Source: Paramoeba atlantica (taxonomy: Eukaryota; Protista; Discosea). From it: a stretch of DNA of 64,000 nt. Where the stretch lies: NCBI GenBank assembly GCA_977017575.1, contig CDRNVI010000007.1, positions 248,001 to 312,000 of the forward strand. The letters run 5' to 3'. Positions within the stretch are counted from its first letter, which is position 1; the number at the start of each line of letters is the position of its first letter. The position numbers and the translations under genes were made by a program. The notes beneath the pieces were generated by a model. The model saw nothing but the letters and a program-made list of their open reading frames with translations. It searched no databases and was not told the origin of the DNA. Below are positions 1 to 64,000 of this stretch, in pieces.

Positions 1-1
1 C

Positions 2-1480
2 CTCTCCCCCTTCTTCTTCTCCTTCTTCTTCTTCTTCTCCCCCCACCCCTCCCCTCCCCCCCTCCCCCCCTGCCACGCCCTCGACAGCCCCCCGGACCCC
101 TGGATCGCCCAGCCCTCCCCGTTCCGCGCCGACACCCTCTCCCCGAGCTTCGTGGCCTACCGCAGCGGGGGCCGGCGCCAGACGCCGCTGCCGGTGATCC
201 GGTCCCACCGGCACCCCCCGGCCCCCCCGGGGCTCCACGGGGGCCCCCCCGAGGGGGCCGGGACCCTCGAGGAGTCCTACGTCCCCGCGGCCCCCCTGGA
301 GCGGCACTACGTGTTCGCGCTGGAGGGGGGCGCCGGGGCCGCGGGGGGGCTGCCGGGGCTGCGCGGGGAGGGCTCCAAGCCCCCGTGGGTGTGTGCCGCG
401 ACCCCGGAGTACCGGATCTGCCCCGAGGGGGGGCCGATGGGGTCGTTTTATGCGTTTGAGCGCCCGGGGAGGTATGGTGAAGGGGGGGAGAGGGGGGGTG
501 AAAAGGCAAGGGCGTGGCCAGGGGAGGTGCGTAGGTATGTGGAGGAAGTGGGGAAATATCGGGAGAGGCGTGGTGGGGGGGAGTTGGTAAAGGAGGATGA
601 GGGGTGGAGCTCAGGGTATGGGTTTTCGTTGTTGAATGCGTTGGGTAAGAGGGAAGAAATAGAGCCATTAGACGATAGTAGAGAGAAAGATCTTCCCGAG
701 GTACCGAAAGGTCGGGTAGCACAAGTTGATACGAAGGCGTGTGTGTTGCACCTGCGACATCATGGATACGCAACCCCCCTTAAGTATCCCAGGTTACAGA
801 ACGAGGTGGTAACTCAGTTTCTGGCTCGCAGAAAGCCTCACTTGCTTCAAAACGCGGAGAAATACGGGTACGACTCCTGGGACGAATGGTTGTCGCTGAC
901 TGCACGTGATCAGGATTACAATGCGCAATACTCACAATTGGTTCCTAATGATAATTACGAGAGTGATAAACTTTTGGAGGAGATGACTCAACTCAGAATG
1001 TACTATGGAGATGCGGTAGTGCGCGATGCGAGCAAGTTCGAAATTCACGCTGGTGGTTACCTTTCTATGCCGTTTGATGAGTCCGAATTCACAGATTCTG
1101 ACATGAATGAGGTAGGGCGTTTACTTGACGAATATGGCGGTAATGGAATATTGCTTCCTTGTGTGCCCTCCTATACTCGCAAAATGAAAATGCGTCACGC
1201 AAGGGCAAAGAACCCAGGTGTGATTGTCTCTTCTTCAAACCAACCTTTGCGAGAAACACAACATTCTGCAAGTTTTGAGCTTGCTTTTGGTTCTTACGAA
1301 AGCAGCTATGAACATTTGCTCGATGAAGTTGAGATGTGCCAACCAGCTTTTTACGAAATCGTCGATAGGATGCAGGAGCGAAAATTTGGAACAAGGAACG
1401 GAGCTGACCAAAAGAAGAGTATTCGAGAAATACTTCGTACAGGAGTTTGGTGTCCATGTCATGATTCTAGGAGTGAGTAA
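2..1480 (+). CDS. Hypothetical protein, 5'-truncated by window edge; hydrophobic Phe-rich N-terminal stretch
   Basis: Frame of the 152..1480 ORF is open back to base 2 (LSPFFFSFFFFFSPHPSPPPLPPCHALDSPPDPW...). The track's GTG start is therefore probably not the true start. C-terminus ends ...GVWCPCHDSRSE. No family recognised. Confidence 0.7.
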   Translation, partial: LSPFFFSFFFFFSPHPSPPPLPPCHALDSPPDPWIAQPSPFRADTLSPSFVAYRSGGRRQTPLPVIRSHRHPPAPPGLHGGPPEGAGTLEESYVPAAPLERHYVFALEGGAGAAGGLPGLRGEGSKPPWVCAATPEYRICPEGGPMGSFYAFERPGRYGEGGERGGEKARAWPGEVRRYVEEVGKYRERRGGGELVKEDEGWSSGYGFSLLNALGKREEIEPLDDSREKDLPEVPKGRVAQVDTKACVLHLRHHGYATPLKYPRLQNEVVTQFLARRKPHLLQNAEKYGYDSWDEWLSLTARDQDYNAQYSQLVPNDNYESDKLLEEMTQLRMYYGDAVVRDASKFEIHAGGYLSMPFDESEFTDSDMNEVGRLLDEYGGNGILLPCVPSYTRKMKMRHARAKNPGVIVSSSNQPLRETQHSASFELAFGSYESSYEHLLDEVEMCQPAFYEIVDRMQERKFGTRNGADQKKSIREILRTGVWCPCHDSRSE

Positions 1481-2243
1481 ACTACGTGTCCTTACGCATA
1501 ATCGATATGGGCAGTACGCATGACCATGATGTAGTATAGTATGGCCATGATTACATACACAAGTATCTGATGGGCAATGTGTCGGGGGTACGTATTGCGA
1601 GCTTCCACGTGTGGGTACGTCCGTATCTTATTTCACGGATTTCTTGCACTCATTTTTGTACATAGGATACTATTCGATGTCGTTTTTCGCAGTCGACTCA
1701 CTGTAGCATAAAATATGCACCGTACTTCAGCTGCACTGGACTTTAATGATCAAGCATACTCTTTTTTCCTCACTGAGGAATTCTACGACAACTAGTCGAA
1801 CGTTTCCGCGTCAACCCCAAGTGAAGGTTTACTGTATAGAAGTAAGAATCGGTAGAACAGTTCATAAAAGTTTTGTGGTAAAACTTATTTGAGTTCTTGC
1901 TGATTTCTCAAGTAGAATGAAGCAGATGATAAATATTGTATGCTTTCGTGCGACTTCTTGAGCGTACCTAATGTACGCCCTTTTGTGAGATGTGAATTAA
2001 TTCAAATTGAATGATTCAGTGGATGTTCATTGGGCTGACTGAAAACTTTACTGAAATTGTCAAATAGCAACAAATTTCCTCATCTCCCTTTCACATCGAA
2101 TTCTTTTTCCGAATCGATTCGTAAATTTTGAACGCTATCTGCGCAACTGTGATTCTGCATTACATCGTATACTGTGTAATAAAAATTTACACATTTGTAT
2201 TACTATAAAGGTAAGATAATACCCAACAAAAAAATAAAATCGT

Positions 2244-2852
2244 ATGTATTCCTCCAAGAATTTCTTAATGTTTGGTCACATTGCATCATCGGACCCGCAA
2301 CGTCGCTCTAAAGTTCGACTTGCGAAAGTGAGCGGAACATTTCTACCTGCAGAGTATAATTTAATACGACTCATTGAAACTGTCGAAAATTGTCATCCTA
2401 CCTGGAGCACGAATACACCCGCCTGCGAGTGGAATGGAATAGCGTGTGATAAAAAAGGTTCCTTGGAGAAAATTTTCTGGTTCGATGATAACTTGTATGG
2501 AGTACTAAACTGGAGGTATTTGCCTTTGGGATTAAGACATTTGAATGTTGCCGAAAATCTACTTTGTGGTGATGTACTTTTTGACTGTTTGCCTGTAGCC
2601 TTGGTTTCGCTCTATTTGTCTGCAAATCGTTTCAGCGGAACTCCCTGCCTTTCTCACCTACATGAACTGCGCACGGTTGATTTGAGTCAAAACGAATTTG
2701 TGGGGTGGGTCGATTTTAATGCAATTCCATCGTCCGTGAGTCTTCTTTACTTAAGTGGAAACTTGGGACTCAAAGGCACACTAAACTTAGAACTCTTCGG
2801 TGAGGATTTGATATATGATATTAGCGAAACACAAATTGAAACAACTTTTTAG
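2244..2852 (+). CDS. Leucine-rich repeat protein with plant-RLK-like N-cap (short member)
   Basis: Cap motif PACEWNGIACDKKG followed by LPxxLxxLxLxxNxLxG repeats (LPLGLRHLNVAENLLCG, LPVALVSLYLSANRFSG). Confidence 0.85.
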   Translation: MYSSKNFLMFGHIASSDPQRRSKVRLAKVSGTFLPAEYNLIRLIETVENCHPTWSTNTPACEWNGIACDKKGSLEKIFWFDDNLYGVLNWRYLPLGLRHLNVAENLLCGDVLFDCLPVALVSLYLSANRFSGTPCLSHLHELRTVDLSQNEFVGWVDFNAIPSSVSLLYLSGNLGLKGTLNLELFGEDLIYDISETQIETTF

Positions 2853-2985
2853 TATATTCTCCTGGAATGAAGCACGAACGTTCTTTGAAAGAGGCGTCGT
2901 AGCCTCGACCAGATGGGCTTGCCCTTTAAAGTGTCGAATCATCTAGACTTTTCAGGTATTCTCGTGATTTTCAAGGCTAGATAAA

Positions 2986-3030
2986 ATGTTCAAGGATAAT
3001 ATGTTCAAAGATAATATGTTCAAGGATACC
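2986..3030. repeat. Tandem repeat, 3 x 15 bp (atgttcaa[g/a]gataat)
   Basis: atgttcaaggataat / atgttcaaagataat / atgttcaaggatacc read directly. Confidence 0.8.
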
Positions 3031-3313
3031 TCAAGGTGGGACGGAAGCTCCGTAACGGAATTATCAGTTCCTGCTGTATATTATCGTGAACAATTCCCTT
3101 TAACGTGCTAGTACTTGGATTCGTGCGGTTTCTTCTGGTTTGAAGTGCTCTGGATTGGGGGGTAAGAATTTAGTTTTCCCCCATAAGATAAAACGGCGTA
3201 CTTGTATGTCGATAGCTAGTCCAGCGAAATCGGATTTTTCTTTTTCTAGAATTTCGATAGGATATCCACATTAAAATTATTATATTGTTGTTTATTGATT
3301 TATTTATTGTTGT

Positions 3314-4410
3314 TTGGTTGAACGAACCTTGTGACACAATGAGAAAAATACAGCACTATTCTACACTATTTATCTTGTTTTACAATATTCTGAATCTTTT
3401 CATAGTCAATAGATATTTTCGCACTCCATGAACATGTGCGGTGGAGCACGTAGAATAGCTACTGCAGAATCCGTGGTGCAAAAGAAAGCGCAAAGAGTTA
3501 GCAAAGTAAATTTGCCCGCAGACTTGTTATTAGTTCAGTTTCTTTCCAACATCGAAAATCCGCATTCTACATGGAAAGAGAAATTTCCTGTATCTTCTTG
3601 GGCAGGGGTTAGATGCAATGCAAATGGTCAAGTTGTTAGCATTTCGTGGAGTCGATATGGAATCCGTGGAAAGGTATCATGGTTTAGTCTTCCTTCGAGT
3701 GTGCAGAAAATCTTTTTGAACGACAACAAATTGTCTGGTACCGTTCTCCCCGCGGAGTTTCCGCCCGAGCTTCGAGTACTCAATGTGTCGCTCAATCAAT
3801 TTGGAAACACCTTAGATTTGGATGAGCTACCTTTGCATATGGAAGATTTGCATGGCCACCAAAATTACATGATTGGCCCCATTCATCTTTCCGGCCTACC
3901 CTGTACTCTTGTATCTCTCATACTTTCGAATAACAAATTTAGTGGCGAGGTGGAACTTCGATATTTACCCCAATCTCTTCGAATAATTCTTCTTCATTCC
4001 AACAAGCTAACTGGAAATATTGAATTGGGCTCTCTCCCGGAGGCGATAACCAATATTTCTCTTAATAAAAATCGCCTGACAGGGTGCATTTGCTTAAAAG
4101 CTCTTCCGCTGAGCTTGAAGTATCTCACCTTGCAAGATAATAAATTTACTGACTTTTCACATTTGGACTGCCTGCCCCCTGCATTGAAAGAACTTAAGCT
4201 AGGGTTAAATTGTTTTTCGAAGGATTTACTTGAAACCTTACCATCAGAATACAAATGAAAAAAATGAAAAAGTTTGAAGTAGGAAGATACCTTCTCAAGA
4301 ATATGATGAAGTCGTTTATACACCCTTGATACACCATGTAAGGAATTTAATTTTTTTGAAAACATTTTTTTAAACAGTACACGGATAATTTACCCCACTT
4401 TTCTGTATTT
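3314..4410 (+). repeat. Segmental duplication unit A (LRR gene plus flanks); paralogous to 5674-6654 joined to 8933-9055
   Basis: ttggttgaacgaaccttgtgacacaatgag starts at both 3314 and 5674 (offset 2360, same as the two CDS starts). The 3' flank 4290-4410 resembles 8936-9055. Confidence 0.9.
3428..4258 (+). CDS. Leucine-rich repeat protein (276 aa), tandem copy A
   Basis: IENPHSTW...SSWAGVRCNANG cap and about 8 LRRs of ~22 aa (LPxxLxxLxLxxNxFxGxxxL). Confidence 0.9.
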   Translation: MNMCGGARRIATAESVVQKKAQRVSKVNLPADLLLVQFLSNIENPHSTWKEKFPVSSWAGVRCNANGQVVSISWSRYGIRGKVSWFSLPSSVQKIFLNDNKLSGTVLPAEFPPELRVLNVSLNQFGNTLDLDELPLHMEDLHGHQNYMIGPIHLSGLPCTLVSLILSNNKFSGEVELRYLPQSLRIILLHSNKLTGNIELGSLPEAITNISLNKNRLTGCICLKALPLSLKYLTLQDNKFTDFSHLDCLPPALKELKLGLNCFSKDLLETLPSEYK

Positions 4411-4597
4411 TGTTAGTAATTTTTTGTATACCGTTACCCCCCATTAGATATCCTAGTACCCCACTTACCCGCTTTTGTGATGAAACCTCTGGGTCACGAG
4501 AGCACAAGTGGCATACTAGTTTACAGAGAATCTTTTCAGAATCTTTTATTTAAAAAACTCAATAGTAAAGTTTTTAGCTTAAAAACTCTTAAAAATT

Positions 4598-4990
4598 TCA
4601 AGTGTTGTGCACAGTTGTACCTCGTTCGATACGCTGTGTTAGCTCGGTAATAGTTTTATCGCTTAATGGCAATTCCTCTGCAAGTGCCTTGCGAGTAGTC
4701 CCGCGTACCATGGACAGCACAACGTAGAACCCCTTTGCGTTCGCAGGCATGTTATCCTTCGTTCCTAGTTGAGATACAGAAGAAAGTTTAGCGTAGTTCT
4801 TGAGATATGGACCTAGGGCAGGAACACGCTTCTAGCACCTAGATGGGCATTTCAACATGCCAGCTTTAAGGTCTAGTACCATAACTACTTCCTTGCGTTT
4901 GGGACAGACATGATTATTATAGACTACTCGATGTGTTATCAACTAAGCAGCTACAACGGCTTCATTGAAGGCATCTAAACCAAGAACAGT
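4598..4990 (-). pseudogene. Decayed transposase N-terminus, Merlin/ISXO2 (IS1595)-like
   Basis: One reading frame with two internal TAGs: ...AA*LITHRVVYNNHVCPKRKEVVMVLDLKAGMLKCPSRC*KRVP...VLSMVRGTTRKALAEELPLSDKTITELTQRIER. This gives a Zn-ribbon-like CPK..C..C and an HTH-like segment, as in Merlin transposase N-termini. Recognition is by motif memory only. Confidence 0.45.
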
Positions 4991-5253
4991 GCAGAGAACT
5001 GAACACAGAAAAAGTTCTCACACGCAGAACAGTTGAAATCCATGTGAAAATTTTTGGTAAAGTGAATCAATATGGTGTATTACTGAGCCAATGTGGCGAC
5101 GTAATGGTGACGTAATTTATAATGAAAATATGTTCTCTGATACGCTTAATATGGTTATAACTCTGTAAATAACGTAAAAACGTATCGGAACCATTTTCGA
5201 AAAAATCATTTTTTCGTCAAATCATTATCCCTACGGCCCGGGACACAGTAATA

Positions 5254-5507
5254 AACCCCGTACCGTTTTAAAGTACCTGTAGCTCGCTATTGTACCGGGG
5301 GGGTACAATAAGTGGGAACGCTTGGTTTTATTGTACCCCCCCCTGCGCAAAAGAGGGCGCCGCGATGCGGGGCCTATTTTTATTTTTCACTATTTTCGTT
5401 AATTTTCGGAATTTTTATTGTACCTGTAGCTACGTACACTATACTTTTGTATTGTACCTGTGGCTAGTTATTGTACCGGGTGGGGTACATTAACCCGGAC
5501 GGGGGTT
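5254..5507. mobile_element. MITE-like element, TA-flanked, imperfect TIRs
   Basis: TA|AACCCCGTACCG ... CCGGACGGGGGTT|TA. Internal direct repeats of (t)tgtacctgt(a/g)gct and G-loop hairpins tattgtaccgggggggtacaata. Same architecture as 41295-41726. Confidence 0.65.
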
Positions 5508-5787
5508 TATAATAAAGGAAAAAAAAGAAAAATATACCGTGGTGTTCAGCCTCTTTTACCCCTCCTCTGCAGGTCTTGTATTTTGTCCGATTTTGGAAAT
5601 ATTTGGTATAACACCGTTCTTCGACCCAATCGTTCCGAATATGAGGTCCTTTTCACTCGAGCGCCTCCCTACCTTGGTTGAACGAACCTTGTGACACAAT
5701 GAGAAAAATACAGCACTATTCTACACTATTTATCTTGCTTTACAATATTCTGAATCTTTTCATAGTCAATAGATAATTTCACACTCC

Positions 5788-6618
5788 ATGAACATGTGCG
5801 GTGGAGTACGTAGAATAGCTACTTCAGAATCCGTGGTGCAAAGGAAAGCGCAGAGAGTTAGCAAAGTAAATTTGCCCGCAGACTTGTTATTAGTCCAGTT
5901 TCTTTCCAACATCGAAAATCCGCATTCTACATGGAAAGAGAATTTTCCTGTATCTTCTTGGGCAGGGGTTAGATGCAATGCAAATGGTCAAGTTGTTAGC
6001 ATGTGGTGGAGTCGATATGGAATCCGTGGAAAGGTATCATGGTTTAGTCTTCCTTCGAGTGTGCAGAAAATCTTTTTGAACGACAATAAATTGTCTGGTA
6101 CCGTTCTCCCCGCGGAGTTTCCGCCCAATCTTCGACTTCTCAATGTGTCGCTCAATCAATTTGGAAACACCTTAGATTTGGATGAGCTACCTTTGCATAT
6201 GGAAGATTTGTATGGGTATCAAAATTACATGACTGGCCCCATTCATCTTTCCGGCCTACCCTGTACTCTTGTATCTCTCATACTTTCGAATAACAAATTT
6301 AGTGGCGAGGTGGAACTTCGATATTTACCCCAATCTCTTGAAATCATTGATTTTCATTCCAACGAGCTAACTGGAAATATTGAATTGGGCTCTCTCCCGG
6401 AGGCGATCATCAATATTTCTCTTCAAGAAAATCGCCTGACAGGGTGCATTTGCTTAAAAGCTCTTCCGCTGAGCTTGAAGTATCTCACCTTGCAAGATAA
6501 TAAATTTACTGACTTTTCGCATTTGGACTGCCTACCCCCTGCATTGAAAGAACTTAAGCTAGGGTTAAATTGTTTTTCGAAGGATTTACTTGAAACCCTA
6601 CCATCAGAATACAAATAA
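5788..6618 (+). CDS. Leucine-rich repeat protein (276 aa), tandem copy B
   Basis: Same length as 3428..4258, with 18 amino-acid differences by manual alignment. Confidence 0.9.
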   Translation: MNMCGGVRRIATSESVVQRKAQRVSKVNLPADLLLVQFLSNIENPHSTWKENFPVSSWAGVRCNANGQVVSMWWSRYGIRGKVSWFSLPSSVQKIFLNDNKLSGTVLPAEFPPNLRLLNVSLNQFGNTLDLDELPLHMEDLYGYQNYMTGPIHLSGLPCTLVSLILSNNKFSGEVELRYLPQSLEIIDFHSNELTGNIELGSLPEAIINISLQENRLTGCICLKALPLSLKYLTLQDNKFTDFSHLDCLPPALKELKLGLNCFSKDLLETLPSEYK

Positions 6619-7982
6619 AAAGAATGAAAATGAGTGAGGTTGGAAAATATTTTCCAGAGGTCCGTAAAATCACAAAAACTATTTTATAGTACTATTATAG
6701 TACTATAAACTTTGAAATACTATACAGGTGTATATTAAAACTATACACTGTATGTCTTTACTATTTTTCTTAGTAAGTTTTTTCTGAAAGTATTGCTTCA
6801 AATGCCGACTCGACGCAATTTCTTTTTGTCACTATGTTTCTCATCACTATGCCCAACAAGCGTCGTGGTCAAGCTCAAATCCTTTTTTCACACTTCGTTG
6901 AAATCGATGGGGAAGTCGACCTACTTTAATTTCAGATGTGTTCCAGCCCAGACGCCTTGTCTTCTTAGGTCGCTTTTCCTGCCGAAGTATAATGTGTAAA
7001 TGTGAAATAGGGGGTAAGTGATTCTTCAAATTTCTTCAAAAGATTATGAATTTTGCAGATATTGAATCTTGCAGGCTCTGCGATGTGTTTTTATGTTTTA
7101 CCTTGCCATTGAATACGCCACGTCTAGGATCCAACGAGTGATCTAAAAGGAACTCGTTGAAGGACAACTGTAATGCGGTTTGCACGGTACAAGGAAAGAG
7201 CATTATGGGAAGAACTTGTTGTGAGCTATAGGATCCCGTCTTTTTCCATTTCTGCACACAAACTACAACCTTTTTCTCTTTTTCCTACGCGTCAGCGTAA
7301 CCACACCACTTGCTCCACCTGACATCACGTGACCCCTCTAAGCCTCTACACCTCCATCGGCTCTCTCCTGCCCCGCGAAATTCCTTCAGGTCCATCGACC
7401 GATCTGTCTACCGCGCGCCTTTCTGGACATGAAACACTGATAAACACCATACACTCAACACAATTATTTGTGTAACAAAAAACAGGAAAACAAAAATTTG
7501 TGAATTTTTTATTGTGCAACATTTTTAAAAATGGAAATTTCATTTTAATTTTTTTGCCAAAATTCTAAAATCAAAACTTTTTTTAACCTAAAAGAGGGCC
7601 CGCTTTAGAATACCTGTGAGCTCGGGGGCATGGTATCGTGACCGAGGGCCAATAGCATACCCCCCCATGGTTTTTAGCAGTTCCCCCTGGTTTTCTTTAG
7701 CAGTTCTGAATGATTGTGCCTAAATCCTTTTTTATTTGTGTTTAACTTTCTTTTCAAACGCAAATATTTTATTAATACTTACCACGCGTCCGAATATACA
7801 CACACATTACATTACTATTCACACCGAATTGCCTTCCATTACTATTCCAAATCTATCTGTGAATAGTGTGGCTTACCAGCGACCGTCCGGAGCAACCCGG
7901 AATGATTTGTATTGGATTGGATTTATCCATACCGCCTACATTTTCCTCAACAAAAAAAATTCTACACTAATATTTGTGCAAC

Positions 7983-8050
7983 AAAAATTGGTGAATTTTT
8001 TATTGTGCAACAATTTCAAAAGTTGCACAACAAAAAGTTCACAAATTTTT
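7983..8050. repeat. Imperfect 29-bp-arm palindrome; one arm also copied at 7492-7520
   Basis: aaaaattggtgaattttttattgtgcaac - 10 nt - gttgcacaacaaaaagttcacaaattttt (3 mismatches). The 7492-7520 copy is inverted relative to 8022-8050 and may be the TIR of a further nested element. Confidence 0.7.
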
Positions 8051-8081
8051 GCGAACACTGTATAGTTTTTATAGTACTATA

Positions 8082-8839
8082 CAGGGGGGATCACCAATAT
8101 CGGGACACCTCCCATTTTTGGGCCGTGGGTCCGTTTCACCTGATTTTTGTTGCAAAAGAGAGATCTCGACGCGAATATGATTGGAACGACATTTTGCGCC
8201 TATTTAAACACACTTGTAAAATATGGTATAAAAAAATAAAAAAAATCTCCAAAAAATATGCAAATTTATGTAAAAATTGTGCAAATCCCGTTAAAATTGT
8301 CTATTAAAGGATACAATTCTCTTTTATTAAGTTCCAAATGGGAAAACGACATAGATTAAACTTCCGTCATGTATCCCCCGAGCATGCATCCTACGGCACA
8401 CGGATTGTGAGCGCGCACGAAGTGCATCAAGGCAAGTCTATGAGGGAAACAGCATGTATGATGAATTGCGGAAAGAGCAATGTTATATACCCAAGGCTAT
8501 TGAATATCTCCTAACCGAAAAGCGGGATATCCTAGAGAAGACTCTGAAGAGCCTCCCAAAACGGTTAGAAGAGTTACGAAAGTGTAACGGAGGGGTTATT
8601 TCATACTAAATAACTTTTTCAACGCTTTTTAAGACATTTTTATCCACATTTTCAAATGTGCAAATTTTGAAAAAAATCGTTTTTGTCGTACACACCCTAC
8701 TTTTTATGTGTGTTTAAATAGGCGCAAAATGTCGTTCCGATCATATTCGCGTCGAGATCTCTCTTTTGCAACAAAAATCAGGTGAAACGGACCCACGGCC
8801 CAAAAATGACGGGTGTCCCAATATTGGTGATCCCCCCTG
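8082..8839 (+). mobile_element. Internally deleted Tc1/mariner transposon with 132-bp TIRs and TA TSD, nested in the hAT-like element
   Basis: TA|CAGGGGGGATCACCAATAT... (8082-8213) and its reverse complement (8708-8839)|TA, about 5 mismatches in 132 bp. Contains transposase N- and C-terminal remnants. Confidence 0.9.
8338..8609 (+). pseudogene. Tc1-type transposase remnant (N-terminal HTH joined out of frame to C-terminal tail; DDE domain deleted)
   Basis: MGKRHRLNFRHVSPEHASYGTRIVSAHEVHQGKSMRETACMMNCGKSNVI, then in a shifted frame EKTLKSLPKRLEELRKCNGGVISY*, which matches the Tc1 C-terminal LxxSMPxRLxxVxxxxGGxxxY pattern. Confidence 0.75.
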
Positions 8840-9191
8840 TATAGTGTTTATAGTACTATAAACGAGGTTTATAGTACTATAAATTTTCTTGAATCACTAT
8901 AAACTATCTATAAATAGTTTTAGGGACCTCTGATATTTTCTCAAGAATAAGATGAACTTGTTTATACACCTTTGACACACCATGTAAGAATTTGACGTTT
9001 AAAATCTTTTTTCTAAGCAGTACACGGATGATACCCCCCACTTTTCTCTATTTTACGTCTTGCCTAGATTTAAGACAGGAGACAATAAGAAGGGGGGCAG
9101 CACGTGTGTTCTGTAACAAGTTTTTCTTTACGAAACATTAAGGGTCTTTTGCAATAGAAATTATTAGAACAGTTCTAAAATATTTAATTTA

Positions 9192-11954
9192 ATGAACACT
9201 CCGGATCAAGACAGGGTAACGTACTATGGATCTTCTGACAGTACACCATGTTCTGTGCTGGAAACCCCTGTTCACTCATGCAAGAAAGAGCCGACAAATA
9301 TGTTAGAAGCATCTCCTTCAGCGTCTCCGGCCAGACAAAAGCACAAAGCGGATTTATTCATTCCTCCGCGTGCTGCATCACGCGGTCCATCCTCCAAAAA
9401 TGAATACGCTTCGCAGCAGTCCGAAATCGAAGTACAGAACAGATACGATAGTGGGCTTGATCACGGAGTGGCTCGAAGATCGGGGAATACGCTACCTTCT
9501 CGTAATACGAACGCAAATAGCATGGAAAGAGCTCTACGGGTTAATTCACCACATTCACAGGTTTCTGCGCGAGGGACGCCAAAGATCATTCCTACGCAGG
9601 GTAGGGCTGGCGTGGTGGGTCTTGAGACATCACCTTCTCGAATGATGGTAGACATCTCGGAATACGAACTACCCTCGTACTCTAGTTCTCCGATGGAGAT
9701 TGGACGAATGCCCAGGGTGATCAATGAGCAAGGCGGAGTGAAAGGCGTGAGCATTTCTACACACCCGAGGCAAACGTACGCTGTGACGAACCATGGAGAG
9801 CGATTAGCGACCATAGATGAAAGTATTCGACAAAGGAATGTGCCAGGGTCCCAAAGTGGGGTTTCTTTCACGCAAAACTATGCTCAACCTAATGGAACGC
9901 CTTCCTTTATGCAATCTCGCGAAAATGTCTCTATCTCGAGTGACCATAAAACTCTTTTATTGGGCGGGAAAGCGAGGCCTTCGAAAAAAGAAAATCGGGT
10001 AATTACTTCTCCAAAGCCAATTGACCGTGAACAGCTATTTCGTGATATCTTGTGGAGTTGGTTGGGCTGTGATCAAGGTGAAGTCATCGAGTGGGGGAAA
10101 ACTGGGTTTAGGTTTAAGCCATCCTTTGCGGCATCTCCACAAGATGAATTCACGCTGAAAGAACTACAAGAACCAGGTATTCTGTTTCGCAAAATAAAGC
10201 AACTCTTAGAGGGAGAAAATTTGCGGAACGAGGGAGAACGCGTTGCGGAACGAAATATTCTTAGAACTCCCTCGTTAACCCATGAAAAAATGCGTTCATC
10301 TGTCTTTCAAGAACTAGAAACATACAAGGATTCAATCGGGGAAGTGCTTGGAACAAATCTGACAATCATGCTTCCCCAGATGGTGACAATGTGTCGGACA
10401 TCTTCTAGTTTTCTCGAAAGTGTTTTGTGCATTTTGCGTGAAACTGGGGAAAGCGAGGGATGCTGCGTGCTACAAAAGCTTACCTCTATTTCGGAATCTG
10501 CAACTAACGATTCTGTATCAAAGCTGTCTGTAAAATTATGTCATGCTTCGTGCGAACCTTTCCTTGCGTTTCTCCGTGGCTGGCTAGTAGATGGAAAGAT
10601 TTATGATCCCTGTCATGAGTTTTTCATTAAGGAGAGCGAAAGCATTGGAAATGACTCTTCAGAATGGTGGGAGCATAAATATAGTATCTTGAGAGATAAG
10701 CTTCCACCTTTGTGTGTTATTGGGATCTCAATACCGTTCACCGAAGAAATCATTGAAGAAGTCCTCTACCTCGGGAAAAGCGTTAACTTTTTTCAGTTGA
10801 TGGGATGCTTAGGGACAAAGAGTTGTTCCAACTTTCAGTGTAATGGAACGCTACCGGAAACACGGGAGTTGCATGTACTACTGCCCATCCTTCGAAATTC
10901 CATTAGTAATCGGTGGAAGAAGACTCTTCTGGAGGATTTGCCCTTGAAAGAATTCCTTACTGGTCTCTATAAATTCGCTCTCGGCGGGGATGCGTCATTT
11001 GTTGATGAAGCCATAAATAGGACAATTGAGGGTAACCTTATGGGTCGTGAGGTACCTCTTCACGCACTTCAATTACATGGACTAACAGATTTCGTAATCA
11101 AGTCATCTAAGCCGAAAATTCTTTTTGAACATTTAGCAGGATTACTGGTGCGGCGATATAAACAGAAAGATTTACCTGGACGTGTCCGTAGCCTTATAAG
11201 GGTCAAATACGTTCCGCCGAAAGTATTTAACGTGATATTCGTCCCCCATGTGCTGGACCAACTTGAACGGCTCAGCGCTATCATATACGACTTAGTGCTT
11301 GCGAAGCGTAGTGTCTTAACTGTATGGAAGAAAGTTTCCCGACTTAATAAGACCTCTCATTTCAGATCGTCGGAAAGTGCATGTGATCGTGCATCGGTTC
11401 TGATGGTACATGAAATGTGGTGCGCGATAGCAGCTCTTCAGGACTACATGCACCACGTGTGTGCGCATTACTGGTCACAATTTCGAGCGAAGATGGAGCG
11501 CCTTATTTTGCAATCTGATATCTTTACATTTCCGGAGCTTTTGAAGCTTCTTGACAGCTTTCTAAGTGACAATCTTCAGCACATCTGGAAACTTTTAGAT
11601 CTCAGCGGAGGCTCAAAGATTCAAAAGTCTCAATTGGACTTTCTGCAAAGCTCTAAAAGTATCGAAACCTCGACTTTGTTGAAAGAACATTCTCCTATAC
11701 AAGATGTGATACACTCGGTTTTACACTTGGACGAAGGTCTCGGACCAGATGATAATTTTAGCATACCTAACATCAAAAGGACTCATGCGGAATTTAAGCG
11801 ATCGATACATATATTGCTCCAAAAGCTCCAAGGGCAGTCTATTACGGATTGTTCACATTTTCTATATCAATCTATCAATTTTTCAAAATTTTACACTGTA
11901 TTGCCTTCATTTGATTCAACTTCATGTACAATAGGCGTTCCGAAAGTAGAATAG
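9192..11954 (+). CDS. Gamma-tubulin complex component (Spc97/Spc98 GRIP family, GCP2/GCP3-like) with long low-complexity N-terminus
   Basis: FLAFLRGWLVDGKIYDPCHEFFI, WWEHKYSILRDKLP, LYLGKSVNF and KFALGGDASF are GRIP-domain motifs. Confidence 0.85.
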   Translation: MNTPDQDRVTYYGSSDSTPCSVLETPVHSCKKEPTNMLEASPSASPARQKHKADLFIPPRAASRGPSSKNEYASQQSEIEVQNRYDSGLDHGVARRSGNTLPSRNTNANSMERALRVNSPHSQVSARGTPKIIPTQGRAGVVGLETSPSRMMVDISEYELPSYSSSPMEIGRMPRVINEQGGVKGVSISTHPRQTYAVTNHGERLATIDESIRQRNVPGSQSGVSFTQNYAQPNGTPSFMQSRENVSISSDHKTLLLGGKARPSKKENRVITSPKPIDREQLFRDILWSWLGCDQGEVIEWGKTGFRFKPSFAASPQDEFTLKELQEPGILFRKIKQLLEGENLRNEGERVAERNILRTPSLTHEKMRSSVFQELETYKDSIGEVLGTNLTIMLPQMVTMCRTSSSFLESVLCILRETGESEGCCVLQKLTSISESATNDSVSKLSVKLCHASCEPFLAFLRGWLVDGKIYDPCHEFFIKESESIGNDSSEWWEHKYSILRDKLPPLCVIGISIPFTEEIIEEVLYLGKSVNFFQLMGCLGTKSCSNFQCNGTLPETRELHVLLPILRNSISNRWKKTLLEDLPLKEFLTGLYKFALGGDASFVDEAINRTIEGNLMGREVPLHALQLHGLTDFVIKSSKPKILFEHLAGLLVRRYKQKDLPGRVRSLIRVKYVPPKVFNVIFVPHVLDQLERLSAIIYDLVLAKRSVLTVWKKVSRLNKTSHFRSSESACDRASVLMVHEMWCAIAALQDYMHHVCAHYWSQFRAKMERLILQSDIFTFPELLKLLDSFLSDNLQHIWKLLDLSGGSKIQKSQLDFLQSSKSIETSTLLKEHSPIQDVIHSVLHLDEGLGPDDNFSIPNIKRTHAEFKRSIHILLQKLQGQSITDCSHFLYQSINFSKFYTVLPSFDSTSCTIGVPKVE

Positions 11955-12319
11955 CGCAAACAGAAAATATGGAAACTCGGACGAACGTAATGGAAATTCT
12001 TACGCTTGTAAATTCTATCGCTTGTGTATGAAGGCGCGATTCCGAGATCAATGTTTTTCTTTTAATTACTAGAATTACTGTATAGTTAAAATTTGTCTAC
12101 AAAAAACACTTCATCTTCTGGTTGCGAACACTGTATGAACGTGCTGCATATACGTACGGCATCTTTATAGTTGACTTAGATTACCTGATCTGTTCTGTTT
12201 CTGCAAATGGACATCTGTTCGTAAGCAGAAGAAAAGAAACCACGCATTATGATTGGTCATCAACATATTGTTTTAATTATTCTGCGTTAGCTCGTATCTC
12301 TTTTTATTCTCACTTATTC

Positions 12320-13711
12320 ATGAGTCAATCCAGCGAAGGTGAATCACCCCATTCACGGCGCACAGGCCTCCGAGGAGACTCTGTCGAAATTACAACCACT
12401 TTAGACGATGTCCTTCGTGCGAAACGACGAAGAAAAAACGAAACGGACACCCCATCAAAGAAGGCGAAGGAAGTGTCTGTCCCGTGGCCCGCCTCGGCTG
12501 AGCTTTTTGATGGTAGCCCAGAGGATATCTCCTCCATGATTGATCTGGACGATATTTTCAAACAAGAACCCGACAGCTTTACAACCCCCGGCGCCTCCGG
12601 GAAACAACCTTTTAACTGGGACCTCATACGGCAGCGCCTACGGACCGACTACCGTCCCGGGTCCCCCCGGTTCTGCTACCTGGTACGACGCATGGGGGAT
12701 ATGGCGCTGGAGCCCCGAGGGGAGGAGGTGGCGAAAGTGCCGTACCTTGTGCTGCTCGAGCCCCCGTCCACCGCCCTGGGAGACACCCTTCACGTCGCCC
12801 CGACCCATTTCGTCACGAAAGCCACGGTGGCGCATCTCCACGAGGAGGACTACACCCCGGACCACTACCGGTCCCTTCCCTCGGGGGGGTTCGTGTGGCG
12901 CAGGGTGAAACAAGGCGGCAGGCCGTTGAATGTGTTCCTTCTGGTCGCTAAAAAAAGAGAGGACCAAGCGGTAAAAAAAGAAGCCCCCCCCTCGAGTACC
13001 CCCCCTATGAGTTTCTCGTTTCAAATGAATCCCAATACGGTGGTCGCTGGTTTTGGGAAAAAGACGGAAGAGGAGGAGGAAGAAATCTCAGCGAATGAAA
13101 TTAATGTCGTGTTGTGGAGTACAGAGGCAATGCGAGGCCATCGTGAGCAGTGGGGGAACGGGAACCGTATTGTGATGAAAAATGTCACCCAGTGCGGATC
13201 GTTGAAAACACTGATTATGGAAAATGATTTAGAGAGTGCGGAGACCGGGGCGGAGGCGATTGTCCAACGGGTTTGGAGAAAGCGAAGTGAGGTGGCGAAA
13301 AAGATTACAAGCTACGTGCAGGAAATGCCCTCGGAAGTAAGTCTAACCGAAAAGGAGAGGGAGTCCTTTTACAGTGCCACGAATCGTAATTTGGATACGC
13401 TTATGCGGGAGGATTCACTTTGGAAGCAACTGCACTCAGAGTTGCATGAAAAGCTTCTATCCGTTTTGCAACCTGTGCTCAATGACCGGCAAAAGGCTCG
13501 AGTTGCTGAGCTCGCACTTGTGTCTAACGTATTGCAGAAACTGCAGCGCAAGGAGCTAACGGACGCAAAGAAATGGAAGATTCACAAATTTTGCCCGAAC
13601 AATAATATTCTGCGATTTCGCGTGGAAAGTAAAATTCCTGGTCTCGGCGAAGCAGAAGAATGTGTTCCGGAAAAGTACGTCTTTGTTAATCCTTTTATGC
13701 GTTCATCCTAA
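12320..13711 (+). CDS. Hypothetical protein, probable nuclear (KRRRK NLS-like, acidic tract, helical C-terminus)
   Basis: Long ORF. First ATG after the T-rich tract is at 12320 (MSQSSEGES); the track start is TTG at 12122. No family recognised. Confidence 0.7.
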   Translation: MSQSSEGESPHSRRTGLRGDSVEITTTLDDVLRAKRRRKNETDTPSKKAKEVSVPWPASAELFDGSPEDISSMIDLDDIFKQEPDSFTTPGASGKQPFNWDLIRQRLRTDYRPGSPRFCYLVRRMGDMALEPRGEEVAKVPYLVLLEPPSTALGDTLHVAPTHFVTKATVAHLHEEDYTPDHYRSLPSGGFVWRRVKQGGRPLNVFLLVAKKREDQAVKKEAPPSSTPPMSFSFQMNPNTVVAGFGKKTEEEEEEISANEINVVLWSTEAMRGHREQWGNGNRIVMKNVTQCGSLKTLIMENDLESAETGAEAIVQRVWRKRSEVAKKITSYVQEMPSEVSLTEKERESFYSATNRNLDTLMREDSLWKQLHSELHEKLLSVLQPVLNDRQKARVAELALVSNVLQKLQRKELTDAKKWKIHKFCPNNNILRFRVESKIPGLGEAEECVPEKYVFVNPFMRSS

Positions 13712-14095
13712 CTGCAATTAGGTATTAGCAAGCTGTTTTAGCTTTATGATGCGGCTTCTTTTGCTTCTTCCTTTAAGCAGTCACCCAAACACGCATCGAA
13801 ATTTCCCGTTTTTTTATCTTAAGGCATACGGTATTCCTTTTCTTCGGTTATATGGGCGAAAGATAACACACTTTTTTTATTCCTGAAGACGAGTATAGTC
13901 GAGCTCTTTCTGTTTTTTACACATGTCACAAAAACTACATTTTGACTCTCCCCTACTTGATCTCTTTTTTGTGTCTTCTCCACCAAACATACGTTTCCCG
14001 AAACACTTCTTATTTTGCTTAGATTATTATCCTATTCTCTCCATCGTACTCTGCTCAAAGAGCACAGTACCATTCTTCCATGAACTAACAATCCC

Positions 14096-15718
14096 ATGTT
14101 ATTACGCTCCGGTGTGTTTCACCTTCCCAAGAGTGCCTACGACCTGCTGGTCATCGGTGGCGGGAGTGGGGGGGTGGCCTGTGCGACCCAGGCGGCCAAA
14201 CTCGGCGCCTCAGTGGCGCTGGTCGACTACGTCCCCCCGAGTCCCTACGGCACCTCCTGGGGTCTCGGCGGCACCTGTGTCAACGTTGGCTGCATCCCGA
14301 AGAAATTGTTTCATGTTGCCGCGCAGCAGGGTGAGATCCTTTCGCACACGGCACCGTATTTTGGCTGGGGTTTGTGTAATTCCGAAAAGGATAGTGTTCC
14401 GAGATATCGAATGCAGTGGAGCACACTTCGAGAGAATGTCACCAATTACATACGCTCGCTGAATTTTAGTACCCGAGTGGCGTGTCAGGAGTTAAACGTG
14501 GATTATGTGAATGCCAGAGCGTGGGTTACGGGGGAACACGGCCACGGGGCTTGTGTGGCGGTGAGGTGTACGGACCCCGATAGCTCCGAGAGCTCTACGA
14601 CCATGCATGCTCGTCACGTGGTGGTGGCGACAGGGGGACGGCCGCAGTATCCCTCGATTCCGGGGGCCCAACGTTTTGGCATCACCTCCGATGATTTGTT
14701 TTGGTTGAACAAAGACCCAGGAAAGGTCGTGGTGGTGGGGGCAGGATACATTGCACTGGAGTGTGCTGGATTTCTAGGGAGCTTCGCGAAGTACGCATCT
14801 CATGAAGGGGAAAGGCCGTTGAACCGGCCCTCCGTGTTGGTTCGCTCTACCCCGCTGCGTGGTTTTGACAAGGACGCTGTGGTCAGGGTCGTACAGTCCA
14901 TGGCGGACTCAGTCGATTTCGTATACGACCAACCAAAGGAATTAGTACGTGTGGAATCGAATGTTGCATCAAATTCTCCAAAGCTTCGATTGCATACTAT
15001 GAAGGGCGGTGTTATGGACTGTGATACGGTTCTGTTTGCGATGGGACGCCGCCCTCAAACTACGGGGTTGGGTTTCGACACGTTGGGCGTGAAAATCGAT
15101 CCGAGCACACATCATATTATTACCGATGAATTTGCGAAGACCTCACACCCTCAGGTGTACGCCATTGGAGATGTCGTTCGTGGAGGTGCGGAACTTACCC
15201 CAGTCGCCATACGCTCGGGTCGAACACTGGCGAACAATCTGTTTTCAGAACGAGCCCGGGAGACGGTACACTTTTTTGCTCAAGCCATGCCCACAACCGT
15301 ATTCACACCTTTGGAGTACGGTCGCATTGGCCCGAGTGAGGAACAAGCGTGTGCGCTCTATCCTGAAAAACAAATCGAAGTCTATCACACTGCCTTTTGC
15401 CCCCTTGAGTGGACGCTACCCGGCCTCCCACGTGACTTGTGCTTTCTCAAAGTCATCACACGGCGAGATCTCGATGATCCTTTGGATGCAGACAACGCCC
15501 GAGGGAGGGATACGAATGAAACCGTCATTGGTTGGCACCTTACATGTCCCCATGCGGGGGAGATTACGCAAGGCATAGCTGTTGCCATGCACGCCGGGTT
15601 GACGCTACGAACACTGCGGCAAACGATGGGCATTCATCCTACCATGGCGGAGTGTATAGGCAGCCTTGTGCGAAAACGAGATTTTCCTACCCCAAAGGTC
15701 CCGGGATGCTGAGGGTAG
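14096..15718 (+). CDS. TXNRD: High-Mr (animal-type) thioredoxin reductase, selenoprotein with C-terminal Gly-Cys-Sec-Gly; UGA at 15710-15712 recoded, true stop TAG 15716-15718
   Basis: Motifs: FAD-binding GGGSGG, redox centre WGLGGTCVNVGCIPKKL, NADPH GAGYIALECAG, ELTPVAI, PTTVFTPLEYG, GIHPTMAE. The 3' end reads ccg gga tgc TGA ggg tag = P-G-C-U-G-stop. A SECIS follows. Confidence 0.93.
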
Positions 15719-15750
15719 GGAAGGGAATGTGAGCCGTCACTCCTTCGCTC

Positions 15751-15820
15751 CATTGGGTTCTTCTTGTGAAGTTGTGTGCCTAAACCTTTAGGTGGCGCAT
15801 AATGGATTTTGAACCGAATG
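15751..15820 (+). promoter_or_regulatory. Eukaryotic SECIS element (form 2, GUGA core) in the TrxR 3' UTR
   Basis: Helix I cattgggttc/gaaccgaatg pairs 9/10. Core GUGAA (15766-70) / GGAU (15804-07). Helix II guugugugcc (15771-80) / ggcgcauaau (15794-803) pairs 10/10 including GU. Unpaired AAA at 15782-84, then a ccu-uua-gg(u) ministem. Confidence 0.9.
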
Positions 15821-15991
15821 ATGTGGTAGTGACGACGAACACTGTAGTGCGGTTAGATAATGGTAACAAAGTGGTAAATTTGGTTTTAGATAAAAGATAA
15901 TTCCTTAAAAAACTTTAACTTGTCACACCTATTTACCACACTCATTTCTCATCAAAAACATATTATCTACTGGGTAGTATCTACTTATTTT

Positions 15992-18900
15992 ATGAGCGAA
16001 TTCTCCTTACACTCCGCTCGTGTCAAAGCCCTGAGCTTTCACGCCGAACGTCCCTGGATCCTTGTCGGGCTGCACGACGGAAAACTCGAGATCTGGGACT
16101 ACCAGAACCAAACCCTCCAAGAACGATACGCAAATGAGCACCAGGGCGCCGTCCGCGCGGTGTGCTTCCACCCCCACCAGCCCCTCTTCGCCTCCGGGGG
16201 GGATGACACCAAAGTTCGTCTGTGGAGTTACGCTCAGCGACGGATCACAGCCACCCTGGTCGGCCACTTGGACTACGTCCGCTGCGTCTCCTTTCACACC
16301 GAGCAGCCCTGGTTGCTCTCCGGGAGTGACGACCAGGTGCTACGGCTGTGGAACTGGCAGTCCCGCACCTGCCTCGGGGTACTCGCCGGGCACAACCACT
16401 ACGTCATGTGTGGGGTGTTTCACCCGAGTGGGCAAAGCCCCGATTTAGTGGCTTCCGGGTCGTTGGATCAAACCATCCGGATTTGGGATATTACCGGCGT
16501 GCGTACACGGAAGCCAGCGCCAAGTTTGTCCGAGCTCGCGAGAAGTGCCGGGGTGTTGTCAGATGGTACGGATTCCTACGGTTCCGATTCTCGTTCCTTG
16601 CCCGCAGCTCTTCCGTTGCTTGCACCGGATTTGTTTGCGAACGAAATATTTGTGAGATGTATTCTGGAGGGGCATGAGCGAGCCGTGAATAGCGTTGCGT
16701 TTCATCCCACCCGTCCTCTGTTGGTCAGTGGCTCGGATGACAAAACGATTCGAGTGTGGAGTATTGATGAGGCGTGTTCGACGACAATGATGTACAATGA
16801 AACAGCACCTTTCCCTGGATATGAGCTAGAGCAGCTGAGGGGTCACACAGGAAATGTAACCTGTGTACTACTAGACGTCGAAACCTCGAATATTCTAAGT
16901 GCATCGGAGGACGGAACAATACGGATGTGGAATACCGAAAATGGCAACGCAATCAAGACTATCAGCCGACCTGGTGGATTGCATGCCGGTCAGGTAGGCC
17001 GTATCTGGTCCCTAGCAGTGAATGAAAACGGTCTCATAGCTTTTGGGTATGATCACGGGTTTGGCGTCACGAGACTACGATCCGAGCACCCGGCATACTC
17101 ACGAGGCGTACATTTTAACGCAGAACCTGGGCATGTAGCCGGTCTGTATTACGTACGGGAAGGAACACTCTACACTTATAATTTCGACACTAGAAAGGAA
17201 AGCATCATTTGTTCGTTACGCCGAAAAGGAATCCCAAATCATTTGTACTACGTAGAGAATGTTGAAGCAGCACTTTGTATATTTGATGAAACAAGCCCGC
17301 GATATGAACTTTATACGATTGGATCAAAAACACCCACTCAACGGGCAGCAGTAGAGATGCGCAAGGGTTATTATTCGAGCACAGCGTTTTGCGGAAGCGG
17401 GCGTATTATCGCATTGGATCAATCGAATCTATTGATCAAGAATCTTCAAAACGAAACAGTAAGCAGCATGCCATTGACCGAGATTAAAAGGGGCGAATCT
17501 TTTCATGGTGAAATTGATCCCTCTTCTACGGTGCTAAATGGTGGATTAACAGAGATTCATACATTGTACACCTTGTCTGGGTCCGAAAATAACGTCCTTG
17601 CAAGCACACCGACACATATTCTTTTATTAGAAGTCGATCTCAATGGAAAAGCTTCTGTAATTTCCTGTAGAGATTCTGTTAAAGATCTAGTCGGCGTGCA
17701 TTCGCAAGATGATTATGCATACACCTCTGAAGACAACACCATTCAGCTGCGGTCCGTTATAGTCTTAGTAGCTAAAAATGAGTTGATCGTGTGTGACAAT
17801 ACTCGTCTTGGAACTCTTTTTAAAGTGAAGGAGCTTCATCGAGAAATTACAAGCTGTGTTTTTGGAAATGTAAGTCGCCAGAAGCACCGAACGTCACAAT
17901 TATCTTCCCTACCTTTAACCAACGCAATCTTTTTTGCAACTACTGCTCATCTTAAATTCGTTCTTTCAAACGGTCACGTAGGTACGGTTCGTGAAATTTC
18001 CTCAAAGAAGAAGCTGTATCTTGCTGCAGTATTCGAAAAAACAGCGTTTTTTATTACAGACGCATCTTCGGTTTGTCCTTTGGAAATTGATCTCACGGAA
18101 CTCCATTTAAAGCAAGCCCTTTCATTTCACGAACACGCCGCCGTAAATGAGATCCTTCGTGGGAAGAAGGTACACGGACAAGCGCTCGCTGCCTATCTGC
18201 TCAGCAAGAAAAATCTTCGACCCATGGCAGAATATTTTTTGAGAGATTCACGGAGTAAATTTTTTCTTTCTTTAGAAAAAGGTAAGCTGAACGAAGCCAG
18301 GAAGTATGCGAAGGAATTGGATACTTCGGATATTTGGCAGCACTTTTCACGTGCTGCATGGGAACATGGCGACGCGCTTTCTGCTCTTGAGGCATACGAA
18401 AGTACAAACGATGAAAATTCTCAAGCTGAAACGCATCTCCTACTTGGCAATTTAGAGAGTTTGGAACCACTCGTGGAAAAATCCACATGCCCCCACCTTA
18501 CCACTACCTACTCTATGATCCTGGGGAATCATACGAAACAGTTAGATGTATTGGTGCAATCAGGGCAGTACGCTCTGGCGCTTGCTCTGGCGAGAACGAG
18601 ACACATGGGTAGCGATATCATTCAAGAGCTTGAAGAGAAGTTCAAGAATCGTGTACAATGTATCTACGACTCCAGAGATAACGACAAAGGTGCGGATAAT
18701 GAATGTGAGGCGCAATTGTGTCTGGATAATCTGATCCAACGTTGCGCAAACCTAGAAACCCAAAAGCAGCCCTCGGGGCTGTTCAGCATGCAGGATTCTT
18801 CTCTAGAGTTCGCTGAGTTACGCAAAATCGCAGTGTGGCCTCACCTTGAAGACGAAACGGAAAATGTTGACGAATTTTATCAGCATGATTTGGTCAAAGA

Positions 18901-19990
18901 CTTTCCAGAAAAGACAACAAGTGAAACTTTTTCTGATTCATATAAGAATCCTACCCGCACAAAGGAGCGTGTTCTGGACAACGAAATGCATTTTACGGAC
19001 CATTCGAGTTTACGTTCTCCGAGCACGCGCACCGCTAGTGAAGCTTGGGATCTCGAATTAGATATGGAAGAGAAGCAAACCGACCAGTTTGATCAATGGG
19101 ATGCCATGAGTGACTACGAATTCGACAAAAATCAGGGCAGGGATGATATGCCCATCTACGCCATGCTAACCGGGGATGGTGATCGGGCGATGCATTTATT
19201 ACTCGAGCAATGCGGTATATGCCACTTTGATTGCATTCTACCGTACATGGGGAAATTGAGGGATGTCGAAGGGCCATTGGGCAATGCTTCTTTTGATGAT
19301 CTTACCAAGCGCCTTCCCATCACCCGCGAGTTTATTGATTTCCAACTCAATGAAGCGATGAAATTAACCACAGAAGGGAAATTTTTGGATGCGTCCCAAA
19401 CTTTTCATAAAGTACTTTGTACATATCCCACAATTGTAGTGCCATCCTCAGAGGAAGCTCAAGAAATCGAATCTAAGGTATTCTTACAGGCCGTCTCATA
19501 CATCCAAGCACTCAATACGGAATTATATCGACGAAAGCACTTAGCTACACACCCAGGAGACATTCCAACCTCGCTTAAGCTGGCTTTGTATTTCACTCAC
19601 TTTGACCTGCAGCAAGAGCACTTAATATTGGCTCTTCGAAGTGCTATGGTGCTATGTTACAAAGCTGGAAATTTTGGTCTTGCGACAAATGTAGCAGCGC
19701 GTCTTTTGGAGTTCTCACTTCCTCCTGCAGTAGAGCAGCAAGCATGTAAATTAATCAGCACACAAAAATTGGACAACGCTCACCAGGTAGAGTATGATCC
19801 AACGAACATGTTTGCTGTGTGCTCCGCGTCTCATTGTGAAATAAAAAGCTCAGAAAAGGATTCGGTCGTTTGGTGCAAATACTGTGAGTCTCCTGCCTTG
19901 GTGCGTTTCGAAGACGAACTTTGTGAAGTTTGTCGAATGTCAAAGTATAATCGTAAGCGCTTTACACGGAATTTGCACAATGTTTGGTAG
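15992..19990 (+). CDS. COPA: Coatomer subunit alpha
   Basis: SARVKALSFHAERPWILVGLHDGKLEIWDY, EHQGAVRAVCFHPHQPLFASGGDD, GHNHYVMCGVFHP; C-terminal ALYFTHFDLQQEHLILALRSAM and YDPTNMFAVCSAS...CEVCRMS. ATG at 15992. Confidence 0.95.
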   Translation: MSEFSLHSARVKALSFHAERPWILVGLHDGKLEIWDYQNQTLQERYANEHQGAVRAVCFHPHQPLFASGGDDTKVRLWSYAQRRITATLVGHLDYVRCVSFHTEQPWLLSGSDDQVLRLWNWQSRTCLGVLAGHNHYVMCGVFHPSGQSPDLVASGSLDQTIRIWDITGVRTRKPAPSLSELARSAGVLSDGTDSYGSDSRSLPAALPLLAPDLFANEIFVRCILEGHERAVNSVAFHPTRPLLVSGSDDKTIRVWSIDEACSTTMMYNETAPFPGYELEQLRGHTGNVTCVLLDVETSNILSASEDGTIRMWNTENGNAIKTISRPGGLHAGQVGRIWSLAVNENGLIAFGYDHGFGVTRLRSEHPAYSRGVHFNAEPGHVAGLYYVREGTLYTYNFDTRKESIICSLRRKGIPNHLYYVENVEAALCIFDETSPRYELYTIGSKTPTQRAAVEMRKGYYSSTAFCGSGRIIALDQSNLLIKNLQNETVSSMPLTEIKRGESFHGEIDPSSTVLNGGLTEIHTLYTLSGSENNVLASTPTHILLLEVDLNGKASVISCRDSVKDLVGVHSQDDYAYTSEDNTIQLRSVIVLVAKNELIVCDNTRLGTLFKVKELHREITSCVFGNVSRQKHRTSQLSSLPLTNAIFFATTAHLKFVLSNGHVGTVREISSKKKLYLAAVFEKTAFFITDASSVCPLEIDLTELHLKQALSFHEHAAVNEILRGKKVHGQALAAYLLSKKNLRPMAEYFLRDSRSKFFLSLEKGKLNEARKYAKELDTSDIWQHFSRAAWEHGDALSALEAYESTNDENSQAETHLLLGNLESLEPLVEKSTCPHLTTTYSMILGNHTKQLDVLVQSGQYALALALARTRHMGSDIIQELEEKFKNRVQCIYDSRDNDKGADNECEAQLCLDNLIQRCANLETQKQPSGLFSMQDSSLEFAELRKIAVWPHLEDETENVDEFYQHDLVKDFPEKTTSETFSDSYKNPTRTKERVLDNEMHFTDHSSLRSPSTRTASEAWDLELDMEEKQTDQFDQWDAMSDYEFDKNQGRDDMPIYAMLTGDGDRAMHLLLEQCGICHFDCILPYMGKLRDVEGPLGNASFDDLTKRLPITREFIDFQLNEAMKLTTEGKFLDASQTFHKVLCTYPTIVVPSSEEAQEIESKVFLQAVSYIQALNTELYRRKHLATHPGDIPTSLKLALYFTHFDLQQEHLILALRSAMVLCYKAGNFGLATNVAARLLEFSLPPAVEQQACKLISTQKLDNAHQVEYDPTNMFAVCSASHCEIKSSEKDSVVWCKYCESPALVRFEDELCEVCRMSKYNRKRFTRNLHNVW

Positions 19991-20524
19991 CCAAGTTAAC
20001 GGCAAGACCACTGCTCTTGAAGCTTCCTGACCTTTTTTTTGCAACGTAGGGAGGCACTCACTATTGGCAAAGGCACCCATCCGGCAAATTTGTAAATTTA
20101 TTGGATGTTCATAATTTATTGTATTTTTACACGTTGATTAGATACATTGGAAAAACTCTTTTATCAAGTTCATTTAGTTGACTTGCACCTATTGTGAGTT
20201 CAATTAAACAGAATTCGCAAATAAGTCTACCCAAGAATAAACAGGGGTGTATCTAAAAAAATGTCCCGAATCTTCTCCATCCCGATCTCGTCTAAACAAA
20301 TTACCAAAACGGTCTCAACTTCGATTGACACATACCCCCCCACCTTTCTTCCTTTCTCTTTTCTCTTTTTTGAACTCTTAACCTTTACCTAAGAACCCTA
20401 TTCCACCTTTCTTCACCTCTATCTCACCCCCCCCCCATGCCCCGTGACCCCCACGAGGACACCGCATCCGCCTACTCCTCCCCCCCCCGCTCCCCCCTCC
20501 CTCCATGCCCAGACCCTCCAGCGC

Positions 20525-21361
20525 ATGCGCGCCTACCGCACCGCGCGCTCCCGGCACGAGCCCCACAAAGGGAAGTACGCGATGAACTTCACAGCGCCCC
20601 GGTTCCCCTCCTCCAACGCTTCTTCCAGTCAAAGGCATACGGCAAAGGTAAACGAGAGTGTCGGTCAAGTAGCGTACCCCCCCGTGACGCTCCCCGGGAG
20701 GGGGGGTGGCAAGAAGAGTGCCGGGGGGAGTCGGTGGTCCAGAGGCAGCGCCCCGGCCCGACCACAGCCCGGGAGCGCGACCCAGGGGGTACCGTTTTAT
20801 GCTACAAAGGATAAAACGATGGGGGAGAGATCCTTTTCGGCTTCGGGTTCTTGTTGGGCGCATCACCGGGTACTGCCCAGTGCCTCGATGCGGTCGGGCT
20901 CGGAGCGGTGTGTGCTGGGGAGTGGGGCGGGGAGCAGTTTGGGGAAGTACGGTCCTGGGGTGCATTATGCGGTTCCCGGGATGGGGGATGTGAGGAGGAG
21001 GGAGGCTTCTGGGAGTATGCGCTCCCGGGCGCCTCGGATTCCGTTGGGGAAGACGGAGGGGGCGGGACGGTATTACGGTGTGAAAGGCGGAGTTGGGGAG
21101 GTGCAGCAAAAGGGGAGGGGAAGTTTCTGGACCCGGCCACCGACGCAACCGAGGGAGGCAGTGCTTCCGCGAAAAAATGCTAATGCGAAGGGGGCGGTAG
21201 TGCCGACATCCGCGCGGGATCCTTTGCATCGGATTCCGAACAGTTCTCGGGCGTCGTTTTCCGCGACCTCGTCTAGATTACCACATTTCGAGCGTCTGTC
21301 TTGTACTCCCGGTCCCGGGCACTATGCCTCGCCGTTGATTAGTATGGGTATGATGGTATGA
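20525..21361 (+). CDS. Hypothetical low-complexity protein with SHIPPO/STPG-like PGPGxY repeat(s)
   Basis: TPGPGHY at the C-terminus and GPGVHY internally. Start uncertain: ATG at 20437 is in another frame and is separated by long C runs, so a homopolymer frameshift is possible. Confidence 0.5.
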   Translation: MRAYRTARSRHEPHKGKYAMNFTAPRFPSSNASSSQRHTAKVNESVGQVAYPPVTLPGRGGGKKSAGGSRWSRGSAPARPQPGSATQGVPFYATKDKTMGERSFSASGSCWAHHRVLPSASMRSGSERCVLGSGAGSSLGKYGPGVHYAVPGMGDVRRREASGSMRSRAPRIPLGKTEGAGRYYGVKGGVGEVQQKGRGSFWTRPPTQPREAVLPRKNANAKGAVVPTSARDPLHRIPNSSRASFSATSSRLPHFERLSCTPGPGHYASPLISMGMMV

Positions 21362-21914
21362 GATGGAAGACAGAAGGAATGGGATCGACTAGTAGCGTGT
21401 TCTTAGTTGTGTATATTTCGTTTGGTTGAGATTCTCGAATCGCAAAGAGGACTAATTATATTTTCTGCAGAGATCTGCATGTACATGGAAACGCACGTAA
21501 GAAATCAAATCTAATTAAACCTACCGCAATTCGCTATCTTTGCTAGTCTATTAGAGATTTTACAATGTCAAATACATTTGATAGTTGTTGGTTTTTAAGC
21601 TGAAACCTTATAGTCATGTCGTAGAGCTTGAAATAAAGAAGTCTTCGTGCAAAATACATGCACGTAGGTTTTCATGAGCTTTCATTATGTGATAAAAATG
21701 ATGATAAAAGTAATGCGCTATTATTTTCGTTCTTATAGTGTGCCGTATGTAATGGAGCATGAATGTTTCTTGGTTTTTTTGTTTCAATATTTTATTTACT
21801 CTACAACCTCTCTAATGGGTTTATTTATTGTTATTTCAAATGAATATTGCGTAGATAAAGAAGGTCGCATGATGTGAAAACTGTTACCTTCAACATTTGG
21901 AAGACGAAGTCCTC

Positions 21915-24890
21915 ATGAGACGTGTTTGCCTTCTTCAGCGAAAAGCCATGTTTACCAACTCTTGTCCATTTTTTGCAAAGACAGCGGCAGCGCGCAGTAA
22001 TTATAATATGACTACCGAAAAAGAGCGGTCTCGAAGTCAACCTAGAAATAAGAAGCCTGTTTCTGAGGAATTATCCATCAGCAAGAAGCGGTTGGACGAC
22101 TTGCCTCTAAAAACTAAATTTAAAGATTCCATTGAGTCTGGTGAAATTTCTACTCCTAGTTGTTATGGTACAGATGACCTCGTACGTTTAGGACTTGAAC
22201 TTATGTATCGCTCCATATTGAATTTACCGAGCCAATTTGCTGCGAATGCCACACGTTACGTACGCTCTAAAAGATCTAAAGAGGAACTCAGTGCCGTTGA
22301 CGACGCCAGGCTTCGAAAAGTTACTGGGGTGAAATATATTAATGATGCAAGTTTAGTTGATGAATCTAGTGGTGCAGATGTATTAATGAATAAACCTTTA
22401 AACTCATCATTGACGCAAAATGGAAATTGTTTCACTGAGAGACATGATCGGGTCGCAGAAAAGGCTCGGAGACTACTCCAAGAGATTCCTTACTTCCAAA
22501 TCGAACGGCTTCTCATCATGGATTACGCCAACGAAGGTGGATTCTATGATCTAGATATATTTTCAAATGTCTCTGACAGTTTTCCGAACGAAAAGACGCA
22601 TATGATCCTCATTGATGAACAAGGAATCGCTGGAGTCCTCAGCCCTTCGCTTCCGATTGTCAAGCAGAATCAAGTCACACTGATTCGAGTACCCCGAGGC
22701 GCCGACAGCGGTGACTTGTGGATATTATACGCCATGTTTTGTGCCATTCTCCCCCATTACAACTGTGGAACAAGTACGGCATCCGCTATAAAGGAAATCT
22801 TTGTCCTTACTCGGGATGGATCTTTGCGGGATGCCGTACACTCTCTTTCGAACAACCTTTCTGATTTAATACAACATTTATCATCCCAGACGCGTAGCGG
22901 ACGTATCCTGTCCCCTTCAGCAATGAATACCAAAAGCTATCTTGCTTTCCGATGTCTAGAACTAAAAGGCGGCGTTACGACAGAACACCAAGCGAGAGAT
23001 ATTGGCTCTGTTGCGACCAATGAAGCACGGAACATTGATTTAACGTTGAGGTCTGAACCTTCACTAGGGGGAATTCCTAGTTCTTCCTCCCCTCCCAATA
23101 AATCCGATAATGAAGTCGCGCAGACCTTCATAAAAAGTACTCCCAGCGTCGGTACAAGTCATAGAGTAGATGTGAGCAATTCAGAGACTATTGTCTTTTT
23201 GCGCCTCTTGAGAGGTCTCGTACTGAAGCGCGTGTCTCTAAGACGCAATTACTTAATATGGCGTAACCTTGAGCGTTCTTTGCACAGTAAAACGGTTATA
23301 CCGTACTCTAATAAAACTCAAAAGAGTCAGCGAAAAACATATCGATGTAAGAAAGGCGTTGAGATATTGCGTCACATCCTGGCCAAACAGCGTCAAAAAT
23401 TGCAAGACTATTCGGCAAGGTGTATCGCTAAACTGAATGGGGTTCGAAAGAATTTATTGGCCTGTGCTTGCAGGTTAGAAAACATGTTTCCAGTCGATGA
23501 TCATATAAAACGAGATATGAGTTTGATAAGAAAGCACGCTCTTTTATTCATCAAAAGCCGAAATAATATAAGCTTGGGAAAGCACCATCCTTGTCTCCTA
23601 ATCGTGGACTTTTTCACGTTGGGCAAGTCGTCTGCTTCATCCTGGAGTGAAGAGCTGGGTGCCGTTACCTACCAAACGACTGAATCCTCTCACAAGTCAG
23701 CGAGTGCTGACATGCCTGAGTTTTTAAAGCACGAGGTTGCTGAACTTCGAATCCCACTACTAGCACATATTCCGGAGATTGATGATCAGGACCTCAATGT
23801 GATGGACATTGAAACCAAACTCCGTATGTCTACTCAGTCAGTAGGAAGCATCCGAGCCCAACTCACATGCTACTTATGCTACGTGCTCTCACTGCTAGAA
23901 GGTTACTTTCAGTCCTGCATTGTACTGGGAGGGGGAGCCTTTGCTGCCAAACCTAGTTTTCGAGAGGTCTACACCGACGAAGATGTTTTGGCATCGAATC
24001 CTGGTGGAAAGCATATTATAGACTCGTTGTACGCCCTCTATTTTTCGAATGCTCCCAATGGTAAGAATATGAACGGCTTGAAAAAAAATCTTGAAGTCGA
24101 AGATCAAGCTTCTGCTTCGGGGATGCACAAGGATGTTTCTGGCGCAGCGTTCGGACCTGTCATTAGTCGTAGAATTTCGTACGCACCACATCAGCTGAAG
24201 TCAATTGAACTAGTGTCCCGTTTATCGTGGGATGCACTTTTTGTGCAGCACCCGAATGCGAAACATCCAAAGGCGTATTTTCGCTGGTGGAAAGAACGTG
24301 CTACTACACTACCGCAAAGCGTGTTAACACCTACGATAGAGGATGTCACGAGCGTTCTTCGTAGTGTGATGGAACCCGTGGTCATTCAAGCCCACGTAGG
24401 ATACCTCCTCCTGTGTCCTGGGCGTTGCTTATCCATCCTTCCTCAGCATGATTCCTCGCACCGGGGTGAAAATTCCAAAGGTTATCCCGTACAGAACTTG
24501 CTACGAAATCAAATAGTAAAGGTTGTTGTTCCTTTAGGTTATGAGGGGCTGTATTTGTTTCGACTTTTACTGGAGCGATCAAGGGAAATTTCTACTCTCT
24601 CGCTTGAAGCGAGAACGGCCTTCAAGAAAACGTCCGAAGACTTAAATCGGCATGTACAAATTAAAGGACAGCTTGTTCCTCTCCATTCCTTCTGTGCCCT
24701 GGTTAGTGCATACGTGGATGATTCTATGCTCGATTTCGGTACGAAATCGAAAGAATTCCTTCGTCGGATCTGGAGCTGGTGTAAAATCTACACGCGATTT
24801 CACTTTGAACACGGTAAACGGTCGGGGTGTAGTTTTTCGTCCTTAAAATATGCTCGACCTCCCGATAATCGTGCTTCGACCAATAAATAG
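21915..24890 (+). CDS. Hypothetical large protein with a probable NYN/PIN-like nuclease fold in the N-terminal half
   Basis: LLIMDYAN ... VPRGADSGDLWI ... IFVLTRD spacing resembles the acidic residues of LabA/DUF88/NYN PIN domains. The domain call is tentative. Confidence 0.65.
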   Translation: MRRVCLLQRKAMFTNSCPFFAKTAAARSNYNMTTEKERSRSQPRNKKPVSEELSISKKRLDDLPLKTKFKDSIESGEISTPSCYGTDDLVRLGLELMYRSILNLPSQFAANATRYVRSKRSKEELSAVDDARLRKVTGVKYINDASLVDESSGADVLMNKPLNSSLTQNGNCFTERHDRVAEKARRLLQEIPYFQIERLLIMDYANEGGFYDLDIFSNVSDSFPNEKTHMILIDEQGIAGVLSPSLPIVKQNQVTLIRVPRGADSGDLWILYAMFCAILPHYNCGTSTASAIKEIFVLTRDGSLRDAVHSLSNNLSDLIQHLSSQTRSGRILSPSAMNTKSYLAFRCLELKGGVTTEHQARDIGSVATNEARNIDLTLRSEPSLGGIPSSSSPPNKSDNEVAQTFIKSTPSVGTSHRVDVSNSETIVFLRLLRGLVLKRVSLRRNYLIWRNLERSLHSKTVIPYSNKTQKSQRKTYRCKKGVEILRHILAKQRQKLQDYSARCIAKLNGVRKNLLACACRLENMFPVDDHIKRDMSLIRKHALLFIKSRNNISLGKHHPCLLIVDFFTLGKSSASSWSEELGAVTYQTTESSHKSASADMPEFLKHEVAELRIPLLAHIPEIDDQDLNVMDIETKLRMSTQSVGSIRAQLTCYLCYVLSLLEGYFQSCIVLGGGAFAAKPSFREVYTDEDVLASNPGGKHIIDSLYALYFSNAPNGKNMNGLKKNLEVEDQASASGMHKDVSGAAFGPVISRRISYAPHQLKSIELVSRLSWDALFVQHPNAKHPKAYFRWWKERATTLPQSVLTPTIEDVTSVLRSVMEPVVIQAHVGYLLLCPGRCLSILPQHDSSHRGENSKGYPVQNLLRNQIVKVVVPLGYEGLYLFRLLLERSREISTLSLEARTAFKKTSEDLNRHVQIKGQLVPLHSFCALVSAYVDDSMLDFGTKSKEFLRRIWSWCKIYTRFHFEHGKRSGCSFSSLKYARPPDNRASTNK

Positions 24891-25159
24891 GGAGGTCATA
24901 ACCAAAACATTCTAACCACGTACACCTAGAAATGTGTTTTTCAGAAAAAGGCGATTCCACATGCTCGAAGCACTTCATATAGACCATTACAATAACTTGC
25001 ATTGCAAATTTACTTTGAAATCGCTTGCATGTTAGACTCTTCAGACATAATGTCCGTTGTGTTATGATTACAGATCATTGCAAATTTAAGGACTCAGTTA
25101 ACTATGTTTTTTCTTTTTGTAATTTCAACTTGTTAATACTTAATTCAAATTTCAAGACT

Positions 25160-25876
25160 ATGATTGTCTTTTTGGTCCTTCTGCCTGTGGTCAGTGCATG
25201 TGGCGTACTCTTCTCCCACACGTTGTGCGTCTCTGTATCTGCACTCTATGAGAAGTCCGAAATGACATCTACGGAAACAAACGTCACAGAAGGAAGGCGT
25301 CGAGGGACCCGAGTTTCATGGAGTAATGAAATACAAAGGACAATTTCAAGTTGGGATGTCCTATGGTCATTAGGATCCTTGTTAAGCCGTGTCGTTCTTT
25401 TAGTTTTAATGTTTCCGATGTATTCCGTGACATACGCGATATGTCAATGCGTTGCTTATTTTTCGACGCCGCAAGTGTCAAGTTATGTGCGGAGCAAGGA
25501 AGGTCGTGGCAAGCTCCTACGAGCAGTTATTACTTGCGTCATGATGATGGCATCTTGTTTTATCACTCCGAATCACATGGGAAATAACGATGGCCAATGG
25601 TATGTACTTTTGGTTTACATAGGTTTCACCTACTTGCTCTTGAATTTGCTTCGATTATGGACTTTTCCATTGACTATACTTCATCGCGGCTGTGCACCAA
25701 ATCGTTACGGACACGCAGATTGGTCTTCGCGGATACAAGCTTTCGCACTGCAAGACTCTAGCGAACAGTTCCGTGAGGAGTGTGAGGAGATTTATTCTGT
25801 TGCAACATGGTTAGCAGCTCCACTTTTTGTTGTTTTCGTGTGCTGTGGTGTTAATATTCTGCATCAAAGGTCGTAA
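25160..25876 (+). CDS. Hypothetical multi-pass membrane protein
   Basis: Several hydrophobic segments (MIVFLVLLPVV, SLLSRVVLLVLMFPM, WYVLLVYIGFTYLLLNLL, WLAAPLFVVFVCCGV). Confidence 0.7.
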   Translation: MIVFLVLLPVVSACGVLFSHTLCVSVSALYEKSEMTSTETNVTEGRRRGTRVSWSNEIQRTISSWDVLWSLGSLLSRVVLLVLMFPMYSVTYAICQCVAYFSTPQVSSYVRSKEGRGKLLRAVITCVMMMASCFITPNHMGNNDGQWYVLLVYIGFTYLLLNLLRLWTFPLTILHRGCAPNRYGHADWSSRIQAFALQDSSEQFREECEEIYSVATWLAAPLFVVFVCCGVNILHQRS

Positions 25877-26254
25877 TTAAAGAAGCCGATTGCCCAGCTA
25901 CGTATGGAGGCTTTCTGAACAGCCTACCTATCACCATTTTGGTCGTTCCTACGCAAATAGAGCACTCGATTTATTGATTGGAAGTGCAGTTTTTCAGATC
26001 AAGTTGTGAACGTATGGAAAATGCAGTGATTAGCAAAGTCACGCTTACGTACAATTAGACGCGTTTCTCTTAAGAATCACTTCCTGACTTGCTTCGAATC
26101 TTTATAACGGGACTTCGTGCACTATTTTCACATCAAGATCAAGCGTATCAGATTATGAATACCTTTTCGGGAAGAACAATTATTACCGTTGTAGGTACGT
26201 TCTACAGAATCGTGAAATACTTCTAGTTGTATACTTTCAAGCAAACCTTTCCAT

Positions 26255-27139
26255 ATGTACGTACATTTTTTATTCCAGAGCAAAAAGATCACAACTACCA
26301 TAAATTTAGAACGTTTACATTGCAGTAAACTCATGCCCTTGAACAGCTTACATTGGTTAGTTCTCATTGCGTTTAGTACTTCTTTGGAGTACGCAGACGA
26401 CTCCACCTTGCGACGCGGTAAAGTGGATCGACTTTTAATACCGGCCGGTGAATTATTCAGTGCGTTCATAGATGAAATAGAAAACCCACATTCCTCATGG
26501 ATAACGCATAAAAAAAGTTTTTTCCGAACCAAAGAAGTGTCCCCTTGTACATGGAAAGGAGTTATCTGTAACGCTCATTACCAGATAGAGCGCATTCAGT
26601 GGAATTATTACGACCTAAAGTACCGACTTTCCGGTCGTCTTAATTGGTATGCCATTCCTTGTACCTTAGTTTTTATTGATTGTGGATTAAACATGATCAC
26701 GGGAGGCGTACCTGCTGAACGATTTCCAGAGACTTTGGAATTTTTCTCGCTTCACGGGAATCATCTGATGGGATCACTCGACTTAACCTCACTTCCAAGT
26801 GGGATGAAAGATCTCTATGGATATGACAACGCGTTTTCCGGGACTCTCGATTTTTCTCATCTTCCACTTACAATGGAAGTCATTTGCTTACAACACAACC
26901 GATTTGAAGGCGAGGTGAGGCTTACTGATTTGCCTAGTCGACTAAATCGTCTACAGTTGCAACATAATATTTTATCAGGGATCGTGGATTTAACGCATCT
27001 AAGGGCTTATAAGGGTGTCGGAAAACGAGACATTAATCTGGCACGAAATTGCTTTACAGGCTACCGAGGCTCTCTCCCACACAATAAATTGCCCTCTTCT
27101 GTATCGTATGACCCACAGAAGGAGAATCTAATTGTTTGA
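26255..27139 (+). CDS. Leucine-rich repeat protein, same family as 3428/5788
   Basis: FIDEIENPHSSW...SPCTWKGVICNAHYQ cap and LDLTSLPSGMKDLYGYDNAFSG-type repeats. Start could be a downstream ATG. Confidence 0.85.
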   Translation: MYVHFLFQSKKITTTINLERLHCSKLMPLNSLHWLVLIAFSTSLEYADDSTLRRGKVDRLLIPAGELFSAFIDEIENPHSSWITHKKSFFRTKEVSPCTWKGVICNAHYQIERIQWNYYDLKYRLSGRLNWYAIPCTLVFIDCGLNMITGGVPAERFPETLEFFSLHGNHLMGSLDLTSLPSGMKDLYGYDNAFSGTLDFSHLPLTMEVICLQHNRFEGEVRLTDLPSRLNRLQLQHNILSGIVDLTHLRAYKGVGKRDINLARNCFTGYRGSLPHNKLPSSVSYDPQKENLIV

Positions 27140-27411
27140 TAGTTTCAAAACGACATCAACGTTGGTTTTCAACCTTGAGTATACTGTGTATATTGTAGAG
27201 ATTAATTTTGAAGATGTGCGAAATTCGTGGATACTTTCCTTTATCTCCCTCCGCATTTTAGCCTAAAGTTACTGGTACGTTTTGAAAAGATAGCTTTACA
27301 AGAAAAATGTATCGAGATGCATGCAATTTACAAACGCATATTTGAAATGTGCATACTATAAAAATTACTTAATCTTTAGCTTAAGCTACTAATTACTTAA
27401 GCTTTTCTGCA

Positions 27412-30186
27412 ATGGTGCGCTCATATCTGAAGTACAACCCTTCTCACGGAGGAGGCGTTTTACTCTCTCCAGCGTGCAATTTTATGAGCTTTGTAAACTT
27501 CGGGAATTTTTTCCCCGATACGTCCCCCAATGGGGTGGGTACAAATAAGTCCTCTTCGACGATTTTGTTGATGGCTGGTCTGCGACAAATTCAATTTTTA
27601 GACATTCGGACCGGTGAAACGCTACATGTTTTGCGCACCGCTCCGCAGGATGGAAGTATGGAAGATGAAGGCTTTATAACAACTCTTGGGACGAATGACT
27701 CGGATGACTTAATTGCCGTAGGGATGAGTACTGGACGTGTGTCTCTATACCAATTTGATCATCAGGAACAGGAGATCACTTGCTCTCTTTCTTCTACCGC
27801 TCATCGATATGGTTCAAAAATTCATCATATAGCCTTCTCCGGTCAAGAGAGAATGCAAGCAAACAGCGTTTCATCATCAAGCTTGATGGTTACAGGAGGA
27901 CAAGATACCTTCATCATAGTCTGGGACACCTTGAGTCGGGAAGCCCTTGTACGCCTACAAGGTCATAGCGGTCCTATTACAGGGTTGCATCTTATTCAAG
28001 TTCCTTATGTTAACGCTACAGAACGACTAATTAGTACATCTGTTGACGGTCTTCTGAAAATTTGGGATCTTGAAGAGCATGTTTGTATTAGCACGACTGT
28101 AATATGCGACGTAGCTCAAATCGTTACGTGTTCTCTTTACGTAAAAGACATAAAACAGCTACTTATCGGATCCCGTGATGACTTGATACGAGTATATTCT
28201 GTGGAGTTTAAAATAAATTCTGAGTCGGAACCTGGGAATAAAAGCGCTGAAGAAGACTTAAGTGGCATAATAGTATCTTCTGCTCAAAGCATCCAACGCA
28301 GATCGAAGCGTCCTATTCTTTCAATGTTTGCTCAACTATGTAGTGGGAAAATATTTTTCGTACATCTTCAAACTGCAGATCGTGCTGTTGAACTGCTTGC
28401 GCCTCGATCAGATCGGAAAATTCGAAAACGAAAAGGTGGGAAGAATCATAGCGAAGCACTGCTTGAAAAATGTGGGCTATTCTACAAGGGAAGTTACTAC
28501 GCTACAAACGGCAGGATAGTGTGTCTCGCTTGTCTCACCTTAAAATCGTCTAAAACAGCTACGAAAGCCCCTGCTGTTGTACTCGGGCTTAGCAGCAATA
28601 CCCTTGAGATCGTAGCACTTCGTGACTTACTAAGTGAAGGAAACACCACCCAATCAATCGACGGCCCTCCGAAAAGAAGTATTCATCGTCAGTTGTCCAT
28701 GCAAGGGCATCCTGGAGAGATTACCTCCTTGCATACATTACATGAAGATAGCGGTTTGATTACACTGTGTCCTCAGGAAGGAATTCGCACCTGGCACTTT
28801 GATTTCGACAGTAATCCTTGTCGGGTGGTATGCAACGGTATTATTCCGTATTCGGGTTTAACATGCTTGGCTACATTCGAAGGAATTGCTGGAGTGGCCG
28901 GATCCTCTAGTGGGCACTTGGTTTCATTGGATTTCATGTCGAAGACGTGCTCTGACATGGCTCACGCCCATGAAGGTGGGGTGACCACCCTTTGTAGTTT
29001 CACACTTAGTGATGACACGCGGAAAAAGAGACAAACTGATGAATCACCAAGTATCCCAATGCTATATACGTGCGGAAAAGATAATTTTCTACGCGTTTGG
29101 GCGCTTGATCAGACGTCGGCCGAATGGAAAGAGCAAGTAGAACGTGCCGCGGAGCTTCCAGACATGGGCGTCAATGTGTCGGTCGATTCTAGTCTTAAAT
29201 TCGTGGCAGTGGCCTTGCAAGATACGACTATTCGCGTGTACTATGCAGATTCACATAAGCCGTTTCTCAATCTTTATGGGCATAGCTATATTGTAAATTC
29301 CATTGCAATAAGTGATGACTTGGAACTTCTGGCGTCTGGTTCAGTAGACAAAAATATTAAACTTTGGGGCCTGGATTTTGGCGATTTACATCGCTCCATA
29401 ATAGCTCACGATAGCTATGTAATGCAAGTGCGTTTCGTGCCTAACACTCATTATTTGGTTAGCGTGGGGAAAGATGGTTGTTGCAAGCTTTGGGATGCTG
29501 ATACGTGGAGTTTGATTCAAGATTTTCCTGTAGGGTGCACCGGACCTTTGAATTCTTGTGTCGTCTCTACCCAAGGATCGTTTATCGCCTGCGCAGGGGA
29601 CGATAGGTGGATTCAGGTTTTTGAAAAAACGCAAGATCTTATCTTTCCACATGAAGAAACACAACGGCGAATGGAGCTAGCTTTGGATCGTGAAACGGCC
29701 GAACGTGCATCGTTTGAACTTGTAAAAGTGGGAGGGTCTTCTTCCATGGCACCGATAGTACAAAAAACTGCCGGGGCTGTACATGCTGCCGATCGCATTT
29801 CTGACTCACTGGAAAATGTTCAAATGGAAGCCACTGAGCTCCACGAAAAAGGCAGTCGTTATAGAGTATGGACAGTGATACGAGATGAGATTCCTGCAAC
29901 AGATTTAGCACATGCCCTAAAGTCACTTTCGCTCAGCGATGCCACGAAATTACTTCAACTACTTAAGCTGCTTCTGGAGTCCAATGTGGTGGACCACTGG
30001 GATACCGCGTGGCAAGTCTTGATCCGACTTGCAAGAGCACATTATTCAAATCTTCCGTCGCAGCTTTTGGTATCGCTCATATCTCTGATGCGTGCTACGG
30101 GTAGTGAGCATCACCAACGTATAGGTCAAAATATTGCTGCCTTAGAGTATATTAAATCTTCGAAGGTAATTGAAGCTGATATTTAG
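27412..30186 (+). CDS. UTP12: U3 snoRNP WD40 protein Dip2/Utp12 (WDR3)
   Basis: MVRSYLKY N-terminus; VAVALQDTTIRVYYADSHKPFLNLYGH; SGSVDKNIKLWGLDFGDLHRSIIAHDSYVMQVRFVPNTHYLVSVGKDG. Confidence 0.93.
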   Translation: MVRSYLKYNPSHGGGVLLSPACNFMSFVNFGNFFPDTSPNGVGTNKSSSTILLMAGLRQIQFLDIRTGETLHVLRTAPQDGSMEDEGFITTLGTNDSDDLIAVGMSTGRVSLYQFDHQEQEITCSLSSTAHRYGSKIHHIAFSGQERMQANSVSSSSLMVTGGQDTFIIVWDTLSREALVRLQGHSGPITGLHLIQVPYVNATERLISTSVDGLLKIWDLEEHVCISTTVICDVAQIVTCSLYVKDIKQLLIGSRDDLIRVYSVEFKINSESEPGNKSAEEDLSGIIVSSAQSIQRRSKRPILSMFAQLCSGKIFFVHLQTADRAVELLAPRSDRKIRKRKGGKNHSEALLEKCGLFYKGSYYATNGRIVCLACLTLKSSKTATKAPAVVLGLSSNTLEIVALRDLLSEGNTTQSIDGPPKRSIHRQLSMQGHPGEITSLHTLHEDSGLITLCPQEGIRTWHFDFDSNPCRVVCNGIIPYSGLTCLATFEGIAGVAGSSSGHLVSLDFMSKTCSDMAHAHEGGVTTLCSFTLSDDTRKKRQTDESPSIPMLYTCGKDNFLRVWALDQTSAEWKEQVERAAELPDMGVNVSVDSSLKFVAVALQDTTIRVYYADSHKPFLNLYGHSYIVNSIAISDDLELLASGSVDKNIKLWGLDFGDLHRSIIAHDSYVMQVRFVPNTHYLVSVGKDGCCKLWDADTWSLIQDFPVGCTGPLNSCVVSTQGSFIACAGDDRWIQVFEKTQDLIFPHEETQRRMELALDRETAERASFELVKVGGSSSMAPIVQKTAGAVHAADRISDSLENVQMEATELHEKGSRYRVWTVIRDEIPATDLAHALKSLSLSDATKLLQLLKLLLESNVVDHWDTAWQVLIRLARAHYSNLPSQLLVSLISLMRATGSEHHQRIGQNIAALEYIKSSKVIEADI

Positions 30187-30352
30187 TTCTTATATCCCAT
30201 TTTAATCAGAACATCAAATAAACAAACTCTTTTTAAAGTTATTTTTATCATTGTGCAGAAACCACTTTATGATGCAAGAGAAAAGAGACCAACGTGAAAA
30301 TGATGACTTTCTTTCCAAGTTCTGATTTATTTGATCTTAGATTATCTGAGCC

Positions 30353-32023
30353 ATGTTTGCGGAGGAACGTTCCCAATTCGTACGCGAAGTTATAGGCTTT
30401 AAAGGAAACGTAGAAGTACACAGCAAAAAGCTTATTGCAACTGATGAAGAGTTTAATAGCTCTACGAACTATGTTCTTATAGGAACGAAAAAGAATTTGT
30501 GCGAAGAATCTTTCTTTGCATCTTTGCCAGCATTTATACAGGAGGAAAAGGATCTGTACACGCACATCGTTCACAAGACTGAGGTAAAATCTTCTCAAAA
30601 ATTCTACTTGAAAAAGAACCATGAATCATTCATATGTGTAACAATCCTTTGTATTTCCGATGAAAGCTCGAGAAATAATTGTCCTTCACGTCCTGATATT
30701 GTCACTTCCCTCCTCAGGTCATCGAATGTAGGAGATTCCGGCACGAATGGAACTTCTTCTGAAGTTTCTTGTGCACCAAAAAATTGTGTTGTACTTTGTG
30801 CCTGTATAGTCCCTCACTTGTCCGAAGACTCTCAAACAACGCCGTACCTCAGTCTTGTATGTGCCGTGGCGAAGAGTTTCTCGCGATTTTCTGTCAAAGG
30901 TAAAGAGAACGCTTTTCTAGAAAAGAAATCTCCAGCACGCGTGCTACTAGGCCTTATTAATATTGGGAACTCCACGTCAGCGGAGGAAAGCACTCCGAAC
31001 TGTGCTGCACTGAATCACGCCGCGTATGCATGCCAATTATGCATGATTCTAGGTGATGCTCCCCCCAATTTACTTGATACAACGACATTCTCTGAAATCA
31101 TACAAGGCCTCTCCGGGACGCATGGATTTCACGTGAGGCAAAACATTGCGGGGGAGGACTTAATTCCAGCGAAGCTCACCGGGCTGTACAACGTAGGGAA
31201 GGCCGGCACAGAGCCCCCACGGTTTCTGGTTCTGGAACATCAAGGAGGGGAGGAATCTGAAAAGCCTGTGGTGTTCGTTGGCAAAGGCATCATATACGAC
31301 GCAGGTGGATTGGCAATTAAGCCTGCTGCAAATATGGTCAACATGAAATGCGACATGTGTGGAGCGGCTGCTGCGTTTTGTGCGTTTCTAGCAGCTGCAC
31401 TGAGCAAATCGTCGCAGCGAGCCTACTCTGTACTTTCTTTGGCAGAAAATGCAGTGGGGCCTCTTTCCTATCGCAACGATGACATTATCAAACTGCATTG
31501 TGGTCTCAGCGTGGAGGTAAATAACACCGACGCGGAGGGAAGAATTGTACTTGCGGACGCCATATCCTACGCAACAACGTATCTTGACCCTTCCTTGGTC
31601 ATCGACCTGGCTACGCTAACGGGCGCTCAGAGTTTTGCTACAGGTGTCAAACATAGCGGAATCTACACAAATTTGGACACAACAGAACGAGATGTTTTTC
31701 GTGCTGGAAGACAGAGTGGAGATTTGTGCTTCCCATTTTTGTACTGCCCAGAGTTCCTGGACGATCAGTTTGACAGCAAAGTTGCAGATCTGAAAAACAG
31801 CGTTAAAGATCGTGCTACAGCATCATCGGCTGCTGCAGGTCGATTCTTAGAAAAGGCTTTGAGCAAACAATACAAAGGTCCCTTTGTGCATCTAGATATT
31901 GCAGCTCCAGCTTTTCGTTCCGATCGAGCCACTGGGTATGGTGTGGCCCTGTTGCTAGAGTTGTGCTTTAAAAAGGATTTTTCGAATTTAATGCGACCCG
32001 CCAAGATGTTGAAAAGGTCTTAG
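30353..32023 (+). CDS. M17 leucyl aminopeptidase family, NPEPL1-like
   Basis: VFVGKGIIYDAGGLAIK, MKCDMCGAAA, VEVNNTDAEGRIVLADA, DLATLTGAQ, VHLDIAAP. Confidence 0.92.
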   Translation: MFAEERSQFVREVIGFKGNVEVHSKKLIATDEEFNSSTNYVLIGTKKNLCEESFFASLPAFIQEEKDLYTHIVHKTEVKSSQKFYLKKNHESFICVTILCISDESSRNNCPSRPDIVTSLLRSSNVGDSGTNGTSSEVSCAPKNCVVLCACIVPHLSEDSQTTPYLSLVCAVAKSFSRFSVKGKENAFLEKKSPARVLLGLINIGNSTSAEESTPNCAALNHAAYACQLCMILGDAPPNLLDTTTFSEIIQGLSGTHGFHVRQNIAGEDLIPAKLTGLYNVGKAGTEPPRFLVLEHQGGEESEKPVVFVGKGIIYDAGGLAIKPAANMVNMKCDMCGAAAAFCAFLAAALSKSSQRAYSVLSLAENAVGPLSYRNDDIIKLHCGLSVEVNNTDAEGRIVLADAISYATTYLDPSLVIDLATLTGAQSFATGVKHSGIYTNLDTTERDVFRAGRQSGDLCFPFLYCPEFLDDQFDSKVADLKNSVKDRATASSAAAGRFLEKALSKQYKGPFVHLDIAAPAFRSDRATGYGVALLLELCFKKDFSNLMRPAKMLKRS

Positions 32024-32578
32024 CTCTAGCACGAGAGGCTTTTTTACAATCGCTTGCTTCTTTTTTATCGAAATCGAAAGTTCCAAATATTATGAATCGT
32101 AAGTGTGCGAAGCACAGACGTGTAATTCCACGTAGGTTTCATATTCTAAAATGAGGTTAAAACGATTTGGAGCTGGACGAAGTCGATGCATCTCCTGGCA
32201 GTTTTGATAGAATCTGTTCTGATATTAGGTTCAACTTTCAAATATTGACACATGGCTTAACGTGCTAATGTGTTCTTTAAGAGCTATTTATATTCAAGTG
32301 TTTTAATAAGCAGTACAGAAAAAACTGCGAGTTTCGAAATTATTGTAATATTCTTGTAATGACTTAAAGAACTTAATGTCCTTAAAGAACATCCACGAAA
32401 GAGTTTGGAATGTAAAAATGACTGATTTTAAGTGAATGTGTTTCAAAAACAATCAGCGAAACAGTTTCTCTCATCAACTAATTGCAATTTGTTTTATAAA
32501 GTTTTCCAAGCCGCGCATGTTTTCCTGTTAAAGAACGGGCGTGAGGTATCGGACTTTTGGGAACTTTTAAACTTCGAA

Positions 32579-35500
32579 ATGAACGGTGCAATTGAAGTTA
32601 ATGTTACGATTCAAGGAACTGGTGAAAAGAATATCGAATCAAGTTCAAAGACGAACTACATACGGACAACAAAATACACCCTATGGAGCTTTCTTCCTTT
32701 GCAGATATACCACCAGCTATGTATTTTGTCCAATATTTTCTTCTTATTGACTAGTGTTTTAGCTTTTCTTCCCGGTATATCTCCTCTAGATCCTATCACG
32801 GCAACGTTACCGCTTATATTTGTTCTTGTGGTTGCAATTTTGCGAAATGCTTATGAGGAATATCAACGTTACCGAGCAGACAAATCAGCCAATTCGGCAC
32901 CCATTTCTCTCTTCTCGCGACAACTTCAGAGCAGTGAAACCGAGTTGAACTTGCCTCTTAATCACAATCTGTATCATGCTTCCTCATCTGATTTGCGGGT
33001 GGGAGACGTCATTCTTCTCCGAAAAAATGGAGAAATTATGGCTGACGTTGCCATGCTTTACTCTTCTGGAAACGATAACATCGCTTATATTGACACATCC
33101 CATTTAGACGGGGAGGCTACAGTTAAGCTTCGCAGAGGAAAAAAGTGGTTTAACGATAAGATGCTTTCGTACTCAAGTAAAATACTCGACGACAATTCAC
33201 ATTCGAATGCAAACAAGGAATACGGGGATTTCCCGACAGAATTACAACTAAAACAGCTTTATGAAGTATTGCACTCATGCTCTATGAGGTTTCGCGTCGA
33301 AGCCCCGAGTCCAACATTAATGTTTTGGAATGGTCTTCTTGAAGCACAAGGTAAAACCTTCTCTCTCACAGTGGAAAATTTGTTATACCGCGGATCTGTT
33401 TTACGGCACACGTCTTGGGTCGTCGGTGTCGTCGTATACACCGGATGGGATACCAAACTGTTCCGAAATCTAAAGCCCTCACGTCCTCCAAAAGTCTCAT
33501 CTCTAGACAAGAAATTAAATTTTACACTTGCATTTATTCTTCTGCTCCATCAAATCTTGCTTACAGCCCTTGCGTTAACTGCCGCAAAGAAGGAGAGTGT
33601 TATGTCAACGAATGCCTGGTATATCTACCCGACGGGTGAGGCACATAATATCATGAATCGAAATGCTTTCGTCGATTTTATTTCCCGATACATGACGTAC
33701 TTTGTGCTTTTGAGTTACATGATACCAGTTTCACTTTTCGTTACCCTCGAAGTATGCAAAGCGGTACAAGGTTATTACATAAATCAAGATCCGGAGTTAT
33801 CATTTTGTGACAAAGTTTCTGGATACACAAGACAATCTCTCGCCCGTACAACGAACCTGAATGAACAGCTCAGTCAAGTTAAGCATGTATTTACGGATAA
33901 GACTGGAACCCTCACTGAAAATGTAATGCATTACGTAGGTGGGACTATTCAAAATGCATATTGCATGGAAACTGTCAGCAGAGCTTCCTCTAGGAGAGAT
34001 ACGAATGATTCTGGAGGACGTTCCCCAGGTGGTTCAGTGCGTTGTCCGGCCAATAATTCCATTCTTATACGTCCTGATAGAAATCTCTCGATAGGAAAGC
34101 TTTTGAGGACTCCAAGCACCTTAAAGCACTCTCCTTTGCCCATGAATGACACGATATTTGAATCTCCAATAAAAATCACGATCGCATGCGAGAGCTTGTA
34201 TTGGCGATCCCTAGCACTCTGCAATCAGGTGCTGCCATTACCAAAGGGATTAAATCGTGCTGTTCTTCAAGAAAACAAGAACTCGTCCTCGCTATCTGAC
34301 AGCCGAATTTTTCGCGCTCTCTTTCGGCTTTGGGATATTTTTCTACAAATAGCATGTGTGAGTACTTACAAGCGCCATGAGGAAACAGTACATCAATCGC
34401 TGCCTTCTACAGAGGATTTAAAGGACGAGCGTTACCCCCGAGAGTTAGCATTTGAGGGGCATTCTCCGGATGAGATAGCGCTAGTCAAAGGAGCGGCTAA
34501 CCATGGCGTAACTCTCATACATCGAGATGAATTTATAAGTACCGTAGCGGTGGAAGCTGGTGAAATTTGGGAGAATTCTCCAGTTTTTGAAGCACATGAA
34601 AAAAGAATTAACGGTCAGATCGAAAGTGCTGCAGCATTCCTTAGCTCGAGTTTTTCATACAAATTTGAAAAGTATGTACGAGTGGCGGAACTTGAGTTTA
34701 CCCCTCAGCGGAAGATGATGTCCACTGTGTTAAGAGACCCGAACGGTCGTCTGATTATGTTTACTAAAGGAGCCGATAGTTCCGTGTTACCGATCATTTT
34801 TCCTTGTGAAAATGAAGAACACCCATCACCACAGGGTAGAGCAATTGACGTAACAAGACAGGCGCTTCATGAATTTGGCACTTGTGGACTCCGAACTTTG
34901 GTTTTCGCATACAAATATCTTGAAGAGGATGATTTTTCTATATGGGATGCCTCCTACCAGGATGCTCTTCAAACACTTGACACTGTAGAGCGTCAAGAAA
35001 AAATAGATCTTTGCTGCAAGAGTCTCGAAAAGGATATGTCATTGCTTGGAACAACGGCAATAGAAGATAGATTACAGGACGGGGTCCCAGAGACAATAAA
35101 ATCTCTAAGGCAAGCAGGAATCGATGTGTGGTTATTGACAGGTGATATGCGTGAAACTGCACTCAATGTAGCATCACAGAGTGGTTTGGTGAATTGGGAA
35201 ACGGACGACATCATTCACGTTGGAGCCGAAAATTCAAAGCACGAAAGCATGTCAAAAAAAATTGAACCGCTTTTGCCGCAAGAAAGAAACGGGAATGAGT
35301 GCTCTTTTGATGGTGTTCAGAAACAATTAGAAGATATTTGCAAGACGTACCCTGTTCGCTCCATAAACAAGTGTCAAATTTACGACGAAAATCTGTCCTA
35401 CGTAGATGACGAGCTGAAGACATGTTTAGGAGGTGTTTGTCTCGTGGTTAATGGACCATCAGTGCAATTTATTATCGAAAATCATTTAAGGCTTCTCCTT

Positions 35501-36598
35501 GACGTGAGCCGCCGTATCAGTTCAGTTGTATGCTGTAGACTAACTCCACTTCAAAAATCCAGTCTTGTCCGTGCAATCCAAAGAGGATTACATACGCCAG
35601 CACAAGGAAAACGTAGATTTTCTCTCGATCAGACTTGCGAACCTTCTAGTACCCCTTGTCCCCTTCATTGGCATCTATTCAAGAGGTTCATGAATCGAAT
35701 TAAAAGAATTATTGACCTAATCTTTCTTTATTATGAGCGTCATATTACAAGTTCTGACGTCACAGCCATTGCCGTTGGGGATGGCGCCAACGATGTAAGC
35801 ATGATACAAGAAGCCAAGGTTGGCATTGGCATTATGGGTCGTGAAGGTTCACAAGCTGTCTTAGCCTCTGATTATGCACTTCCTCGATTTCGGCACTTGA
35901 AGAGACTTTTGTTCGTACATGGTCGCTACGCGCTGTATCGCAACGCTACCTGTATTGGGTACTCTTTCTACAAAAACCTTCTACTTTCTTTCTGTCAAAT
36001 TTTTTATGCGTGGTTTGCAGCATGTAGCGGGACGACAATGTTTGACTCGTGGCTTCTCGTCTTCTTTAATCTTTTCTTTACCTCTCTCATTCCTCTTTCT
36101 ATGGGAATGTGACAAAAGGATCACCCTGAAGTTCTCCTTGAAAGTTACCCAAGCTTGTACGTTCCTCTGCGGGAAAGGCAGCAATACTTTAATATCGAAT
36201 CTATGATTCTATTCTGGTTATCAACCGCAGTTTTTCAAGCGCTGGTTGTGTTTGGTCTATGCTACGCTTTCATGCAACATGATGGCTTGGACTCGGCCCA
36301 TTCGTTGACATTGCAACATTATGGAACTATGGTCTTTTGCACGCTACTTGTGCTAATCCATATCCAAGCCCTTACTTACGCCAGAAAACAAGATAAAAAG
36401 CATGTCTATACGGTAATAGGAAGTTTCTTAATTTGTATAGCTGTGCTTTTGTTGTACACGAATATGCCAGTTATGACACACACCGCCAGTTTTGTATCCA
36501 TTCTCACACAACTCTCGCGACCTTTTTCAATGGTCCCATTTCTTACAACAGTACTAGGCGCACTTTTAGTTGTATTTCTCGGACCTCATTTGACATAA
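32579..36598 (+). CDS. P4-type ATPase (phospholipid flippase) interrupted by an in-frame TGA at 36110-36112
   Basis: NYIRTTKYT, HLDGEA, YMIPVSLFVTLE, TDKTGTLTEN, YEGHSPDE-like FEGHSPDE, FTKGADS, WLLTGD, AVGDGANDV, GREGSQA. The frame continues past the TGA for 161 codons of membrane helices (QKDHPEVLLESYPSLY...). Confidence 0.85.
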
Positions 36599-36973
36599 AT
36601 CGTACAAAATGTTGGAGTTTAAAGGCATTCATAAAGGCATATTTTAACACCGAAATTCCTGCAGTAGGCTTCTCCTCACCTCCAGTATCGACATCTCTAC
36701 GGGCTTAGATTAGAGACTCTAACTCTTAGAGAGAACTCTTCTACATTAGAGAACTTCTACATTAGAGACTGTAAGAGTACAGAATTTTGAGTGCACTCTT
36801 ATTTGTGACGCAAAAACTCGTGACACGAAGCAATTGAAACATATTACCATATCGTCCACATTGATATTATTTAATCACGGTGGTTGAGTTCAACTAACAA
36901 TGTGTTCTTAACTTCAACAATGCGGTCAACTAACAATTTTTCGTTCAAAACAATGAAGCGGAAGTTTTCCACA

Positions 36974-37075
36974 GTGCGGCAGTTTTCCACAGGACAAACG
37001 GTATTTCCACCTTTTTAGGCGCCTGTCTTCATGCCATAAGGGAGATACCGTTTTTCCTGTAGAAAATTGCCGCAC
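36974..37075. repeat. Inverted repeat, 31-bp arms, 40-nt spacer
   Basis: gtgcggcagttttccacaggacaaacggtat (36974-37004) versus ataccgtttttcctgtagaaaattgccgcac (37045-37075); about 3 mismatches. Confidence 0.75.
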
Positions 37076-37502
37076 CTACACTATTGGTATCTCCCTCGTC
37101 CACTTTACCTTGGGTTATACAGTAAAAACATGTTCCCAAGGACTCCTTACATCTTCCCACGTGAGGAAGTCGTCGTCTCCGCCTTCTGCCTTTTTGCCTT
37201 GCGCCTCCTCCTTCCTCTACGGCCTTTCGTATCCCACGCTTCCAGCTGAAAAAAGAATACGTATACACGGATACATATACGCATGTGGCAAATTGGGGTT
37301 TGAAAAACGTTTCCGAAGAAGGGGGTCTCGAGTCGTCCAAACGGTACGTTTTTCGTTCTTAAAACTATCAGTGTATGGTTTTGCCTTGCATTCTTTGCGA
37401 AAAAACTTTTTCCCGAAAATATTTTGTCGGGCGAAAATTATTAATATAGGATAGCGAGGGATCTCCCTCAATCAAGTAGCTTTAGAAGTAAACGTTGGAG
37501 AA

Positions 37503-38053
37503 TTACATGGCAAAGTAGGTTCTTTTTTCATGTGAGGAGCACCTGAATGTTTCTTCGCTCGTCCAAATAATTTTGGACGTTTGACTGCCATTCAATCCTT
37601 CAAAGTAATCAGCCAACCTTAAACGATTTTCTTTGTGTTGTGGAGTTAGCATTGGTTTGCGGCTGAAAACTTTAATGTATCCCGTGCTTTTTTAAAATTC
37701 TTCCCACAGTTTTCAAGCTGCACGGGAATCCATTTTTATCAATCATTCGAAACATCCATTTAAACCCTGGGCAATCAAATATCGTCGTGTTCTTCAAGTA
37801 TCTTCTTGTTCTTTTTTTCCACGAGACCAACAAGCATCTGTCGAAACCCGTCAGTATCACAAGTGTTTTCGCGTGTGTACCTCTTTCGCTTTACACCGTG
37901 TTGTACACCAGCCGTTTCTCTAAAACGATGTTACATCAAGCGCGATACAGAAGTATGGGAACAGTTCATCATTTGAACGGTTTCGCGCAAAGAGGCCCCT
38001 TGGTCCACCTCGTGAGCACAAACCAACCTAGTGGCATAAGGGATACTATTTAA
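37503..38053 (-). pseudogene. Decayed Tc1-type transposase, related to the element at 8082-8839
   Basis: IPYATRLVCAHEVDQGASLRETVQMMNCSHTSVSRLM* aligns with ASYGTRIVSAHEVHQGKSMRETACMMNCGKSNVI. It continues through frameshifts to CSLKTVGRILKKHG and SRKPMLTPQHKENRLRLADY...KIIWTSEETF, the Tc1 RKPLLT...RL.FA...W.DE pattern. Confidence 0.75.
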
Positions 38054-38507
38054 TCACGATATTATTCAATTAAGATTATTTTCGCCGAAAAAAATCCTTA
38101 AATTCGTAATTAAATAATATCCTAATTTAATACAACACTGTATTCCGAAATCCAATATTGTAGAAATTCCTAAATAAAAGAAAGCTTTGAGATTTTACGC
38201 TTTTCGTTAAACGCGGTGGTCGTTTTCAACTTTGAAGTCACTCATGCTGCGAGCTTCGCGTTGAAAACTACCTCGGCGTTTAACGAAGAGCCTAAAAAAA
38301 GAAAAATTACCTTCGACAGCCGAAGAAACTGGAAGGATTTGAACCCAAAATAGCCGGTTCGTAGCTAAAAATGGGGCCATTTTTGCGTATTTTTGTCTCA
38401 TAGCACTAAAACAGACATTTAAACCAGTACATTAAATTTTAGTAGTAATATGATCGGAGGATAAACATCAGTAAAAGAGTGTCTGTAGGTCAAGCGATGG
38501 ACAGAAT

Positions 38508-39281
38508 ATGACGCAGAAAATTTCTCACGACACGATAACTTTATCTTCCTTGACACTGCAACTGGAGTATCATTTGAACAAGTTTGAGATACTTTTGGAT
38601 CGCACCTATTCCATTTATCATGGTTTGGAAGGAGGTACTAAGACCTCTTTAATAAGCCACGAGCTCATTGTGGCAGTGGAACACGTACAAAACTATGGAA
38701 GATTATGTGATACGCTTTGCTCGCAGGTACCTGATACAATCCATCGTAAAGATCTGCGTAACGAACCAGACAGTTCTCTAGAGGGTTATTTAAACCAGCT
38801 ACAGCAACTATATTCACATCACTATTTTCTTCTGCAAAGGGCAAACAAATTGTTACCTCTCGTTGCTAGGTACACGAAAGATGATCTACATGAGACTAAT
38901 CATCATAAAAGAGAATCATGCAGTCTCACTGGAAATCCAGCGCGCATGTCAAGGCCAAAGAACTATGACGGGTTGTTGCGCACCGAAGAAACACTTCAAA
39001 AAGAAAACGCACATGAAGTAATTCAGCTTGAGTCAGACCTTAACGACCTTCATGCAATGCATACCGAAATGAAAGATTGGGTAATTACACAAGAATCAGG
39101 ATTACATGACACAAAACTAAATATCGAGCAAACAAGAGAAAATGTCGAGAAGGGGGATCGCGTACTTCGTAAATCACATGCGTCTTCTACAATTAGAAAA
39201 AAAATGTCTTACTGGATGGGAGGTATTGTCCTTATTGTGATCATAGTAATCATTCTTCTCGTAGTAATGGTTGTTCGATAA
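38508..39281 (+). CDS. Syntaxin-like t-SNARE (Qa-like) with C-terminal TM anchor
   Basis: SNARE heptad IQLESDLNDLHAMHTEMKDWVITQESGLHDTKLNIEQTRENVEKGDRVLRK followed by WMGGIVLIVIIVIILLVVMVVR. Confidence 0.85.
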   Translation: MTQKISHDTITLSSLTLQLEYHLNKFEILLDRTYSIYHGLEGGTKTSLISHELIVAVEHVQNYGRLCDTLCSQVPDTIHRKDLRNEPDSSLEGYLNQLQQLYSHHYFLLQRANKLLPLVARYTKDDLHETNHHKRESCSLTGNPARMSRPKNYDGLLRTEETLQKENAHEVIQLESDLNDLHAMHTEMKDWVITQESGLHDTKLNIEQTRENVEKGDRVLRKSHASSTIRKKMSYWMGGIVLIVIIVIILLVVMVVR

Positions 39282-39454
39282 GGTTGCTAAGAGAAATTGA
39301 TGTTCAAAAAACCGAGGGAGAAGAGGAGGAAGACATTGACAATTCAGGAGTATTTTCGAAGACATAGTTGTCCTGAAATTGTGGAGTAAAATATATTGGA
39401 GCAATTTTTTGAATTGGTGAGTCATATTCTTTAAAAAAATGATGGCATAAAAGT

Positions 39455-39536
39455 TAACATACCTGTAACAGCATAACATACCTGTAACACGATAACATAC
39501 CGGGGGGGGGGGTGTTATCCTGTAACACCGTTTATA
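39455..39536. repeat. Orphan MITE-like terminus (subterminal repeats plus G-loop hairpin)
   Basis: taacatacctgtaac x2, then ataacatacc-g(n)-gtgttat, ending ccgtttata. Same layout as the right ends of 5254-5507 and 41295-41726. No matching left end found. Confidence 0.5.
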
Positions 39537-40225
39537 CGCAAACCCTTTTCCGAAGTAGGTATGTATTTTTCCACGAACGAACGCACGCAAACCCAACACG
39601 TCCGCTACAAATACGACGAGCAACCTGCGTAGCCGGAATCTCAATTTCTTGCTCTTCCCATGAATGTGCCTCACCATCATCGCGGGGAAAGCGCTCAGTG
39701 CTCCAGTTCTGGCAATGTGCAATGTTTAAACTCTCTACTATGTATAAAAGGAAACGTGGAATTAAATCTTCTGCGTCGTCGTTTCGATTCGGGTTGTCGT
39801 GTGACATGAACCCTGAAATTTTTAATGAGTAACACAAGTCTAAGAAAAATGGTTTGCTTCTAATCAAGTCACTTTCCTTCTCTCAATTATATTCGTTGAG
39901 TACTCAGCGAAGTGTACAACACTTCATTCAGTACTCATTAAAGTGTAGAACAGTTTATTGGTCATTTTTCGTGCAAATTCAGGATGCATATACGGTATTT
40001 ATTGACGGAGGGTGAATTAGAAGCAGCATTCCGACTAAATATACATCTGAATGTTTTTTCTCGGAATTACTTATTTTTATATATATTTTAATAATTGAAG
40101 ATAGAGCGGTTGTTACGCAACCACATCAATAGTATCGTAATTAGACACGTAACGTAGTACGTCAATTCAAAACGTAATCAATCTTCGAAACGAAATCTAC
40201 ATGTACATGTATCTGCCTTTCATAC

Positions 40226-41155
40226 ATGCTTTCATACATGCTTTCACACATGCTTAGCATTCATACAGCGGATGATCAACCGCGGCCCCGTCGAGCTCAG
40301 AAGGCGCACAGATCTCTACTCCCCATAGAGCTACAGCTTGACGCCTTTCTTTCTGGCATACATGAATTGGAAACTCCTGGACTTTCGCCTCTTGGCAAGC
40401 ACTCGACATGGAACACAAGCATACCTGGGTGCAACTGGTATGGAGTTCAGTGTGATGCGTTTCAAATGGCACGTAAGATTGATTGGCGAGGTCGGCAGCT
40501 GGAAGGGACTCCTAGTTGGACACACCTTCCTGTAACACTCAGCTGGTTTCTTTTAGGCTCCAATTGGGGCATCAACAACAAATGCAACGGTGAAGTTCCA
40601 TTCGATACCCTGCCTCAAGGACTTACTCGTCTCGACCTGAGCAAAAATCAGTTTTCTGGTTATATTGGTGCAGGAGATCTCCCTAAAACGTTGACACGGC
40701 TTCTTCTCAACAATAATCATTTCACAGGAATGATAAATTGGAGTGCGCTACCCCGGAGTCTGTGCATTATTGATATCAGTGGAAATCGTCTCGATGGGAC
40801 ACTTAACTGTGCCGTCATTCCACCTAATTTACTTGGTCTTGACATATCCAATAACGAATTTGTAGGCAAGCTGGCATTGGAAGAATTTCCAACTTCATTG
40901 CTCTTATTTAAAGCGCGAAATAATTCATTTACAGGAACACCACGATTTGACAATCTTCCACCGAGGATGAAGTGCCTACAACTATGGCGTAATCGTCTCA
41001 GCGGACACGTCGATGTCTCTCGTTTGCCTCGCGGAATGAGTGAGTTGTCGCTTCAGGAAAACAATATTGAATCGTACTCTCCGCAGTCGCTTCCCAAGTG
41101 TGTTTCTTTATTTCAGAACCCCGCATGGAAATCCGGTTCGCGTGGCTTTTATTAA
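40226..41155 (+). CDS. Leucine-rich repeat protein, same family
   Basis: STWNTSIPGCNWYGVQCDAFQ cap; LPQGLTRLDLSKNQFSG and LPKTLTRLLLNNNHFTG repeats. Starts within a 12-bp tandem repeat (tttcatacatgc x3). Confidence 0.87.
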   Translation: MLSYMLSHMLSIHTADDQPRPRRAQKAHRSLLPIELQLDAFLSGIHELETPGLSPLGKHSTWNTSIPGCNWYGVQCDAFQMARKIDWRGRQLEGTPSWTHLPVTLSWFLLGSNWGINNKCNGEVPFDTLPQGLTRLDLSKNQFSGYIGAGDLPKTLTRLLLNNNHFTGMINWSALPRSLCIIDISGNRLDGTLNCAVIPPNLLGLDISNNEFVGKLALEEFPTSLLLFKARNNSFTGTPRFDNLPPRMKCLQLWRNRLSGHVDVSRLPRGMSELSLQENNIESYSPQSLPKCVSLFQNPAWKSGSRGFY

Positions 41156-41294
41156 CACTGCAATATAAGTAGAGTTTGCTTCAGTGGCCATAGTTCTAAA
41201 TACTATTAAATATTCTAAAATTCTATTTACTTCAACCGCTCTACTTTTTTTCGCTGTCCCAAAGCTACGAAAACAATAATTACTGTCCCTTTTA

Positions 41295-41726
41295 AACCAC
41301 AGTCCGGTTTAACATTCCTGTAGCTAGATAACATTCCGGGGGAGAATGTTATGATGTCCCATGCGTTTTTTAACATTCCACCCTGAAAAACCCCCGTGCC
41401 CCCCCGTGGCTTACAGGTTCATCCACTCTACCGATGAAGAGCCACCACGGGAGATTCTCAACTTTGATCCCCTACAGGGTCCTCCAGGTTTTCGCTACGA
41501 ATGTACGCTGACGGAGTACTTTAAGAAAGTTCAAGAACGCTAAGAAAGTGAAGCAAAAGAAGTCGAAGCGATGGGCGAAGAGGAAGATACATAATAAATG
41601 AAGTTATTTTTCCTTTCAAAAAAATACCTCAAAAAATTATCTTGAAAATTTAACATTCCTGTAGCTCCTTAACATTCCTGTAGCTACTTAGCATTCCCCC
41701 CCGGAATGTTAAACCGGACTGTGGTT
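41295..41726. mobile_element. MITE-like element, 432 bp, perfect 24-bp TIRs, TA TSD
   Basis: TA|aaccacagtccggtttaacattcc (41295-41318) ... ggaatgttaaaccggactgtggtt (41703-41726)|TA. Internal direct repeats aacattcctgtagct x3. Carries a 60-codon ORF (41361-41543). Confidence 0.85.
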
Positions 41727-41769
41727 TATATTTTTTCTTTTACCATATGACTGTGTTCACTCCTTTTGT

Positions 41770-42480
41770 TCACTTTTCTTTCCATAACCTAAGCTAGAGC
41801 CCTGGTTACCTACCACCACCATCACCACCACCACTACCCTACAACCTTAAACTCTACTCTACTCCATACCCTTTCCAACCTCCCTCTCTCGCTCCCTCAC
41901 CCCTCCCCCCCACCACCACCATGCTTCACCCCTCCCCCTCCCTCCTCACCACCGGTTCACGATAGCGATGTCAATTTTGCAAATATCGACGGAGAACCTT
42001 GCCATCTGTCTAACGAACCACTCTTCCGGAGCCGATGCGCCATATCCTAGCTGCGGAGAGAAACCTAGAAGTTAGCAATGTTTCGAAAAGCTCGAAGACG
42101 GTTTCGAAGTACCGCCCTAAAATTCCGGACCTCGGTCTTTCTCTTCAGGAGGCCTATCTAACTTGTTGTGAACGAGGTTTGGAACGATTTTAGACCACCG
42201 GAGCCCCTTTTATTTTTTTTCTTTTGTTCTATGACAGTGTGTCCCTTTATAAAGGTTAAGCACAACGGTGTTTCTTCTTTACTTTCCCTCTTTTTGCTCA
42301 CTTTTCTTTCCATAACCCAACCTAGAGCCCTGGTTACCTACACCCACCACCACCACCACCACCGAAACCCTACAACCTTAAACTCTACTCTACTCTACTC
42401 CATACCCTTTCCAACCTCCCTCCCCCTCCCCCCCCTCCTCTCATCATGATGCTTCACCCCTCCCCCCCCCTCCTCTCCCC
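41770..42480 (+). repeat. Direct duplication of the 5' flank and first codons of the J-domain gene (about 41770-41950 versus 42300-42480)
   Basis: cacttttctttccataacc..ctagagccctggttaccta..(cac)n..ccctacaaccttaaactctact..ccatacccttttccaacctccct..atgcttcacccctcccc occurs twice. The upstream copy stops after MLHPSPSLLTTGSR*. Confidence 0.8.
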
Positions 42481-43156
42481 CCACCCCTACCGCCCCGGTC
42501 CCCTCACCGCCCTCTCCCGGTGGCTCGTCCTCCACCTCCTCCCCCCGACGGCCCAGCGCGCCCTCGGCCGTCGTCTGCGCCGCAACCTCTCCCGCGTAAA
42601 GGCCATGGAGGACGACCTCCGCTTCCTCACGGCCCACCGCTCCCCGCTGGCCGTGCTGGACCTCCCGGAGACCGTGGAGGCGCTCCCGGAGGTGCACGCG
42701 GCGTACCGGCGGCGGGTACTCGCGGCCCACCCGGACGCCCCGGGGGGCTCGCCGGGGGAGCTGGACCGGGTGCGCCGGGCCTACGCGATGGTGCTGGACC
42801 CCGGGAGTGTGTGGTACCGGGATGGGGGCGGGGGGGGGCTGGTGGGGGGGCTGGTGGGGGGGGGAGAGAGCGGAAGGGTCTCCGTACACACAAAGGCCAC
42901 GTGGCTGGGGGTGGGGGTGGTGCTCGGGGCGCTGGTGGCGCTGTGGGGGTTGGGGGAGACGGTGGTGAGGAAGGGGTGGGAGGGGGTGTTGGGGGTGGTG
43001 TTGCCGGAGGTGTATGAGGTGATGGTGGAGAGGGAGGGGGAGGAGGGGAGGAGGAGGGCGGCGGGGTTGGAGGTGGATACGGATCCACAGCGGTTACAGC
43101 CCCGGAAGTTGCAGAGGATAAACTTTCCGGGGCGGTTTTTGGATGAATTGGATTGA
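42446..43156 (+). CDS. DnaJ-domain protein with C-terminal TM segment, probably mitochondrial
   Basis: LAVLDLPETVEALPEVHAAYRRRVLAAHPDAPGGSPGELDRVRRAY (J domain, HPD motif); TM WLGVGVVLGALVALWGL; Arg/Leu-rich N-terminus. Confidence 0.8.
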   Translation: MMLHPSPPLLSPHPYRPGPLTALSRWLVLHLLPPTAQRALGRRLRRNLSRVKAMEDDLRFLTAHRSPLAVLDLPETVEALPEVHAAYRRRVLAAHPDAPGGSPGELDRVRRAYAMVLDPGSVWYRDGGGGGLVGGLVGGGESGRVSVHTKATWLGVGVVLGALVALWGLGETVVRKGWEGVLGVVLPEVYEVMVEREGEEGRRRAAGLEVDTDPQRLQPRKLQRINFPGRFLDELD

Positions 43157-43364
43157 AAAAAGCGGGGGGGGTTGTGGGATAGGGGGGGAAAGGGGTAATA
43201 AAAGGTGGCAGTGGAATACTGGTGTATATTCTTGACGTACAGGACTTCACATTTTTGGTGCAGAAACGCAAGTTTTCTACTTGTACCAACCGTCTATTTA
43301 TACTCTTTTTCTCCGTTTTGTAAAAACAAGTGATCAGTAGATTTCTTTCCGAGCTCTTTTTTTC

Positions 43365-44159
43365 ATGCATCGCTTCCTTGCACGGAGCTTTCGAGTTTTT
43401 AAAGTGCCCTCTCTACGACATTACAGCCCACCTGCGAGAGCTGTACAAGTGTACGAGTCAAAGTTTACAGAAAATATATTTCCAGTGGAACTTCCTCGCA
43501 GTGAGGTGGCAGAATATGCCCAGTTCCTGTTTGCAATGGGGGACAATTTTCTTCACGAGTTTCAGAACGTGGCAGGGTTGAGTCTTCCCGTGTTTTGGGA
43601 ACGCGACCGTGATGTAACGACGAATAGTGATATTGCCCAGGCCGTATCCGAGGAATTTTTGTTCTGTCTACGCTGGATGCAAATTCAGGGTGATTTGGAA
43701 AAATTATCTACAGTCCGGAACTACTATGAGACATTGGTTAATGCACAGCGCAAGGTACTGAGAGTTGAAGTGTTTGTTAATCCCTCAAACATGAAGGATA
43801 GTACCGCTATGTCTACGATTCAGGAACGGATAGGCTTCCAAATTGCTGCACATTCCACGCTGAAACACAAATCGCAGTACAAGAGAATTTTTCAAGTTCA
43901 TTCGGATTCCACTATTCCGGACGGGAAAGAAATGTTTTATGCCGAGACCGACGGGTTATCATTGTCGTCAATTCCTCGAGTTCACAAAGAAGAGCTTGAG
44001 GCACAACAAGCTTTAAGTGACGTGGACTACACCCGAGTGATACCATACAAAAAAATTATACGCACTCAATGGGAGGACAATATCGAGGTCGACGTTTTGC
44101 GTAGCTATTTTGATCAGTTGGCGTTATTGGATGAGGAAGAACAACTGCATGGAGTATAA
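43365..44159 (+). CDS. OSCP: Mitochondrial ATP synthase OSCP subunit, kinetoplastid type
   Basis: Matches my recollection of trypanosomatid OSCP: HYSPP..VYESKF, LPVFWER, LRWMQ..G.L, YETLVNAQRK, VDYT, WEDNIEVDVLRSYFDQLALLDEEE..HGV. Confidence 0.88.
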   Translation: MHRFLARSFRVFKVPSLRHYSPPARAVQVYESKFTENIFPVELPRSEVAEYAQFLFAMGDNFLHEFQNVAGLSLPVFWERDRDVTTNSDIAQAVSEEFLFCLRWMQIQGDLEKLSTVRNYYETLVNAQRKVLRVEVFVNPSNMKDSTAMSTIQERIGFQIAAHSTLKHKSQYKRIFQVHSDSTIPDGKEMFYAETDGLSLSSIPRVHKEELEAQQALSDVDYTRVIPYKKIIRTQWEDNIEVDVLRSYFDQLALLDEEEQLHGV

Positions 44160-44573
44160 TTGCTTTGGTGGAAAAATGAAAACGAAAATAGCTTACGACC
44201 CTATTAGTTTTTGTGGTTAGCGCAGTATAGATCAAAGAACGTTTCGTAGAGTGCTCCTTACTATTTAAGTATGTTTTCTTTTCTATAAGAACAGCACAAA
44301 TGTGCATTCTGTCGAATGTGGTCGACATCCTATTATTTTTTCGTCGATTTTCTTGTAAACCCTCAGTTATTTTCCGTTGATGCGTTCTCGTTGTACAAGG
44401 TCATGTTTTCGAAAAACTGTTTATTAACAAACGGGATATTCAGTGAAATATTGTGACAACGTTCAGAAGGTTGTAAATACATCCTTGTATTATTTGTGGT
44501 TGCTATTTTGTGGTCTATGGGGAGAACCTTTCTAGATCAGTTTTAACCGTGACCGTAATTTTCTGCTATTGGC

Positions 44574-47500
44574 ATGACCACAGAAACACCAGTCGGCACG
44601 TTCGGCTCCTCTCTTAATGAATACTGTACTCTCGGCCCGTCCGATTCCCTTTCTCTGACAGATTTTTTTGACAGACTTTTGTCGAGAAGGGCATTTATGT
44701 CGAGATCGAAATCTGAAAACAATGCGGATTCTTCGTCAAAGCTTTCCAACTCGAAAGATGATTTCAGTAAGAATTTCGCTTGCAGAACCAAAACATTGGG
44801 TCACTTTATTGTAGAATACATGACTAAAAACGAGAAGAATTACTCTCACAATATGGACCCGGAACAACTAGGAGAAAATTGCCTTTTCTGTATGGTGCAA
44901 GCACTTGAGTCATATTTAACTCATCAAGATTGCTCCATTCGTTCACGTGCCACGGATGTACTTGGACAAGCCATTCGACTTGCACATGGTTTTGGTCAGC
45001 TATCATCATGTGATCATTTCAGGGATAACGCTGAACTTTATAAAAGTTTTGAAAAGAGGATTTGGAGAAGCAATCTTGCTCGACGTAATTTGCTGGAATT
45101 TCTTCTTTCGCGCATGAAAGATTATGATACAATAGAGAGTGTTATACACGCCTTGCATGTTCTGCTGATTCAAATCGATGAAGTTTGTTCATTTTCAGAA
45201 CGGCAAGGACGAGGATGGCTCAGACTTACTGATGTGTCATCTATATTAGTCAGGATTGCGTCCGAGACACGATTGGAATATTCTCGATTAAGACTTCGAC
45301 GTCAAATTTACGACCTTTTTCGGAAGTTCTTTCTTCTCGGATATTTTTCCGACGAAGCACACGCAGAAATTGTGGGGGACATTCACCAGTCACATGTTTC
45401 GGAAAACGGCATGATCGAGATTCCTTTTCTTGATATAGGTGAATCTTCTTTTTCATTGAACGTTTCATCCCAAATTGTCGCATGTGATATTGCCGAGTAC
45501 TTTAAACAACTATCTCCACTTGTTCACCCTGCCACGTTCGTGCCCAAATTTCTGAAGTGTGTGGATGGAGAGCGCGATCCATTCAATGTTGTTACCCTTT
45601 TTCATCTTTTTGAAAGAGTAAACCGAATTATTGCGTTTTGGAAAAATCAATCGGGAGATGATGCGCTAGATATGGACTTCTTTGACAGTTTTTCTTGCTA
45701 CTTTCCCATTGACTTTAAAAAACCACAAGAAAACGTAACGTCACGTGAAGATGAACCCACGAAATCTACTAACGGGGATGAAAACACCTTCCAGTCAATA
45801 TCTTCGCCACTAGAATTCTACTCCATCACACGTCCAACGCTTCCTGTCGTTGACTCAATAAAACTACAGGAAAGCCTCCGAGAATTGTTGATACATCCAA
45901 GATTTATAAAAATTAGCATTCCTTTTCTTCTTGAGAAATTGTCTTCTGCCATTGAGGATACGAAACTACAAGTCCTGGAAGTCATGCGCGACATTTTCGT
46001 CCAAGCGATGCGAACAGATCAATATTTCGAGGCACTATCACATTTAGACTCTGATGCGATGAGTACCGAAGACACATCCTTGTTACTCTTAAGTGAAATT
46101 ATTCAAGCTTTACGAGAGGAACTTCACCAGTGCATTGGTAGCGAACGCAATGCACTAAAATTCGAAACTTTGCGTGTCATAAAGGCAATAGGAAGCTTTG
46201 TGTATGAAAGATCCAAGAGCGACAAGACGCTGAACTACTTAACCAAAAGATTCGTATTGGAGCCCTTCTTCAGGAATGTTACTAAGTTTCATGTAGACCG
46301 CGATTTTACGACTGATGACGATTTTAATCGAAATATTACTGTGTTAAATCAATCCGAAATACATGCTCTTTCTATTGATTTAGCATTAATCGAATCTTTT
46401 TTGGAGTCAAAGTCACGCCTGATATTGTTTTGCTACGCTCAAATCGATGCTGTACTGCAGTCTCACCATAAGGAGGGTAGAATAATTCGGTCCTCTCTTC
46501 AAAACAATTCTTTTGGGGAGCGTGAGAGACTCATGCACCTTCGAAGGGTTGAATATGCGACAGAAATATACGCCAATCTTCTTAGCATGGTGCGTAGCGC
46601 TGTATATGCTTCCCCTACGGATTTATGCCAGTACTTCAGAAACGTGATAAGTTTTATCCATTGTATCTTTGCGAGCGAATGTCCGACTTTATCGCGAAAT
46701 TTAATGAGCAATGGCGCCAAGTGTGTGATTGTACTTGCCTCATTCTTGGATTCACAGAAATTTTTAGAGGCTCCGTCTTGCCGCGCTCTTGCGAATAACG
46801 AGCCCGTATCTACTGACATTGAAGCACTAAGTGTTACATTGGAAACACAAGTTAACCTCTCCGATAACACTTTCGTTCGAGTGCAGGGCGACACGTCACA
46901 TCTATTTATGAGTTGTTCTTTGCGTCTAATTCTCACCAAATTGTTCGTTATCGTGTGCTCATTTTATTTCACAGTAGCTGATGTGCCTTCGGCCTCTGCG
47001 GTGTTGTCCAGTTTGACTCATGGGTGGATTACCCCTCAATCTTCTCTGTTGGTAAATATTTTGGTTCCCATGTGGCTCAGAGTATATTTTTCCTCTGATC
47101 ATTGTACCCGTGAAGGTATCGCTGAGAGTGAACATTCGCACGACGCACAAAGTAACTCCATGTTATTTAACTCCACCAAACGCGAAAAGCGCGAAGCGAA
47201 TTTTCCACCAGTATCTATAGCATTGGTCTCTGAAGTGTTTTCATCAGATCCTTACAAAGAGGGTATTTTGCATGGTCTCCTCTCGATTGTGCAGCTCGAC
47301 GTTTCTTATGCACGAAATGCTTTGAGTGCAACGACTCAGTTTCCAACTTTTAACTTCATTCGTATCGTTTCAGAACTTTTGCCTCTTACTGCAAAAGGTT
47401 GTCCGCCTCATCTCTTAAATCATTTATTAAAGGCAACGCAGAAAGTGCTTGACGTGTATCGTCAAGGCTCGTATGCTAAATGGGGTGAAGCGCCTGGAAG

Positions 47501-49145
47501 CACCCGAATAATGGAGAACAGCTTGGAGCCTGATTCGAATCCTGTACCATCGACGGAAAACATTACTGCTGCTTTATTCTCTTGTATACAAGCTATCTCT
47601 AGTTCTGTTCGTACGAAAAGCCAGTCGATCTCTTTGGAAAAGTTTTTATGTCTTGCTCATGCATTCTGCGCAACCAATATATGCAGTGCAAATCGTTTAT
47701 TGAGTGAAGTCGGTGAGCCATTATTCCGAGAAAGGAAAGACAGCGGATATTCTGATTCACACGATACAAATATGTGGATAAAACTCTTAAGCCTCGTGTT
47801 GCGTTCTGGACAGCGACTCGCTTCTCTTGAATCCCAAACTTCGATTCAGCATGGGGAAGTCACTTTATATATAAATAGTTCATGCGTAGAAAACTTAAGT
47901 TTTGTGATGACAGAATGCAGTGACATTATTCCTCAAAACAGGGAAGACGTGTTATTGTTAACATCGATTGTTCCTTCTCTACTTTGTGTGGAGTTGTGCG
48001 CTGCACTGGAGACTGTCAAAGATAAGAATGCTTTAGGGGTCTACGTACGAAGGAAAATTGATTTTCCTTCATCGTGGTTTTCATCGTCCGGTGACCCATC
48101 TCACTGTGACCGTCAATTTATGTCTTTGAGTACCGCGATTCACGCATCGGTAGCAAAAGCATTTTTTATGCACAACTGTGGCTCTGTAGGGAATGAAATC
48201 CTTGATATTGTTCTCGAAAACTTAACTCGATTGATAGTATCGAGTAAGTTCGATAAATGTGAAGACGTAATTCAGGGTCTGACAATCGCCTGTAGCCGTC
48301 ATGATGCATGGCTACATCATTGCCATGGAATACGACTTTCGGATAGCGAATGCCAAGAGCAGTTAAACACATTTTTGTATGAAGTTTTGCGACGATTGTT
48401 GAATTTATACGCAACGTTTGCCGGTCGCAAGCACGAAATTAGCAACCATTTCCCTGGAATGTTATTGTTCGTGTGCCTCTTGGCCTCTGAATTAGGCCCC
48501 AGTCAATGGAAGGCTCAATCGACCTTGCTTTTTGACGGGCTTCTTTACTTTCTACGTTCTTGCCTTCTGTCTCCCAAATCGTCAGTGCTATCTGGAGATC
48601 GAAAGACTCACATTCCAAGATGCGAAGCAACCAGTGACGCACCTCAGGGTGCCCTCAAGCACGAGATCACGAAAGCGCAGCTTGAAAGGTCGTGCTTAGG
48701 TATACTTCAGGAGCTTTTGAACGAACTGCCGTTTCAGCATATAGAAGAAAATTTAACGAATTTAATAAGTGTGCTTCTTTTTTCATGTCAACACAGCAAG
48801 TTGGATTCCAAAAGTGTTATGTCATCCATCGAAATGGACAGCAGAATAAACTCTTTTCGTTCATTAACTTTGCTTGCAGATCTTCTCTCCACCAAAAGCG
48901 TGAACAATTCTTCCGAAGCATGGCGAGAGGTAGAACACAGCCTGACTGTGAACAAGGACGGGAAAGAGATTGTTGACGAAAAAATTGAGCCTCCACACCT
49001 CTGCGATCAAACACTTTCCCTGCGTGACCTTGTTCTACGTGAGACGGAAAGATTTTTGTTTGACATGAAACGACCAGTTAGGCGAGAGGTGCAGCTTTGT
49101 CGACATAAATGGTTTCTACGCGAAGAATTGGAGAACTCTTTCTGA
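44574..49145 (+). CDS. MMS19: MMS19/MET18, cytosolic Fe-S assembly targeting factor
   Basis: FLKCVDGERDPFNVVTLF, FFDSFSCYFPIDFKKP, IPFLLEKLSS and C-terminal DMKRPVRREVQLCRHKW. Confidence 0.88.
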   Translation: MTTETPVGTFGSSLNEYCTLGPSDSLSLTDFFDRLLSRRAFMSRSKSENNADSSSKLSNSKDDFSKNFACRTKTLGHFIVEYMTKNEKNYSHNMDPEQLGENCLFCMVQALESYLTHQDCSIRSRATDVLGQAIRLAHGFGQLSSCDHFRDNAELYKSFEKRIWRSNLARRNLLEFLLSRMKDYDTIESVIHALHVLLIQIDEVCSFSERQGRGWLRLTDVSSILVRIASETRLEYSRLRLRRQIYDLFRKFFLLGYFSDEAHAEIVGDIHQSHVSENGMIEIPFLDIGESSFSLNVSSQIVACDIAEYFKQLSPLVHPATFVPKFLKCVDGERDPFNVVTLFHLFERVNRIIAFWKNQSGDDALDMDFFDSFSCYFPIDFKKPQENVTSREDEPTKSTNGDENTFQSISSPLEFYSITRPTLPVVDSIKLQESLRELLIHPRFIKISIPFLLEKLSSAIEDTKLQVLEVMRDIFVQAMRTDQYFEALSHLDSDAMSTEDTSLLLLSEIIQALREELHQCIGSERNALKFETLRVIKAIGSFVYERSKSDKTLNYLTKRFVLEPFFRNVTKFHVDRDFTTDDDFNRNITVLNQSEIHALSIDLALIESFLESKSRLILFCYAQIDAVLQSHHKEGRIIRSSLQNNSFGERERLMHLRRVEYATEIYANLLSMVRSAVYASPTDLCQYFRNVISFIHCIFASECPTLSRNLMSNGAKCVIVLASFLDSQKFLEAPSCRALANNEPVSTDIEALSVTLETQVNLSDNTFVRVQGDTSHLFMSCSLRLILTKLFVIVCSFYFTVADVPSASAVLSSLTHGWITPQSSLLVNILVPMWLRVYFSSDHCTREGIAESEHSHDAQSNSMLFNSTKREKREANFPPVSIALVSEVFSSDPYKEGILHGLLSIVQLDVSYARNALSATTQFPTFNFIRIVSELLPLTAKGCPPHLLNHLLKATQKVLDVYRQGSYAKWGEAPGSTRIMENSLEPDSNPVPSTENITAALFSCIQAISSSVRTKSQSISLEKFLCLAHAFCATNICSANRLLSEVGEPLFRERKDSGYSDSHDTNMWIKLLSLVLRSGQRLASLESQTSIQHGEVTLYINSSCVENLSFVMTECSDIIPQNREDVLLLTSIVPSLLCVELCAALETVKDKNALGVYVRRKIDFPSSWFSSSGDPSHCDRQFMSLSTAIHASVAKAFFMHNCGSVGNEILDIVLENLTRLIVSSKFDKCEDVIQGLTIACSRHDAWLHHCHGIRLSDSECQEQLNTFLYEVLRRLLNLYATFAGRKHEISNHFPGMLLFVCLLASELGPSQWKAQSTLLFDGLLYFLRSCLLSPKSSVLSGDRKTHIPRCEATSDAPQGALKHEITKAQLERSCLGILQELLNELPFQHIEENLTNLISVLLFSCQHSKLDSKSVMSSIEMDSRINSFRSLTLLADLLSTKSVNNSSEAWREVEHSLTVNKDGKEIVDEKIEPPHLCDQTLSLRDLVLRETERFLFDMKRPVRREVQLCRHKWFLREELENSF

Positions 49146-49337
49146 AAGTATTTTTTAATGTTTTTTCCTTTGTGCTCTTTTAAAAAGGTAAACCTTTCAA
49201 CCCCTTTTCTAGAATCTGGACTCGTTACTACTATACTGTACCCCAAGTACAGTATATTGGTTATATAGTATCTGACCCTGCAGTACACAATATGCTTTTT
49301 AATATGCTTTTTGATGGATATTAGTTTGTCAACAACA

Positions 49338-49826
49338 ATGAGCAACCGAGAAGATGAACTTAAAGCCATATGGGGGAAACCGCTAACTGTGGGAGATGAC
49401 GTTTCCAGCGACGAATCCGACATTTACGACATAATGAACGACAGAAAAAAAACAAAGGAACGGACAATGGACTCAAAATCCCCCAAACTGAAAAATAACC
49501 TTAAGGATGAGAGACAATTCAAAGACAAAACTCGTTCGTTCACCATACATTGTACAGTGCACAGCTCAACGAAGCGCTCTGAGCTTCAAGCACTTTTTAG
49601 TAGCTATCGGCCACTTTCTATTCGTATACACAAAGCGATCAAGTCTTCAGTGAGGAATCCGGTACACTATGCACTTGTAACTGTACCTAACAAAGCCATG
49701 GGCCTACATGCGATTTATACATTCCGAGGTACCGATCAGTCTCGTACAATTGGAGTAACAGAGCCATTGGACCTTAATATTTATTTCACACGCAAGCAAA
49801 ATCGGGTCATGCGCAGCCGGGCTTAA
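49338..49826 (+). CDS. Small RRM-like RNA-binding protein
   Basis: FTIHCTVHSSTKRSELQALFSSY...HYALVTVPNKAMGLHAI fits RRM topology; acidic/basic N-terminus. Confidence 0.6.
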   Translation: MSNREDELKAIWGKPLTVGDDVSSDESDIYDIMNDRKKTKERTMDSKSPKLKNNLKDERQFKDKTRSFTIHCTVHSSTKRSELQALFSSYRPLSIRIHKAIKSSVRNPVHYALVTVPNKAMGLHAIYTFRGTDQSRTIGVTEPLDLNIYFTRKQNRVMRSRA

Positions 49827-50066
49827 AATTATGTCTAATTCTTACTGACTGTTTAGACAAATCGGCTCACATACAAAGAGGTAAAAAAACATAAAAATAG
49901 GTAAATCCTCTTGCATTCTTATTTTTTCATAGGTTACATAAACGATTGAAATATTTTAAAAGGAAGTCGGTTGCTTTATTGGTGGTTGTACTTTGAATAT
50001 GTCATTTTGATATTCGTAGGTTTTCTTGTTTGTTACGCCTCTTATATTACTAATGATTCAGTGAAC

Positions 50067-52232
50067 ATGACAATGGAATTATTGACGTCCGACACGTTGG
50101 ATAGCGTTGAGGTTTTGCCTTTGGGGTCAGGGGGCGAAGTGGGTCGTTCGTGCGTGGTAGTGACCTTTAAAGGAAAGCGTGTTATGTTTGATTGCGGCTT
50201 ACACCCAGCGCGAATGGGACTTGATAGCCTTCCTATTCTTGACAATCTGAACTGTGGGTCCATTGACCTGGTTTTAGTAACTCATTTTCACTTGGATCAT
50301 TGTGGTGCTCTTCCATACTTGTGTAACGCTACTAATTTCGAAGGCAAAGTTTTTATGACGCACCCAACGAAAGCAATATATAGAAAGGTAATGTTGGATT
50401 TCATGAGAGTAAGTCCGAACTCTTCGGAACTAGTAAAGTCGCAATGGCTAGACAACACTATGGAAGTAGTACAGACTACTCATTACCACAAAAGAGAAGC
50501 TTGTGGAGGGATTTGTTTTACTGCATACAATGCGGGACACGTCCTTGGTGCCGCCATGTTTCTCGTAGAAATTGGGGGCGCAAAAGTCTTGTACACAGGG
50601 GATTACAGCCGTTATCCTGATCGACATCTTGTTGGGGCAGAGACTCCTCCACATTGTCCCGATGTGCTCATAGTTGAAAGTACATACGGAATTCAGATAC
50701 ATGAATCTCGCGAAGATAGAGAGGCGAAATTTCTAAATTGGGTCACAGAAGTCATACAGAGTCCTCGCAAAGGCAAGTGTCTTGTCCCGGTTTTCGCACT
50801 TGGACGCGCACAGGAGCTTTTACTTCTGTTAGATGAATATTGGGAGCAACACGAGGAGCTACGTAGCGTTCCAATTTACTTTATTTCTTCCATGTCTACG
50901 CGCTGCAGTGCTTTTTATGAAACTTATCGCTTTCAGATGAATGAGAATATTAAACATGGTACCGATAATCCGTTTGACTTTAAATACATTACGTGTTTAA
51001 AGGATTTGTCTAATTTTCACGACTTTGGTCCTTGTGTTGTACTTGCCAGTCCTGGTATGTTGCAAAGTGGTGTAAGCCGACAACTTTTTGAACGATGGTG
51101 TATCGATAGGCGCAATGGAGTTATCCTCGCTGGATACAGCGTCGAAGGAACGCTTGCAAAAAGTATTATGTCTCATCCTAAAGAAATAAACGGGGAGGAC
51201 GGTCGTGTGCTTCCTCTTCGAATGGAAACGATTCACACCGTGAGTTTCAGCGCCCACAGTGACTATGCTCAAACGCATGATTTTATCCAGAGTCTGCCTA
51301 CTCTTCAGCATGTAATTTTAGTTCATGGGCATTCCGAAGCTATGGCCAAGCTTTCCGAGAGGCTTAATTCAGACTTTTCTAGCCGTCCATTGACTGCCCT
51401 TACAACACTGAATACTAAACCGATCTGCATTCCGTTACGCGCGACCAACCACGCGTCTGCGCTTGGCACTTTGGCCTCTGAGTTGAACCACGCGAGTACG
51501 TCCATTACAAGGGATGCCATTCTCATCACACAAGCGGATGGAACACTGGAATTAGTGAATAGAGGGGATTTGGAGATTTACAGTGGACTGCGAACGGCTC
51601 GTCTACACTGCGGTATGCGTATTCCTGTGGACGAATCCATCAGTCTTCGAGACGTTTACAGTCATCTGTGTAACACTTTTCAAAATTGTATTCTGCATTC
51701 GGAAAACAGCGCTATTGGAGATACAGTTTTTGGCCATCGTGGCAATATCGAACATAAAATCGTCGTCGCAAAAGCAATAATAGTTGAGTTGAATACTGTA
51801 ACCAATTCGTCGGAAAACAATCTGGTCGTCAAGTGGAATATGTCCAAACATACTGATGTCATAGCGAATGCAGTGTGTATCACTTTACTCCAACTGCATC
51901 ACTTGGAAAAGTTGCAGGTGGGAGATATTCAGTCAGAATTGGATATGTCTTTCCGAATGCGATCTGCTCATCATTTTCTCTCACAACACTTTCAAGGCGT
52001 CCAACTGGATTACCGTACGGGCGAGATGACATTTCGACACGAAAAAGGGGGAAACGTTACTATTACTAACCTGCAGAAAGTTGAGTGTGATGATCAAGAT
52101 GCTAAAGTTGATGTCGAGCGGGTCGTACGACGTATGTTTCTGGCATTATTTCCCATCCCACTACTGGAGGGGGATGGATTATGTGAATGTCCATCACATG
52201 TGCATGAAAATGCCGCTTTTGACACGTCATGA
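50067..52232 (+). CDS. CPSF3: Cleavage and polyadenylation specificity factor 73 kDa endonuclease
   Basis: PLGSGGEVGRSC, THFHLDHCGALPY, AGHVLGAAMF, YTGDYSRYPDRHL, ESTYG, PVFALGRAQELLLLLDEYW, ASPGMLQSGVSR, FSAHSDY. Confidence 0.96.
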   Translation: MTMELLTSDTLDSVEVLPLGSGGEVGRSCVVVTFKGKRVMFDCGLHPARMGLDSLPILDNLNCGSIDLVLVTHFHLDHCGALPYLCNATNFEGKVFMTHPTKAIYRKVMLDFMRVSPNSSELVKSQWLDNTMEVVQTTHYHKREACGGICFTAYNAGHVLGAAMFLVEIGGAKVLYTGDYSRYPDRHLVGAETPPHCPDVLIVESTYGIQIHESREDREAKFLNWVTEVIQSPRKGKCLVPVFALGRAQELLLLLDEYWEQHEELRSVPIYFISSMSTRCSAFYETYRFQMNENIKHGTDNPFDFKYITCLKDLSNFHDFGPCVVLASPGMLQSGVSRQLFERWCIDRRNGVILAGYSVEGTLAKSIMSHPKEINGEDGRVLPLRMETIHTVSFSAHSDYAQTHDFIQSLPTLQHVILVHGHSEAMAKLSERLNSDFSSRPLTALTTLNTKPICIPLRATNHASALGTLASELNHASTSITRDAILITQADGTLELVNRGDLEIYSGLRTARLHCGMRIPVDESISLRDVYSHLCNTFQNCILHSENSAIGDTVFGHRGNIEHKIVVAKAIIVELNTVTNSSENNLVVKWNMSKHTDVIANAVCITLLQLHHLEKLQVGDIQSELDMSFRMRSAHHFLSQHFQGVQLDYRTGEMTFRHEKGGNVTITNLQKVECDDQDAKVDVERVVRRMFLALFPIPLLEGDGLCECPSHVHENAAFDTS

Positions 52233-52409
52233 GTATACACTATCTTATTTATAAAACACCATCTTTGTACCCCTTCGTATCTAAAACCGTTCGTTCTCAT
52301 TGTCATTTTTCCTTTTTTCACCTTCTCAGGCATAAGTAGTCTGTTTAATGGGATCCGGGGGCTACAAATAGTCTGTTTCTGATATTCAATACCTTTGACA
52401 ATTCTGAAA

Positions 52410-53237
52410 ATGTTCTCACCGATCGGCGTCACTGTAGCTTATGTGCTATTTCTCAACGGGGTGAGATTTCGGGGTGCATGCGTTATGCGACCACCCCCTT
52501 TTGCTGATGGGCCTGTGCCTGGTGCGCACTACGCCCCGAACGCAAGCACGCTCACAGCTACGTGGAATATCACACAGGCATGTGACACGTTTCAGCAAGG
52601 CCAGCAAGTATGCTGCAGTGAAGGCCAGTATCACGCTATGGCTACAAATTTTATTGTTTTACAAGCCACTCTGGCAGGCTGTGACGCTTGTTCCATTGCT
52701 ATGAAGCGTATGTGGTGCAGCTTTACATGTTCCCCAAACCAGTCCGATTTTGTATCAATCCGTTCATACGTGCCCGACAGTGGTCCTGATCCTCGTGTCC
52801 AATCGGTATACTTGAACATAACAAGTAGCTTTGCCGAAAGATTCTGGATGTCGTGTCAAAATGCCGGCTTTCGTGGGACGGAAAGTTTTAAAAACATGTT
52901 TTTGAATGGCGTTTCGGGCCTCTTGACGCTTATGGCAAGCAAAACACCTTCAACAGAGCCTCCCACAAGTCATCTTGTGCACTCCATACCGATCGATTAT
53001 CATCCACACTCTAAAGCATTGAATGTAACACTTGCAGAAGATCAGTACAGCTGTAGTAAGTCAGTACCACCTCCGCAATATCCTATGCCACGAGCGATGG
53101 TTGGCTTAGTCTCGCTAGAAGCGTTTACTCTTATCATGTATTTTATTATTCTTGCTCTGTCTCTCTTGTTGGGTGTGCGTAACATGTACGCAGGCTCTTT
53201 AAAGGGACGATTGAGCCATTGGCTTTCTGAAATGTAA
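52410..53237 (+). CDS. Single-pass membrane protein consisting of a Niemann-Pick C1 N-terminal (sterol-binding)-like domain
   Basis: Signal-like N-terminus; Cys pattern VCCSEGQY...GCDACSIAMKRMWCSFTCSPNQSDFV...FWMSCQN typical of NPC1_N; one C-terminal TM. Confidence 0.8.
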   Translation: MFSPIGVTVAYVLFLNGVRFRGACVMRPPPFADGPVPGAHYAPNASTLTATWNITQACDTFQQGQQVCCSEGQYHAMATNFIVLQATLAGCDACSIAMKRMWCSFTCSPNQSDFVSIRSYVPDSGPDPRVQSVYLNITSSFAERFWMSCQNAGFRGTESFKNMFLNGVSGLLTLMASKTPSTEPPTSHLVHSIPIDYHPHSKALNVTLAEDQYSCSKSVPPPQYPMPRAMVGLVSLEAFTLIMYFIILALSLLLGVRNMYAGSLKGRLSHWLSEM

Positions 53238-53674
53238 GGAGCGCGAAAGGCAAGAAACATTTCAAAGCGGTGTGCTAGGCTACATACGCACCCTTTTTGT
53301 CATCATGCGTGCCGCAAAAAGCTTTGTAGTTAACTTAGAGTTGGTCACTAGTAGACGTACGGGAGTGCGCTACCCAAGTAAATTAATTTTTTCCGTACTT
53401 CACTGTACAAGTCTCATCTTTTGGATAAGGCGATGATTTCCGTCGAGGTGTTTATATCACGTTCGATTTACTCCACTCACTGCATTTGTTGGCGTTCGTA
53501 GTAGAAGTCATATGGGCTCAATGCCGTGTTAGATACAAAAGCATTGTACGTTTGTTAAAAGAAAATTAAACTGAAATGTGGAAAGGAATTATATGCTCTT
53601 TTGTTCGAAATGTGGAACTCTTTGGATACTACTTTCTATTCCATAATATTTCTAGAAGAAAAATCTGTGAAGTT

Positions 53675-55693
53675 ATGAAGGCTCTCAGGCGAAAAACATA
53701 CCTGAAACCAGAATTTTGCGGCATCTTCCAAAGGCGTCTAGCAACATCGCAAAGCCATCATAGTGTCGCTATTAATCCTATACATTCAAATACAGACCGA
53801 CTGAAACAGTTTCAGCACATTTGGAAGTTATTTCCTGACGCTGCCTTGGATTCATGCGAGTCAACTTTGAGAGCTCCGCCAACTTGGCTTACGGAACTGT
53901 GCACTGACTTAAGTCTGCGTATTAACGAGGAAAATGACGAGTATCGTGCATCTCTCCTTGAAGAGGAATCCGAGTTTTCAGTACTTAGGCAAGCCTTAAA
54001 AGAACGGGGTAGAAATTTTACTGCCTTACAAAATCCTATGAAGATATGTCCAACGGCGTCACACCAGACTAATTCTACTAATTCTGATGATCTACAATCA
54101 CGAGATCGCAGCGAAACGTCATTGAAAAATACGACCTCGAGTACCAATGCTTCTTTTCAAGATAATCCTAGCGAAATATCGTTAATGAACTCTCAAGATT
54201 CATACATTCTTGCCGACCCTTACTCGTATGTTCGCGTTGTCATCTATCCTGAAGACAACTATTCCATAGGCCCCTATGAGTTTCCTCGCCCTGGAGCGTA
54301 CCCTGATCCTGAGGTACGCCAAGCCTTATCTCTGAACGATGAAAATCATGTCTATGTATGCATCGGGGAGGCATACTGCTTCCCTCACCGTTCCCAACTA
54401 CCGACATCGCGGGGAACAGAGCCATCAAAGCTGTATGTCGATCCGACATCGCGTACTCCTACTTTGTTTCTCCAGCTTTCTCCCTATTTTCCTCCTGCAA
54501 CTTGGATACCCATGCGACCCTCTGCCGCAGTGGTTCGTCGCGTGCTTTCAGAATTCGCTCAGTTCGCTGTGTACCATCGCGATTTGCATCACACCGACTA
54601 CGTGAGGAAATGGGAACTGGCCAAAACGGTCCTTTCGAAGCAAAATATGCCTTCAGATGATGGAAGCGTTATGCGATATCTAGGATGGTCGGCTCGACTT
54701 CTTCTAATGCATCAGGCCCCACTCCGAGAATACCCAAACACGCAAGACTTTTTTATCGGTGAATATGAAAGACCTGAGGAAATTCTTGAGTACATAGAAA
54801 ATTGTCCGTTCCTGTTTGCTATTCCGGAAATGCGAACAAGCTCAATGGCATTATACAGCCGCGCAGACGGCCCCGGTATCGCAATGTCCGCTTTCCGATG
54901 CATATATTCAAAATCAGTACTTTGGGTTAAAGTGCATCACAGCACGGAAGTGAAACTACCTCCCGCTGAGCCAATGCAATTCAAATACTTATGGCAGGAA
55001 AAGCGAGATCTTCCCGAAACCCTTACACCAGTATTCATTCGCATTGTCTGGCCGGATAACACTCGCATGTGCGGGGGTGGAGGTCTGATTCCACGCTTCA
55101 ACCAATTATTTGAAACCGAATTTGCTCGCGATATTCCCATCGATGCGGTTCTTGCGTTGCACTATATCGCCTCGTGGGCCAAGCGATCAAAGGATCTCGT
55201 GGGTGTTCTGGGGATGCGCAAACGGGTGGAGGCACTAGAGGCAGCTGTTCTAGAGCAACCTCAGCCCATCCTACCCGATTTCGGGGCGTATCCATCTACT
55301 CGAGAAATCCCTTCTCCGATGTATACGAACAAGGAACGACTTGCCATGCATATCCAATATCTGGCTCACTTAGGCGATCCTAATATTGAGAAAGTTATTC
55401 GGCGATGGATGAGGCATGACAGTGGGTCTATTCGCTTCGGCTGTGCGAAGGCCTCACTGGAACGAAATCATCGTGAATTATTCAAAGAAATTGTCCGGAA
55501 CGAGTTACCGGGGGAATATCAGCGCATGATGTTGCGCTGTATTCGCCTCAGAAAGAAACGCGATTATACCGACGCTGTCCAGAAGCTCAAGGAAGAAGAC
55601 TTTGACCTACCTCCTCATGAAATCAATCATGCTGTTAAAAAGAAGGAAGGAAATCAACTTGAGCAAAATTTGCGGATGGAAGATTACCCTTGA
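53675..55693 (+). CDS. Kinetoplastid-specific mitoribosomal small-subunit protein (probably mS52)
   Basis: Blocks IGEAYCFPHR, VRRVLSEFAQF, CPFLFAIPEMRT, DGPGIAMSAFRCIYSK, GGGGLIPRFNQLFETEF and ERLAMHIQYLAHL match my recollection of a T. brucei mitoribosomal protein. Basic presequence MKALRRK. The exact mS number is from memory. Confidence 0.7.
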   Translation: MKALRRKTYLKPEFCGIFQRRLATSQSHHSVAINPIHSNTDRLKQFQHIWKLFPDAALDSCESTLRAPPTWLTELCTDLSLRINEENDEYRASLLEEESEFSVLRQALKERGRNFTALQNPMKICPTASHQTNSTNSDDLQSRDRSETSLKNTTSSTNASFQDNPSEISLMNSQDSYILADPYSYVRVVIYPEDNYSIGPYEFPRPGAYPDPEVRQALSLNDENHVYVCIGEAYCFPHRSQLPTSRGTEPSKLYVDPTSRTPTLFLQLSPYFPPATWIPMRPSAAVVRRVLSEFAQFAVYHRDLHHTDYVRKWELAKTVLSKQNMPSDDGSVMRYLGWSARLLLMHQAPLREYPNTQDFFIGEYERPEEILEYIENCPFLFAIPEMRTSSMALYSRADGPGIAMSAFRCIYSKSVLWVKVHHSTEVKLPPAEPMQFKYLWQEKRDLPETLTPVFIRIVWPDNTRMCGGGGLIPRFNQLFETEFARDIPIDAVLALHYIASWAKRSKDLVGVLGMRKRVEALEAAVLEQPQPILPDFGAYPSTREIPSPMYTNKERLAMHIQYLAHLGDPNIEKVIRRWMRHDSGSIRFGCAKASLERNHRELFKEIVRNELPGEYQRMMLRCIRLRKKRDYTDAVQKLKEEDFDLPPHEINHAVKKKEGNQLEQNLRMEDYP

Positions 55694-55852
55694 TCATAGA
55701 GACGCACATGTAAATCTGGTGTTGGATGTAGGCATACTTTAGAAAATATTTTTCCACTGTTCTACAGAAAATTTATTTTGTGCGAAGTGCAGCAATCGAA
55801 CTTTATACGAAAGAGAAACTCAACCTTTTTTTATAACTATCTTATCCTGGAA

Positions 55853-58800
55853 ATGAGCTCCAAATCTATTGCAGTGACATCATGCATTCCTTCGCTGGCG
55901 GAATCATTGGCGTTATTCTCTGAAGATGTATCCGGATCTGATATCATAGCCGCACGAATATGGGCATTAGCACCGGATAGCGGCGACTACTTAGAGGTCG
56001 ACAAAATCGCGTCGTCTACAGTCAAGAAATTGTGCTCCACGCTTGAAGAGAGTCGATTGCCAACGAACTCTTTGGTCAAGACAGTATCCTGGAACACAAT
56101 GACGTCACTTACTAGCTTACTGCTAGCAATTGTTTCACGCTTCAATGTGGACTGTCAAGATTTCTTCCTCATGATGAAAACAGGTATCCGTCTAATCATG
56201 CTTTTTGCTGGTCAAGTAGAGGCACGCGAATTCCAGGTGATCCTTATGCTCTGCGTAGCTAAGTTTATGCGACGCGCTTCTGAAGCCTTCCAAAAAGTGG
56301 AAGGAGCGATTCTCCTCATTGATTTTTCGCCGAATTCTCTACATCGTACGACATTTTTTCAAATTCTATCCGAAGGCTTTAAGGATCTTTCTGGATTATG
56401 TCTCCCTTCGGACGCACTCAAGGCTGTTCATGGGTACCTCTCGATTTTGATCATGGAAGCTTCATGTCTTACACGTGCGCAATCTCCCGAGGACGATAAC
56501 CATTTGGATATGATGCTATCGGCTGTCAACCCATATGCTCCTCGCTGCACTGAACTTCCTGATATAGTCCAGTGCAGTGCATTCGAGCATCTTATGTACA
56601 TGATTCAGTCTAGCCTAGGCAGTAAGTTATCACGCGAGCTTTTATCAGAGTACGTACATTCTCTGTTGTGTGACTTCGTTGTAAACATGAGCCCCGTACT
56701 ACAACGGTGCTGTCAGATTGACCGAAAACTGGAGACCGAACTTGAATCCTCCGACTTGAATGTCGCATATAATGGAGTCAAGAACAACGTTCAAATAGAT
56801 TATTCTCCCAAGAGACTTGATGTGCAAGATACAACTGTACACACAGATGTTCTTACGAAATCGCACAGTGGATATCACTTTCGGTTAGTGCCATGCCTTC
56901 TCGAGTTGTGCGCAGTTGTATTAAAAGACATTAAGGCCTCAAGCACTTATCCAGCTAATGGTCTTTGTCTAAAGAGCAACCAGTCGCATCTTAACTTCTT
57001 CGTTAGGAAATTCGGTCCCCTCTTCTTCCAAGAATGTGTACAGACTTCGCATTCACTTCTTCAAAACCTCTATTTACTCCGTACAGTTTCCCTGTACTTG
57101 CGCGTCATACGATTTATGATCAGAGATCAAGAAAGTGCTCAAGACGTCGTATCTTACCTTGCTGAGCAGGATTTGTTTCCTGATATGCAATTAACGAATC
57201 TACTATCTACGACAACAAACATCGTGCAAAGCCAGTTTTCAAACAGCAAAAAGGATTCTAGAAGCTCGCGAAAGGGCAGCGCACGGGGAAACGCTTCCGT
57301 TGGTAACCCTGATATGCTCGTTCAAGACGATTTTATTTCAGAAGTCCTAAGTCTGTACGAGGCCTTGTATTTTTTCTTAGACGAAGAAAGTGATGAGTAT
57401 AAGGCGTTCCATTCTTCTGATATTTTAGGAGTTGCTTTTGAAATAGTATGCAGTCCGGCAAATCCTCAAATTATATCCCATGCATTCCTGCTAATTGGTT
57501 CTGCAGCCACTCGTGAGTCATTACTGGAATTCGTACTAAGCACTATTACCCGCGTTGGTACCTTGGCACCAATGAACGGCACGAAGTTGCTGCATCCAAA
57601 CCACAGGGCAGGGGAATATTTTCACGAGATTGACATGCGTTCTATTCTCAAATTTGAGCACGGGACTTCGTTCTACCCTAAAACTCTTGGATACATTGTG
57701 GTATTGCACTCCATTTTATCAAGTGCGGGTGTTCGGAGCTCTGAAACTGTGGAGGCCACGGATGCTCCTACACGACACAGCTTTCTTGGTTCAAGACCTC
57801 GAAACAAGATAATAATCGAGGAACGTCAACTTAAGCCATTTTTAGATTTTACGGTAGAAACCCTTCTTCTTGTAGGGTACGCAAAAAACGCAGATGAGTC
57901 ACAGCGTTGGTGCATTGTTGCTACAGGTCTTCAGATTCTGTTGACAAGCACAGTTTTGTCTTTGTTAAAACTAAATCAAATAGTTGCGGTAGTCGCGCTT
58001 GTAGAGAATATAATGGAATCCTTGGGAGAGAACTTGTCATCTGCGGATTACCTTCCACAATCGTTTTCTACTGCTGTATCGTCGATGGTGCATTGGCTTT
58101 TTGTCATCTCATTCCATGCACCTTTATCCGGATCTCAAATGGAAGAAGTTTCTCGACGAGTTTGTCGAAATTCTCAATTAATATATTCCGTTATACGAAA
58201 TCTGCGCTTTGAGGACACTTCTGTTCGTTGTATGTCACTGATTTTTCTTTGCGAAATTTGGGTCCACTATGGTATGGTAGGATCACTAGCCCGAGATTTG
58301 TGCGCTCAAGGAAAGGACGCCGTTGCATGCGAAGATTTCTCTTTTGTCTTTTCGTGCATGAGCAGTTCTTCGTTGGTCTTTGAGCCAGGGAAGGTCTTCC
58401 TGTGGAATCCTCGGTTGTGGCTGAATACGCTTGATTGGATGTGTGGATCACAGTCCAACGCACGGTTTGGTAAACTTGGGGGAAAAATGTTTTCGATTGA
58501 TCAACTTGAAGAGTGCATGTTGTGGGGTATGAAAAGTCTTTTGCTCCAGCATATAATTCAGTTGATACATCTTCCCCTTCCGTCAATGAGTTCTATAATT
58601 CTGGGATTAGCTGCGAGTTCCACAAAGTCTACAGTTTCAAGAGGAAGTCTCTTACTTTTGATAGAAGACGCACAATCAGTTCAAATCGCTTTAGATCAGC
58701 CTCTCTATCATAGCTTGTGTCTTGAATGTCTAGCAACGCTGTTGTCCTATACGCATATCGTATCAGATTTTCTCTTGCAGCAAACTAGAGACCCGTTTAT

Positions 58801-60961
58801 TCGCATAGCAGGAATGGTAATGGAGCATTTCAGCAGTCTGCGGTGGAATCAAGTAGGATGGGCGATGCATTGCACAGCTACTTGTATACGCATGGGATAC
58901 TTATTGACGGAAAATCTTCCAGATCTTTCTAATTGGCTACCTCTCTCCATCGAAATGTTACCTGAGACTAAATCGTTGCCCAATTTTTCGGAATATCCAC
59001 GCAAAAATTTTCTTACTGGAACAGTTGAGCATGATTTAGATATTTATGGAGCCAGGGCTTTAGCTGGTGATGACTACGAATCCTACCTGCGAGAGCTATC
59101 TATTGAAAACAAAAACATGTTTCTTCAATACGAAATACTTGCATTTTGCCAAGGATGGGCAGATGTGACGCTTGCATACAGTTCGTCTGCAGTTGAGGAT
59201 ACTTTAATTTGCCACTTCTTTAAGAGCAGTATTGTGCAGGTCTTCATTGTTGTCGAAAAGGTTAGAGGCTACATAAAAGACAAACAGGCAATGGAGAAGA
59301 CCGTTCTAGACCTTCTAACTAGTGCGAATGTTATGCTCGACTTTCTGTTTTCGCACGATGCCCTGCACTCCGTGGACGATGATTTTCAGGTGGCCATTTG
59401 CAAGTCGCTGGTGGAAGCAGTAATTTCTTTTGCTGAGTTTACATCATACTTCCACGTACTGAGCATGTTTTCAACACTCCTAAGTACAGGATTGACTCAT
59501 AATCAATGCAAAATCTTGAAATACCAAGCTTCAATTATCGTGTCACACCTTGTCAAGGGCTGTCTATGCACTTTAAGCGGAGAGGATCTTCCTTTCCCCG
59601 AGCAGAGCATCATAATTATGACGCAGTTGATCTCCCACCCGACCCTTGCGGAATCGTACATAGAAGCATTGGACGGTACCATGCTAACTTCTCCCTTGAC
59701 TACACTGTTTACGCACGGTTGGGCCAAATTAAATGTAGAGCTCTACAATCTTTTAACCAGTGAAAGCGAGGCCAAGTGGCGCGATAGTGGATATACACGA
59801 ATAGCAGAGCGCTTCTCCGAACTGTTTTCCCTACAATTAATGTTCAGCGGAACGGACAGCAAATGTCCGAAATTGATATACCGCGTGCTAGACGCCATGC
59901 AGCAAATTCGTACATCTCATCTTATCAAAGGAATGGCTACCATCGAAACTGTACAGCTTCTTGGTTCTACTCCTCAACGTGTTGAAGGAACATGCGCACT
60001 ATTTTCTCCATTGTTGGAGCTTATGTGCACAATGTTAAGCGAGTTTCACGTGCAAGAGCAATGGTCGAATATCGTCACAACTGCAGAGACAATTTCTTCA
60101 ATCATGCCCCTGTTAAGCAGTGGCTGTGTTCGCTGTTCTTCCGACCTCCTTGAGTTTTTGGGACCTGGATCAAGGAATGCCGCAACAGTAGCTCTGTCCG
60201 TGCAACACTGTCATATAGGTTGTGATCTCAACAGCATTGTCATTCCGGAGGATGGCACACCATCCACTGCCATTGAGCTCTCCTTGACTAGAAGAGTAGG
60301 ATTTTTAGAACGTGTAACCCGTCTTATTTATCTACTATCGCTTACTGAGCCCTTGCAAGATGCAAGTGATTCAATACTTCCTGTTTTTGACATGCGGGCT
60401 ATTTTCGAGTCCCTTCTATCCGCACCACTCCTTTTTGAATGTGTTCCCTGGCACGTCAGCAACATTTTACGCAATTTGTGTGGAATATGCGCTCGGGCTA
60501 GCAATCTGTTTTCTGAGCCAGCCTCTCGCTATATTCCCCTAGGGGAACAGTTGATAGTGCCGCTGTTGAACTGCGTGCAGAAGATAGCCGATTGGGTGCC
60601 TGAACTGCAATTCGCTGTTCAAGAAAGAAAGTCTTTGAAGAATGATGATCCTCCACATTTTCGTGAGAACGATCTTGAATCTCCTCTCTTGATAGCTGTG
60701 TGTTGCTCTGAAATAGCTGTAAGTGTTATTTTACGTGAGATGCACGAAGTTTCGTCTCAAAGTGAACGTGCAAATGAAGCTACATCTTTGGCAGATTCGA
60801 ACAGAGGTAGTAGTGGCGGCTCTATTATGCAAAAACAACTCCGAGCACACTGCTCTACGTTACTCCATCATATCGAAAAGATTAGCGCAACTATTTCATA
60901 TTCCCCAGCATATGAAATTAGTCAACATACAGCGATCTTGAAATGTGCACTAAAATGCTGA
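55853..60961 (+). CDS. Large alpha-helical (solenoid-like) hypothetical protein, ~1700 aa
   Basis: Long Leu-rich helical ORF with no catalytic motifs. Size and composition are compatible with a Nup188/Nup205-class scaffold nucleoporin, but this is not demonstrable here. Confidence 0.7.
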   Translation: MSSKSIAVTSCIPSLAESLALFSEDVSGSDIIAARIWALAPDSGDYLEVDKIASSTVKKLCSTLEESRLPTNSLVKTVSWNTMTSLTSLLLAIVSRFNVDCQDFFLMMKTGIRLIMLFAGQVEAREFQVILMLCVAKFMRRASEAFQKVEGAILLIDFSPNSLHRTTFFQILSEGFKDLSGLCLPSDALKAVHGYLSILIMEASCLTRAQSPEDDNHLDMMLSAVNPYAPRCTELPDIVQCSAFEHLMYMIQSSLGSKLSRELLSEYVHSLLCDFVVNMSPVLQRCCQIDRKLETELESSDLNVAYNGVKNNVQIDYSPKRLDVQDTTVHTDVLTKSHSGYHFRLVPCLLELCAVVLKDIKASSTYPANGLCLKSNQSHLNFFVRKFGPLFFQECVQTSHSLLQNLYLLRTVSLYLRVIRFMIRDQESAQDVVSYLAEQDLFPDMQLTNLLSTTTNIVQSQFSNSKKDSRSSRKGSARGNASVGNPDMLVQDDFISEVLSLYEALYFFLDEESDEYKAFHSSDILGVAFEIVCSPANPQIISHAFLLIGSAATRESLLEFVLSTITRVGTLAPMNGTKLLHPNHRAGEYFHEIDMRSILKFEHGTSFYPKTLGYIVVLHSILSSAGVRSSETVEATDAPTRHSFLGSRPRNKIIIEERQLKPFLDFTVETLLLVGYAKNADESQRWCIVATGLQILLTSTVLSLLKLNQIVAVVALVENIMESLGENLSSADYLPQSFSTAVSSMVHWLFVISFHAPLSGSQMEEVSRRVCRNSQLIYSVIRNLRFEDTSVRCMSLIFLCEIWVHYGMVGSLARDLCAQGKDAVACEDFSFVFSCMSSSSLVFEPGKVFLWNPRLWLNTLDWMCGSQSNARFGKLGGKMFSIDQLEECMLWGMKSLLLQHIIQLIHLPLPSMSSIILGLAASSTKSTVSRGSLLLLIEDAQSVQIALDQPLYHSLCLECLATLLSYTHIVSDFLLQQTRDPFIRIAGMVMEHFSSLRWNQVGWAMHCTATCIRMGYLLTENLPDLSNWLPLSIEMLPETKSLPNFSEYPRKNFLTGTVEHDLDIYGARALAGDDYESYLRELSIENKNMFLQYEILAFCQGWADVTLAYSSSAVEDTLICHFFKSSIVQVFIVVEKVRGYIKDKQAMEKTVLDLLTSANVMLDFLFSHDALHSVDDDFQVAICKSLVEAVISFAEFTSYFHVLSMFSTLLSTGLTHNQCKILKYQASIIVSHLVKGCLCTLSGEDLPFPEQSIIIMTQLISHPTLAESYIEALDGTMLTSPLTTLFTHGWAKLNVELYNLLTSESEAKWRDSGYTRIAERFSELFSLQLMFSGTDSKCPKLIYRVLDAMQQIRTSHLIKGMATIETVQLLGSTPQRVEGTCALFSPLLELMCTMLSEFHVQEQWSNIVTTAETISSIMPLLSSGCVRCSSDLLEFLGPGSRNAATVALSVQHCHIGCDLNSIVIPEDGTPSTAIELSLTRRVGFLERVTRLIYLLSLTEPLQDASDSILPVFDMRAIFESLLSAPLLFECVPWHVSNILRNLCGICARASNLFSEPASRYIPLGEQLIVPLLNCVQKIADWVPELQFAVQERKSLKNDDPPHFRENDLESPLLIAVCCSEIAVSVILREMHEVSSQSERANEATSLADSNRGSSGGSIMQKQLRAHCSTLLHHIEKISATISYSPAYEISQHTAILKCALKC

Positions 60962-61352
60962 ATCGTAGTAAAGTTATAAAAAAAGCATTTTGGAATTTCT
61001 TTTCTGCCTTTTAGTTAGCTCCAAAACGGAATGGTGCTTTTGTTTTCAAGTTCAAAGCGAAAAACAAGTATGTGTATTTTAATCCCAATGAAATGCGCGC
61101 AAAATATGGTGCACATTATACTAAATATGGATTCATGTTGCAAAATATAATGGATGTCGATTCGATTTTGAACAGTAGTCAGACTTACATGCATGAAAGT
61201 GGTCAGAATGATAAATTGAATTATAAACATGAAAAGAATTATTACATGAAAAGAGTCACGAAAAAATGTAGCTGTTGTTTCATCTATCTTTTATGCTAAA
61301 AGAAATTTTTTTAAACTCTACTTGATATTTTGCTCGTGACAGAAGGCATAAA

Positions 61353-61808
61353 ATGAAATCCCTGACCCTGCTGAAGTGTCGTTACAAACCCCTTTCTCCT
61401 TTAGGAGCTTTCGAATTCTCATCAGTGTCTTCTGTGCACCTCTTAGCGAGACGGTCGATCGTACACTCGTACACGGCATCCGATCCTGATCCTTTTGAAC
61501 TCAGCAAAAATGAGATAGTTGTCCTTGACTTTAGTGCTCAGTGGTGCGGGCCTTGTAAGGCAGTGGTTCCGCAGTATAAAATTTTGAGCGAGCAATATCC
61601 TATGGCGAAGTTCTACTCTGCCGACGTCGACTCGAATTCCATTATTGCAAAGAAATTCTCCGTGCGAGCCGTTCCAACGTTTGTCGTTCTTCACAAAGAA
61701 AAGATTGTGGAACGTATTGAAGGGGCCGCAATTACTGCTGTAAAAGATGCTCTCGACAAGCTCACTCAAACTTCAACTGAGAAAGATGGAAATTCCCAAC
61801 CAAACTAA
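61353..61808 (+). CDS. TRX: Thioredoxin (WCGPC) with N-terminal presequence-like extension
   Basis: VVLDFSAQWCGPCKAVVP, FYSADVD, FSVRAVPTFVV; ~40-aa basic/Ser-rich N-terminal extension. Confidence 0.93.
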   Translation: MKSLTLLKCRYKPLSPLGAFEFSSVSSVHLLARRSIVHSYTASDPDPFELSKNEIVVLDFSAQWCGPCKAVVPQYKILSEQYPMAKFYSADVDSNSIIAKKFSVRAVPTFVVLHKEKIVERIEGAAITAVKDALDKLTQTSTEKDGNSQPN

Positions 61809-62339
61809 TCAGTCGATTTACACTAGGCATGGAATATTGCACAGCTTTTGTGTACTTTTTCATCATGAGACTATTTGATCACCTAAACAGTTTTGCTAAG
61901 TATTAGCTTACAATACATTATTTTGCTTCATATCACCACGCAAATATTTTTTCTCCTGCATTTTTCATTTAGAACTTTAGTAACTGTAGACGCGCCAACT
62001 TATGTGACATAAGTACCGTGATGTGGGCAAAATCCTATCAATCAGGTGTCAGCGTGCTACACATATGAATTTTTTTCTACACAGAACACCCCAGTCAGTA
62101 GTTTCCACATACATGCACATGGAATATTTTTTTTCTGACATGGACATGAAGGATCTTATTTTCCTATCCCCATATTAGTTTCTCACCACATTCGCTTATT
62201 GACTGTTAAGTCTGGTCAATAATGTTAATATCCTTTTTCTATTACTTTCCCCAGTGATGTGTTGTCAGGTACCACCTATTCATATTTCAGTGTCTTCACA
62301 AAATTAGAGCACTGTTTCTCCACAGCTACATTACGCCCA

Positions 62340-63425
62340 ATGGCGGATATCATTGTTCCTTCGGGATTTTCTTCACCAGATATTGGAATACTAAGAGCTC
62401 AATGGCTAACCGGATGTCGTGACAAACGAAGAGAGCTCGCAAGACTCTACCCGGACCCTTTTCTTGATCCCACTTTCTTGGATTCGTTGCGACGAGGTCT
62501 TGTCGAAAAAGGGGAGATGCCACGGTCCTACCTCGACAATCAGTACCACCCTTTAGGAGGTCCGTCACGGGCGGCTGCCTCTGCGTTGTTACGAGAGAAT
62601 TCTCGACGGAATAATTTCTCGACAAACGCAATCAAAACAGAAGATGCGATGGCTCCGTCGAGCGGGTGGTCACTCGCCTCTCTGGCCACGGAACCTTTTT
62701 ACAAGGCAACGACAGAATCCAGGTCATCCACCAAAAAACTTAATTCTAGCGTACATACTGGATGTACTACTCAGGCAAGATCGGACTCTGTTCGTAATTC
62801 GCTTACGACCACTGCCCTTCCTCAAGCACACTACCGTATGTCACTCGAAATCGTTAACACTCCCGCACAGTGCAACGATGTCGTGGAGCTATACAGCACG
62901 CATTTTCAAGATCCGGATCCAGCAACCTTTCGCAAAGTTGTTCGACCGAATTCCAACCGTTCTACTCGGACGCGAACCGTTTTCGCCGGTCCTTTTCACT
63001 GGATCTTGCGTCAAAAGGAGTCACAAGCGGTCATATGTGCGGCGAGCGGGCAAATTCACCGCTCCATGGCTTCCAATTTGCGTTTCATGGAGATTCAGTT
63101 TTTTTGTACCAGTCGTTCCTTCAAAGGGCAAGGTATGGCAAGGTTCTTTAATGCACTCTTACAAAATCACGCTCGTGAAGTAGGGTGCACTTTTGTACTC
63201 GTATGCGCCTCGCTAAATGCCGTTGAGTTTTGGCTTACACCCTCAATTAACTATAGGCGCATTGGGTCTGACCTAAAGGCCCGTGTGGAGCAATACTACA
63301 GGGAGAGCTGTCTCCAGTTCATTAACACAGAGCTTCTGGTATGGAAAGTAGTTCCTGAGACGTCTATACTTGTTGCGAAGGCTATGCAACGATTGCCTCC
63401 TGGGGTAAAGTTTGGGTTGCCTTGA
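62340..63425 (+). CDS. GNAT-family N-acetyltransferase
   Basis: FMEIQFFCTSRSFKGQGMARFFNALLQNHAREVGCTFVLVCASLNAVEFW contains motif A (xGxG) and the AxxFW motif. Confidence 0.8.
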   Translation: MADIIVPSGFSSPDIGILRAQWLTGCRDKRRELARLYPDPFLDPTFLDSLRRGLVEKGEMPRSYLDNQYHPLGGPSRAAASALLRENSRRNNFSTNAIKTEDAMAPSSGWSLASLATEPFYKATTESRSSTKKLNSSVHTGCTTQARSDSVRNSLTTTALPQAHYRMSLEIVNTPAQCNDVVELYSTHFQDPDPATFRKVVRPNSNRSTRTRTVFAGPFHWILRQKESQAVICAASGQIHRSMASNLRFMEIQFFCTSRSFKGQGMARFFNALLQNHAREVGCTFVLVCASLNAVEFWLTPSINYRRIGSDLKARVEQYYRESCLQFINTELLVWKVVPETSILVAKAMQRLPPGVKFGLP

Positions 63426-63801
63426 GCAATAATTGTATGCATACCTGCGACCGTCCTATAACTATTACACGTTCCTGTACTACTGGTATGGGTAATGAAT
63501 AAAAGGTTTTTGAATAATAAGGTTAGTGAACGCTGAAAAAATGTTAAAAAGGTAATGTTTAAAGGATAAAAGGTAAAATGGCTATAAAACAAAGCAGAGA
63601 ATAGGATAGTAGCAAAGAATAGTAGAGTAGAACCGCACTAAATTGAAACAAAAAAAATCTATTTTTAATAAATTTATATTTTATGAAATATTCTTGTATT
63701 CTAAATAAATCGATAATGTGTCGTAGAGTAGAACGGACCGGTGAAACATAGTTTTGTTCCACATGATTTAAAACCTTGTGAAAATTTCGACTAGCTTTTA
63801 C

Positions 63802-64000
63802 ATGTACACGGAGAACGAGAATACATTAGCCGCTGAAATTGGCCTCAACGTGAACGCCTCACCATGGAAAGGGCCAGTTGCGGTTCAGTCTGTCACTCAG
63901 ACTTCCAGTAGCAACGAATTTTCTTACATTGATACTCCTCCGCAAGAGTCATCTTTGCCTAGTTTCTTTCCTCCTTCTATTGACTTGAGCAACGCGCAAG
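63802..64000 (+). CDS. Probable CDS start, runs off window end
   Basis: ATG at 63802 opens MYTENENTLAAEIGLNVNASPWKGPVAVQ... with no stop before base 64000. Preceded by an AT-rich spacer. Confidence 0.5.
   Translation, partial: MYTENENTLAAEIGLNVNASPWKGPVAVQSVTQTSSSNEFSYIDTPPQESSLPSFFPPSIDLSNAQ

Follow-up and report, generated by a model that had tools for sequence, protein, structure and literature searches.

A thioredoxin reductase gene with a UGA codon one Gly ahead of its stop

The DNA analyzed here is a 64-kb stretch, referred to below as the window, whose genes include those for a gamma-tubulin complex protein, thioredoxin reductase (TrxR), coatomer alpha, WDR3, M17 aminopeptidase, P4-ATPase, MMS19, CPSF73, and an NPC1-like protein. 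All of the 22 long open reading frames (ORFs) that were checked (22/22) lie on the plus strand, with no apparent introns, and this one-strand, intron-less layout is that of a kinetoplastid gene array. No tRNA genes were found in the 64-kb window. The gamma-tubulin-complex gene sits upstream of the TrxR gene, as it does at two related loci (L001 and L002), and a near-identical copy of the locus is present in ENA assembly ERZ24900291, with 11 coding substitutions and none in the 190 nt that follow the UGA codon described below.

The TrxR coding sequence (14096-15709, plus strand; 538 codons ahead of the UGA, ending with Cys538) was identified by Pfam, PDB, and TIGR01438 matches. Its Pfam domains are PF07992 Pyr_redox_2 (4e-51), PF00070, and PF02852 Pyr_redox_dim (6e-19); the FAD, NADPH, and C-terminal dimerization domains of pyridine nucleotide-disulfide oxidoreductases are all present. 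The best PDB match was mouse TXNRD2 (1zdl, E 8e-115), whose alignment begins at residue 13 and extends to the final Gly-Cys, and the next-best solved relatives were schistosome thioredoxin-glutathione reductases and TXNRD1, whereas glutathione reductase (~1e-60) and trypanothione reductase (~1e-55) were far weaker matches than TXNRD2. Among NCBIfam models, TIGR01438 scored 458.6 bits, well ahead of the trypanothione reductase model (201.6) and of any glutathione reductase model (327.6 at best), but just under its own curated cut-off of 475.85; the query is divergent and lacks the last two residues. Intact on the plus strand are the FAD-binding motif GGGSGG (residues 21-26, 14156-14173), the N-terminal redox-active disulfide CVNVGC with Cys61 and Cys66 (14276-14293), invariant in 14 of 14 aligned TrxRs, the NADPH-binding motif GAGYIALECAG (residues 215-225, 14738-14770), and HPTMAE (residues 514-519, 15635-15652), which carries the interface domain's His-Glu catalytic dyad and belongs to a GIHPTxAE motif conserved in all aligned TrxRs. 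The TXNRD2 alignment, these motifs, and a TIGR01438 score far above those of the glutathione and trypanothione reductase models bear out the preliminary description of the gene as a GCUG, high-Mr "animal-type" TrxR, taken as a family.

According to the ORF finder, the frame ends at TGA 15710-15712, yet, as had been pointed out, the sequence here is CCG GGA TGC TGA GGG TAG (15701-15718), i.e., Pro-Gly-Cys-UGA-Gly-stop, in which GGA TGC TGA GGG TAG (15704-15718) would encode a C-terminal Gly-Cys-Sec-Gly. The UGA aligns with the selenocysteine (Sec) position of TXNRD2 and, read as such, would be residue 539, followed by GGG for Gly540 and the true stop TAG (15713-15718). The tail from HPT to the UGA measures 26 residues, versus 27 in mammals. 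Altogether, the comparisons indicate that the ORF is a complete high-Mr TrxR, short of just the Sec-Gly removed by the ORF finder, and the proper annotation is very probably a 540-residue selenoprotein at 14096-15718. This gene and eight relatives of kinetoplastid type, Perkinsela's included, have public protein calls that all stop at the Cys, as expected from the earlier prediction that standard annotation would cut two residues.

A SECIS element with a GUGA core follows the UGA

Downstream of the UGA, on the same strand as the TrxR gene, lies a Form-2 SECIS element (15750-15822) identified from a match to Rfam RF00031, its fold, and similar elements after related genes; it ends ~170 nt before the ATG of the next gene. 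Helix I (15751-15760/15811-15820) has 9 bp and a single G.G mismatch, GUGA-A as the 5' core (15766-15770) lies opposite the 3' core GGAU (15804-15807), and helix II pairs 15771-15780 with 15794-15803 (10/10 pairs, including wobbles), followed by unpaired UAAA (15781-15784) and an apical mini-stem (15785-15792). The core follows the kink-turn pattern, with NUGA in its 5' strand opposite GA in its 3' strand, and would be expected to adopt a tandem sheared G.A geometry. The gap between the core and the AAA is 12 nt (AGUUGUGUGCCU), and a spacing of 11 to 13 nt is likewise found in L002, L003, L004, and L006. These are the parts that the preliminary description had listed, and it is right on each of them; its statement that a GUGA core is a known SECIS variant is also documented (PMC3473315). 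As for distance, the element is where it had been placed, and 56 nt separate the start of its core from the first base of the UGA, against the claimed 54 or so; the element itself begins 40 nt from the UGA.

The SECIS fold has an energy of -26.6 kcal/mol, with a z of -4.5 against dinucleotide shuffles. Rfam RF00031 (SECIS_1) matched 15756-15815 over model positions 1-64 of 64 with 34.8 bits (E 2e-5). A scan of the whole window at the gathering threshold gave no matches, because the gathering score is 35 and the SECIS score falls 0.2 bits short of it. The match is beyond chance, and 15750-15822 is the only credible SECIS-like match in the 64-kb window. Other weak matches to the covariance models R1 and R2 described below (7985-8049 on both strands, 30389-30437, 32049-32112, and others) were rejected as being without core and helix II; the one at 7985-8049 is AT-rich (GC 0.25) besides appearing on both strands.

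The genome and its TrxR belong to Prokinetoplastina

The CPSF73 encoded in the window is 55% identical to a metagenome protein, 51% to that of PhM_4 (a free-living prokinetoplastid isolate), 49% to that of Perkinsela sp. CCAP 1560/4, and 45 to 46% to Trypanosoma proteins. In a CPSF73 tree (single gene, quick search), the window protein formed a clade of 100% support with metagenome sequences and those of PhM_4 and Perkinsela, sister to Neobodo plus the trypanosomatids. This placement indicates that the genome is that of a prokinetoplastid other than Perkinsela CCAP 1560/4 itself, i.e., an early-branching kinetoplastid of the Prokinetoplastina and not a trypanosomatid. The kinetoplastid assignment made in the preliminary description is upheld by the CPSF73 comparisons.

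It had also been proposed that a TrxR here runs against the known picture, given that trypanosomatids lack the enzyme. That absence is correct (PMC7052976), but the contradiction is not: Butenko et al. 2020 searched for TR, GR, and TrxR across Euglenozoa and reported TrxRs, among the members they studied, to be "absent only from all trypanosomatids" (PMC7052976), which places TrxR in all non-trypanosomatid kinetoplastids. Because the absence is confined to trypanosomatids, a TrxR is to be expected in a prokinetoplastid. Butenko et al. 2020 record the presence of TrxR without mention of selenocysteine (PMC7052976).

A tree of 51 high-Mr TrxRs (quick search, midpoint root) placed the window protein in a six-member clade with 100% support, clade A, together with those of L002, L003, L006, PhM_4_a, and PhF_6. 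A second clade, B, separate from A, holds Perkinsela, P0024, and PhM_4_b, and neither clade falls inside animal clades in this tree. The topology indicates that clade A is a prokinetoplastid-specific TrxR clade. The window TrxR lies outside the animal TXNRD2 clade; given this placement, "animal-type" is right as a family label, while the gene is neither an orthologue of TXNRD1/2/3 nor of animal origin. Both clades are represented on large contigs in one Perkinsela-like metagenome sample (ERZ25071330) and both occur in PhM_4, which indicates that the A/B duplication predates these lineages. A search with the Perkinsela protein for a clade-B paralogue of the window organism gave no match tied to the same assembly, P0008 being from another sample.

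The UGA-Gly-stop and the SECIS element are conserved in related genes

The arrangement Cys-TGA-GGN-stop is kept in eight related loci (L001, L002, L003, L004, L006, L007, L009, and L010) whose proteins are 44 to 99% identical. After the Cys codon, the sequence is TGA GGG TAG in L001 (99% identity to the window protein), TGA GGA TAA in L002 (56%, syntenic), L006 (51%), and L009 (a Perkinsela relative), TGA GGA TAG in L003 (44%) and in L004 of Perkinsela (44%), TGA GGC TAA in L007 (clade B), and TGA GGC TAG in L010 (unplaced). The Gly codon after the UGA thus varies synonymously among GGG, GGA, and GGC, which fits the expectation for a translated codon.

To compare the 3' untranslated regions (UTRs), a covariance model built from the window SECIS alone (R1) was used to search five loci with filters disabled. 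Apart from the window element itself, its highest-ranking matches sit precisely in the 3' UTRs of three of them, L002 (E 0.011), L003 (0.41), and L006 (0.86). In the resulting four-sequence alignment, which was fitted to the model's own structure, 98.6% of cells are paired and 15 of 21 pairs have changed on both sides; none of 500 shuffles reached these values, and sliding the partners by 1 to 3 columns left 27 to 59% paired. MAFFT, not being structure-aware, aligned the five candidates in an unusable way, and the covariance-model alignment took its place. Rfam scans by E-value did not detect SECIS_1 in L002, L003, or L004 and gave only 16.6 bits in L006. Constrained folds showed helix I, an internal loop, a G-N-G-A-A...G-G-A-N core, a helix II of 9 to 11 bp, and an A-rich unpaired stretch common to each element. 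A second model built from the four clade-A elements (R2) detects neither of the clade-B candidates, L004 and L009, which are putative elements seen only in constrained folds and by inspection.

A GUGA core is present in four of six prokinetoplastid-type TrxR 3' UTRs, among them that of Perkinsela (L004), where the gene is followed by a candidate GUGA-A...U-GGAU stem-loop. The other two carry candidate cores: GCGA in L002, on a contig of ~2x coverage, and GGGA in L009, where helix II is strong and helix I poor. The distance from the UGA to the base of the element ranges from 40 to 104 nt in the window TrxR and its relatives.

Probable decoding of the UGA

UGA is otherwise a stop in this window: TGA is the commonest ordinary stop in the window, closing 9 of 22 long ORFs (8 besides TrxR), and no in-frame TGA was found in the 14,845 codons of the long ORFs in the window. 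This stop-codon usage rules out a general reassignment of UGA. On the strength of the TrxR motifs, the conservation of UGA-Gly-stop, a SECIS element with covariation, and the use of UGA as a stop elsewhere, we consider it highly probable that UGA 15710-15712 is decoded as selenocysteine.

We infer Sec insertion, as well as the activity and localization of the window TrxR, along the following lines. The product would be a homodimeric flavoenzyme of 540 residues in which, by the established chemistry of the family, electrons would pass from NADPH to FAD and on to the Cys61-Cys66 disulfide (CVNVGC), then to a Cys538-Sec539 selenenylsulfide, which the other subunit would carry on its flexible C-terminal tail and which would in turn reduce thioredoxin. 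The UGA would be recoded because the mRNA would contain a SECIS element 40 to 110 nt downstream, with a GUGA...GGAU kink-turn core; this element would recruit the selenocysteine-specific elongation machinery, and translation would stop at the UAG one Gly later.

It is very unlikely that UGA 15710 is instead a genuine stop, with an enzyme ending ...Pro-Gly-Cys and a hairpin that is an unrelated 3' UTR structure. The prevalence of TGA among ordinary stops in the window (9/22 long ORFs), the Rfam score marginally below threshold, and the public gene calls, all of which end at the UGA, speak for such a reading, but it accords poorly with a Gly codon and second stop that persist right after the TGA at eight related loci, even where identity is 44%, and whose Gly codon changes synonymously, and with a covarying SECIS-shaped element after related genes. 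It would also leave an enzyme that is nearly inactive on its substrate by the mammalian standard, as mammalian TrxR without Sec-Gly has almost no activity towards thioredoxin.

Still less probable is a UGA that is read through but not as Sec, whether by near-cognate Trp/Cys insertion or because the organism has leaky stops. The window does hold one case that points this way, a P4-ATPase gene with an in-frame TGA (36110-36112) and an open, homologous-looking continuation; a search of the window found no SECIS after that TGA, and therefore some UGA readthrough may occur in this organism. In the TrxR gene, however, the UGA falls exactly at the Sec of the GCUG redox centre, and the SECIS that follows it is correct in core, spacing, and AAA motif.

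The least probable alternative, that the gene is foreign (contamination from an animal or host amoeba, or recent horizontal transfer of an animal TXNRD2), has in its favor the best solved-structure match, mammalian TXNRD2, but the TrxR gene is one of a series of intron-less genes on a single strand, and its neighborhood is syntenic with L001 and L002. The CPSF73 tree unites the window with Perkinsela and PhM_4 (SH-aLRT 100%), and the TrxR itself shares a clade of 100% support with the PhM_4 and PhF_6 sequences, far from animal TXNRD2. On the trees and the synteny we reject an animal- or host-derived gene and regard the TrxR gene as native to this genome.

Subcellular localization of the clade-A enzyme

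The TrxR begins with a short basic N-terminal extension, MLLRSGVFHLPK (14096-14131, plus strand), that precedes the FAD fold, the PDB alignment starting at residue 13, and it is a candidate mitochondrial presequence. Short basic leaders of the form M-[L/F]-[L/R]-R, free of acidic residues, occur in four of the six clade-A members (MLLRS.., MLRRV.., MFRSY.., and MFRRC..), and kinetoplastid mitochondrial flavoenzymes are known to bear very short presequences like these. Because relatives have a short basic N-terminus, mitochondrial import is plausible, and we put a mitochondrial location of the window TrxR at about an even chance, perhaps slightly better. A cytosolic enzyme, whose 12-residue N-terminus is simply a short leader, is hardly less probable: the clade-A members P0004 and PhF_6 begin directly at the FAD fold, and twelve residues is very short. 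The clade-A leaders and the known flavoenzyme presequences argue against a cytosolic location, as does the contrast with clade B, whose leaders (PhM_4_b and P0024) are acidic and non-basic.

Significance of a probable selenocysteine-type TrxR in prokinetoplastids

The window TrxR is, in modest terms, a new and divergent member of a known enzyme family and a known recoding system, and the presence of the enzyme in this lineage has already been published. What the analysis corrects is a systematic annotation error, in which the window gene, its close relatives, and the "thioredoxin reductase" of Perkinsela are each two residues short; with those two residues cut, the enzymes look inactive on paper. 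If the UGA is decoded as Sec, TrxR would join SelK, SelT, and SelTryp, the kinetoplastid selenoproteins in the literature searched, and the TrxR already reported in non-trypanosomatid kinetoplastids would be of the Sec type. The absence of TrxR from trypanosomatids is not overturned. A full-text search, covering few subscription journals, found no paper on a Sec-TrxR or its SECIS in non-trypanosomatid kinetoplastids. The small set of compact, covarying GUGA-core SECIS elements may be of use in working out the SECIS rules of Euglenozoa, and the binding factor.

A broader proposal is tentative, and we regard it as possible but rather unlikely in full: prokinetoplastids may run a two-paralogue Sec-TrxR system beside trypanothione, with clade A probably mitochondrial and clade B probably cytosolic, both made by way of an unusually UGA-proximal SECIS whose core would tolerate G in the first position and perhaps C or G in the second (GUGA, GCGA, GGGA). 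Were this true, the kinetoplastid SECIS-binding factor would have a relaxed or different core specificity, and the loss of TrxR in trypanosomatids would have gone with the shrinkage of a much larger ancestral selenoproteome.

Comparison with known systems

The window TrxR resembles TXNRD2 (PDB 1zdl/3dgz) and the high-Mr Sec-TrxR family (TIGR01438) in its domain order, CVNVGC disulfide, His-Glu dyad, and Gly-Cys-Sec-Gly end, in an HPT-to-Sec tail of the same length within one residue, in having the UGA as penultimate codon, and in having a SECIS in the predicted 3' UTR. It differs in an identity of only ~42 to 45%, in lineage-specific insertions near residues 228-245 and 470-489, and in a SECIS core that is GUGA and not AUGA and lies just 56 nt from the UGA. 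That distance is at the low end of the 51 to 111 nt measured as the minimum UGA-to-core distance for mammalian Dio1 (PMC3316567).

Closer at hand are the "thioredoxin reductase" of Perkinsela sp. CCAP 1560/4 (P0086) and the TrxRs of PhM_4 and PhF_6 that Butenko et al. 2020 drew on (PMC7052976), which share both the phylum-level lineage, Prokinetoplastina, and the enzyme family. In Perkinsela, too, the gene ends in Cys-TGA-GGA-TAG, with a candidate GUGA-A...U-GGAU stem-loop behind it; P0086 differs in belonging to the second paralogue clade (B), at 44% identity, and in its motif Asn-Cys-Sec-Gly.

Green algae and a sponge, Amphimedon, typically have SECIS elements of the GUGA_AA type (PMC3473315), and the window element is like them in that G replaces A before the core UGA; the variant seems lineage-typical and not gene-specific. 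In contrast to those elements, the next core base may also vary in relatives of the window TrxR, with candidate cores of GCGA in L002 and GGGA in L009. GGGA-type SECIS elements occur in Toxoplasma and Neospora.

The trypanosomatid selenoproteome consists of SelK, SelT, and SelTryp (Lobanov et al. 2006, PMC1557815; PMC12153298). Like the present case, it relies on UGA/SECIS recoding, and its genes lack introns and have been mis-annotated at the UGA (PMC1557815), whereas its UGA-to-SECIS distances of ~200 to 1100 nt (PMC1557815) contrast with the 40 to 104 nt of the window TrxR and its relatives.

Two versions of the thioredoxin reductase locus

The TrxR locus was compared between the two assemblies by aligning window positions 14096-15900 with positions 3001-4805 of its near-identical copy in the second public assembly (L001). 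The coding sequences differed by 11 substitutions, six of which changed an amino acid, while the 190 nt past the UGA carried none. In addition, the offset between the window and the second assembly changed by 26 nt from 15.7 to 40 kb. By the coding substitutions and the offset shift, the assemblies represent two haplotypes or strains and are not copies of one another. Within the leader of window TrxR, a two-codon upstream open reading frame (ATG AAC TAA, 14081-14089) lies in frame, 15 nt ahead of the start codon, surrounded by pyrimidine-rich sequence.

An interrupted P4-ATPase gene

The open reading frame of a P4-ATPase (flippase) at 32432-36598 contains a single in-frame TGA at 36110-36112 (…SLIPLSMGM, stop, QKDHPEVLLESYPSLY…), past which the frame stays open for 162 codons. 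Upstream of this TGA, only model positions 1-84 of 251 of Pfam PhoLip_ATPase_C were matched. The second assembly shares this TGA (positions 5885-5887 of L008), and no SECIS was found near the window TGA. The interruption could reflect a nonsense allele that has become fixed, a gene split in two, or readthrough of a programmed kind.

Related thioredoxin reductases

Two loci from the same ENA sample (ERZ25071330), L003 and L009, place both TrxR paralogues in one Perkinsela-like organism. The clade-A gene lies on a contig of 630 kb and the clade-B gene on one of 999 kb, and both genes end in Cys-TGA-Gly-stop. Among the matches listed, there was no clade-A gene of Perkinsela CCAP 1560/4. Candidate SECIS elements were located at L009 3130-3185 (core GGGA, 145x contig of this Perkinsela relative), where helix I is weak, and at 4689-4761 of a related TrxR locus, L002 (core GCGA, contig of ~2x coverage). 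Both replace the normally invariant U of the core; the GCGA core may be a sequencing error.

The deposited "thioredoxin reductase" of Perkinsela sp. CCAP 1560/4 (LFNC01000462.1; region L004 4540-4700) terminates in Gly-Asn-Cys, and the DNA beyond reads TGA GGA TAG. Because of this extension and a candidate GUGA-A...U-GGAU stem-loop ~70-140 nt downstream, the Perkinsela protein, like window TrxR, is predicted to be a selenoprotein truncated at Sec, its tail being Asn-Cys-Sec-Gly rather than Gly-Cys-Sec-Gly.
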